Shown here piece by piece: positions 1-32,000 of a stretch of DNA of 32,000 nucleotides; position 1 is the first letter of the stretch, and each line of letters starts with the position of its first letter. The notes below the pieces were generated by a model. That model had not been told where the DNA came from, made no database searches, and saw nothing but the letters and a program-made list of their open reading frames with translations. The stretch lies in NCBI RefSeq assembly GCF_000018305.1, contig NC_009954.1, forward strand, positions 2,040,001-2,072,000, written 5' to 3'. The translations under genes were made by a program, and so were the position numbers. The stretch comes from Caldivirga maquilingensis IC-167 (GTDB lineage: Archaea; Thermoproteota; Thermoprotei; Thermoproteales; Thermocladiaceae).

Positions 1-97
1 CGCATAAGTTTACGATTCAATCACCTGCACCTAGATCCATTACTGTAAGGAGCCCTTAGTGGGAAACACTTATATGTTTAGTTGCGTGAGTATGCAT

Positions 98-1303
98 ATG
101 AATGTGAAGGATTTACTCTCAGAGCGGACTAACTACATGAAGGCCAGTGACATAAGGGAGCTCCTCAAATGGGCCACGGCTGACGTAATATCCTTCGGAG
201 GGGGTTTACCGGATTTATCCCAATTACCACTTAATGAGTACTCTGAGGTAGCTAAATTCGTTGTAAGTAACTATGGTTTAAAGGCGCTTCAATATGGTAA
301 AACAGAGGGGGTTGATGAGCTTAAGGAGGAGTTGGCTAAGTTCATGGCTAAGCAGGGCATTAGGACTGATGCATCATTAATACTACCCACTGTGGGTAGC
401 CAGGAGGCGCTTGAACTCATGGCAAGGGTCTTCATTGACCCAGGTGACGTAATAATTACTGAGAAACCAACCTACTTTGCTGCATTACAGGCCTTTAGGG
501 TTTATAGGGCTAGGATAATTGGTGTCGATATGGATAATGATGGATTAATCATTGATAAGCTTGAGGACACGATTAAGAGGCTTAGGAGTGAGGGCGCTAG
601 AGTAAAGTTCATATACACCATACCCATTTGCCAAAACCCCACTGGGGTAATGATGAGTATTGATAGGAGGAAGGCGCTGCTTGAGTTAGCCAGTAGGTAT
701 GATTTAATGATTCTTGAGGATAATCCATACAGTTACTTCACCTTTGACCCAGTGGATACAACACCCCTAAAGGCCCTTGATAATGAGGATAGGGTCGTGT
801 ACACGTCAACGTTCAGTAAGATAATAGCCCCAGGCATTAGATTGGGTTGGGTTGTGGCTAATCAGGATATAGTGAATTGGTTAGCCATAGCTAAGCAGGC
901 AATGAATCTACATACCCCAACCCTAAGCCAATACATAGCCTACGAATTACTGAGAAGAGGTATAGTGGATAGGTATATTTCTAAGATTAAGGAAACCTAT
1001 AAGGTTAAGAGGGATGCAATGCTTGACGCATTATCCAGGTACATGCCGAGTGGGGTTTCATGGACTAAGCCAAGTGGGGGAATGTTCATATGGGTTACCG
1101 TCCCCGGCAACGTGAGGACTGAGGATATGCTTAACTTAGCTATAAGAAAGTATAAGGTTGCCTACGTACCGGGTAAATCATTCTACCCAGATGAGGATGT
1201 TCATAATGATATGAGACTGAACTTCACCTACCCATCAGTGGACCAGATATATGATGGTGTTAGGAGACTGGCACTGGCCATAGAGGAATATAAAGGCAAG
1301 TAA
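98..1303 (+). CDS. PLP-dependent aminotransferase, class I/II (2-aminoadipate/aromatic/aspartate aminotransferase-like)
   Basis: ORF track 59..1303. About 400 aa with an NPTG block and STFSKIIAPGIRLGW (the SxSK PLP-lysine context), typical of fold-type I aminotransferases. I moved the start to ATG 98 (MNVKDLL...) because a TATA-like box TTATATGT (70-77) lies inside the GTG-59 extension, about 24 nt upstream of ATG 98. GTG 59 or ATG 92 remain possible. Confidence 0.85.
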   Translation: MNVKDLLSERTNYMKASDIRELLKWATADVISFGGGLPDLSQLPLNEYSEVAKFVVSNYGLKALQYGKTEGVDELKEELAKFMAKQGIRTDASLILPTVGSQEALELMARVFIDPGDVIITEKPTYFAALQAFRVYRARIIGVDMDNDGLIIDKLEDTIKRLRSEGARVKFIYTIPICQNPTGVMMSIDRRKALLELASRYDLMILEDNPYSYFTFDPVDTTPLKALDNEDRVVYTSTFSKIIAPGIRLGWVVANQDIVNWLAIAKQAMNLHTPTLSQYIAYELLRRGIVDRYISKIKETYKVKRDAMLDALSRYMPSGVSWTKPSGGMFIWVTVPGNVRTEDMLNLAIRKYKVAYVPGKSFYPDEDVHNDMRLNFTYPSVDQIYDGVRRLALAIEEYKGK

Positions 1304-1321
1304 ATTAACTATGTTGCGGTA

Positions 1322-1333
1322 AAAAATTAAAAG
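1322..1333 (+). promoter_or_regulatory. TATA-like box upstream of tRNA-Val
   Basis: AAAAATTAAAAG is centred about 31 nt upstream of the first tRNA nucleotide (1359). Confidence 0.4.
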
Positions 1334-1358
1334 AACACTACCCTAAAGGTTTGAGGAA

Positions 1359-1450
1359 GGGCCCGTAGTCTAGCTTGGTTAGGATGCCCGCCTCACGGGT
1401 GCTGCATCTGGGATCGCGGGAGATCCCGGGTTCGAGTCCCGGCGGGCCCA
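1359..1450 (+). tRNA. tRNA-Val (anticodon CAC) with a 17-nt intron after position 37; no encoded CCA
   Basis: Cloverleaf read by eye. Acceptor GGGCCCG (1359-1365) pairs with CGGGCCC (1443-1449), with discriminator A1450. D arm GTCT/GGAT. Anticodon stem CCCGC (1387-1391) pairs with GCGGG (1416-1420). C32-U33 is followed by CAC (1394-1396) and G37. Variable loop AGATC. T arm CCGGG-TTCGAGT-CCCGG (1426-1442). The total is 92 nt, which is 75 nt plus 17 nt of intron. The locus is a GC-rich island in an AT-richer context. Confidence 0.8.
1398..1414 (+). other. tRNA intron (canonical 37/38 position) with a bulge-helix-bulge-compatible fold
   Basis: Loop nucleotides CUCA (1392-1395) can pair with intron UGGG (1409-1412) to form a 4-bp helix. 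It is flanked by 3-nt bulges C36-G37-G (5' splice site) and A-U-C38 (3' splice site). The outer helix is weak. Confidence 0.6.
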
Positions 1451-1474
1451 CTCATCATAGTGTTCTCAATAATG

Positions 1475-1482
1475 TTTTTAAG
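1475..1482 (+). promoter_or_regulatory. TATA-like box for the DUF47/PiT operon
   Basis: TTTTTAAG is centred about 25 nt upstream of GTG 1503. Confidence 0.5.
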
Positions 1483-1502
1483 TTACTTAACCTTACCTTA
1501 CT

Positions 1503-2192
1503 GTGCCTCACGGTGTTTTATCAAGGTTACTTAACCCATTCATTAGGGGTGAGGTGGAGTTGTTTAATGAGCTTAGTGAACACGCTAAGCTAACCCTTAA
1601 GGCCCTGGATATTATTGAGGGTGCGTTAAGGAGTGGTGACCTTATTAAGGTTAAGGAGGCTGAGGTTGAGGTTAGTGTACTTGAGAATCAGGGTGACGAA
1701 ATCAGTAGGATGCTTTCCCAGGAGGTTTCCACTGGTGCTATAGCAACCCCTATAATGGGTGATGTGGAGATTCTCATAGGTAAGGTTGATGATATCCTGG
1801 ATAGGGTTCACATATTGGCTAGGGAGGTTAGGAGGGCTATGAGTATTTGCGTGAGCCCTGAGGTTAAGAGGGTTCTTTCAGAGGATGTTGTTGAACTCCT
1901 AATGGTTGATAAGAGGGGTGTGGAGGAGTTCATTAACCTAGCGTCCACTATAGCTAATGGTGGTGATTGGAATAAGATTAGGAGTTACGTTTTAATAATA
2001 AGTAAACTGGAGGATGAGGTTGATGAGGCTAAGGATAGGCTTGTTGATAAGCTTTATGAATTAGCCAAGGAGGTTTCATACATTGAATTCATGAGTCTAC
2101 TACACATAGTGTTCACACTCGATGACATAGTAGACATAACTAAGGATGCAGCCTACTTAACCTCCACAATATTAATGAGCCTGGGTGCTTAA
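1503..2192 (+). CDS. DUF47 (PhoU-like) family protein, putative phosphate-transport accessory/regulator
   Basis: 229-aa acidic protein that looks all-helical. It sits 3 nt upstream of a PiT-like permease, which is the conserved DUF47/PiT gene pair. The N-terminus (...FIRGEVELFNELSEHAK) resembles DUF47 N-termini. Confidence 0.6.
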   Translation: MPHGVLSRLLNPFIRGEVELFNELSEHAKLTLKALDIIEGALRSGDLIKVKEAEVEVSVLENQGDEISRMLSQEVSTGAIATPIMGDVEILIGKVDDILDRVHILAREVRRAMSICVSPEVKRVLSEDVVELLMVDKRGVEEFINLASTIANGGDWNKIRSYVLIISKLEDEVDEAKDRLVDKLYELAKEVSYIEFMSLLHIVFTLDDIVDITKDAAYLTSTILMSLGA

Positions 2193-2195
2193 TTA

Positions 2196-3089
2196 ATGAT
2201 AATTGAGGCTGCCCTAGCCTTAATACTCGCCTTAACATTCCTAGTCTCATCCAATAACCTCTCCCTGGTGGCGGGAATGGCTGTGGGCAGTAGGTTACTT
2301 AGGCCTGGGGTAGCCATGATGATTGCCTTAACTGGGTACGTAATTGGCCTATTGGCCCAGGGGAGTGAAATGAAGGGTTACAGTGTTGCACCGGAGGGCT
2401 TACTGATACTCTCCCTCATTGGGGTACTGGTGTTCACTATTGGGGAGGTGGCTAAAATACCAATGTCGATAACTAATTCACTATACATGTCGTGGTCAGC
2501 GTTAGTGCTTTACAATGGTGGGTCATTGCCCGTTAACTTCCCCATAGTCCTATCATCATGGTTCATAATACCCATACTACTAGCCCTAGCTGCATACCTA
2601 CTATACCCGTCACTGGTTAGGTTAACTGCATCATCAAACCCCATTAGGAGACTCTCCCTATATAGGTTGGTTATGATTCTAACGGTGTTTCTAGTGGGTT
2701 TCTCCTTCGGTGCTAATAATCTTGGCTTAGTGTGGAGTATGCTTGGCTTCAGTAGAATTGGCTTAATCGGGGTTATTTTCGCATCAACCCTAGGCGTAAT
2801 TATAACTGGTAGGAGGACCCTTGGTCAATTCAGTAGAGGCATGTTTACACCACCCCCAGTTTCAAGTAGTGTGACTCAATTATTATCCTTCACTGCCCTT
2901 GAACTTAGCACAGTATTCGCAATCCCAATATCCCTAACATTATGCACTGTTGGTTCGCTTTTAGGCATATCCATGGCTAGGGGCATGAGGATTATTAACA
3001 CTCAATACCTTAGATTAGTCTTGATAGGTTACGTGTCAACAATGATAATAGCCTTCACTGGGGCATTACTTATAGTTAAGTTAATTTGA
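2196..3089 (+). CDS. PiT (PHO4)-family anion permease-like membrane protein, short form
   Basis: 297 aa and polytopic. It has two internally repeated signature-like blocks, SSNNLSLVAG (nt 2247-2276) and GANNLGLVW (nt 2709-2735), at the positions of the PiT GANDVAN signatures. It is paired with DUF47. Confidence 0.6.
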   Translation: MIIEAALALILALTFLVSSNNLSLVAGMAVGSRLLRPGVAMMIALTGYVIGLLAQGSEMKGYSVAPEGLLILSLIGVLVFTIGEVAKIPMSITNSLYMSWSALVLYNGGSLPVNFPIVLSSWFIIPILLALAAYLLYPSLVRLTASSNPIRRLSLYRLVMILTVFLVGFSFGANNLGLVWSMLGFSRIGLIGVIFASTLGVIITGRRTLGQFSRGMFTPPPVSSSVTQLLSFTALELSTVFAIPISLTLCTVGSLLGISMARGMRIINTQYLRLVLIGYVSTMIIAFTGALLIVKLI

Positions 3090-4064
3090 TGGACAATTAA
3101 TGCCCCTTATCTTCTCCTTAAGGGTGTTTATTGGATCAGTCCTAACCGGGTCAATACCGTATAATTCAGCCAACTTAACGCTAACTAGGCCGAGGAGCAT
3201 TGAACCGTAAACCTCCTGGCTGAGTCTACTTGAACCCTTTAATTCAACAACCTCAACATCACTGGAGTAATTCTTAACAACCTCCTCCACAGCCCTCATT
3301 AAGTAGTCGTGAACGTCATCAGTCCTCCCCCTTATTATAATGTACTTAACAGGGTGCTTAAGCATGACTGCAACTATATCATTGTGATCAGCCTCAGGCA
3401 CAATGGCTACCACTGCAGGTGTCTTGGAGTTTTCATTGAGGTCATTCTTAAACCTATACGCCACCGCCTGCAGCCCAATGGGTGCGAAGATCATGGGGAC
3501 GTAGCCCTTCAGGAAGGAGGCTAACCTACCTGGTAACTCACTCCTCAACGCATCACCCTGAACACTAATGCTCTCATCAATTTCAGGAATGGTTAAGTAG
3601 TGGCTTAATAAACCAAGCACCGCGTACAGTAGGTTAGGTAACCCGAACCTGGGGGCTATGGCTTTAGGAACCTTAACCACCGGTGCACCCCTACCCTCAA
3701 GCTCTGAGGCTAACCTACCACCAGTGGTAACACCCACCACAGGTACCCCCCTTCTTAATGCATCCAGTGCACCGCAAATCGTCTCAAGTGTCTCCCCTGA
3801 GTAGCTTACAGCTACTACGAGTGACCTTGAGTCAACCCACTTAGGTATGTTAAAGTCCTTGTGAATAATAATATTGTGGCCCCATAGGGAATCCCTAACA
3901 ATATCACCAACTATACCTGACCCACCCATCCCAGTGATCACTATGTTACTTGGCTCGAAGTCATAGTTAATGGATCCAACCTTAATTGACCTTAGATTCA
4001 ATTCCCTACCCAGTTTAAAGGACTCCAGGGATAATTTAGGCCATTCCTCGTAGCCATACGGCAT
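3081..4064 (-). CDS. bifunctional phosphoglucose/phosphomannose isomerase (SIS domain, crenarchaeal PGI/PMI type)
   Basis: Motifs GMGGSGIVGD and SYSGETLET in a 327-aa protein match the archaeal PGI/PMI family. A TATA-like TTTAAAT (4087-4093) lies about 26 nt upstream of ATG 4064. Confidence 0.8.
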   Translation of the reverse strand: MPYGYEEWPKLSLESFKLGRELNLRSIKVGSINYDFEPSNIVITGMGGSGIVGDIVRDSLWGHNIIIHKDFNIPKWVDSRSLVVAVSYSGETLETICGALDALRRGVPVVGVTTGGRLASELEGRGAPVVKVPKAIAPRFGLPNLLYAVLGLLSHYLTIPEIDESISVQGDALRSELPGRLASFLKGYVPMIFAPIGLQAVAYRFKNDLNENSKTPAVVAIVPEADHNDIVAVMLKHPVKYIIIRGRTDDVHDYLMRAVEEVVKNYSSDVEVVELKGSSRLSQEVYGSMLLGLVSVKLAELYGIDPVRTDPINTLKEKIRGINCPSN

Positions 4065-4086
4065 GATACACCTCTAATTTACTTGG

Positions 4087-4093
4087 TTTAAAT
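4087..4093 (-). promoter_or_regulatory. TATA-like box for PGI/PMI
   Basis: The minus strand reads GCATTTAAACC, centred about 26 nt upstream of start codon 4064. Confidence 0.5.
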
Positions 4094-4153
4094 GCTTTAA
4101 GTTAAGCCGCAGCATTATACAGTGTCCGCATTATAATGATTAATTCATTAACA

Positions 4154-5629
4154 CTACTCCTGGCTTAATGAGGCGACAGTCTGGGATTCATTTCTCCAGG
4201 TTATGACCTCCACTGAGAAGTAAGCCAATATACCTATCGTTACCACTGTTAAGGCTGAGATTACTGCACCAATCTGGAAGGCGTACATTGATGGCACTGT
4301 AACTAAGAGCGGCACATTACGCCCCGGCAGTATACCCATTAGAACCAGTGATGTGAATGTTGACTCAAGTGAACCAGCCACCGCTGGGCCTAGGGTACCA
4401 CCCAGGTTCCTGAAGACTGAGTTCATTGCTGTTGAAACCCCCATTACCTGCGGTTCCACTGAGAAAACAAGGATATTAATGAGGGATACATTCATTGCCG
4501 CTACCCCAGCCATGGCTAATGTTGTTGATGTTATCAAAGCCCCTAAACCCAGGGGGGCCACGGCGGCGGTTATTAGGCTGAATAAGGCGGCTATACTTGC
4601 CCCAGTCATGAGCATTCTCCTAGCCCCTATCCTAGTTATTAATATGCCTGCAACTGGGGCGACTATTAACTGCGCCACAGCCATGGGGATTGCGTATAAG
4701 CCGGTATCGAATATGGATAGGTTGAAGCCAACGGGCTTAGGCTCCTCGAGGAGTATTATTAGGCTTTGTTCAAATAGGAAGAGGCCGAAGCCAGCCACCA
4801 TTGCGGCTAGATTAGCTATTAACACGTTTCTCCTAGTTAATAATGATAGGTTAATTAACGGCTGCTCCCTCCTCCTCTCTACGGCTATGAAGGCTCCTAT
4901 GAATATGAGGGCCGCTAGGAAGGTTATTATCGTGTTCGGGTTAGTCCAACCCCATATGGGTGCCTCGGTTAATCCGTAAACCACCAGGCCTAATCCAATT
5001 CCAAGTACCGCTGCCCCAGGTAAATCAACCTTAGCACTAGGGTTCCTGTACCTTGACTCCTTTATCCTAGTCACTATTAGGTACGCCACCAGCAGTACGA
5101 AGGGTATGGCTGTGTGGTATGTTGTTCTCCAACCAAAGTACTGGCTTATGTATGCGCCCAGGGGTAGTGCTATTGCCGCACCAATTCCAAAGGCTGCACT
5201 CACCAATCCCTGAGCCCTTGGTATTAATTCCCTTGGAAACTCCTCCCTGATTAGACTGAAGGCTAATGCGAACATGGTTACTCCAATACCTTGAATACCC
5301 CTGAAGGCTATTAAGTACGTGAAACTGGGTGATACACTGGTTAATGTGACTGCCACAGCGTATATTATGACCACTGCTGAGAGAACCCTCTTCTTACCGT
5401 AAATGTCACCAAGCCTACCCACTATTGGTAGTAGAACAGTACCGGAGAGTAGGTATGATGAGAGGACCCAACTAACTTGACTTGAGGTTACCCCGAACTC
5501 CCTCTCTATTTCAGTTAATGACGGTATTAACATGCCTTCTATATACATTACTATTACCGCTAATGAGGCAAGTATGACCATTGCCCTATAGGCGTACTTA
5601 AGGTCATACTCCGCATTATTAATTAGCAT
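4154..5629 (-). CDS. MFS transporter (DHA2/EmrB-like, about 14 TM)
   Basis: Many hydrophobic spans and an MFS motif-A-like GRLGDIYGKKRV. The ORF track gives GTG 5668, but a strong TATA (minus-strand GTTTATAAAG, 5651-5660) lies inside that extension. ATG 5629 (MLINNAEY...) is about 26 nt downstream of it. Confidence 0.85.
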   Translation of the reverse strand: MLINNAEYDLKYAYRAMVILASLAVIVMYIEGMLIPSLTEIEREFGVTSSQVSWVLSSYLLSGTVLLPIVGRLGDIYGKKRVLSAVVIIYAVAVTLTSVSPSFTYLIAFRGIQGIGVTMFALAFSLIREEFPRELIPRAQGLVSAAFGIGAAIALPLGAYISQYFGWRTTYHTAIPFVLLVAYLIVTRIKESRYRNPSAKVDLPGAAVLGIGLGLVVYGLTEAPIWGWTNPNTIITFLAALIFIGAFIAVERRREQPLINLSLLTRRNVLIANLAAMVAGFGLFLFEQSLIILLEEPKPVGFNLSIFDTGLYAIPMAVAQLIVAPVAGILITRIGARRMLMTGASIAALFSLITAAVAPLGLGALITSTTLAMAGVAAMNVSLINILVFSVEPQVMGVSTAMNSVFRNLGGTLGPAVAGSLESTFTSLVLMGILPGRNVPLLVTVPSMYAFQIGAVISALTVVTIGILAYFSVEVITWRNESQTVASLSQE

Positions 5630-5650
5630 AATTAGCGATATCGGTGAGGT

Positions 5651-5660
5651 CTTTATAAAC
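5651..5660 (-). promoter_or_regulatory. TATA-like box for the MFS transporter
   Basis: GTTTATAAAG on the minus strand, 26 nt upstream of ATG 5629. Confidence 0.5.
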
Positions 5661-5712
5661 CATTTCACTTAATTAACATTGAAATCAATAAATAACCGAA
5701 GGCTTAAACCCA

Positions 5713-6378
5713 ATGAGTGCACTGGGAATGAGGAGGAGCATAGTACTGGATCCCCTTGAATCACACCTCTCTAGGTTAGTTTACATGAGGGTTATGAGCG
5801 GCTTAGGCCTAAACTTCAGTAATGACGCAAAGGCAGCTGAACTAGCCAGCCACTACTGCAGCGGTGACCCGGATCAATTATGGTCCTTAAACTGGGAAAC
5901 AGTGACAATCTACATGCCGCCTTATGCCGGTGAACCTAATCCACGTGGATTAATTATAGCTGTTGAGGGTTATACACTACGTAGGCTACTTAATGATGGT
6001 GTCGTCCCCGACATAGTTGTCACCGACTTTGATTATGAACCAGATAGCCTAATTGGGTTTAAGGGCATTGTTATTGGTCACGCCCATGGTGACAACGTGA
6101 ATGCGTATGTTAAGTATGCTAGGCACGTAAGTAGGCTAATACCAAGTGTCCAGGTTTGGCCAGTGGACTGCTCAATCCTAGTACCAGGCTTCACTGATGG
6201 TGATAGGGCGGTTTACCTAGCCGCCTACATGGGTTCACGGCGAATTACAGTAAGGGGGTTTAACCCCGATGCACCAATTAAGAGGAGTGATGAGGTTAAG
6301 AGGATGAAGCTTAAGTTAGCTGAATACTTCATTAATAGGGCAAGTAGGTTAACTAATATTAGTATTAGTAAGTATTAG
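5713..6378 (+). CDS. 6-hydroxymethylpterin diphosphokinase MptE-like (DUF115) protein
   Basis: PDIVVTDFDYEP and GHAHGDN blocks resemble the TDLDG / HAHGDN motifs of archaeal MptE-like kinases. 221 aa. Confidence 0.55.
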   Translation: MSALGMRRSIVLDPLESHLSRLVYMRVMSGLGLNFSNDAKAAELASHYCSGDPDQLWSLNWETVTIYMPPYAGEPNPRGLIIAVEGYTLRRLLNDGVVPDIVVTDFDYEPDSLIGFKGIVIGHAHGDNVNAYVKYARHVSRLIPSVQVWPVDCSILVPGFTDGDRAVYLAAYMGSRRITVRGFNPDAPIKRSDEVKRMKLKLAEYFINRASRLTNISISKY

Positions 6379-6432
6379 CCGTTGATGTTTTCAAGCTTAA
6401 TAAACTTATAAATCTTGGAGAGTTTAATCCAG

Positions 6433-7350
6433 GTGCATGAGAATGCATCAGGGTGCGTAACCGTAGTTATTCCAGTTAAGAATGAGGAGGAGGGGCTTGA
6501 CTTCACATTAAGGGAATTAAGGGAATTAGGGTTTAATGACGTAATAGTTGTTGATGGGCACTCCACTGATAATACTGTTAACGTTGCAAGGAAGTATGGG
6601 GCATTAGTGGTGGAGCAGCCTGGGGAGGGGAAGGCTGATGCGGTGTATTATGGTTTAAGAATGGTTAAGAAACCTTACGCCCTAGTAATAGATGGTGACG
6701 GTACGTATGATCCATCCTACATACAGGCAATGTTAAGTAAAGCCATTAATGAGGACTTAGATGAGGTTCTCGGAGCCAGGACCTGGGGTAGGGAGAATAT
6801 ACCATTAATTAACAGGTTCGGTAACAGAATCCTCACCTCCCTATTCAACTTAATGTTTGGGACAAACCTATCGGATGTATTAACAGGCATGTACTTATTA
6901 AGGACAAGTATGGCTAAGGCCATAATACCCTCCACCAGTGGATTCAGCGTGGAGGTTGATATTGCATCACAAGTCGCATCCATGGGTAAGGTGGGGGAAG
7001 TACCCATTAAGTATCGTAGAAGGATCGGGGACCCTAAGTTGAAGTGGACTCACGGCATAAGCATAGGCTTTGACATGATTAGACTAATGGCAAGGTTCAA
7101 CCCCTTACTCATACTAGCTCTATTGGCTAGTTTACTCGTGTTTCCTGGAATAGCGATAACAATATATGTGGCTTCCCAATTAATAGTTAACCACATTAAC
7201 CACTTCATATGGGGTATTATAGCCTTCCAGCTTGACACCACGGGTTTGCTTGGAATCCTAATCTCACTAAACACGCTTATGATTAAGAGAATGGAGTATA
7301 GGGTTATTAGACTATTCACTAAGAGGGAGGCTGAATGCGCATTAGAGTAA
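6433..7350 (+). CDS. family 2 glycosyltransferase (dolichyl-phosphate sugar synthase-like) with C-terminal TM helices
   Basis: VVIPVKNEEEGL...VVDGHSTDNT...DGDGTYDP are GT2 motifs (DxD-type), and the C-terminus is hydrophobic. The ORF track starts at TTG 6415, which directly abuts the TATA-like TTATAAAT (6406-6413). In-frame GTG 6433 is about 24 nt downstream, so I prefer it. Confidence 0.8.
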   Translation: MHENASGCVTVVIPVKNEEEGLDFTLRELRELGFNDVIVVDGHSTDNTVNVARKYGALVVEQPGEGKADAVYYGLRMVKKPYALVIDGDGTYDPSYIQAMLSKAINEDLDEVLGARTWGRENIPLINRFGNRILTSLFNLMFGTNLSDVLTGMYLLRTSMAKAIIPSTSGFSVEVDIASQVASMGKVGEVPIKYRRRIGDPKLKWTHGISIGFDMIRLMARFNPLLILALLASLLVFPGIAITIYVASQLIVNHINHFIWGIIAFQLDTTGLLGILISLNTLMIKRMEYRVIRLFTKREAECALE

Positions 7351-7433
7351 TTAACCCAAGTACCCACTTATGATTGAATCTCATCTTCATAGGTGACTTA
7401 AGTGAACTTAAGGCAACCCGGTGATGAAAGGAA

Positions 7434-8492
7434 CTAGATTACGCCTGTTTGCTCCAAGGCAGCCTCAGCAGCCTCCCTGGTTAAGCCATTTGAACCAAGT
7501 ATAGTGTACCTGTCTGGCCTAATTCTATGAGCATTCATTAACGCCTCAACCACCAGTTCCTTATCGTATCCAAGTTCCTTAAAGCTTGTTGGTAGGCCAA
7601 GCATCTTCATTATTTTAATTATCCTCCTCCAATTAGCACCATGTAGGTAAAGCATAATCACTGAGCTTAAGGCAACCTGCATACCATGCATTGCCTGCTT
7701 CACCCCATATTCCCTAGCCAGTAAGTCAAGGGAATGACTAAAGAGGTGCTCAGACCCACTGCATGGCCTTGTACTACCAGCTATAGCCATGGCTACCCCG
7801 CAGCCTAATAGGGCTTTAACAACTATCCTAGTCTCCTCTTCACCATGCCTAGTTAATTTATTCACGTTATTCATTATTATCATGTGGCTTGATAAGGCTA
7901 ACATGGCTGCTGATTCACTGTAGTCTTCACCCTTAATCCTATGGCCAAGTCTCCAATCCATTAAAGCCACCTTCTTACCCAGTAATTCCCCAATACCGGC
8001 TAGTAGGAATACCCTAGGTGCCTCAGCAACTATGCCAGTATCCACTATTATTGCTAAGGGGGTTTTCCTAACCTTACCCACACCTAACTTGTTTAAATCA
8101 TCCTGCATTAGGAATGAAATATACGGTGACGCTATACCATCATGACTAGCTACAGTTGGTATTGATATTAAATGCTTATTAAGCTTATAGGCTATAACCT
8201 TACTAACATCAATAACCCTACCCCCACCTACACCGGCGATGAAGTCAACATCAGAGAACGCACTCATACCCTTCACTACGTCGCTTAATTCAATTTCATC
8301 ATCACTAATTATCTGGCAATCAACGCACTGTTCACTAACCTTAGATGCAATATGCCTACTGTGAATGTGACCAGTTATTATTAAACCCCTCCTTAATCCA
8401 AGGTAAGTAAGCACCTCTGAAACCTTACCTATGGCGTTAGGCCCAAAAACAACCTGCCTCGGAACCTCAAACAACTCCAAGCCCTTAACCAC
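7434..8492 (-). CDS. egsA: sn-glycerol-1-phosphate dehydrogenase [NAD(P)+]
   Basis: GVGGGRVIDVSK, VASHDGIASP and CSGSEHLFSH blocks are typical of archaeal G1PDH (iron-dependent ADH/DHQS superfamily) and the size is about 350 aa. The ORF track start GTG 8510 abuts a TATA (8513-8520). In-frame GTG 8492 is about 25 nt downstream. Confidence 0.85.
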   Translation of the reverse strand: MVKGLELFEVPRQVVFGPNAIGKVSEVLTYLGLRRGLIITGHIHSRHIASKVSEQCVDCQIISDDEIELSDVVKGMSAFSDVDFIAGVGGGRVIDVSKVIAYKLNKHLISIPTVASHDGIASPYISFLMQDDLNKLGVGKVRKTPLAIIVDTGIVAEAPRVFLLAGIGELLGKKVALMDWRLGHRIKGEDYSESAAMLALSSHMIIMNNVNKLTRHGEEETRIVVKALLGCGVAMAIAGSTRPCSGSEHLFSHSLDLLAREYGVKQAMHGMQVALSSVIMLYLHGANWRRIIKIMKMLGLPTSFKELGYDKELVVEALMNAHRIRPDRYTILGSNGLTREAAEAALEQTGVI

Positions 8493-8559
8493 GAAGATAA
8501 CAGTTTGCACCCTTTATATTTATACTTATAACGATGCACCTAAGGGTCCTTGAATGGTG

Positions 8560-10005
8560 TTAATACCTCCTTGATAATCTAAGCCAGTACTCAGCCTTCT
8601 TCTCACTGCAGGCTGCGTCACGAAGGTCACTTGGGGTTTCATCAGTATCCAGTGGTATGCCTAATGCATCGGATTCAGTGAGCTCCATTATTCTCCTACC
8701 GCATTCATCATCGCCACTCCACGGAACCTCAACCACACCACCCTCATTGAGCAATGCCTTAGCTTCACTTACATTGCTGCTTCTCCTAACGTGGCTCCTT
8801 AACCACTCCCACGTTGACTTACGCATATTATCCTCTATAGCCTTCATTAATTCCCTCACGGCATCAACGACATTACTCCTCTCCACGGCATACTTCTCGA
8901 ATGTATCCCTCCTGGTTAATGTTACTGCATTATCCTTAACATCACTCGGCCCCACCTCCAGCCTAATTGGAACACCCTTAAGCTCCCAGTGGTAGTACTT
9001 CCAGCCAGGTGTCTTATCCCTCCTATCATCAACATGAACCCTCACACCGGCATTAAGTAATTCACCGCTTACACCCTTAGCGTAATTCAATACGCTTTGA
9101 TCCTCACCATACATTATCGGTATTACCACTACTTGAATTGGAGCGTACCTTGGGGGTAGGAGTAAACCCCTATCATCACCGTTAACAGCGATCATTGACG
9201 CTATGATTCTCTCAGATATTCCGTAACTGGTGGTGTGAATGTAATGCATTTGCCCATCCTTACCCAGGTACTTCACGTCAAAAACCCTTGAGAAGTTCTC
9301 ACCCAGGTAGTGAACAGTGCCTATTTGCATTGTCCTACCGTCGGGCATTATTGTATCGAAGGCTATGGTGTATACTGCACCTGCGAATTTATCCCAATCC
9401 GGTCTCCTACTTATTAAGTACGGTATGCATAATTCATCCATAATCCTCCTATATATGCCTACAGCCTCCTTAACCTGCCTCTCAGCATCATCCCTATCCG
9501 CATGGGCAGTGTGAGCCTCCTTAAACATTGAAATCTCCCTAAGCCTAATCATTGGGTGAGTCATCTTTGTTTCAGCACGAAACACACTGACTATTTGATA
9601 CACCCTCAATGGTAAATCCGTGTGATCCCTTATCCAAAGCTTAAACATAGGCATCATAGCAGTCTCACTGGTCGGCCTCAACACTAGGCGCTCCTCACCA
9701 CCAGTACCCTTACTAACCCAGAAGACTTCACTCTCAAAACCCCTAATATGCTCACTCTCCTTTGAGAAGAACTCATAGGGGATGAACACGGGGAATAATA
9801 CCTCCTGGTGCCCTGTCTCATCATGTAGGCGACGTATTAACGCCTCCACATTACGCCTAATAGCGACACCGTAAGGCCTCCATATGTAGGCCCCCTTAAC
9901 AGGGTACCTGTAGTCATACACTTCAGCATCCATTATTACCTTATTAAACCACTCAATGAATGAAACCCACCTACTCCTAGGCCTCCCCTGAGGCCCCCTA
10001 ACCAC
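8560..10005 (-). CDS. proS: prolyl-tRNA synthetase (archaeal/eukaryotic type)
   Basis: 481 aa. Class II aaRS blocks (FRAE..., RLREF-like [13 protein letters not shown]), an N-terminal EWF..I...[11 protein letters not shown] block, and a C-terminal Zn-type domain ending in the conserved terminal Tyr (...LRLSRRY). Confidence 0.9.
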
Positions 10006-10098
10006 CTTTAGGTTAACCGTGGCAATACAAATCCCCTGTGGTTATTGTCTCAGGTTTTATAAACATAAGCCTATTCAGTATTCAGGAGACGGATGAGG

Positions 10099-10110
10099 AA
10101 TAATTAAAAG
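10099..10110 (+). promoter_or_regulatory. TATA-like box for tldD-like gene
   Basis: AATAATTAAAAG is centred about 27 nt upstream of ATG 10132. Confidence 0.5.
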
Positions 10111-10131
10111 CCGCAACAGCGCAGTGAAATT

Positions 10132-11559
10132 ATGGAGGATGAATTAAGGAGGCTTCTAGATAAGGCCCTCAGCCTAGGTGCCTCATACGCTGAGGTTAGG
10201 TATCAGGTTGATTCAGAGAGGAGTATTAGGGTTAGGAATGGTGTACTTGAAATGTCATCAACAGACTCAACGGAGGGGTATTCGGTTAGGGTACTTTACA
10301 AGGGGGCCTGGGGCTTCTCCTCTGGGCCAAGTCCATCAATTGAGCTTGCTGAAACCGCCTTCAAGATGGCTAGGGCAGCATCCTTATTAAAGCCTAAGGG
10401 TGCTTCACTAGCCCCCGGTGAGTTAGCATCATTAAGGTATGATGTTGTTGAGAAGGTTAAACTCAATGATGTTCAAATTGAGGATGCCGTAAAGTACATG
10501 ATGGATTTAGACAAGGCAATTAACGTGGATAAGAGACTAACCGTTAGGATACTTAACTTAAACATGATGGAGACTAGGAAAACCATAATTAATAGTGAGG
10601 GGGCATTAGTGGAGAGTAGGGTTCCTAGGCTTGAGTTATTCATGATAATTATAGCCCATGACCCAGGTAGGGGACTTAGCCAACAGAGAAGCGAACAATA
10701 CGGTGGTAGTGGTGGTTGGGAGTTGACGAAAACCCTCCGCATAGAGGAGGATGCCAAGGGGAATGCTGAAACATTGGTTAAAATCATTGATGAGGCGAAG
10801 CCCATTAAGAGTGAGGAGAAGCTTGACGTAGTATTCTCACCTGAGTTGGCGGGTATATTTGTTCACGAATCCATAGGCCACCCCAGTGAGCTAGATAGAA
10901 TAATGGGTAGGGAGGGGGCGGAGGCTGGGGAATCATACATGAAGCCCAGTGACCTAGGGAATTTGAGAATTGGAAGTGAACACGTCACCATAATTGATGA
11001 TCCAACGATACCGAATAGCTACGGTTACTACCTGGTTGATGAGGAGGGGGTTAAGGCTAGGCCTAGGATCCTTGTTAATAAGGGTGTTGTTAATGAATTC
11101 CTAATGAATAGGGAGTACGCGGCGTACATTGGGGCACGTAGTAATGCCGCGGCTAGGGCAAGTGAATTCAATAGGGAGCCGATACCGAGAATGGCTAATA
11201 CTTACTTAGCCCCAGGTGATTGGAAGCCTGAGGAGTTGATTAGGGAGACTAGGAATGGGTTGTATTTCGTTTCTTACCAGGAGTGGAACATTGATGATAG
11301 GAGGTGGTTCGGTAGGTATGGTGGATTGGAGGCTTATAGGATTACTAACGGTGAATTAGGTGAATTAGTTCTAATGCCGTACGTGGAGTTAACCACCAAG
11401 GCCCTTTGGAGTAGTGTTGACGCAGTGGCCAATGACCTATCCTTCAACGCCGGTACCTGCGGTAAAGGTAACCCATCGCAGGGTGTACCCGTGTGGTTTG
11501 GTGGCGTAACCTTTAGGGCTAAGAATATACTGGTTAAGCCCCCTGTCTTAAATCAATAA
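10132..11559 (+). CDS. tldD: TldD/PmbA-family metallopeptidase (TldD-like)
   Basis: 475 aa with the HESIGHPSELD metal-binding motif (HExxxH) characteristic of TldD, and a C-terminal GxC...G block. Confidence 0.85.
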   Translation: MEDELRRLLDKALSLGASYAEVRYQVDSERSIRVRNGVLEMSSTDSTEGYSVRVLYKGAWGFSSGPSPSIELAETAFKMARAASLLKPKGASLAPGELASLRYDVVEKVKLNDVQIEDAVKYMMDLDKAINVDKRLTVRILNLNMMETRKTIINSEGALVESRVPRLELFMIIIAHDPGRGLSQQRSEQYGGSGGWELTKTLRIEEDAKGNAETLVKIIDEAKPIKSEEKLDVVFSPELAGIFVHESIGHPSELDRIMGREGAEAGESYMKPSDLGNLRIGSEHVTIIDDPTIPNSYGYYLVDEEGVKARPRILVNKGVVNEFLMNREYAAYIGARSNAAARASEFNREPIPRMANTYLAPGDWKPEELIRETRNGLYFVSYQEWNIDDRRWFGRYGGLEAYRITNGELGELVLMPYVELTTKALWSSVDAVANDLSFNAGTCGKGNPSQGVPVWFGGVTFRAKNILVKPPVLNQ

Positions 11560-11580
11560 CCCCTGTATCCCGGATTTGGC

Positions 11581-12132
11581 TTAATTAATCCTGGTTAAGT
11601 AGGTTGCTAAATTATTGAAGGCCCTTGACCTATGCGACAACTTATTCTTTAAATCCTCACCCATCTCAGCGAACGTTAAGTCATAGCCCTCGGGAATGAA
11701 GACTGGGTCATACCCAAACCCACTACTACCCCTCGGCTCCTCACTTAACCTACCCTTAACAATACCTGTGAATAACTTAACCTCATTATTAATGCATAAG
11801 CCCACAACGGACTTAAAGTACGCACCCCTGTCCCTTGAGCCTTGAAGAAGCCTCAACAGGCCCCTTAACCCTATTGTCCTATAAACGTACTCTGAGTAGG
11901 GTCCGGGGAAACCGTTAAGGGAATCCACGAATAAGCCGTCATCCTCAACGACAAGCCAATCAACGCAATTTAACCTAAGAGCGTAATTAACGATCTCCTC
12001 CAAGCTATCACTCTGAATCTCAACCTTATTAATCGAATTCTCCATCACTATACTTATACCGTACTGGGAGAGTATTGAAGTAGCCTCCTTCAACTTATGT
12101 TGATTCCTAGTCACGAACCTTAAGGTCACCAT
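11581..12132 (-). CDS. non-canonical purine NTP pyrophosphatase (HAM1/RdgB/ITPase family)
   Basis: 183 aa with ...VVEDDGLFVDSLNGFPGPYS... and FGYDPVF motifs of the ITPase family. Confidence 0.85.
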   Translation of the reverse strand: MVTLRFVTRNQHKLKEATSILSQYGISIVMENSINKVEIQSDSLEEIVNYALRLNCVDWLVVEDDGLFVDSLNGFPGPYSEYVYRTIGLRGLLRLLQGSRDRGAYFKSVVGLCINNEVKLFTGIVKGRLSEEPRGSSGFGYDPVFIPEGYDLTFAEMGEDLKNKLSHRSRAFNNLATYLTRIN

Positions 12133-12218
12133 AATAGGTCCCTAATACATGGGGAAATATACCTTTAGGTGTTTCATTACGACAGTAATACTTATTAATT
12201 CACAACACTCACCCACTA

Positions 12219-12506
12219 ATGCGTAGAGACACTGCGATTGGTGTTGCATTAATGGTGATTGGGGCAGTGGTAATAGTGGCTTACGGTTGGTTAGTCTTCG
12301 CCACCCCATGGTGGCGTATTGTACTTGAGTTAACAGGCTTCATAGCAGTCGCCGCCGTATTCGGTATACTGGCGTGGATTGGGTACGCCCTAGCAACCAC
12401 ACCACCACCAAAGCCCATTGAGGAGATTGAGAAGGAGATTCAGGAGGAGCTGCAGAAGCTTCAGGAGGAGGAGAAGAAGCAGGAGGGTAGTAAGGGGTCA
12501 TCTTAA
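12219..12506 (+). CDS. small membrane protein (2 TM) with an E/K-rich C-terminal tail, unknown function
   Basis: Two clear hydrophobic helices, then PPPKPIEEIEKEIQEELQKLQEEEKKQEG. A TATA-like TACTTATTAATT (12189-12200) lies about 24 nt upstream of the ATG. Confidence 0.6.
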   Translation: MRRDTAIGVALMVIGAVVIVAYGWLVFATPWWRIVLELTGFIAVAAVFGILAWIGYALATTPPPKPIEEIEKEIQEELQKLQEEEKKQEGSKGSS

Positions 12507-12546
12507 CATTCAAGGTTACTTAGTAATGCATTAAAATTAAAACATG

Positions 12547-12861
12547 TTAACTCCTCCTAATACCCTGTAGGGATTTTAAGTCATTGATACCGATTATGAC
12601 CTTATCTAAGTAATCCGTTATAAGCACCATGGTGTATATCGACTTATCACCTATCATTAAATCAACGTGACTGTAATTAGCCTTAACTAGTGAGCAGCAT
12701 GAACCAATGGTGGCCTCACCTTCAATTAATAAGCCTAATTCAACTGCAATATGCCTTGGTAAAATACTGTGAAATGAACCGTTAACTTCACCATTAACTG
12801 TAACGCTTAATCCACTCCTCCTATTAATTACCTTAACAATCATTTCAAATCTAGAAGCCAT
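12547..12861 (-). CDS. hypothetical protein, possibly retropepsin-like (clan AA) fold lacking the DTG catalytic triad
   Basis: 104 aa. GEVNGSFHSILPRHIAVELGL and VIIGINDLKSL resemble the DTGF..L.LP....LGL and LLG.D.L blocks of small archaeal aspartic-protease-like proteins, but VNG replaces DTG. Confidence 0.45.
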   Translation of the reverse strand: MASRFEMIVKVINRRSGLSVTVNGEVNGSFHSILPRHIAVELGLLIEGEATIGSCCSLVKANYSHVDLMIGDKSIYTMVLITDYLDKVIIGINDLKSLQGIRRS

Positions 12862-12952
12862 ACTGGTTTAATTAAACCTAACTCGTGATGAATCTAGGTA
12901 TGAGGCAATAGTTTTAAGCCTATCATTAATTAAGCTTAAATCAGGGGGTGCC

Positions 12953-13240
12953 ATGGGGAGTGGGGTTAGGGTAAGGGTAATTGTTAAGGGTATTGTGCAG
13001 GGTGTGGGTTTTAGGTCATTCATTAGGCGTCATGCCACGGCCCTCGGTTTAACAGGCTATGTTAGGAACCTGCCTGATGGTGAGTCCGTTGAAATAGTGG
13101 TGAGTGGACCGGAGGATAGGGTTAATGAGTTAATTAAGTTAGCTAAGAGGGGTCCACCCGCTGCTGTTGTTGATAGCGTGGAGGTGGAGCCTTATGAGGG
13201 TGTTGAGGATTTCACAGGCTTCTCAGTAAGGTATGATTAA
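12953..13240 (+). CDS. acyP: acylphosphatase
   Basis: 95 aa with the canonical V.G.VQGVGFR phosphate-binding loop followed by GYVRN..DGSVE. Confidence 0.9.
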   Translation: MGSGVRVRVIVKGIVQGVGFRSFIRRHATALGLTGYVRNLPDGESVEIVVSGPEDRVNELIKLAKRGPPAAVVDSVEVEPYEGVEDFTGFSVRYD

Positions 13241-14241
13241 GCCAGGTGAAAAACCAGTATTATGTAGGCTACATAACCCATTAAACCCAGTACCGCTACA
13301 TCAGGGGTTAACCTCCTCCTCACTATATGGTAAATCACCACCATTGAAATGACCTCAACCACTATAACGCTTACTAATGCACCTAACGTTAACCTCCAGT
13401 GGGTTAGAAGTAGACCTAATGCCGGGTATATTGTGGAGTAAAGGACCTTCTCACCCACTAATGCGGCTACAGCCATGGTGTCCCTATTCTTAAGCACCCA
13501 TATTACTGCGGTTATTGATTCAGGTAAGACAGTGGCTAAGGGGACGATGATTATTGTTAATGATAATGCATCAATAGAGAGCAGGGAGGAGGCCTCATTA
13601 ATGGCGTAAACCATTAGCCTTGAGCCAATTATTAAGATAACTAGGGCTAAAGCCGCTTGGGTAATGGCTAAGGCGTATTTACGCCTACTTAAGCCAATGA
13701 TAAATGACAGGTATGGTTCCTCATAATCCTCAATCACCAATCCCTGGTGAGAGTACATTAACTTAATGTAAATTAAGTAGGTTAGAATGAGCAGTAAAGC
13801 AACCGTGTACTTTACGGTAACATTACTTATTAAGGCTGGTAGAAGTATAGTTGGGTAGAGTGCGGTGAAGAGTAGGTAAGGGATTATTAATTCCTTATTA
13901 ACCTCAAGTACCGTATCATCCCTAATCCCCATTAACCTACCTATGGTTACGAAGAGGAAGAGGAATGGGAAGACTATTGTGGATATCATGAAGGGTTCAC
14001 CCATTACAGTCCCAATTCCAATATCCTGCCCAGACTCACCACCGTATAGGTAAAGAGCCACTGCAAATATAATTAATTCAGGCATTGATGTAAAGATGGG
14101 TGATATTATTGCCCCAATGAAGGATTCACCAATCCTAGACCTCCCACCCATGTACTCTAAGGCATTAGTGAACAGTAAACCCCCAGTGAAGGTTAAGGCA
14201 ACTCCAATGGCAATTAAAACAACTACGTCCACTATCCCCAT
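13237..14241 (-). CDS. Ca2+/cation antiporter (CaCA, YrbG-like sodium/calcium exchanger)
   Basis: 334-aa polytopic protein with two alpha-repeat-like blocks, GESFIGAIISPIFTSMPELI and IIIVPLATVLPESITAV. Confidence 0.75.
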   Translation of the reverse strand: MGIVDVVVLIAIGVALTFTGGLLFTNALEYMGGRSRIGESFIGAIISPIFTSMPELIIFAVALYLYGGESGQDIGIGTVMGEPFMISTIVFPFLFLFVTIGRLMGIRDDTVLEVNKELIIPYLLFTALYPTILLPALISNVTVKYTVALLLILTYLIYIKLMYSHQGLVIEDYEEPYLSFIIGLSRRKYALAITQAALALVILIIGSRLMVYAINEASSLLSIDALSLTIIIVPLATVLPESITAVIWVLKNRDTMAVAALVGEKVLYSTIYPALGLLLTHWRLTLGALVSVIVVEVISMVVIYHIVRRRLTPDVAVLGLMGYVAYIILVFHLA

Positions 14242-14375
14242 TCATTAAGGTGAATTAATCAGCCTATTTAAACTAAACTCAAGGTATTGTTGATGAGGCC
14301 CATCCCTAGTTACTTAAGTAGTAACGCATTGTGAACCACCCCAGGTTTTATTAATCCCTAAGCCGTGGTTTAAGC

Positions 14376-14786
14376 ATGTCCAGTAACCCCTGGGATGTAG
14401 TCTCGGAGTACGTGAACTCGCTTAGTGGATTAAAACCATTATTAGTCATAATGCATGGGTTATGGGTAACCGGTGAAGCATTCCTGATGGAGTCTAAACC
14501 ACCCGTAGACTTGATAATCATCGCCGATAATGCACCAGTAGGTGTTAGGGAGGATGAGGTTAAGGGCTTAAGGATTAAGGCCAGGTTCCTCACACCGGAA
14601 TCAGCGTTAAGCATGGTTGAGCAATGTGATGAGGAGTTAATTAACGCAATCTACACTGGTACATTTATAGTGAAGGATGAGGAATTCTATAAGCGTATTG
14701 AGAATGCTTTAAATGAACAAATTAGGGAGGGTAGGTTAACTTGGGATAGTAAAAGGGGTCTTTGGGTTAAGGCATCCTTGATTTAA
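14376..14786 (+). CDS. hypothetical protein, weak minimal-nucleotidyltransferase-like N-terminus
   Basis: 136 aa. LLVIMHGLWVTGEAFLMESKPPVDLIII loosely follows the GS..G...(x)SD.D pattern, but most catalytic residues are missing. I preferred it over the overlapping antisense ORF 14351..14614. Confidence 0.4.
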   Translation: MSSNPWDVVSEYVNSLSGLKPLLVIMHGLWVTGEAFLMESKPPVDLIIIADNAPVGVREDEVKGLRIKARFLTPESALSMVEQCDEELINAIYTGTFIVKDEEFYKRIENALNEQIREGRLTWDSKRGLWVKASLI

Positions 14787-14789
14787 GGC

Positions 14790-15617
14790 TTAACTGGATT
14801 TAACAACCATGAATAAGCCAATGATAGTAATCACTGCACCCACTACTTCAAGGGGTGTTACACTTGATTTAATCATTAATGCACTGAAGTAGAGGGCTAG
14901 TATTGGTGTTAAGAGTAGTATTGACGATACTGTACTCGGCCTCTCACTGCTAATTGCCTTAAACCAGAGCATGAAGCCTAGTACCTGGGCATCAAGCACC
15001 ACTAGAAGAATCAGTAAAATACCCTTAATGGTTAAGGATAATGCAGGATCAATGGGTAAAGCCAATGCAGTCACAGGTATTGATAATACTGATGATGATG
15101 CATTAGCCACCAATGGGTTAACATCCCTAAACCACATTGAGTAAAGAACAGTCCCAAGACCCCACAGTAAACCAGCCATTAAACCCACAACCACCCCAAG
15201 GCTAAGGGACAGTGAACTCAATGAAGCCACAGCAACCCCCATGAAACCCAATAAAACACCCCCAATCCTCATTAAACTCAACCTACGTTTAAGCATCAAC
15301 CACTCAAAAACAGCCACAAAAAGCGGCTGCGTATATATCATTAACGCCGCTAAACCTGGATTAGGGGAGTAGAGTATTGACATGTTTATCAAAACCAGGA
15401 AAAGCCCCATGTTAAGCACCGACACTATAAGCATCCTTGAATTCAATATAAGCCTCCTAGCCAAAGGATACATGAGTAATGAGGCGGCACCCACCCTAAC
15501 CACTGAAATAACCATAGGCGAAGCATAAGCCTCAGCCATCCTTGTAAGCGGATACGCCACACCCCACACCAAGGCCAACGCAATAGAGTAAATCAAACCA
15601 CCACTTAGCCTACTCAT
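14790..15617 (-). CDS. DMT-superfamily (EamA-like) transporter
   Basis: About 10 hydrophobic helices in two EamA-like halves. The ORF track start ATG 15641 abuts a TATA-like box (15641-15650). ATG 15617 (MSRLSGG...) is about 28 nt downstream. Confidence 0.8.
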   Translation of the reverse strand: MSRLSGGLIYSIALALVWGVAYPLTRMAEAYASPMVISVVRVGAASLLMYPLARRLILNSRMLIVSVLNMGLFLVLINMSILYSPNPGLAALMIYTQPLFVAVFEWLMLKRRLSLMRIGGVLLGFMGVAVASLSSLSLSLGVVVGLMAGLLWGLGTVLYSMWFRDVNPLVANASSSVLSIPVTALALPIDPALSLTIKGILLILLVVLDAQVLGFMLWFKAISSERPSTVSSILLLTPILALYFSALMIKSSVTPLEVVGAVITIIGLFMVVKSS

Positions 15618-15640
15618 CTCCCTGCACCAAATAACCCACA

Positions 15641-15650
15641 TTTTAAACCT
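15641..15650 (-). promoter_or_regulatory. TATA-like box for the DMT transporter
   Basis: The minus strand reads AGGTTTAAAA, centred about 28 nt upstream of ATG 15617. Confidence 0.45.
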
Positions 15651-15759
15651 AACCCCTCACCGTGAAGTAAAGGAAGCCCAATTCCTCCAGGAATGAAATT
15701 AAATAATAAAGCCTAACTGAATCAAGTAAGCAACCCGCATGATGAAGATAATCATTAAA

Positions 15760-16006
15760 TTTGGAGCGCCAGAGTAGCGATAATATTAATACTGCATGCA
15801 ATGATCATTAGTAATGCTGATACTACGATGCTTGTTTACCTACTCACTTAGAATTTGGACTGTCAGAGTCGAGGTAGTATTAATACTATCGCTACTCTGG
15901 CGCTCCAAAACTCAATGAGGAAGAAATTCATTGCCGGAATCATACAATTAGCATTCACTGTACATTAACTTTAGTATTAATATTACCTCGACTCTGGCGC
16001 TCCAAA
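15760..16006. repeat. Array of four 34-bp units in interleaved inverted orientation (-> 60 bp -><- 63 bp <-)
   Basis: U1 (+) 15760-15793: TTTGGAGCGCCAGAG TAGCGAT AATATTAATACT. U2 (+) 15854-15887: TTTGGACTGTCAGAG TCGAGGT AGTATTAATACT. U3 (-) 15876-15909: TTTGGAGCGCCAGAG TAGCGAT AGTATTAATACT. U4 (-) 15973-16006: TTTGGAGCGCCAGAG TCGAGGT AATATTAATACT. U2 and U3 share the perfect 12-bp palindrome AGTATTAATACT (15876-15887). Confidence 0.9.
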
Positions 16007-16122
16007 ACTATGGTAACCTTGTTGATCGCGGAAGGGGCTAGGGGATTGTAATGAATTATCGTAAAAACATAGGCTGGAGCTATGCATTATATGCCTAGTT
16101 AACTCATTAATATTAAGTCTCT

Positions 16123-16164
16123 GACCCCCTCCCCGCCCTAAAGGGCGAGGGTTCCGTTGGGGTC
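16123..16164. other. GC-rich imperfect stem-loop (possible small structured RNA or transcript-end hairpin)
   Basis: GACCCC (16123-16128) pairs with GGGGTC (16159-16164). Inner stem CCCCGCCC (16131-16138) pairs with GGGCGAGGG (16143-16151, one bulged A), with a TAAA loop. GC content is far above the local background. Confidence 0.35.
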
Positions 16165-16174
16165 TCGGGTGTTA

Positions 16175-16188
16175 CCCCCCCCCCCCCC
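16175..16188. repeat. C14 homopolymer tract (G14 on the minus strand)
   Basis: 14 consecutive C, counted directly, followed by TTTGT and GGGGG (16194-16198), which can pair with the last five C. Confidence 0.95.
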
Positions 16189-16302
16189 TTTGTGGGGGCT
16201 ACTTGATTATGATCAAAAAGGAATACCCCTAAACCATGTTGATGGATTCTTGAATTCAGACTCAGTGAGCATAGCCTACTACTAATGCTTGGTTTAAAGC
16301 CT

Positions 16303-16878
16303 CTATGGTGGGGGTGGTGCTGTGAAGACGTAGTATTGTTCATTCCCCTGAAGCTCCCTTATAATCCTCTCAACGATAAGCCTCTGCACATTAATCCCAA
16401 TCCTATTCTTAAAGTCATCAAAGCTTTCAAAGGGCTTCTTAACCCTCTCCTCAAGCACCTGGTTAAGGGTCTTCTTACCAATACCCTTAAGTAATTCAAG
16501 ACTATGTAGTTTTAATGTAAGTGGCCCGGCCTTATTAATCCAGTCTATGAAGAACTTCTCCCTAACCTTAACAATCTTCTCCACCACAGCCTCAAGCTCC
16601 TGCTTAGCCTGTGGCGTTAATTCATCGTACTTAAGCCTCCTAACAATCTTATTCACTTTATCCCTAACCCCATTACCAATGTAAACCCTCTCCCCAATCT
16701 CCACAGTAGCCTCATGCTTAAGCGTAACCTCAAGAAGCGTGAAGTACTCCTCCCCAACAACCTGCAGGTAAGTGTCCCTCCTAGGGAAGCCCCTCCTAAT
16801 AATCTCAGCCTCCTTCATTAAAGCCTCCTCAGGCGGTATTATGTCTAGGACGTAGGCGTAATCCTCCTTCCTAACCAC
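16303..16878 (-). CDS. DUF655-family protein (predicted HhH nucleic-acid-binding protein)
   Basis: 191 aa. The N-terminus MVRKEDYAYVLDIIPPEE and the helix-hairpin-helix-like LELLKGIGKKTLNQVLEER are typical of DUF655. It lies 6 nt downstream of rpo4/rpoF, a conserved archaeal gene pair. GTG start. Confidence 0.8.
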   Translation of the reverse strand: MVRKEDYAYVLDIIPPEEALMKEAEIIRRGFPRRDTYLQVVGEEYFTLLEVTLKHEATVEIGERVYIGNGVRDKVNKIVRRLKYDELTPQAKQELEAVVEKIVKVREKFFIDWINKAGPLTLKLHSLELLKGIGKKTLNQVLEERVKKPFESFDDFKNRIGINVQRLIVERIIRELQGNEQYYVFTAPPPP

Positions 16879-16884
16879 ACTTAA

Positions 16885-17232
16885 TCACCCTAACTTAGCC
16901 CTATGGGAGTTAAGGAGATCCACAATCTCCTTAAGATCCTCCTCCTTAAAGGGCCTCTTCTCAACACTTATTATTGCCTGAAGCTCCTCAGGGGTTGAGG
17001 GCATAATGTTAACCACCTGAATAGCTGTAATCCTGGCTAAACCATACTTACTCGTCAACTCCTTAATAAGGGCCTCAGCATCCTCAGGCTTAACCTTACT
17101 ATACCTCCTAAGGTAATCCAGGGTAATGTTTATTACCTGTGACTCTAAGCCATACTTAGTTACAATATCCTCAAGTAATCTAAGCGCCTCCGGGTTACTC
17201 ACGTCAATGTAATCCTTAACTTTCCTAACCAC
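16885..17232 (-). CDS. rpo4: DNA-directed RNA polymerase subunit Rpo4 (RpoF, Rpb4 homologue)
   Basis: 115-aa acidic helical protein in conserved synteny with DUF655. GTG start, with TATA TTTATAAA (17253-17260) about 25 nt upstream. Confidence 0.75.
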   Translation of the reverse strand: MVRKVKDYIDVSNPEALRLLEDIVTKYGLESQVINITLDYLRRYSKVKPEDAEALIKELTSKYGLARITAIQVVNIMPSTPEELQAIISVEKRPFKEEDLKEIVDLLNSHRAKLG

Positions 17233-17252
17233 ATGAGTTCACCGGAATAATG

Positions 17253-17260
17253 TTTATAAA
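17253..17260 (-). promoter_or_regulatory. TATA box for the rpo4-DUF655 operon
   Basis: TTTATAAA is centred about 25 nt upstream of GTG 17232. Confidence 0.55.
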
Positions 17261-17466
17261 GATTATTACTGAGTAGCATGAGTCATAAAGTGTTTAAAGA
17301 ATCCTTAACCTCATTTAATTAAAGCTTAGAACCCTATACAGTAGTGATTACCCTGGGCCAAGGGTGAGTGATATTAGGGAGAACTTATCATTAACATAAC
17401 GCATAACTTACCCAGGAACATGTCAAGGCTTTATCGATATGCCTTATGTATTATTGAGACACTAAT

Positions 17467-17476
17467 GTTTAAAAAC
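17467..17476 (+). promoter_or_regulatory. TATA box for the ZIP transporter gene
   Basis: GTTTAAAAAC is centred about 28 nt upstream of ATG 17500. Confidence 0.55.
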
Positions 17477-17499
17477 CTAGCAGTGTCTCGTGGGTAGTT

Positions 17500-18339
17500 A
17501 TGGTTCCATTAATTGCATTGATTATGGGCCTTTACGCCGGCCTTACAGTCTACCTAGGCTTCTCCATAGTGCTCCTCAGGAGGATAAGTATGCAGAGGTT
17601 AGGCTTCATGAATGCAATAGCTGGGGGATTATTGGGTTACCTTTTTGTGGAGCTGGCCATGGAGCTAGTTGAGAAATCCGAAGAGTTAGCCAGTGAGGGA
17701 CTCTGGTGGGACTACACAGTGTTCATCATAACCACGAGCATATCGTTACTCTGCACACTGGCTCTTCTCTCATACATAGAGAGGCGCATAAAGAGGAATA
17801 AGGCCTCATGGTCAAGGCTGGGGTATAGGCTTGACCCATCATCCCTGAGCACCCTGTTGGCTGTGGGTTTAGGCATACATAACCTCGGTGAGGGTTTAGG
17901 CATAGGCTCCGCGCTAGCGTTAACCAACCTGGGTCTGGCTGCATTATTATCCATAGGCTTTGCAGTACATAACGCAACAGAGGGCTTCGCCATATCTGCA
18001 CCCCTATTAGCCAGCAGGGTGATTAATGATAGTGGAGACACTGATGCAAAGTATCCCCTAAACCTACCCAGGAGATTACTCGTACTTGGTGCAGTGGCCG
18101 GGTTACCCACAACAATAGGGGCCTTGGCGTTATCCGCCGTGAAACCCAACGAGTTGTTGATAATGAATGCTTTAGCAGTATCATCAGCCTCAATAATCTA
18201 CGCCACATTTAACGTAAGCATATCAGCCCTAGGTCAACTAAAGGAGGAACCTTTCAAGTTCTGGCTAGGCATATTCCTGGGTGTAGTGTTAGCCATATTA
18301 GTGGAGACTATCCTAGCCATACTCAACATAAATATTTAG
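17500..18339 (+). CDS. ZIP-family divalent metal (zinc/iron) transporter
   Basis: 279 aa and polytopic, with the paired ZIP signature helices GLGIHNLGEGLGIG and GFAVHNATEGFAI. Confidence 0.85.
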   Translation: MVPLIALIMGLYAGLTVYLGFSIVLLRRISMQRLGFMNAIAGGLLGYLFVELAMELVEKSEELASEGLWWDYTVFIITTSISLLCTLALLSYIERRIKRNKASWSRLGYRLDPSSLSTLLAVGLGIHNLGEGLGIGSALALTNLGLAALLSIGFAVHNATEGFAISAPLLASRVINDSGDTDAKYPLNLPRRLLVLGAVAGLPTTIGALALSAVKPNELLIMNALAVSSASIIYATFNVSISALGQLKEEPFKFWLGIFLGVVLAILVETILAILNINI

Positions 18340-19205
18340 CCCCACCCAGGATCACCTCAATATTATTTACCATCTTCTTAACCAATCCATGGGCAGTATC
18401 CTCGCCCAGAAGTAATCTTCACGCATAACCTTACTCCTAAGGTTCCTCATAATAATAAATAATTATGCTAACCATACTCTTTATATTTACATAGGAAAAC
18501 CTGTAAACAGCAATTGAATACGCAGGCTACTCAGCAATCAATTACATTACTGAGTAATGTCTTAATCCTCGTCATAGGCCCTCCTCTCTACTGGCTCGTT
18601 TCCTCTAGCTCCTCAATGCGTCAACCACTTCATGGAGTATACCCGTAGTAAACCCTTCTCGATGACACTTTCTGGTATCCTAAACTCCCAAGCCACTGTC
18701 TTGAGGACGTAAACATTACCCATTAGTGTGAACCTCCTCTTAACCATCAATAAGCTTTAAATTACCTTCATATCCACAGTGGAGGTACTTAGCTAATGTC
18801 GTTAACCCTGATTACATCGGATTCTCTGACCATACTTAATCAAGTACTTGGTACCTCCATGCATTAGTGGTGTAATTAGGTAAATCCTGATCCTTGAGTA
18901 ACTGATGCATTATGCTAAGACGTTGAGTGGTAATGATTCATCAATATCACTTAAGCCCGTAACCTCACTGATTAATTGCCTGACCCTGACTTGTCCAGGT
19001 TTATAATTAAGAATATATGATGAGGATAAGATAGTTAACATCATAAATCGTGTTCAGTGGCTTCCCTGTGGTAATTCTGATGGGCTTTAATGTTACTGTT
19101 AGGCCTGCGTCTTGAGCATAGTTAATGGTGAGGAAGAATCCAAGCCCTAGCTCTAACGGGTCTAGGTGATTCCCACCTAGTTTTAAGGTGGTGAGGGAGC
19201 CAGTT

Positions 19206-19215
19206 CTTTTAAACC
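19206..19215 (+). promoter_or_regulatory. TATA-like box for the FAD oxidoreductase alpha/beta operon
   Basis: CTTTTAAACC is centred about 26 nt upstream of ATG 19237. This supports the long N-terminus as real. Confidence 0.5.
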
Positions 19216-19236
19216 TACTACTCTTTAACTTAACTA

Positions 19237-20967
19237 ATGGTTGATCAGGGTCAGGGACGATTAAGTAACCCGGTAATGTTAAGTAGTCCGAGGACTGGTG
19301 AGGTTAGGGGGTTTATTTGCTGTGAGTGGTGGTGTAGTGGTTACTGGCTTAGTAATGGTGCATTGAATCAATGTGAAGGACGGGTTAATGCTCAATCCCG
19401 CTTAATGGGCTTCTTAAGCGGCTTAGCTAGGCCATCAGTATTGCCTAGGAGTAGGCTTGTTAAGGTTGCGTGGCCCATTGCTACCAGGTTCGCTAAGGGT
19501 ATGAGGCATGTTGATGCGTCTCAGCTCCCTGAGCCGCCTAAGGCTAAGTTGATTAATGTTGTAACCGATGTACTGGTGATTGGTGGTGGGTTAAGTGGCT
19601 TGGTTACGGCTATGGAGTTGAGTAGGCTTGGGTTAAAGGTGACTATTGTTGAGGGGAATAGTGAATTAGGTGGTAGGATTGCTGAATTAGAGGGTCAGGG
19701 TAAGTTCAAGGTTTCCGACTACGTTAATGAGGCTAAGGCTAAACTCACTGATGGGGTGTTAACGGGGGTTGTGTTTGATGGTTTCCTTGAGGATGCGGCC
19801 ATTGGGCATTCATTAGATGGGGGTAGTCTACTTGAATTCAACTATAAGGTTCTCGTATTGGCCACTGGGTCTAGGGAAGTCCCCCTGGTTTTTCCAGGCA
19901 ACTATAAGGTACCCATGTATACTGGTTTAACCTACCTTAAACTGGTTAAGGCTGGTGTTATTAAGGGTGAACCAATACTGTATGGTACCGATGAGTGGGG
20001 TCTTGGGGTTGCTAGGGAATTAATTAGACTTGGCTTGAATCCACTTGTCATGGATCACGCCATACAGCCCAGGACAGGTAGGCTTAATGACTTGAAGGAT
20101 TTAAGAACATTAATGGGCGCCTACATAAGTGGTGTCGAGGTTGAGGGAACTAGGTTTAGGTTAAGGTACCAAATCCCTGAGGGCCCTAAGAAATTCACCA
20201 CTGGTGAAGCCACTGGTGATGCATTAATCTCCACAGTCAGGGTGCCTGCAGTGGAGCTTCTTGCTCAATTAGGCGCTGAATTAGTTTATGATGTTGTGCT
20301 TGGTGGTATAGTGCCTAGGCATAAGTGGGGTGGGGAGGTTATTGGGTTGAGGAATGTGTACGTTGTCGGTGAGGTCACTGGAATGATACCATTATCCGTT
20401 ATTCCACTTCAAGCTAAGGCCGTTGCCTACTCAATAGCAGCCACATACGGCCTAGTTAAACCTGAGGAGGCTGATAAGGCTATTGCTGAGTTTAAGAATG
20501 CATTAGTAACCAGTAACCCAGCTGCCTTAGATGCCTTTAATAGGCTTGAGAAGGGTCTTCACGATGTGGGTTACTTCCAGGAACCAAATGTACCAGAGGT
20601 GCCTCAATGGGCTAGTGACTGGTACTTCCTGGATAAGGCTGATGACCAGTTAATATGCTTCTGCGAGGATGTTTCACTAGGTGACTTACTTAGGGTTACT
20701 AGGGAATTCCTGGGGTTGAAGGAGATTAAACTGTATATTCTTCACGATGAGGTTCCAAAGCGCCGTGAACTCAAGATGCCTAGGATGGAGTACATTAAGA
20801 GGGCCACCGGGTTAGGTACGGGTGCATGCCAGGGTAAATTATGCATGGTTACCGCTAACCTAATACTGGCTAGGTTAATGAGGAGGAAGCCCTATGAATT
20901 CGGGCTCTTTAGGCAGAGGCCTCCATTGAATCCAATACCCATGGGTACACTGGGTGATGCGGAGTGA
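19237..20967 (+). CDS. FAD/NAD(P)-binding oxidoreductase, alpha-subunit-like (sarcosine oxidase alpha / L-proline dehydrogenase alpha / opine oxidase A type) with a C-terminal BFD-like [2Fe-2S] motif
   Basis: Rossmann DVLVIGGGLSGLVTAMEL...VEG at about residue 111 and a second dinucleotide fold. C-terminal ICFCEDVSLGDL...GTGACQGKLC has a BFD-like Cys pattern. The stop overlaps the beta-subunit GTG start (GTGA, 20964-20967). Confidence 0.75.
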   Translation: MVDQGQGRLSNPVMLSSPRTGEVRGFICCEWWCSGYWLSNGALNQCEGRVNAQSRLMGFLSGLARPSVLPRSRLVKVAWPIATRFAKGMRHVDASQLPEPPKAKLINVVTDVLVIGGGLSGLVTAMELSRLGLKVTIVEGNSELGGRIAELEGQGKFKVSDYVNEAKAKLTDGVLTGVVFDGFLEDAAIGHSLDGGSLLEFNYKVLVLATGSREVPLVFPGNYKVPMYTGLTYLKLVKAGVIKGEPILYGTDEWGLGVARELIRLGLNPLVMDHAIQPRTGRLNDLKDLRTLMGAYISGVEVEGTRFRLRYQIPEGPKKFTTGEATGDALISTVRVPAVELLAQLGAELVYDVVLGGIVPRHKWGGEVIGLRNVYVVGEVTGMIPLSVIPLQAKAVAYSIAATYGLVKPEEADKAIAEFKNALVTSNPAALDAFNRLEKGLHDVGYFQEPNVPEVPQWASDWYFLDKADDQLICFCEDVSLGDLLRVTREFLGLKEIKLYILHDEVPKRRELKMPRMEYIKRATGLGTGACQGKLCMVTANLILARLMRRKPYEFGLFRQRPPLNPIPMGTLGDAE

Positions 20968-22127
20968 TTAGGCGAGTGGTGCATAGTGCTGATGTAGTAG
21001 TCGTTGGGGGCGGTGTTGTTGGCTTAGCCACAGCCTATAATTTAGCTAAGAGGGGGGTTAAGGTTGCGTTAGTGGATAGGGGGGTTATTGGTGGTGGTAG
21101 TTCAACGAGAAACGCCTCAAGGTTCAGGGTTCAGTTTGGGAATAGGGAGAACACTAGGTACGCCATTGAGGCTGTGAGGGAGTTAATGAGGATTAGGAGT
21201 GAGTTAAACTGGAACCCAATGATAAGGAGGGGTGGGTACCTTTGGTTATTTAGGAGTAGTGAAGCCATGAGGAGCTTCGAGGAGATTAATAACAGTATTT
21301 GGAAGCCCCTTGGTGCATCAGTTAAGTTAATGGATAGTGGGGAATTAGCTAACAAGTACCCTTACATTAATAGTAAGCTTTACGTTGGAGCAGCCTTTGG
21401 GCCTCAGGACGGTGAACTGCACCACGACTACTTAATGTACGGGTACTTGAGTAGGCTTAGGGAAATGGGGGCGTTGATAATTGATGAGACTCCTATCAAT
21501 AAGATAAGTGTGGTTAACGGTGAGGTTAAGGGTGTTGAGGGTATTGGTGCTGTGGTTAATGCTAAGACAGTCATCGTCACTGCTGGTGCATGGAGTGGTG
21601 AAATACTTAAGACAGCTGGTGTTGAATTACCCATTAACGCAATTAGGAAGGAAATAGGCATAACAGCACCAGTGAGGTTCTTCATTGAACCCTCACTAAT
21701 AATAGACACACATACCAACGCCTACTTCGGCCAGACCCTGAGGGGTGAGATCATTGGATCCATTGAGGTTAATGAGGAGCCTGGGCTTAAACCCTTCAAT
21801 AACACGCTTAAGTGGTTGAGGGCTTGGGCTAAGGCAATGAGCGAAGTTATGCCTGCATCAAGGAGAATACCCTTAATGAGGATTTGGTCAGGCTACTACG
21901 AGGTGACTCCAGATAACAGCCACATTATGGGTAGGCTCGACTCATGGCCAAGGGGACTATACGTTGCAGCAGGCTTCAGTGGGCATGGTTTAATGTTTGG
22001 TCCATTAACCGGTAGGTTAATGGCTGATTACGTGCTCGATGGTAAGGTAAGCCCCATAATGGAGCCATTCCTACCTGACAGGTTAAGTAAGGGTAAGTTG
22101 ATAAAGGAGCATTTAGTGATTGGTTAA
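20964..22127 (+). CDS. FAD-dependent oxidoreductase, beta-subunit-like (DAO family; sarcosine oxidase beta / L-proline dehydrogenase beta type)
   Basis: N-terminal DVVVVGGGVVGLATAYNLAKRGVKVALVDRG and a C-terminal GFSGHGLM block, 387 aa. Translationally coupled to the upstream alpha-like gene. Confidence 0.8.
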   Translation: MIRRVVHSADVVVVGGGVVGLATAYNLAKRGVKVALVDRGVIGGGSSTRNASRFRVQFGNRENTRYAIEAVRELMRIRSELNWNPMIRRGGYLWLFRSSEAMRSFEEINNSIWKPLGASVKLMDSGELANKYPYINSKLYVGAAFGPQDGELHHDYLMYGYLSRLREMGALIIDETPINKISVVNGEVKGVEGIGAVVNAKTVIVTAGAWSGEILKTAGVELPINAIRKEIGITAPVRFFIEPSLIIDTHTNAYFGQTLRGEIIGSIEVNEEPGLKPFNNTLKWLRAWAKAMSEVMPASRRIPLMRIWSGYYEVTPDNSHIMGRLDSWPRGLYVAAGFSGHGLMFGPLTGRLMADYVLDGKVSPIMEPFLPDRLSKGKLIKEHLVIG

Positions 22128-22132
22128 ATACA

Positions 22133-22432
22133 CTACTTATTCTCCTCAGGCTTAGGTTCATTGGTCTTGGCCTCCCTAGCCTTAGTAGCCTTGGCCTCAT
22201 TCTCAATAATCCTTAGGTAATACTCAATCTCAGGTATATTATACTTCTTAGCCACCTCCATACCGTAGTCAGCAATCTCCCTATACTCATCCTCACTCTC
22301 CTTAATCATTAACCTAGCCGTATACACCACGCACTCCGTTAACTTCTCCTTGAACTTAAGCTGATTAACCGCATTATTAGCCTTAACAGCCCCCTCAAGT
22401 TTAACCTCCCACTTCCTACAGGGATTAACCAT
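22133..22432 (-). CDS. hypothetical protein (99 aa, E/K-rich)
   Basis: No motif recognised. I consider it coding because a TATA-like TTTTAATAAG (22453-22462) lies about 25 nt upstream of the ATG. Confidence 0.5.
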   Translation of the reverse strand: MVNPCRKWEVKLEGAVKANNAVNQLKFKEKLTECVVYTARLMIKESEDEYREIADYGMEVAKKYNIPEIEYYLRIIENEAKATKAREAKTNEPKPEENK

Positions 22433-22526
22433 GGTAAGTCCACTTCCCGGGGTTTTAATAAGCTTTAAATTAAGACACCCCTTAACTAAAATGCGCCCAC
22501 CCTCAATTTAAGTTAAAATAATCCTA

Positions 22527-22949
22527 TTAATAAGGTGCGTTAAGACTATTGTTAAGTAAGTCAGCTATCACGGCCTTTGCATCATTACTATGCATTACCA
22601 CATCTTTAAGCACCTTAACTGCATCGATTAGGCGTAAATCCTGCATAAGCCTCATTTGATTATAAATCACTGAGTAATACCGCATACCACTAACCCTACT
22701 AGGGCTTACTAATGTAAACACCAGTGTCCTTAAACCCAACTTAGCGCTCACTGTTACTGAGCCGTCATTAAATATTGTAACGTTCATTGGTGCATCACCC
22801 CATCCAGGATGCCTTTGCAGAACAAGCTCCATTACTCTTAAGACACCATCAACGTTACCATCATTAATAGCTAATTTAGCATACTGCCCACTGAGTATCA
22901 TTTCAACAGTACCCACTATTACTGCATTATTAACAATGTTATCCACCAT
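22527..22949 (-). CDS. hypothetical protein (140 aa)
   Basis: No motif recognised. TATA-like TTTTAAAATA (22971-22980) lies about 26 nt upstream of the ATG. Confidence 0.5.
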   Translation of the reverse strand: MVDNIVNNAVIVGTVEMILSGQYAKLAINDGNVDGVLRVMELVLQRHPGWGDAPMNVTIFNDGSVTVSAKLGLRTLVFTLVSPSRVSGMRYYSVIYNQMRLMQDLRLIDAVKVLKDVVMHSNDAKAVIADLLNNSLNAPY

Positions 22950-23114
22950 GAAATCACCAATACTAGTAGGTTTTAAAATATGGGAGTTATCTTCTTAATT
23001 CCATTAATGGTTTTTAATTCATTAGAGGATTAAGCTAACGGAGGGGGCTTACGCTTTAGGATTGGTAGATTCATTGTCTTTAATTATGGTGTAATTATTA
23101 TGGAGAGGCGTGGT

Positions 23115-24170
23115 TCACCTCTCCTTGAGTATACTAATGCCCTTAAGGTAATAGCCGACTTCCCCATTCTTAATATGCATGTTCCCGAATTCTATTCCAA
23201 GTTCAATATCAACCATGGTTAAGTTCTCTAGGTAAGCCTTATCCTTAATTGGGTAATTTGGTAAGCCTGTCCCGCATTTCTCATTGGGTACGAATTGAAG
23301 GATTGCATTTAAGAATGGGGCTAACTGAAATTCAACCGTTGCAGCCCTCCATCCACCAGCTATTGTAGTGTTGCCGGTGTCCTGTGGTACTACTGCGACG
23401 TAAGTCCATGGGAAGTTACATGAGACTAATACTGCCCAAGTCACATTACTATAAACACCATTAACTATGATTGGTATTTTAGTCTCCCCAACCTTAGCCC
23501 ATGTTATGCCGGTGTTATTGAAGAATAACCAAATCATCAACTCTAAGTCAGGTTTAGTAACAGTCCCAACTTCGCTTGGATTATGCAGTATCCAAATATC
23601 GAAGGCGAAGTCCTCCGGGAATGTGCTTGGTGAATACGCCACTGAGTAAGTTAACTTAATCCAATCATAACCGCCACCATTAGGTTGAAGCAGTTCACTA
23701 ATCTTAGCTGGTAATGTTAAATTAGGATTACGTAGATTGTAAACTGGGTAACCATCCCAAGGCTTGTAACCAACAATTATTATTTCAGGGTAAGCCCATT
23801 GAGCAACCCCCTTATCCTGAACATTAGTGAAGTTACCGTAGTAGCATAATGAGCCGTTTAATGGATTAAAGGCTAAGTAGGATACACCATTGAAGGAAGC
23901 CACATTGTAGAGGTTATTCTCAATCCTGTAACTCAACCTAACGTCACTTAATGTAGTTACATACCTAGACAAGTATGCTTGCGAGGCACTGGTTGAGATT
24001 AACGTAATGTTAAACTGACTTGAACGACATAGGTTAATTAACGCAGTCATATTAATGGGTAGCTCCTGAGCCTGGCTCACTGAGGGCTTATGAATTAAAA
24101 GCAACGCACCTACACCTATTATCACCAGTACCACTATTATTACAGTCACTGTGATTAACTTAGTGTTCAT
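23115..24170 (-). CDS. secreted/membrane-anchored glycoside hydrolase family 12-like protein (endoglucanase-like)
   Basis: N-terminal signal anchor (TVTVIIVVLVIIGVGALLLI). PDLELMIWLF matches the GH12 nucleophile block (E-[LI]-M-I-W). A second acidic block IELGIEFG lies about 115 aa downstream. There are many N-x-S/T sequons. TATA GTTTATAAG (24193-24201) is about 27 nt upstream. Confidence 0.6.
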   Translation of the reverse strand: MNTKLITVTVIIVVLVIIGVGALLLIHKPSVSQAQELPINMTALINLCRSSQFNITLISTSASQAYLSRYVTTLSDVRLSYRIENNLYNVASFNGVSYLAFNPLNGSLCYYGNFTNVQDKGVAQWAYPEIIIVGYKPWDGYPVYNLRNPNLTLPAKISELLQPNGGGYDWIKLTYSVAYSPSTFPEDFAFDIWILHNPSEVGTVTKPDLELMIWLFFNNTGITWAKVGETKIPIIVNGVYSNVTWAVLVSCNFPWTYVAVVPQDTGNTTIAGGWRAATVEFQLAPFLNAILQFVPNEKCGTGLPNYPIKDKAYLENLTMVDIELGIEFGNMHIKNGEVGYYLKGISILKER

Positions 24171-24264
24171 AGGTTTTAAGACTTGGTTAAGTGTTTATAA
24201 GTAGTAATTATTCAAAACTTCAATAAGATGGTACATGAGGTAGGTTTTTCGCTTTCAACTAAGC

Positions 24265-25533
24265 CTATATCTCAATGGCTTCACCTGTTGTTAATGTTAC
24301 GTGTATGTTTCTTTCATCCAAGTGTTCACTAAGCCTTAACGCGTTTCTCGGGCTTGAGTGGACTATAAGTATGTTGGTTTCATCCTTAAAGTAACTAATG
24401 AAGTTAATCAACTCCTCCAATCCACTGTGCGCTGAGAAGTCGAACCAGTAAACCTTAGCATTAACCCTAATCTCCTCATTATCAACCTTAACCACACCCT
24501 TGGTTAATAATTCGTATCCAGGTGAATCTGGGGCTTGGTAACTGGGTAGTATTACCGCATTCCTCCTATCACCCCCAAGCCTCTTAAGGTAATATACCGC
24601 TGCACCACCCTTAAGCATGCCGGCTGGTGTTATTATTACTGCCTGATCCCTTAATGCGTTCTTCCTATAGTAATTACCCATTACTTCACTACTGTATGTT
24701 ATTGCCTTAGCGTATAGGTTTGGGTCCCTTAGGAATTGAGGGTACTTGCTTATTATCCTATTAGCTATCCTGGCTAAGCCATCAATGTATATTGGTACAT
24801 CAGTGATGTTATGCTTAATTAAGGTGAGGAGTAGTTCCTGTGTCCTACCTATGGTGAAGCTGGGTATTAGGACTGAGCCCCCTTCATCCAATGTAGTCTT
24901 AACGGCATTAATAAACTCCTCCTCAAGCTTCTCCCTAGGTGGATGCGTTCCACCTGCGTATGTAGCCTCCATTACCACTAAGTCAATGTCCCTGGGTATT
25001 GAGTAGACATCAGCCCCATTAAGTAGGTTGGATTGCGAGAGATTGAAATCCCCAGTGAACAGTATCCTGAAGCCATCAATGTTTAGAAGCGTCATCATAC
25101 TGCCTGGCACGTGCCCAGCGTTGAGGAATGTTAAGGAGTCGCCATTTAGGTTAACGGTATCATTGAAGTTAACCGGGTTAACCCTCCTTAAGGTATTCCT
25201 AACCTCCTCCTCCTCATAAGGCAGGTAATAGCCACTTAACTTAACGGTATCCTTAAACATTATCTCAGCTAACTCAGCCGTTAAGGGGGTTGCGTAGAGT
25301 GGTGGTGATGCGCTAATGTATAATCCAGGCAATGCCCCACAGTGATCTAGATGAGCATGACTAAGCACAACAGCTGAAAGATCCCTCGGCCTAACATGCA
25401 GTGGGAAGACCGGCTTACCCTCATCATCGAAGTTAACCCCATAGTCAAGTAGCACCGAGTTCCTTGAACCCTTAACTAGAATAGCCATCCTACCTACTTC
25501 ACCGCCTCCACCAAGAACCTCAACGGTAACCAT
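24265..25533 (-). CDS. beta-CASP family metallo-beta-lactamase-fold ribonuclease (aCPSF2-like, no KH domains)
   Basis: The MBL motif LSHAHLDHCGALP is followed by beta-CASP-type blocks. At 422 aa it is the short archaeal CPSF paralogue. Confidence 0.8.
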   Translation of the reverse strand: MVTVEVLGGGGEVGRMAILVKGSRNSVLLDYGVNFDDEGKPVFPLHVRPRDLSAVVLSHAHLDHCGALPGLYISASPPLYATPLTAELAEIMFKDTVKLSGYYLPYEEEEVRNTLRRVNPVNFNDTVNLNGDSLTFLNAGHVPGSMMTLLNIDGFRILFTGDFNLSQSNLLNGADVYSIPRDIDLVVMEATYAGGTHPPREKLEEEFINAVKTTLDEGGSVLIPSFTIGRTQELLLTLIKHNITDVPIYIDGLARIANRIISKYPQFLRDPNLYAKAITYSSEVMGNYYRKNALRDQAVIITPAGMLKGGAAVYYLKRLGGDRRNAVILPSYQAPDSPGYELLTKGVVKVDNEEIRVNAKVYWFDFSAHSGLEELINFISYFKDETNILIVHSSPRNALRLSEHLDERNIHVTLTTGEAIEI

Positions 25534-25649
25534 TGGTTAAACCAACCCTTAAACAAGCTGAAACACCGATAATATTAACCTTTCGCCGCCTCCCACTGTT
25601 AAGGCCTTTAATTTAAGCATATTAAGCCCAATTAAACTGAATCAACGCA

Positions 25650-26474
25650 ATGAATGGTGTACTCTACATTGTGGGTATTGGACTTGCACCCAATCAAATA
25701 ACCCAGGAGGCTATTGAAGTCCTTAAGAACACTGGTGCAGTATTCATTGAGGAGTACACGTCAATGTTTGAGGTTAAGCCAAGCGAATACTTAACCAGGA
25801 TAATAGGTAAACCAGTGACACCGGTTAATAGGCGGGAGTTAGAGGAGGAGAATGGCAGTATATTAATCAAGGCTGTTAAGGAGTATGGCTCCGCAGCCTT
25901 AGTTACAATAGGTGACCCAATGATAGCCACAACACACTCAGCACTACTGATTACTGCCGTTGAGGCGGGGTTCAGTGTTAAGGTAATTAACGGTATTAGT
26001 ATAGTTTGTTCAGCTATTAGTCAAGTAGGCTTATCACCATATAAGCTTGGCCCAGTGGCCACGGTAACCTACGAGAGGGGTGGGGTATTGAGTAGGAGGG
26101 CTTATGAAGTGCTTTTAAGCAATATAAGTAATGGGCTTCACACACTCCTACTCCTTGATATTAAGGATGGTGGCGGCTTCATGAGTATCAAGGAGGCTGC
26201 TGAAGTATTAACTAGGATTGAGGATGAGGTTAAGTTAGGCTTAGTGAATGATGACCTAGCGGCAGTATTTGGTTCCAGGATTGGTTGGGTTGATCAAGCA
26301 ATTAAAGTCACCTCAATAACCAAGCCACCTGACCTAAAACCACCCAGCATAATAGTGGTGCCGGGTTTACTTAACCCAGTGGAATTAGACTTACTTAAGC
26401 TAGTTCACGGTGCTGATGAAGGCTTACTCAAGAGGCATATCGAGCACGTTAAGTCGTTTTTAAGGAACCCATAG
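25650..26474 (+). CDS. dphB: diphthine synthase (tetrapyrrole-methylase fold)
   Basis: N-terminal LYIVGIGL, then GDPMIATTH and the overall layout of Dph5/DphB. At 274 aa it is slightly long at the C-terminus, which overlaps the convergent gene. Confidence 0.85.
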   Translation: MNGVLYIVGIGLAPNQITQEAIEVLKNTGAVFIEEYTSMFEVKPSEYLTRIIGKPVTPVNRRELEEENGSILIKAVKEYGSAALVTIGDPMIATTHSALLITAVEAGFSVKVINGISIVCSAISQVGLSPYKLGPVATVTYERGGVLSRRAYEVLLSNISNGLHTLLLLDIKDGGGFMSIKEAAEVLTRIEDEVKLGLVNDDLAAVFGSRIGWVDQAIKVTSITKPPDLKPPSIIVVPGLLNPVELDLLKLVHGADEGLLKRHIEHVKSFLRNP

Positions 26475-27753
26475 CTTCACTTAAGACTTCACTAACCCTT
26501 CTTAATGCAGTGGCCCAGGTTGATTCAGGATCCTTAAATTCACCTGGGTCAACCACTAGTAGGTACATTGACTTACCATCATTCAACCTTAAATTAACGT
26601 ACCTACTTCGCCTACTTAATAGTAGTTCATAGAGCCTTGATGTTGCATCATCCTCATCATCGAAAACTATCCCCTTATTAAGGCCTGGGAAGACGAGTAT
26701 TCCCACGTTTGCGTTGTGCTCATACATGTATGCCATGACCTTAAACCTCCCAGCGGTTATGTAGCTTGGGTTAGTTGAGAACTTACACTCAAGCACTACA
26801 CTACGCCTATTCTTAACATATACGTCGGGCTTACCCACAATATGCTTAATGGCTTCTTTATTAGATTCCTCAGTTAATTCATCAACCCTCTCAATAATAC
26901 CCATGCTGATTGGTTTATTGAACATTAACTGCACAGAATCCCCAGTAATTGGATTAATGTAAAGTGAGTTAGAGCTCTTAACGTAACCCATTCCCCTTAA
27001 AGCAGTACTCACTAATGCGTATACAAGCACCTCATATAGCCTCCATGATAACATGACTAACGCATTATTACCCCTAATCCTCCTATGCCTTACGTAAACA
27101 CCACTATGCAGATGCTTAGTTAGGATTAGTGATTCATAGGCGATTCTCAGCCATCTTGGTGCACTTAATGAGAATCTACCATACTCCTCCTTAATGATGA
27201 TCCTATAGTTGGCTTTAGGCAATGAAGACACCTTAGGCCTTAATACATTAAGCAATCTACTTAAATTACCTAGATCACTCCTTAATCTTAGTGCTAATTC
27301 ATGATTAGGGTTAAGGCTTCGTATTACTTCCCCTAACCTCCTTACGGCCACCTTAACCCTCCTAATCACCATAGTTGAGATCTCCCTAAGTAGCATGTAT
27401 TCTGGGGCATTAATGCTGGGTAGGTAGGTTAAATAGGAGTAAAGGCTCATTGGGTATGTTACAATGGTATGCGGTACACTTAATGAACCAAGTACCTCAC
27501 TGCCCTGCTCAACACTGAATTCCCTATAGGTAAGCATATCCCTGAGTGCGGAGTCTATGGAGTGTCTCAGCATCTTTAAGGATAATGAAGCAATCATTAA
27601 CCTAATATACGCCTTAGTTAATTTATCAACCTTAACACCCATCCCCAATCCAATAAGTTCCTTAACATTAGAGTATGATGAGAAGTAGTATTTACTAACC
27701 AAGTATGCTAAATTCCTTAGCCTTTCCTCCTGCTTAGTATTTTGCCTACTCAT
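26449..27753 (-). CDS. McrC-like PD-(D/E)xK nuclease subunit
   Basis: 434 aa. GKPD(310)VYVKNRRSVVLE(322)CK(324) (nt 26782-26826) is a PD-x11-ExK motif. It is preceded by SWRLYEVLVYALV, as in McrC/DUF2357-type proteins. The ATG overlaps the stop of the upstream McrB-like gene (ATGA at 27750-27753). Confidence 0.65.
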   Translation of the reverse strand: MSRQNTKQEERLRNLAYLVSKYYFSSYSNVKELIGLGMGVKVDKLTKAYIRLMIASLSLKMLRHSIDSALRDMLTYREFSVEQGSEVLGSLSVPHTIVTYPMSLYSYLTYLPSINAPEYMLLREISTMVIRRVKVAVRRLGEVIRSLNPNHELALRLRSDLGNLSRLLNVLRPKVSSLPKANYRIIIKEEYGRFSLSAPRWLRIAYESLILTKHLHSGVYVRHRRIRGNNALVMLSWRLYEVLVYALVSTALRGMGYVKSSNSLYINPITGDSVQLMFNKPISMGIIERVDELTEESNKEAIKHIVGKPDVYVKNRRSVVLECKFSTNPSYITAGRFKVMAYMYEHNANVGILVFPGLNKGIVFDDEDDATSRLYELLLSRRSRYVNLRLNDGKSMYLLVVDPGEFKDPESTWATALRRVSEVLSEAMGSLKTT

Positions 27754-29519
27754 TGTTGATCACCTTTATTCTGTCTTAGAAATGATCCTAAGCGTTCATC
27801 AATTTCACTAAGTATCCTAGTACTTATCACACCTAGGGATGATTTTAAAGCCTCATTAAACTCAGTTAAGAGTGTTGATTCATTGTTTGAATCAAGTTCA
27901 CCTACCTGAATCATCCCATTAATTATATGTAATGCATTTAAAACGGCACCGGTTGATATGCAAACCCGTTCCCTTAATTTCCTATCGCTTCTGAGGTAGT
28001 TTATGTATTTAATTATGCTGTTAAGCATGTTATCGGGAATGCTAGGCCTCAAGGCTTTAACTTCATCTTCAACATCAGTAGTATTGGATGGGCATTTAAC
28101 CTCAATTACCTGGAACCTCCTAACCAGTGCATTACCGATTAAGAATAGATTCCTTAAATCCACTGCATTAATTATTGCTATTACCCTTAGTTTCCCCAAT
28201 GCCTCATCCTTATACTTACTGTAATTCTGCATGAATCTACTAGCCTCTTCATCAGCCCTATCACTATTAACCCACTTCCCAACCTCATCAACCAATTCAC
28301 TGATTAACTCCCAATTCTCTGGGTTAGGGGATCTGAATATTGTGAAGAATTCACCAAAGGCCTTATCGACATCAGCCCTATTTAACTCATCTATTATTAG
28401 GAAGAATGGTGAATCATATCCATTCGCCAACCTCTCCGCAGCCTTATTATACGCCTTAATCAGGAAACCTGAAACCCATTTAACGGAACCACTCTCAATG
28501 GTTTCACCCCCGATTACATCTCTCCTAAACCAAAGGGAGTTAGCAGTCTTAATCATGTAACCGCCATCCCCGGAAACACTCCTAGCCAGTAACTCAGCTA
28601 ACGTGGTCTTACCCATACCTGGTGGACCAACTAACATAACATTACCCAGTAATGCACTCACGATGAATCTACGTAATAACGCTTCATCAATACCATGCAA
28701 TTTCCCCTTAATTTCACTTAATAACTCATTAATTAATTCCTTGTTAAACCCCCTAGATAATTTATTACTTTGAGGAAATTGCCTAAGTACTGTGAATTCC
28801 TCGTAGAATTTAATCATAGAGTTAGTCTCATTATCAGTTAATAGACCCTTTATTATCTTATTCCAAAATATATCAATTATATCTTTATCATCATAACAAA
28901 TATTACCTCGGGGAATCAATTTTTCTCTACCCAATTCTTTTAATAATTTATTAATAATGAGCTTGTCTCCGGCATTTTTTAATTCATTTTCAACTGAGTC
29001 GTTATAATCTTCATACTTTATCAGTAGCTTACGAACCTCCTCATCAATCCACAGTATCCTAATTCTCCATCTAATCAGCCAATATCTATTCTCTTTCTCT
29101 TCCTCCCTCCAATACTTAAAGTTCCTATATACGTCAAAGTTTATATCAGTGATTAGACCAAAACCTACGTAGCCTGCATTATTTATGTAGAATAAGCCGA
29201 TTAAGGGCTTAATATCATTAAGGTTCCTAATTGCTTTATTATCAGCTAATAATAATCCCTCTCTATATTTACTAACCAGTGCTCTAAAGGGAAGGCCGGT
29301 TGACTCATCAACTGAGGAAGAACTCTGCAAACTGGCTCCCCATAAAGTGTAGCCTTTTTCTCCTCGCATGGAATACTTAAATGACCAAAACCAATGCTCT
29401 GCACGACCTGGGAAAGTACATATATTGACTTCTTTCCTGTCTCTTAACCATTCAAGTAAGTCCTTTAAATTAGTTAATTTACTAAAGGGCTCCCTATAGG
29501 TTAACCAATCCCCATACAC
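27750..29519 (-). CDS. McrB-type AAA+ GTPase with an unassigned aromatic-rich N-terminal domain (putative DNA/modified-base reader)
   Basis: 589 aa. Walker A GPPGMGKT (nt 28605-28628). FFLIIDELNRADVDKAFGEFFTIF (Walker B region nt 28371-28400) and ALVRRFQVIEV match the McrB-family xIIDE[IL]NRA / RRF signature. Residues 1-165 are W/F/Y-rich (HWFWSF, LFYINNAGYVGFGLI, RYWLIRWRIRILW). Confidence 0.75.
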   Translation of the reverse strand: MYGDWLTYREPFSKLTNLKDLLEWLRDRKEVNICTFPGRAEHWFWSFKYSMRGEKGYTLWGASLQSSSSVDESTGLPFRALVSKYREGLLLADNKAIRNLNDIKPLIGLFYINNAGYVGFGLITDINFDVYRNFKYWREEEKENRYWLIRWRIRILWIDEEVRKLLIKYEDYNDSVENELKNAGDKLIINKLLKELGREKLIPRGNICYDDKDIIDIFWNKIIKGLLTDNETNSMIKFYEEFTVLRQFPQSNKLSRGFNKELINELLSEIKGKLHGIDEALLRRFIVSALLGNVMLVGPPGMGKTTLAELLARSVSGDGGYMIKTANSLWFRRDVIGGETIESGSVKWVSGFLIKAYNKAAERLANGYDSPFFLIIDELNRADVDKAFGEFFTIFRSPNPENWELISELVDEVGKWVNSDRADEEASRFMQNYSKYKDEALGKLRVIAIINAVDLRNLFLIGNALVRRFQVIEVKCPSNTTDVEDEVKALRPSIPDNMLNSIIKYINYLRSDRKLRERVCISTGAVLNALHIINGMIQVGELDSNNESTLLTEFNEALKSSLGVISTRILSEIDERLGSFLRQNKGDQQ

Positions 29520-29540
29520 TATAATTAATGTTTATCTAAT

Positions 29541-29550
29541 GCTTTAAAAG
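29541..29550 (-). promoter_or_regulatory. TATA-like box for the McrB-like/McrC-like operon
   Basis: The minus strand reads CTTTTAAAGC, centred about 27 nt upstream of GTG 29519. Confidence 0.5.
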
Positions 29551-29703
29551 ATGTCGCTAAAGGGGCTCATTAATGAGTCTCCTAGCCTTAATGTAGCCTT
29601 GATTTAAAAGGGACTAGAAGTATGCCGCGTATAGTTGCTATTCCTAGTATTTAAAACACATTAATGCGCTGGGGTGCTGTATTATTTTTCATAATGCTAA
29701 CCT

Positions 29704-30633
29704 ATGGTACTTATGGCTATTGCCTCACTTGAGGAAGCTTTAAATATGAATAATACACTTAATACCTTGTTGATTATGGAGAAGAGAACTGAGGGTAAGG
29801 GTGAGGTTAGGAGGAGTGAGGATGTTGAGAGGGAGGCCTTTGGTATTGATGCCCTTGATGATGCCCTTGAGGGTGGATTACCTAGGGGTACTTGGACTGT
29901 GGTCACTGGGGAGCCTGGTGTTGGGAAGAGTATACTATGCATGCACTTCGCCTACACTGGTTTAGAGGATGATGAACCAGTTATTTACGTTACCACGGAG
30001 ACTAGTTTCCGTGACGTGGTTAGGCAGGCTAGGCAATTCAACATGGATCTCACTCAATTTAAACCAGTTAACCTGAGTGACGTGTTGAGTGGTAGGGTTA
30101 AGCCTGAGAACGCTAAACTAGTAGTTATTGACTTATTCGGCCTTTACAGGCAGTACCGTGAAATGGTTAAGGAGGCTGGGGAGGAGGGGCGTAGGCCCAG
30201 TAGGGCATTGAGCATTGAGGTTCTTGAGGGGGCTGTTAGGAAGGCTTATGAAGTGTTAGGCTTCAGTGAGGGTAAGGTTAGTGAACCCAGTAGGTTAATT
30301 ATTGATTCCATGACGGCCTTCTGGGCTGATAAACCGGCTATGGCTAGGGCCTATAGTTATGCATTAAGGCAGAGCCTCTATAGAAGCAACATCACGGCAC
30401 TACTGGTGAGTCAATACGCACCAACCACTGAAGCCAGCTTCGGCTTTGGGCTTGAGCACATTGCCGACGGTATAATACACATGTGGATGGATAAGGTGGA
30501 GCAGACTAAGACCATAAGGAGGTGGTTAATCATTAAGAAGATGAGGTTAACAAACCATGCAAAGGACGCATACCAAGTGGATATACAGCCGGGTAAAGGA
30601 TTAATCCTCATTGAGGCCAATGAAACTCAATGA
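29704..30633 (+). CDS. KaiC/RecA-superfamily single-domain ATPase (archaeal KaiC-like/Rad55-like)
   Basis: GIDALDDALEGGLPRGTWTVVTGEPGVGKS, with Walker A at nt 29908-29931. Walker B-like KLVVIDLF/RLIIDSM. Later in-frame ATGs at 29713, 29746 and 29776 are possible starts, and a TATA-like TTTAAATA lies at 29739-29746. Confidence 0.8.
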   Translation: MVLMAIASLEEALNMNNTLNTLLIMEKRTEGKGEVRRSEDVEREAFGIDALDDALEGGLPRGTWTVVTGEPGVGKSILCMHFAYTGLEDDEPVIYVTTETSFRDVVRQARQFNMDLTQFKPVNLSDVLSGRVKPENAKLVVIDLFGLYRQYREMVKEAGEEGRRPSRALSIEVLEGAVRKAYEVLGFSEGKVSEPSRLIIDSMTAFWADKPAMARAYSYALRQSLYRSNITALLVSQYAPTTEASFGFGLEHIADGIIHMWMDKVEQTKTIRRWLIIKKMRLTNHAKDAYQVDIQPGKGLILIEANETQ

Positions 30634-30685
30634 AGGGAACCTGAAAATAAAAAGACGCAGTGGCTGTGAGCATGGTTGACCACGT

Positions 30686-31633
30686 ATGGTTAAGTTCCTG
30701 GTACTGGGCCTAGGATTCATAGCAACACACGTTGCAGAGGGGTTATCTAAAATCGGGCAGGTTACTGTAACATATAGGTCACTGAATGGTGTTAATGAGG
30801 TTTATGCAAAGGTACTAAGGGGTAGTGTTGAATTAACTAGGCTTAATCCACTTACTGATGAGGATGAGTTAAGGGGTTTAATTAAGAATTCCGACACAGT
30901 GATTAACCTAATTGGTGCATTGGGTAATGATGCCCAGCTCCTTAGGACAGTTCACGTAGTTATTCCTAGGCAGGTCGCCTCATTAATAGCTGAGTACTCA
31001 CCCTCAACAATGCTGGTGCATGTTAGCGCATCCAATGTTATGGGGCCTATTGGTAAATTCATTAATGAGGAGCCTAAGCACTGTGAGGGGGCTAGGCCAT
31101 CAACACCCTATGAGGAGACGAAGTGCCTTGGCGAACAGGTGGTTTACTCAATGTCCCAATCCGCTGGTTTCCCACTAGCCATAATTAGACCAACCCTAGT
31201 TTACGGTAAGTATAATGCTCACCCTCAATTCCTTCAAATATACAACATGGCTAAGAGGGGTATTGTACCTAGGATTAACGTTAAATTAATGGCCATCAGC
31301 GCCGTTAAGCTCACTGAGTTGATTGCTAGGCTGCATGAATTGAGGCCAAGGGGCCTTTACCTATACGCCACTGAGTGTGAACCAGTTGAGGTGACTAGGT
31401 TCTTTGAGGTTATGGTTAAGGCACTTGGGAGGAGGCCATTGAGGATACCGGTACCTAATGCCTTATTGAAGTTAGCATTACCAAGTGATATTAAGCCACT
31501 GTTCAAGTACGTTAATGTGGTTTACAGTTGCTTGAAGGCTAAGGAAATTGTGGGTGACTTAGGATTCATGGAGAGTGAGGTTTATGAGAATGCATTATTC
31601 ATTAAACAGTATGAGGATTACATTACTGTGTAA
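30686..31633 (+). CDS. NAD-dependent epimerase/dehydratase (extended SDR family)
   Basis: N-terminal Rossmann VLGLGFIATHV and catalytic YEETK (YxxxK). 315 aa. Confidence 0.75.
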   Translation: MVKFLVLGLGFIATHVAEGLSKIGQVTVTYRSLNGVNEVYAKVLRGSVELTRLNPLTDEDELRGLIKNSDTVINLIGALGNDAQLLRTVHVVIPRQVASLIAEYSPSTMLVHVSASNVMGPIGKFINEEPKHCEGARPSTPYEETKCLGEQVVYSMSQSAGFPLAIIRPTLVYGKYNAHPQFLQIYNMAKRGIVPRINVKLMAISAVKLTELIARLHELRPRGLYLYATECEPVEVTRFFEVMVKALGRRPLRIPVPNALLKLALPSDIKPLFKYVNVVYSCLKAKEIVGDLGFMESEVYENALFIKQYEDYITV

Positions 31634-31643
31634 TTAATGGTCC

Positions 31644-32000
31644 TTAGGTGGATTGCTTAAGTATTACCACTCCCCTAGGATCCTTAACCCTAACTGCTAA
31701 GATTTCCCATAACCTAAACTCATGGTCACCATCCCCAGCACCTAAGTACACTAAGGCTGTATCCACCCCAACGGCTACATCAATTACTGACTGATGGGTT
31801 GAGGCAAGTATTGCTTCATCATCCCTTAACTGCGGTATTACTACAACATCCTTAATAAGGGATTTAACCCTAGTTAACTCCATGACACCGGTCCTCTCAT
31901 TAACCATAAGCAACCTAGTATACCTACTAGGACTAGTGAAGAGTACGTAAGGCTCAGGCACGTAGTTTGCGTATAATGCATTAACGGCGCTTGAAACCTC
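31644..32000 (-). CDS. hypothetical protein, 5'-truncated by the window edge
   Basis: The ORF track starts at GTG 31961, but the frame stays open to nt 32000 (...EVSSAVNALYANYVPEPYV...), so the gene probably begins beyond the window. No motif recognised. Confidence 0.45.
   Translation of the reverse strand, partial: EVSSAVNALYANYVPEPYVLFTSPSRYTRLLMVNERTGVMELTRVKSLIKDVVVIPQLRDDEAILASTHQSVIDVAVGVDTALVYLGAGDGDHEFRLWEILAVRVKDPRGVVILKQST

What the first reader, a model, noticed from the sequence alone, without database searches (positions are those of the whole stretch)
15760..16006. Symmetric array of four 34-bp units with interleaved inverted pairing and matched heptamers
Seen: each unit has the form TTTGGAGCGCCAGAG + 7 nt + A[A/G]TATTAATACT. 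The layout is U1-> (60 bp) U2-><-U3 (63 bp) <-U4. U2 and U3 are fused at a perfect 12-bp palindrome, AGTATTAATACT. The variable heptamer is TAGCGAT in U1 and U3 and TCGAGGT in U2 and U4. Each unit therefore has a near-perfect inverted partner about 150 bp away (U1/U3 with 1 mismatch; U2/U4 differing in a CTGT/GCGC block), and the two pairs interleave (A+, B+, A-, B-). The outer units carry AATATTAATACT and the inner ones AGTATTAATACT. This gives three palindromic boxes centred 94 and 97 bp apart, about 9 helical turns. The array sits 120-370 bp upstream of the DMT transporter start and downstream of the rpo4-DUF655 operon. Inference: I see several possible readings and cannot choose between them. 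It could be a structured or alternatively folding RNA, since the partner-specific heptamers look like covariation. It could be two overlapping copies of a roughly 150-bp MITE with 34-bp terminal inverted repeats. It could be phased operator or recombination sites for a multimeric DNA-binding protein, such as an invertible or looped segment. No annotated feature type explains it.
Basis: seen in the sequence. Interest (0 to 1): 0.7.

Follow-up and report, generated by a model that had tools for sequence, protein, structure and literature searches.

The report
Recombining mirror-repeat array in Caldivirga
The four 34-bp units are real and belong to a previously undescribed family of intergenic mirror-image repeat arrays in the hot-spring archaeon Caldivirga; comparing strains shows that the DNA between oppositely oriented units has flipped repeatedly, so it behaves as a DNA recombination module, not a folded RNA or an ordinary jumping element.

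Summary
Observation confirmed: four 34-bp units at 15760-16006, laid out U1> U2><U3 <U4, far beyond chance. The window is Caldivirga maquilingensis. The unit (TTTGG-N6-AGAG, a variable heptamer, then a palindromic AT box) is a genus-restricted motif. Caldivirga sp. MU80 has at least 4 array loci, and 68 hot-spring metagenome stretches carry arrays with the same layout: half-site, about 95-110 bp, a 56-bp fused full site, about 95-110 bp, half-site.

New finding: at four orthologous sites the DNA between oppositely oriented units occurs in both orientations relative to conserved flanks. This is reproducible across independent assemblies and does not follow flank phylogeny. Flips were seen only where the inverted partners share an identical GC box.

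Partner units show no RNA-type covariation. There are no target-site duplications, no transposase, no Rfam, plasmid or virus match, and no orc1/cdc6 gene nearby. The matched heptamers are simply the two heptamer alleles of the C. maquilingensis clade.

Best reading: DNA-level protein-recognition and recombination sites, resembling an inverton or shufflon. Not shown: the binding protein, whether a dedicated recombinase or short-homology recombination does the flipping, and any regulatory effect. Two assemblies of the type strain show a single orientation.

The parts
15760..15793 (+). U1, outer half-site: GC box TTTGGAGCGCCAGAG + heptamer TAGCGAT + AT box AATATTAATACT
   Evidence: PWM score 47.8 bits
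15794..15853 (.). Spacer 1 (60 bp): the cassette that a U1xU3 or U1xU4 exchange would flip. Not alignable by BLAST to the spacers of other arrays.
15854..15887 (+). U2, inner unit with the divergent GC box (TTTGGACTGTCAGAG), heptamer TCGAGGT and AT box AGTATTAATACT
15876..15909 (-). U3, inner unit (GC box TTTGGAGCGCCAGAG, heptamer TAGCGAT). It shares its AT box with U2 and is followed by the intact outward motif ACTCAATGA (15910-15918).
15854..15909 (.). 56-bp fused full site (U2 and U3 head to head, 22-bp offset, common 12-bp palindrome 15876-15887). This is the constant feature of every array in the family.
   Evidence: The +/- pair at offset 22 is present in almost every array of 68 metagenome stretches and 4 MU80 loci
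15910..15972 (.). Spacer 2 (63 bp), the second cassette
15973..16006 (-). U4, outer half-site. It is a mosaic: GC box as in U1/U3, heptamer as in U2, AT box as in U1.

Best explanation
The array is one copy of a Caldivirga-restricted family of intergenic 'mirror arrays' that act at the DNA level.

Anatomy: each unit is a bipartite recognition motif. It has a conserved TTTGG, a variable hexamer, a conserved AGAG, a variable heptamer, and a palindromic AT box. Two units fused head to head through one shared AT box make a 56-bp full site. This full site is flanked on each side, about 60-75 bp away, by a half-site pointing inward.

Mechanism: oppositely oriented units that carry the same GC box exchange strands. 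The DNA between them flips. Because the array mirrors itself, the flip regenerates the same > >< < layout.

Shown here:
- the family and its architecture;
- repeated, precise inversions between inverted units at four orthologous sites;
- junction intervals lying in the outer part of the unit (before position 13 in one event, before position 21 in two);
- unit gain and loss between direct units;
- absence of RNA-type covariation, target-site duplications and transposase genes.

Inferred:
- that a trans-encoded sequence-specific protein binds the units;
- that the exchange is enzyme-directed (site-specific, with the variable hexamer acting as a homology-checked crossover region) rather than general short-homology recombination;
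- that flipping affects neighbouring genes.

Prediction for the window: U1, U3 and U4 share TTTGGAGCGCCAGAG, so the expected isoforms are a U1xU4 flip (the whole interior) and a U1xU3 flip (spacer 1 plus U2).
For: Family and architecture:
- A genome scan found arrays at 4 contigs of Caldivirga sp. MU80.
- A metagenome scan found 68 stretches. A PWM scan gave 360 hits representing 127 distinct units, with 0 hits in shuffled DNA, and a recurrent pattern of + (about 107 bp) + (22 bp) - (about 107 bp) -.

Inversions:
- Alignment A1 and the segment decomposition show X-[a..b]-Y in 7 loci and X-[rc b..rc a]-Y in 4 loci.
- A U1xU3-type flip is seen at site an/at (2 loci vs 5) and at site as/af (1 vs 3).
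- The complex array shows an inversion of about 600 bp.
- Plain BLAST shows the flanks on one strand and the interior on the other. L070 vs L064: flanks 97.2% identical, interior 100% identical and inverted. L026 vs L067: interior 98.4% identical.
- Each state is seen in independent samples and assemblers.
- The identical tract between partner units is only 14-20 bp, shorter than the assembly k-mer sizes I know to be in common use (not checked for these assemblies). An assembler artefact is therefore unlikely.

Recurrence: orientation does not follow flank phylogeny. L041 (state B) is 99.3% identical to L018 (state A) on one flank but about 96% to the other B loci.

Partner rule: flips were seen only where inverted units share identical positions 1-12 to 1-20. 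None were seen at the two sites that lack such pairs.

Mosaic units: the GC-box block and the heptamer block are almost unlinked. U4 of the window is itself a mosaic.

Long residence: one array site keeps orthologous neighbours across Caldivirga clades.
Against: - No recombinase or other DNA-binding candidate is encoded next to the array in the 32-kb window.
- Two independent read-level assemblies of the type strain show only the reference orientation.
- Both orientations were never seen on identical flanks, so the flips may be evolutionary events rather than a working switch.
- The dependence on 14-20 bp or more of identity fits general short-homology recombination just as well.
- Arrays sit between convergent genes at 2 of 7 sites.
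- The window's spacers contain no TTTWAAA-type promoter box like those upstream of the window's genes, and the EamA gene has its own box at 15640-15646. A promoter-switch role is therefore unsupported.
- Among close strains, units are no more conserved than spacers.
- The array is absent upstream of EamA orthologues and downstream of DUF655 in other Caldivirga.
Confidence: 0.5

Rival explanations
1. Selfish proliferating repeat (MITE-like or REP/BIME-like). The roughly 107-bp module of unit plus spacer is copied to new intergenic sites by a trans-acting enzyme, and the inversions are by-products of having inverted copies side by side.
For: - The family is multi-copy and dispersed.
- Spacers at different sites fall into loosely homologous families, for example ak vs aj, so whole modules were copied.
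- The number of modules per array varies from 2 to 12.
- The array is absent at the orthologous EamA and DUF655 positions in other Caldivirga.
- Many contigs end inside arrays.
Against: - There are only about 5 loci per genome.
- No target-site duplications flank the outer units.
- No transposase or RAYT-like gene lies in or next to any array. The 2.7-kb segment between two unit groups encodes a ClpP/NfeD-like protease.
- Single units are not palindromes, unlike REPs.
- Sites are stable across strains, and one is stable across clades.
- There are no hits in plasmid, phage or viral collections.
Confidence: 0.2
2. Architectural or regulatory binding-site array. The units bind a multimeric DNA-binding protein, with a full site plus two half-sites and looping or wrapping. 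Possible roles are an operator, an insulator or roadblock, a replication origin, or a two-way fork barrier. The inversions would be incidental.
For: - Conservation is motif-like: positions are fixed across all units regardless of which array they belong to.
- The symmetric full-site and half-site layout presents the same face to anything arriving from either side.
- From my own knowledge: the 2+2 inverted layout resembles the four ORB elements of Aeropyrum pernix oriC1 and the opposed IRI/IRII terminators of Bacillus subtilis. About 5 sites per genome is of the order of origin or terminus numbers in multi-origin Crenarchaeota; four origins are reported for Pyrobaculum calidifontis (PMC4010727).
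Against: - No orc1/cdc6 or whiP gene is in the window or among the nearest neighbours of the MU80 arrays.
- The AT-only stretch is 12-16 bp, not a 70-100 bp unwinding element.
- Spacing varies from 86 to 161 bp.
- The neighbouring genes are unrelated to one another.
- The site is not conserved between species at EamA.
Confidence: 0.2
3. Structured or alternatively folding RNA, in which the unit pairs are helices.
For: The region folds into a long nested hairpin at -92.7 kcal/mol, z = -9.2. Most U2/U4 mismatches would be G-U pairs on the + strand.
Against: - Rfam gives nothing at the gathering score, and only chance-level hits overlap the array.
- There is no partner-specific similarity within arrays.
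- Spacers are not complementary to each other.
- The U1/U3 and U2/U4 pairings would cross each other.
- The same interior occurs on both strands relative to neighbouring genes.
- Hyperthermophile RNAs are usually GC-rich (my own knowledge), whereas the spacers are AT-rich.
Confidence: 0.04

Closest known systems
Bacterial invertons and shufflons (Bacteroides invertible promoters under a global recombinase; the R64 shufflon with Rci and asymmetric sfx sites). The descriptions are from my own knowledge; PMC10028968 for the state of knowledge in Archaea.
   Same: Short conserved inverted repeats bound short DNA segments. Both orientations are found. Several loci in one genome share the same repeat. 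Multiple sites in one array allow alternative flips. The sites are asymmetric.
   Different: - No recombinase has been identified.
- No promoter or coding end lies inside the flipped cassettes.
- Mixed orientation within a clonal population has not been shown.
- The fused 56-bp full site has no counterpart.
- The host is a hyperthermophilic crenarchaeon. PMC10028968 reports only 12 putative archaeal invertons from 42 long-read datasets and calls them minimally investigated.
REP/BIME/REPIN elements of bacteria (from my own knowledge)
   Same: Species-specific extragenic repeats of about 35 bp. They cluster in alternating orientation with characteristic linkers, often lie 3' of genes, and are recombinogenic.
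   Different: Single units here are not hairpin-forming palindromes. Spacing is about 100 bp rather than a few bp. There are tens rather than hundreds of units per genome. No RAYT-type gene was seen.
MITEs
   Same: About 250 bp, non-coding, bounded by 34-bp terminal inverted repeats, and present at several loci.
   Different: No target-site duplications, no related autonomous element, and low copy number. Units are conserved while the interior is barely conserved. There is an internal head-to-head unit pair.
Archaeal oriC with inverted ORB elements (reviewed in PMC4010727)
   Same: Inverted arrays of a roughly 35-bp initiator-type repeat around an AT-rich centre, in an intergenic position, at several sites per chromosome.
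   Different: No adjacent orc1/cdc6 gene. No extended unwinding element. As far as I recall the ORB consensus, the unit does not resemble it. Arrays flip in situ.

Membership tests
MITE | Terminal inverted repeats | tested here: met
   U1/U4 are 91% complementary
MITE | Target-site duplication flanking the element | tested here: not met
   The flanks of the outer units at the window, ag/ah, an/at and as/af sites (printed) and at am/ar and au/aw show no direct repeat
MITE | Related autonomous element with the same ends and a transposase | tested here: not met
   No transposase domain among the genes adjacent to arrays. Viral, plasmid and phage searches were empty. Whole genomes could not be scanned for this.
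MITE | Presence/absence polymorphism with a precise empty site | tested here: inconclusive
   EamA orthologues lack units, but their upstream DNA cannot be aligned to the window
Inverton / shufflon | Segment bounded by inverted repeats and found in both orientations | tested here: met
   Four orthologous sites show both orientations across strains. Not observed for the window's own locus.
Inverton / shufflon | Mixed orientations within one clonal population | not testable with these tools
   Only assemblies are available. Two type-strain assemblies show one orientation.
Inverton / shufflon | Dedicated site-specific recombinase | tested here: not met
   None in the 32-kb window or next to the MU80 arrays. 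A trans-encoded enzyme is not excluded.
Inverton / shufflon | Promoter or coding segment inside the invertible DNA | tested here: not met
   The window spacers lack the TTTWAAA-type box seen about 30 nt upstream of the window's genes. No conserved ORF.
Structured RNA | Match to a described family | tested here: not met
   No Rfam hit over the array at the gathering score; only E = 0.03-0.8 noise
Structured RNA | Compensatory variation specific to paired partners | tested here: not met
   Within-array identity 0.806 vs between-array 0.823; inverted partners 0.816 vs direct 0.806
Archaeal oriC / ORB array | Adjacent initiator gene (orc1/cdc6 or whiP) | tested here: not met
   Pfam scans of the window's ORFs of 90 aa or more outside overlapping frames (all but the 105-aa ORF at 31644-31961), and of the nearest MU80 neighbours
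Archaeal oriC / ORB array | Origin activity | not testable with these tools
   Needs marker-frequency or 2D-gel data
REP/BIME | Each unit is an imperfect palindrome | tested here: not met
   Only the AT box is palindromic
REP/BIME | Clusters of units in alternating orientation in extragenic DNA | tested here: met

The most novel reading that the evidence does not exclude
A genome-wide, multi-locus DNA-inversion network (shufflon/inverton-like) in a hyperthermophilic crenarchaeon. A trans-encoded recombinase would recognise the bipartite 34-bp units. The variable hexamer between TTTGG and AGAG would serve as the homology-checked crossover region that decides which units can pair. Each mirror array would then be a small reversible switch, and the window's copy would toggle by U1xU3 and U1xU4 exchange.
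Probability: 0.25. Interest if true: 0.8.

Novelty: new variant of a known kind. Interest (0 to 1): 0.62.

Why it matters
- Programmed or recurrent small DNA inversions are well known in bacteria but barely documented in Archaea (PMC10028968).
- This family offers defined sites, predicted isoforms and a testable partner rule (identical GC box) in organisms that grow above 80 °C.
- If an enzyme drives the flips, it would be a new archaeal site-specific recombination system acting at several chromosomal loci.
- If general recombination drives them, the arrays are natural reporters of short-homology recombination in Thermoproteales.
- In either case an unknown sequence-specific DNA-binding protein is implied.
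- The arrays also mark local structural variation and, in this window, a synteny breakpoint.

Tried and rejected
1. **RNA family.** Rfam at the gathering score and at permissive thresholds, on the window and on 12 related loci, gave nothing over the arrays.
2. **Heptamer covariation.** Rejected. The heptamers are two common alleles in this clade, and partners are not specifically similar.
3. **Autonomous transposon between separated unit groups.** The 2.7-kb segment encodes a ClpP/NfeD-like protease.
4. **Coiled-coil DUF8196 (PF26618) proteins as the cognate factor.** They lie next to 2 array sites. They are absent from the other sites and from the window, and homologues in Vulcanisaeta and in another contig have no arrays nearby.
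5. **Origin of replication.** No initiator gene is nearby, and the literature search gave nothing for Caldivirga.
6. **Invertible promoter.** No promoter-like box in the window's spacers.
7. **Recombination between arrays at different loci.** The odd flanks (bc, bf, be, bo) turned out to be local indels of 250-1000 bp.
8. **Empty-site search at the EamA and DUF655 orthologues.** The intergenic DNA is too diverged to align.
9. **Mixed orientation in type-strain read assemblies.** Not seen.
10. **Copy number in the window's own genome.** It could not be counted, because the genome scan did not return that genome.

Full report
**1.

Reading the window and the repeat finder give four 34-bp units:
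- U1 15760-15793 (+)
- U2 15854-15887 (+)
- U3 15876-15909 (-)
- U4 15973-16006 (-)

Each unit has the form TTTGGAGCGCCAGAG (CTGT replaces GCGC in U2), then a heptamer, then A[A/G]TATTAATACT. U2 and U3 overlap by the perfect palindrome AGTATTAATACT. The spacers are 60 and 63 bp.

Complementarity is 97% for U1/U3 and 89% for U2/U4. The nested alternatives are 91% (U1/U4) and 81% (U2/U3).

The GC-box 15-mer with up to 3 mismatches occurs four times in 32 kb, all of them here, against 0.49 expected. None of 100 shuffles reached four.

The array lies 119 bp upstream of an EamA/DMT gene (14790-15641, -). It lies downstream of DUF655 (16303-16878, -) and an Rpb4-like gene (16885-17232, -).

**2. Organism and synteny**

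The DUF655 protein is 100% identical to that of Caldivirga maquilingensis.

In relatives whose DUF655 is 96%, 88%, 84% and 78% identical, the gene is followed directly by a GH106 gene, another gene or ProRS. No unit is present in any of these loci.

EamA orthologues (79% and 72% identical) sit in other contexts and also lack units, even at a 10-bit PWM threshold.

The first roughly 97 bp after DUF655 (window 16207-16299) still match the relatives. The array therefore lies just beyond a synteny breakpoint specific to this lineage.

The window's block from TldD to the Na/Ca exchanger is collinear with a Yellowstone-type contig (L071). That contig carries an array on the other side of the block.

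**3. The unit defines a family**

A degenerate pattern matching all four units found four separate contigs of Caldivirga sp. MU80 among 185,579 species genomes. The only other hits were two single chance matches in bacteria.

Each MU80 locus carries an array rather than a lone unit.

A looser pattern found 68 stretches in hot-spring metagenomes. In viral contigs it found only two lone matches, which scored 19-20 bits in the later PWM scan.

An iterated PWM gave 360 hits, representing 127 distinct units, and none in shuffled sequence.

The recurrent module is: + unit, about 107-110 bp, + unit, 22 bp, - unit, about 107 bp, - unit. Some arrays have one to several extra outer units. One complex locus has 12 units over 1.1 kb. 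Spacing ranges from 86 to 161 bp, so strict helical phasing is not a family property.

Flank clustering gives about five sites in the Yellowstone-type populations, matching MU80's loci. There are several more in samples that hold the closest relatives of C. maquilingensis.

**4. Anatomy of the unit**

Positions 1-5 (TTTGG), 9 (G), 12-15 (AGAG), 20 (G), 22 (T) and the AT box are near-invariant. Positions 6-8, 10-11 (the hexamer) and 16-21 (the heptamer) vary among a small set of alleles.

Part of this conservation was imposed by the search patterns. G9, G20 and T22 were already constant in the units returned by the first scan; G9 and T22 were then fixed in the second pattern, G20 never was. Units that were found only as neighbours also fit the motif.

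The consensus AT box AATATTAATATT is a palindrome. The head-to-head pair is therefore a 56-bp full site, and the outer units are half-sites. An outward extension (consensus TCATTGAGT) precedes many units.

**5. The interior flips**

At one orthologous site (flanks X and Y, spacers a and b), seven loci read X-U-a-U.U'-b-U'-Y. Four loci read X-U-rc(b)-U.U'-rc(a)-U'-Y (alignment A1; decomposition).

- At a three-unit site the single spacer flips and the fused pair moves from one side to the other. The form an > ak >< at occurs in 2 loci and an >< -ak < at in 5. This is what a U1xU3 exchange predicts.
- A third site shows the same flip, 1 locus against 3.
- In the complex array about 600 bp is inverted between two GCTGTC units.

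Plain BLAST shows the pattern without any model: the flanks align on one strand and the interior on the other. In L070 vs L064 the flanks are 97.2% identical over 3.4 kb and the interior is 100% identical and inverted. In L026 vs L067 the interior is 98.4% identical.

Each state recurs in independent samples and assemblers. The tract that is identical between recombining partners is only 14-20 bp. That is below the assembly k-mer sizes I know to be in common use (not checked for these assemblies), so an inverted-repeat assembly ambiguity is unlikely.

Orientation does not follow flank relatedness, so the inversions recurred. Unit numbers also differ between strains, which is consistent with exchange between direct units.

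**6. Where the exchange happens**

In one event the junction lies before unit position 13, and in two events before position 21. Whole heptamers and AT boxes travel with the interior.

Inversions were seen only where inverted units share identical positions 1-12 to 1-20. The two sites without such pairs showed none among 9 and 6 sampled loci, apart from one rearranged variant, L054.

The GC-box block and the heptamer block are almost unlinked across units. Mosaic units exist, including L041's U3 and the window's U4.

This fits either a site-specific system whose crossover region is the variable hexamer, or general short-homology recombination. I cannot separate the two.

**7. What it is not**

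*RNA.* Rfam gives nothing over the array. Partner units are not specifically similar. The interleaved heptamer match is peculiar to this copy: all units of the C. maquilingensis clade use only TCGAGGT or TAGCGAT. The same interior occurs on either strand relative to neighbouring genes. The strong predicted fold simply restates the inverted repeats.

*Classical MITE.* There are no target-site duplications and no transposase. Copy number is low. One site has orthologous neighbours in both Caldivirga clades (AbrB-like gene at 79% aa identity). There are no plasmid or phage matches.

*Origin of replication.* No initiator gene is nearby and there is no extended AT-rich element.

*Invertible promoter.* The window's genes carry TTTWAAA-type boxes about 30 nt upstream of their starts. 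The spacers have none, and EamA has its own box at 15640-15646, which fits the 275-aa gene model.

Array contexts are tandem at 4 sites, divergent at 1 and convergent at 2.

**8. Limits**

- The window's own genome was not returned by the scan, so its copy number is unknown.
- Two read-level assemblies of the type strain carry the reference orientation only.
- Among close strains, units are not more conserved than spacers. Their persistence between species, where the spacers can no longer be aligned, is what suggests constraint on the fixed positions.
- No binding protein has been identified.

**9. Verdict**

This is a real, previously undescribed, genus-restricted family of DNA-level mirror-repeat arrays that recombine in situ. 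The closest analogues are inverton and shufflon sites. The mechanism and function are inferred, not shown.

Chromosomal invertons in Archaea are described as minimally investigated (PMC10028968). Full-text searches found nothing on such arrays in Caldivirga or Thermoproteales.

Noticed in passing
window 16108-16279 (-): A GC-rich island between the array and DUF655 matches the Rfam HgcC family over the full model at 38.8 bits (gathering score 50, E about 1e-7). Its 75-nt core (16122-16198) recurs with helix-preserving changes near arrays at three other sites (L039, L035/L049, L061; weaker in L042 and L016) and nowhere else in the fetched DNA. It is probably a small structured RNA gene.
   Followed up: partly
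window 16175-16188: A run of 14 C inside that GC-rich element. One independent read assembly of the same strain has 13 C, so this is either an unstable homopolymer or a sequencing artefact.
   Followed up: no
window 16207-16299 and the whole region 8.5-16.3 kb: Synteny breakpoint. Only the first roughly 97 bp after DUF655 match the closest relatives, which continue with a GH106 gene. The acylphosphatase and Na/Ca-exchanger pair is inverted relative to them. EamA and the 136-aa gene come from a different neighbourhood in relatives.
   Followed up: partly
window 15618-15646: The EamA/DMT gene probably starts 8 codons downstream of the longest ORF. The 275-aa model is NCBI's alternative and matches the orthologue length. 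TTTAAAA at 15640-15646 then sits where a promoter box for a leaderless mRNA would be expected.
   Followed up: partly
L010 653-1627; L013 5784-6719; L070 3580-4617; L032 3400-4563: Paralogous coiled-coil proteins with a C-terminal DUF8196 (PF26618) domain lie next to two array sites. The domain carries a D...ExK-like motif. Orthologues differ in the number of 14-aa LWQEVKALRENQEK-type repeats (324, 345 and 387 aa). Homologues occur in Thermofilum, Vulcanisaeta and Pyrobaculum.
   Followed up: partly
L092 2409-3309: In Vulcanisaeta sp. JCM 14467 the DUF8196 gene lies beside a 14-repeat CRISPR array (repeat GAAGATTTCAATAGAATATTGAAAG) and a weak integrase-like ORF.
   Followed up: no
L077 5046-5202 vs 5474-5631: One metagenome contig has the same 158-bp flank, inverted, on both sides of its array. 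This is either a real inverted duplication at the array or a chimeric contig.
   Followed up: partly
window 1359-1451 (+): A tRNA-Val(CAC) gene of 93 nt, which implies an intron.
   Followed up: no
L017, L023, L025, L034, L036, L043, L051, L061: Many metagenome contigs end inside or at the edge of an array, and L034 does so at both ends. The arrays therefore break assemblies, whether through shared repeats or through structural heterogeneity in the populations.
   Followed up: no

What the first reader, a model, noticed from the sequence alone, without database searches (positions are those of the whole stretch)
26449..29519. McrB-type GTPase with an unassigned N-terminal domain plus a McrC-like nuclease: candidate archaeal modification-dependent restriction/defence module
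Seen in sequence: two minus-strand genes overlap by ATGA (27750-27753). They share one leaderless-type promoter, a TATA at 29541-29550 that lies 27 nt upstream of GTG 29519. The 589-aa product carries Walker A GPPGMGKT, FFLIIDELNRADVDKAFGEFFTIF and ALVRRFQVIEV. The 434-aa product carries PD310-x11-E322-C-K324 preceded by WRLYEVLVY. Established knowledge: xIIDE(I/L)NRA with a downstream RRF block is the signature of McrB-family GTP-dependent AAA+ motors. These motors act with a PD-(D/E)xK partner (McrC), and their N-terminal domains determine which DNA modification is read. Inference: residues 1-165 (HWFWSFKY...TLWG...GLFYINNAGYVGFGLI...RYWLIRWRIRILW) replace the E. coli-type DNA-binding domain. 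The pattern is beta-rich and aromatic, and is reminiscent of PUA-like (EVE/ASCH/YTH-type) readers. I cannot align it confidently to any of them, so it may be a new specificity domain. A long K/N/I/D/E-rich linker (residues ~160-290) separates it from the motor. No methyltransferase is present anywhere in the window, which fits a type IV-like (modification-dependent) logic.
Basis: partly seen in the sequence, partly recalled or inferred. Interest (0 to 1): 0.78.

Follow-up and report, generated by a model that had tools for sequence, protein, structure and literature searches.

The report
Archaeal McrBC-type restriction gene pair
Two overlapping genes in the archaeon Caldivirga maquilingensis encode a divergent McrBC-type DNA-restriction system: a motor protein whose front end is predicted to fold like a YTH-type reader of modified bases, plus a partner nuclease. 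This is a known kind of defence system whose target modification has not been tested.

Summary
The source is Caldivirga maquilingensis, and GenBank/UniProt already label the pair "AAA_5 ATPase" and "5-methylcytosine restriction system component-like".

The 589-aa protein has a McrB-type AAA+ motor (hhalign to E. coli McrB, E 3e-21). It carries Walker A/B, a variant McrB consensus loop (N451-x-x-D454-x-R-N) and the tandem arginines R467/R468.

Residues 1-160 have no sequence-family match. A confident AlphaFold model (pLDDT 89.7) matches YTH domains best, then ASCH, so the fold is PUA-like. Residues 160-247 model as ordered helices, not a loose linker. Sister proteins with about 46% identical motors carry Pfam EVE or MrcB_N domains in the same position, so this slot holds an exchangeable reader.

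The 434-aa protein has an invariant E241…P309-D310…(D/E)322-x-K324 nuclease core, which aligns weakly to the E. coli McrC core. Distant relatives reach Pfam DUF2357, PDDEXK_7 and McrBC.

The two genes are adjacent in all 13 loci examined, in three arrangements. No DNA methyltransferase lies in the window.

Target modification and nucleotide preference are untested.

The parts
29541..29550 (-). TATA-like promoter element (CTTTTAAAGC), centred about 26-27 nt upstream of the GTG start. This fits a leaderless transcript covering both genes.
   Evidence: Sequence read. Same element and spacing in Caldivirga sp. UBA161; a TATA-like element also precedes the Thermocladium start. Promoter function is inferred, not shown.
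27750..29519 (-). mcrB-like gene, 589 aa, GTG start. Layout: YTH-like reader, helical subdomain, then McrB-type AAA+ motor.
29040..29519 (-). Residues 1-160: alpha/beta domain with a predicted PUA-like (YTH/ASCH-type) fold; the putative modified-base reader. Conserved residues: C34, H42, W43, Y49, S50, E54, Y57, W60, G119, G121, D125, D129, R132, F134, W137, W147, R150, R152.
   Evidence: AF2 pLDDT 89.7, pTM 0.87. Foldseek PDB top hits are YTH domains, then ASCH. Conservation. No Pfam or PDB sequence match.
28740..29039 (-). Residues 161-260: helical subdomain (helices 160-168, 174-186, 188-194, 198-201, 212-226, 229-247). Residues 165-205 are variable; N206, C208, I226 and Y239 are conserved. 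The model becomes disordered after about residue 248, leading into the motor.
27753..28739 (-). Residues 261-589: McrB-type AAA+ (AAA_5) NTPase motor and C-terminal helical part.
   Evidence: Pfam AAA_5 293-469, E 1.2e-12. Best solved relatives are E. coli and T. gammatolerans McrB. hhalign of family profile A1 against EcMcrB: probability 99.4, E 3.1e-21.
28605..28628 (-). Walker A motif, GPPGMGKT (298-305).
28371..28397 (-). Walker B block, IIDELNRAD (375-383). D377, E378, N380, R381, A382 and D383 are invariant. It aligns with EcMcrB IIDEINRAN.
28149..28172 (-). McrB consensus-loop equivalent, INAVDLRN (450-457); the family consensus is MNxxDxRN. N451 and D454 are invariant. It aligns with EcMcrB MNTAD-RS with a one-residue insertion.
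   Evidence: Motif definition from PMC7680126 and bioRxiv 10.64898/2026.08.31.748284.
28116..28121 (-). Tandem arginines R467/R468 (ALVRRF), the sensor II / arginine-finger equivalent.
   Evidence: Invariant. Aligned to EcMcrB ALRRRF. Role taken from PMC7680126.
26449..27753 (-). mcrC-like gene, 434 aa. Its ATG overlaps the mcrB stop (ATGA). Its 3' end overlaps the convergent dph5-like gene by 26 nt.
27064..27753 (-). Residues 1-230: helical N-terminal half, homologous by transitive evidence to the McrC N-terminal DUF2357 ('finger') region.
   Evidence: AF2 helices 2-24, 44-71, 117-145, 152-176, 187-215. Distant family members hit Pfam DUF2357; P0281 scores 28.1 bits against a cut-off of 23.3. 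A3-A5 hhalign E 1.4e-50.
27400..27534 (-). Residues 74-118: a well-conserved stretch of the N-terminal half (YREFS..G.L.VP.T..YP..Y..LTY.P...APEY). The isolated model is low-confidence here. It is the candidate stalk/tip that would insert into the McrB ring (inference).
   Evidence: Conservation; pLDDT below 50 for residues 74-110; analogy to the TgMcrC finger domain (PMC7680126).
26452..27063 (-). Residues 231-434: PD-(D/E)xK nuclease domain.
   Evidence: Foldseek hits to the Can2 CARF-nuclease, BstYI, PaqCI, BbvCI and the Hef nuclease domain. Weak PADLOC Cas4 hits at 290-361. hhalign to EcMcrC over the catalytic core.
26782..26829 (-). Catalytic motif P309-D310-x11-E322-C-K324. Together with E241 (27031-27033) in helix WRLYE.
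   Evidence: E241, P309, D310 and K324 are invariant; position 322 is E or D in all 37 sequences. The same residues are invariant in distant set A5.

Best explanation

Proposed mechanism, step by step:
- The 589-aa subunit assembles through its AAA+ domain into a nucleotide-bound hexamer (inferred).
- Its N-terminal YTH-like PUA-fold domain binds foreign DNA that carries a modified base, probably by flipping the base into a pocket lined by the conserved aromatic residues (inferred).
- The 434-aa subunit docks its DUF2357-like N-terminal half into the ring. The conserved 74-118 stretch is the likely contact. Docking would stimulate NTP hydrolysis through the N451/D454 loop (inferred).
- The complex translocates along DNA, and the E241/D310/E322/K324 PD-(D/E)xK site cuts it (inferred).

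What is shown here: the gene structure, the motifs, homology of the motor to McrB, the predicted folds, modular exchange of the N-terminal domain, and strict gene linkage.

What is inferred: the identity of the modification (6mA by analogy with T. gammatolerans McrB; methylated cytosines are also possible), GTP preference, hexamer formation, and an antiviral role.
For: Motor
- Pfam AAA_5.
- The best NCBIfam and PDB sequence matches are McrB.
- The family profile against EcMcrB gives probability 99.4, E 3.1e-21, with Walker A/B, N451/D454 and R467/R468 in register.

Reader
- The AF2 model has pLDDT 89.7 and pTM 0.87.
- Top PDB matches are YTH domains (Mmi1, CPSF30, YTHDC1; probability 0.94-1.0, target TM 0.45-0.54), then ASCH. 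ASCH-like matches also appear among viral proteins.
- Proteins with a closely related motor (46% identity over 262-567) carry Pfam EVE in the same position. Others carry MrcB_N, the E. coli-type reader. All are paired with the same McrC-like family.

Nuclease
- The E...PD...(D/E)xK core is invariant.
- It aligns in register with the EcMcrC catalytic core.
- Structural matches are nucleases of the PD-(D/E)xK class.
- Distant relatives reach Pfam DUF2357, PDDEXK_7 and McrBC.

Linkage
- The genes are adjacent in 13 of 13 loci: B then C, C then B, or divergent.

Context
- Elsewhere the pair sits next to CRISPR-Cas genes (T. tenax), next to a PIN/RHH pair and an N6_N4 methyltransferase (L019), and near a Schlafen-like helicase and HerA/NurA genes (S. 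solfataricus).
- There is no DNA methyltransferase in the window.
- Both genes are low in G+C: 0.369 and 0.402, against 0.448 +/- 0.018 for the neighbours.
Against: - There is no biochemical or genetic evidence for this clade.
- The N-terminal domain has no sequence-level link to YTH, EVE or ASCH. The Foldseek E-values are modest (best 1.9e-3), and neither solved archaeal McrB reader domain appears among the 50 listed matches.
- Solved McrC chains are not among the 50 listed structural matches of the 434-aa model. The protein itself hits no McrC Pfam model. The direct hhalign to EcMcrC is weak (probability 21-32%).
- In this genome the neighbours are housekeeping genes. The beta-CASP/dph5 side is shared with Caldivirga sp. 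UBA161 and partly with Thermocladium. So the locus does not look like a mobile defence island here.
- YTH domains in eukaryotes read RNA.
Confidence: 0.75

Rival explanations
1. The system is an McrBC-like restriction enzyme that recognises a DNA sequence or structure rather than a modification, as LlaJI/LlaI-type homologues do. On this reading the N-terminal domain is a general DNA-binding module.
For: Non-canonical McrBC homologues bind DNA site-specifically (PMC7680126; bioRxiv 10.64898/2026.08.31.748284, abstract). No aromatic cage could be verified here, because model coordinates are not returned.
Against: The fold matches are to modified-base readers (YTH, ASCH, SRA). The interchangeable domains in sister proteins are EVE and MrcB_N, both modification readers. 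No cognate methyltransferase that would protect the host from a sequence-specific enzyme lies in the window.
Confidence: 0.1
2. The pair acts on RNA, or has a housekeeping nucleic-acid surveillance role such as reading m6A or other modified RNA, rather than acting in antiviral DNA restriction.
For: The closest structural matches are eukaryotic m6A-RNA readers. RNA targeting has been proposed for another McrBC branch, the CoCoNuTs (PMC11090510). In Caldivirga and Thermocladium the pair sits beside a beta-CASP RNase-family gene among housekeeping genes.
Against: The one characterised archaeal YTH-McrB reads 6mA in DNA (PMC7680126). [quoted passage not shown] Adjacency to beta-CASP is limited to one family and is absent in Sulfolobales, Acidilobus and T. 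tenax. Elsewhere the neighbours are defence genes.
Confidence: 0.08
3. The locus is a decaying or inactive relic that is retained but no longer functions.
For: Both genes have low G+C. The consensus-loop methionine is replaced (IIN instead of TMN). The homologues in the Vulcanisaeta distributa and Thermocladium modestius drafts appear split across frames.
Against: Both ORFs are intact. All catalytic and nucleotide-binding residues are preserved. The promoter and the overlapping stop/start are conserved. The frame breaks occur in draft assemblies and may be sequencing errors.
Confidence: 0.05

Closest known systems
Thermococcus gammatolerans McrBC (YTH-domain McrB plus McrC; cryo-EM structures, Niu et al. 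2020, PMC7680126)
   Same: - It is archaeal and has two genes.
- It has an N-terminal YTH-type PUA-fold reader followed by a McrB AAA+ motor with Walker A/B, an NxxD loop and tandem arginines.
- Its partner has an N-terminal ring-inserting region and a C-terminal PD-(D/E)xK nuclease.
- No methyltransferase partner is required.
   Different: - The only direct sequence match to TgMcrB is a short Walker B stretch (E 7.5e-5, residues 370-397).
- This protein has an extra roughly 90-residue helical subdomain.
- The consensus loop carries a one-residue insertion (MNxxDxRN).
- The McrC-like partner escapes all McrC Pfam models and lacks a structural match to solved McrC among the listed hits.
- The target modification is unknown.
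Escherichia coli K-12 McrBC (EcoKMcrBC)
   Same: - The motor is homologous (hhalign E 3.1e-21).
- The nuclease catalytic core aligns in register.
- Both have adjacent mcrB-mcrC genes; in E. coli K-12 the two annotated genes share one base.
   Different: - The E. coli reader is the DUF3578/MrcB_N domain, not a YTH-like barrel.
- The NCBIfam McrB equivalog score is 33.7 bits against a cut-off of 637, so this is not an orthologue.
- The McrC N-terminal half is not detectably similar by direct comparison.
EVE-McrB fusions (Bell et al. 2020, PMC7641849), including metagenomic sisters P0045 and P0049
   Same: - They have the same architecture and the same McrC-like partner family (P0125, 37% identity).
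- The motor is 46% identical.
   Different: Those proteins carry a canonical Pfam EVE domain. hhalign finds no relationship between that domain and the domain here.

Membership tests
McrB family (AAA+ NTPase subunit of McrBC) | AAA+ domain of the AAA_5 type with Walker A and with Walker B in the form (I/L)IDE(I/L)NRA | tested here: met
   Pfam AAA_5 E 1.2e-12. GPPGMGKT 298-305 and IIDELNRAD 375-383 are invariant across 46 homologues and align to EcMcrB.
McrB family (AAA+ NTPase subunit of McrBC) | McrB consensus loop MNxxDRS replacing sensor I (PMC7680126) | tested here: met
   Met in variant form. The sequence is I-N451-A-V-D454-L-R-N and the family consensus is MNxxDxRN. N451 and D454 are invariant. 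hhalign aligns it to EcMcrB MNTAD-RS with a one-residue insertion.
McrB family (AAA+ NTPase subunit of McrBC) | Tandem arginines acting as sensor II / arginine finger | tested here: met
   R467 and R468 are invariant and align to EcMcrB RRRF.
McrB family (AAA+ NTPase subunit of McrBC) | Preference for GTP; hexamer formation; stimulation by McrC | not testable with these tools
   The specificity determinants lie outside the core motifs (PMC7680126). Some homologues are nucleotide-promiscuous (bioRxiv 10.64898/2026.08.31.748284).
McrB family (AAA+ NTPase subunit of McrBC) | Orthology to E. coli McrB (NCBIfam equivalog PRK11331 cut-off) | tested here: not met
   33.7 bits against a cut-off of 637. 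The protein is a family-level relative, not an orthologue.
McrC family (DUF2357 plus PD-(D/E)xK nuclease) | C-terminal PD-(D/E)xK catalytic core | tested here: met
   E241, P309, D310 and K324 are invariant, and position 322 is E or D. hhalign aligns D310/E322/K324 with the EcMcrC core TDITI...IVDAKYY (E 1e-3 and 5e-4). Foldseek matches are to PD-(D/E)xK-class nucleases. No structural superposition of the catalytic residues was possible.
McrC family (DUF2357 plus PD-(D/E)xK nuclease) | N-terminal DUF2357 / finger domain that inserts into the McrB ring | tested here: inconclusive
   Neither the protein nor its 36 close homologues hit Pfam directly. Among distant relatives found with its profile, 11 of 53 match DUF2357 (best 28.1 bits, cut-off 23.3), 4 match PDDEXK_7 and 2 match McrBC. 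These relatives are homologous over full length. The candidate stalk (74-110) is modelled with low confidence.
McrC family (DUF2357 plus PD-(D/E)xK nuclease) | Structural similarity to solved McrC | tested here: not met
McrC family (DUF2357 plus PD-(D/E)xK nuclease) | Encoded next to the McrB gene | tested here: met
   13 of 13 loci.
YTH / EVE / ASCH (PUA-like modified-base readers) | PUA-like beta-barrel fold | tested here: met
   AF2 pLDDT 89.7. Foldseek matches YTH domains at probability 0.94-1.0 and target TM 0.45-0.54, and ASCH at lower scores. This rests on a predicted, not an experimental, structure.
YTH / EVE / ASCH (PUA-like modified-base readers) | Sequence-family membership (Pfam YTH, EVE or ASCH) | tested here: not met
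   No Pfam hit for any of 29 domain sequences. No PDB profile hit. hhalign is negative against an EVE domain and against a YTHDC1 sequence recalled from memory.
YTH / EVE / ASCH (PUA-like modified-base readers) | Aromatic cage that holds a flipped modified base | not testable with these tools
   Conserved aromatics exist (W43, Y49, Y57, W60, F134, W137, W147). Model coordinates are not returned, so their geometry could not be checked.
Type IV (modification-dependent) restriction | No cognate DNA methyltransferase | tested here: met
   Pfam scans of 27 other ORFs in the window found no DNA methyltransferase. This covers only 32 kb.

The most novel reading that the evidence does not exclude
The N-terminal module (YTH-like barrel plus conserved helical subdomain, with the invariant pair C34/C208) could be a distinct crenarchaeal reader family. 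It might recognise something other than 6mA or 5mC, for example a modification specific to crenarchaeal viruses, or modified RNA. It would be coupled to a McrC lineage so divergent that its ring-docking mode may differ from the solved complexes.
Probability: 0.15. Interest if true: 0.6.

Novelty: new member of a known kind. Interest (0 to 1): 0.33.

Why it matters
Defence systems of Crenarchaeota (Thermoproteota) are poorly characterised experimentally, and their viruses are unusual. This clade occurs in Caldivirga, Thermocladium, Vulcanisaeta, Acidilobus, Caldisphaera and many Sulfolobales, including genetically tractable Saccharolobus and Sulfolobus. It offers a testable McrBC system whose reader domain is invisible to sequence-family libraries.

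It would also add a sequence-divergent YTH-like reader to the set of known modified-base readers.

In practice, the results correct a truncated RefSeq gene model. They also give a rationale for annotating the 'hypothetical' 434-aa family as McrC-like.

Tried and rejected
- A profile search with the N-terminal domain alone against the 5.8-billion-protein set returned only two fragments and missed the known family members. It says nothing about other architectures.
- The viral-contig scan found only three distant motor-only relatives at about 30% identity, so there is no sign the system is virus-borne.
- hhalign of the N-terminal profile was negative against the EVE domain of P0045, the T. tenax N-terminus, and a YTHDC1 sequence recalled from memory.
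- PDB profile searches with the McrC-like alignments gave only coiled-coil noise and a weak hit to chain 4ic1_A ('Uncharacterized protein', E 0.02) over the nuclease core.
- PADLOC gave no defence-system assignment beyond weak Cas4 and P-loop hits.
- Rfam found nothing in the window.
- A mobile defence-island reading for this genome was considered and rejected, because all neighbours are housekeeping genes.

Full report
**Observation**

The two minus-strand ORFs exist exactly as described. One spans 27750..29519 (589 aa, GTG start). The other spans 26449..27753 (434 aa, ATG start). Their junction reads ATGA on the coding strand, so the stop TGA overlaps the start ATG. Every quoted motif sits at the stated residue numbers.

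The element CTTTTAAAGC lies at 29550-29541. Its TATA-like core is centred about 26-27 nt upstream of the GTG. The same element, spacing and GTG-TAT-GG start recur in Caldivirga sp. UBA161. A TATA-like TTAAAAATAA precedes the GTG start in Thermocladium. A leaderless bicistronic transcript is therefore a reasonable, though unproven, reading.

The window comes from Caldivirga maquilingensis (100% identity to P0001 and P0121, 2.08-Mb contig). GenBank ABW02808.1 carries the 589-aa model. RefSeq WP_052290738.1 (526 aa) starts at TTG codon 64. Homologues begin MYG(D/E)WL and keep C34, W43, Y49, S50 and W60 invariant or nearly so. The long model is therefore correct.

**The motor**

Pfam places an AAA_5 domain at residues 293-469 (E 1.2e-12). 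The best NCBIfam model is E. coli McrB, far below its equivalog cut-off (33.7 bits against 637). The best solved relatives by sequence are E. coli McrB (E 4e-8) and T. gammatolerans McrB.

A profile of 46 full-length homologues aligns to E. coli K-12 McrB with probability 99.4 and E 3.1e-21 (locus fetched; alignment). The following features fall in register:

- Walker A.
- Walker B (IIDELNRAD against IIDEINRAN).
- The consensus loop (IIATMNLVDvRN against IIGLMNTAD-RS).
- The tandem arginines (ALxRRF against ALRRRF).

N451, D454, R467 and R468 are invariant in the family. These features define McrB (PMC7680126; bioRxiv 10.64898/2026.08.31.748284). They are met, with a one-residue insertion in the loop. 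GTP preference cannot be inferred from them, because non-canonical McrB homologues hydrolyse several nucleotides.

**The N-terminal region**

A profile of residues 1-170 from 29 homologues hits nothing meaningful in Pfam or in PDB sequences. An AlphaFold2 model of residues 1-260, built with 71 sequences, is confident (pLDDT 89.7, pTM 0.87).

Foldseek against the PDB returns YTH domains first: Mmi1, CPSF30-YTH and many YTHDC1 entries. For these, probability is 0.94-1.0, the best E-value is 1.9e-3 and target-normalised TM is 0.45-0.54. ASCH proteins follow, then a weak SRA hit. The viral structure library adds ASCH-like entries. All of these belong to the PUA-like superfamily of modified-base readers (PMC7641849).

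The supposed 160-290 linker is not loose. Residues 160-247 form six confident helices. N206, C208, I226 and Y239 are conserved, while residues 165-205 are variable and are deleted in Sulfolobales.

hhalign finds no sequence relationship to three comparison domains: an EVE domain from a sister protein, the Thermoproteus tenax N-terminus, and a YTHDC1 sequence recalled from memory. The domain is thus a sequence orphan with a YTH-like predicted fold.

**Modularity**

Several proteins share a closely related motor but carry a different N-terminal domain:

- P0045 and P0049 share 46% identity over residues 262-567 and carry a canonical Pfam EVE domain in place of this domain.
- Others carry MrcB_N, the E. 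coli-type reader.
- T. tenax has yet another N-terminus.

All of them are paired with members of the same 434-aa family (hmmsearch E of 1e-82 or lower). Known modification readers therefore occupy the same slot on the same machine. This is the strongest indirect argument that residues 1-160 are a specificity module.

**The 434-aa protein**

The protein hits no Pfam or NCBIfam model, and neither do its 36 close homologues against Pfam. PADLOC gives only weak Cas4 hits over residues 290-361.

Alignment of 37 homologues shows that W201, L239-Y240-E241, G307, P309-D310, K324, S326 and the block R336-x-K338-x-M340-A-Y-M343 are invariant. Position 322 is always E or D.

The AF2 model (pLDDT 78.8) has a helical N-terminal half and an alpha/beta C-terminal half. 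Residues 74-110 are poorly modelled and overlap a well-conserved stretch of the N-terminal half (YREFS...VP.T..YP...APEY). Foldseek matches Can2, BstYI, PaqCI, BbvCI and the Hef nuclease domain, all of the PD-(D/E)xK class. No solved McrC appears among the 50 listed matches.

An exhaustive profile search of 1.84 billion representative proteins found only 132 relatives. The distant ones are homologous over full length (hhalign E 1.4e-50). Of 53 of these, 11 match Pfam DUF2357 (P0281 scores 28.1 bits against a cut-off of 23.3), 4 match PDDEXK_7 and 2 match McrBC.

Direct hhalign to E. coli McrC is weak (E 1e-3 and 5e-4; probability 21-32%). It nevertheless places D310, E322 and K324 in register with the core TDITI...IVDAKYY. 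From memory, this core holds the published catalytic residues D244, D257 and K259. I therefore regard the protein as a highly divergent McrC. The nuclease core is established. The ring-inserting domain is supported only transitively.

**Linkage and context**

The two genes are adjacent in all 13 loci examined, in three arrangements:

- B then C: Caldivirga (two species), Thermocladium (two), Vulcanisaeta, Acidilobus, Metallosphaera sedula, T. tenax, and metagenomic loci L001 and L019.
- C then B: Saccharolobus solfataricus and Sulfolobaceae RB850M.
- Divergent: Sulfolobales Acd1.

In this genome the neighbours are housekeeping genes. They include a beta-CASP nuclease-family gene, a dph5-like gene, a KaiC-like ATPase, an epimerase, ProRS and an RNA polymerase Rpb4 subunit. 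No DNA methyltransferase is present. The beta-CASP/dph5 side is shared with Caldivirga sp. UBA161, and beta-CASP adjacency is shared with Thermocladium. The other flank is rearranged.

Elsewhere the pair sits beside cas3, cas3-HD and cas6 (T. tenax). In L019 it sits beside a PIN/RHH pair and an N6_N4 methyltransferase. In S. solfataricus it lies near a Schlafen-like helicase and a HerA/NurA pair.

Both genes are low in G+C: 0.369 and 0.402, against 0.448 +/- 0.018 for the other 23 genes. Together this fits an accessory defence module that has been stably resident in the Caldivirga/Thermocladium lineage.

**Mechanism**

The best-supported model is a canonical McrBC cycle, following PMC7680126. 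The YTH-like domain would select DNA bearing a modified base. The motor would hexamerise on nucleotide. The McrC-like subunit would insert its N-terminal half, probably residues 74-118, and stimulate hydrolysis through the N451/D454 loop. Translocation would then deliver DNA to the E241/D310/E322/K324 site.

6mA is the leading candidate modification, by analogy with TgMcrB, whose YTH domain reads 6mA DNA (PMC7680126). Methylated cytosines are equally conceivable, given what EVE and SRA domains read.

The rivals are sequence-specific restriction, an RNA-directed or housekeeping role, and an inactive relic. All are less well supported.

**Comparison and novelty**

Reader-McrB plus McrC systems with PUA-like readers are an established class. 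Examples are the EVE-McrB fusions found in nearly 300 genera and YTH-McrB in Thermococcus (PMC7641849; PMC7680126). The pair is already labelled McrBC-like in GenBank and UniProt, and Saccharolobus orthologues are named 'McrB family protein'.

This work adds the fold assignment of an unclassified reader domain, the ordered helical subdomain, a transitive link from the 'hypothetical' partner to McrC, the linkage statistics, and a corrected start site.

It is a new, divergent member of a known kind. It is of moderate interest mainly as an experimentally approachable crenarchaeal defence system with unknown specificity.

Noticed in passing
window 29331-29519 (codons 1-63 of the mcrB-like gene): RefSeq model WP_052290738.1 (526 aa) starts at TTG codon 64. 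It omits a conserved N-terminus that includes C34, W43, Y49, S50 and W60. GenBank ABW02808.1 has the full 589 aa. The UBA161 orthologue also appears to be annotated from an internal ATG, although the GTG start is conserved in its DNA.
   Followed up: yes
window 15758-16009: This intergenic region holds two overlapping units of about 150 nt, each bounded by 34-35-nt inverted repeats (TTTGGAGCGCCAGAGTAGCGATAATATTAATACT and its complement; 89-97% complementary). They look like MITE-like elements or a structured RNA. No Rfam match.
   Followed up: partly
window 26449-26474: The 3' ends of the mcrC-like gene and the convergent dph5-like (TP_methylase) gene overlap by 26 nt.
   Followed up: no
window 1359-1451: The tRNA-Val(CAC) called by ARAGORN is 93 nt long, which suggests an intron-bearing archaeal tRNA.
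   Followed up: no
window 31644-31961: A 105-aa ORF matches only the C-terminal third (positions 167-252 of 253) of the Linocin_M18/encapsulin profile. It may be a truncated or frameshifted encapsulin gene near the window edge.
   Followed up: no
L011 6168-7222 (Sulfolobaceae archaeon RB850M): A second mcrC-like copy lies about 3 kb downstream of the C-then-B pair. It is split into two tblastn segments, so it may be a pseudogene or a second system.
   Followed up: no
L007 5214-6872 (Vulcanisaeta distributa JCM 11217) and L009 4920-6551 (Thermocladium modestius JCM 10088): The mcrB-like homologues match in several separate pieces next to an mcrC-like gene that matches in one piece. These are either frameshifted pseudogenes or sequencing errors in draft assemblies.
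   Followed up: no
L003 8295-11244 (S. solfataricus) and L001 1792-4945: A HerA-like (DUF87) and NurA gene pair lies within about 1 kb of the McrBC-like pair in two distant loci. This could be a recurrent defence-island association.
   Followed up: no
window 27750-29519 and 26449-27753: Both genes are markedly lower in G+C than their neighbours (0.369 and 0.402 against 0.448 +/- 0.018). The lowest value is in the helical subdomain (0.281).
   Followed up: partly
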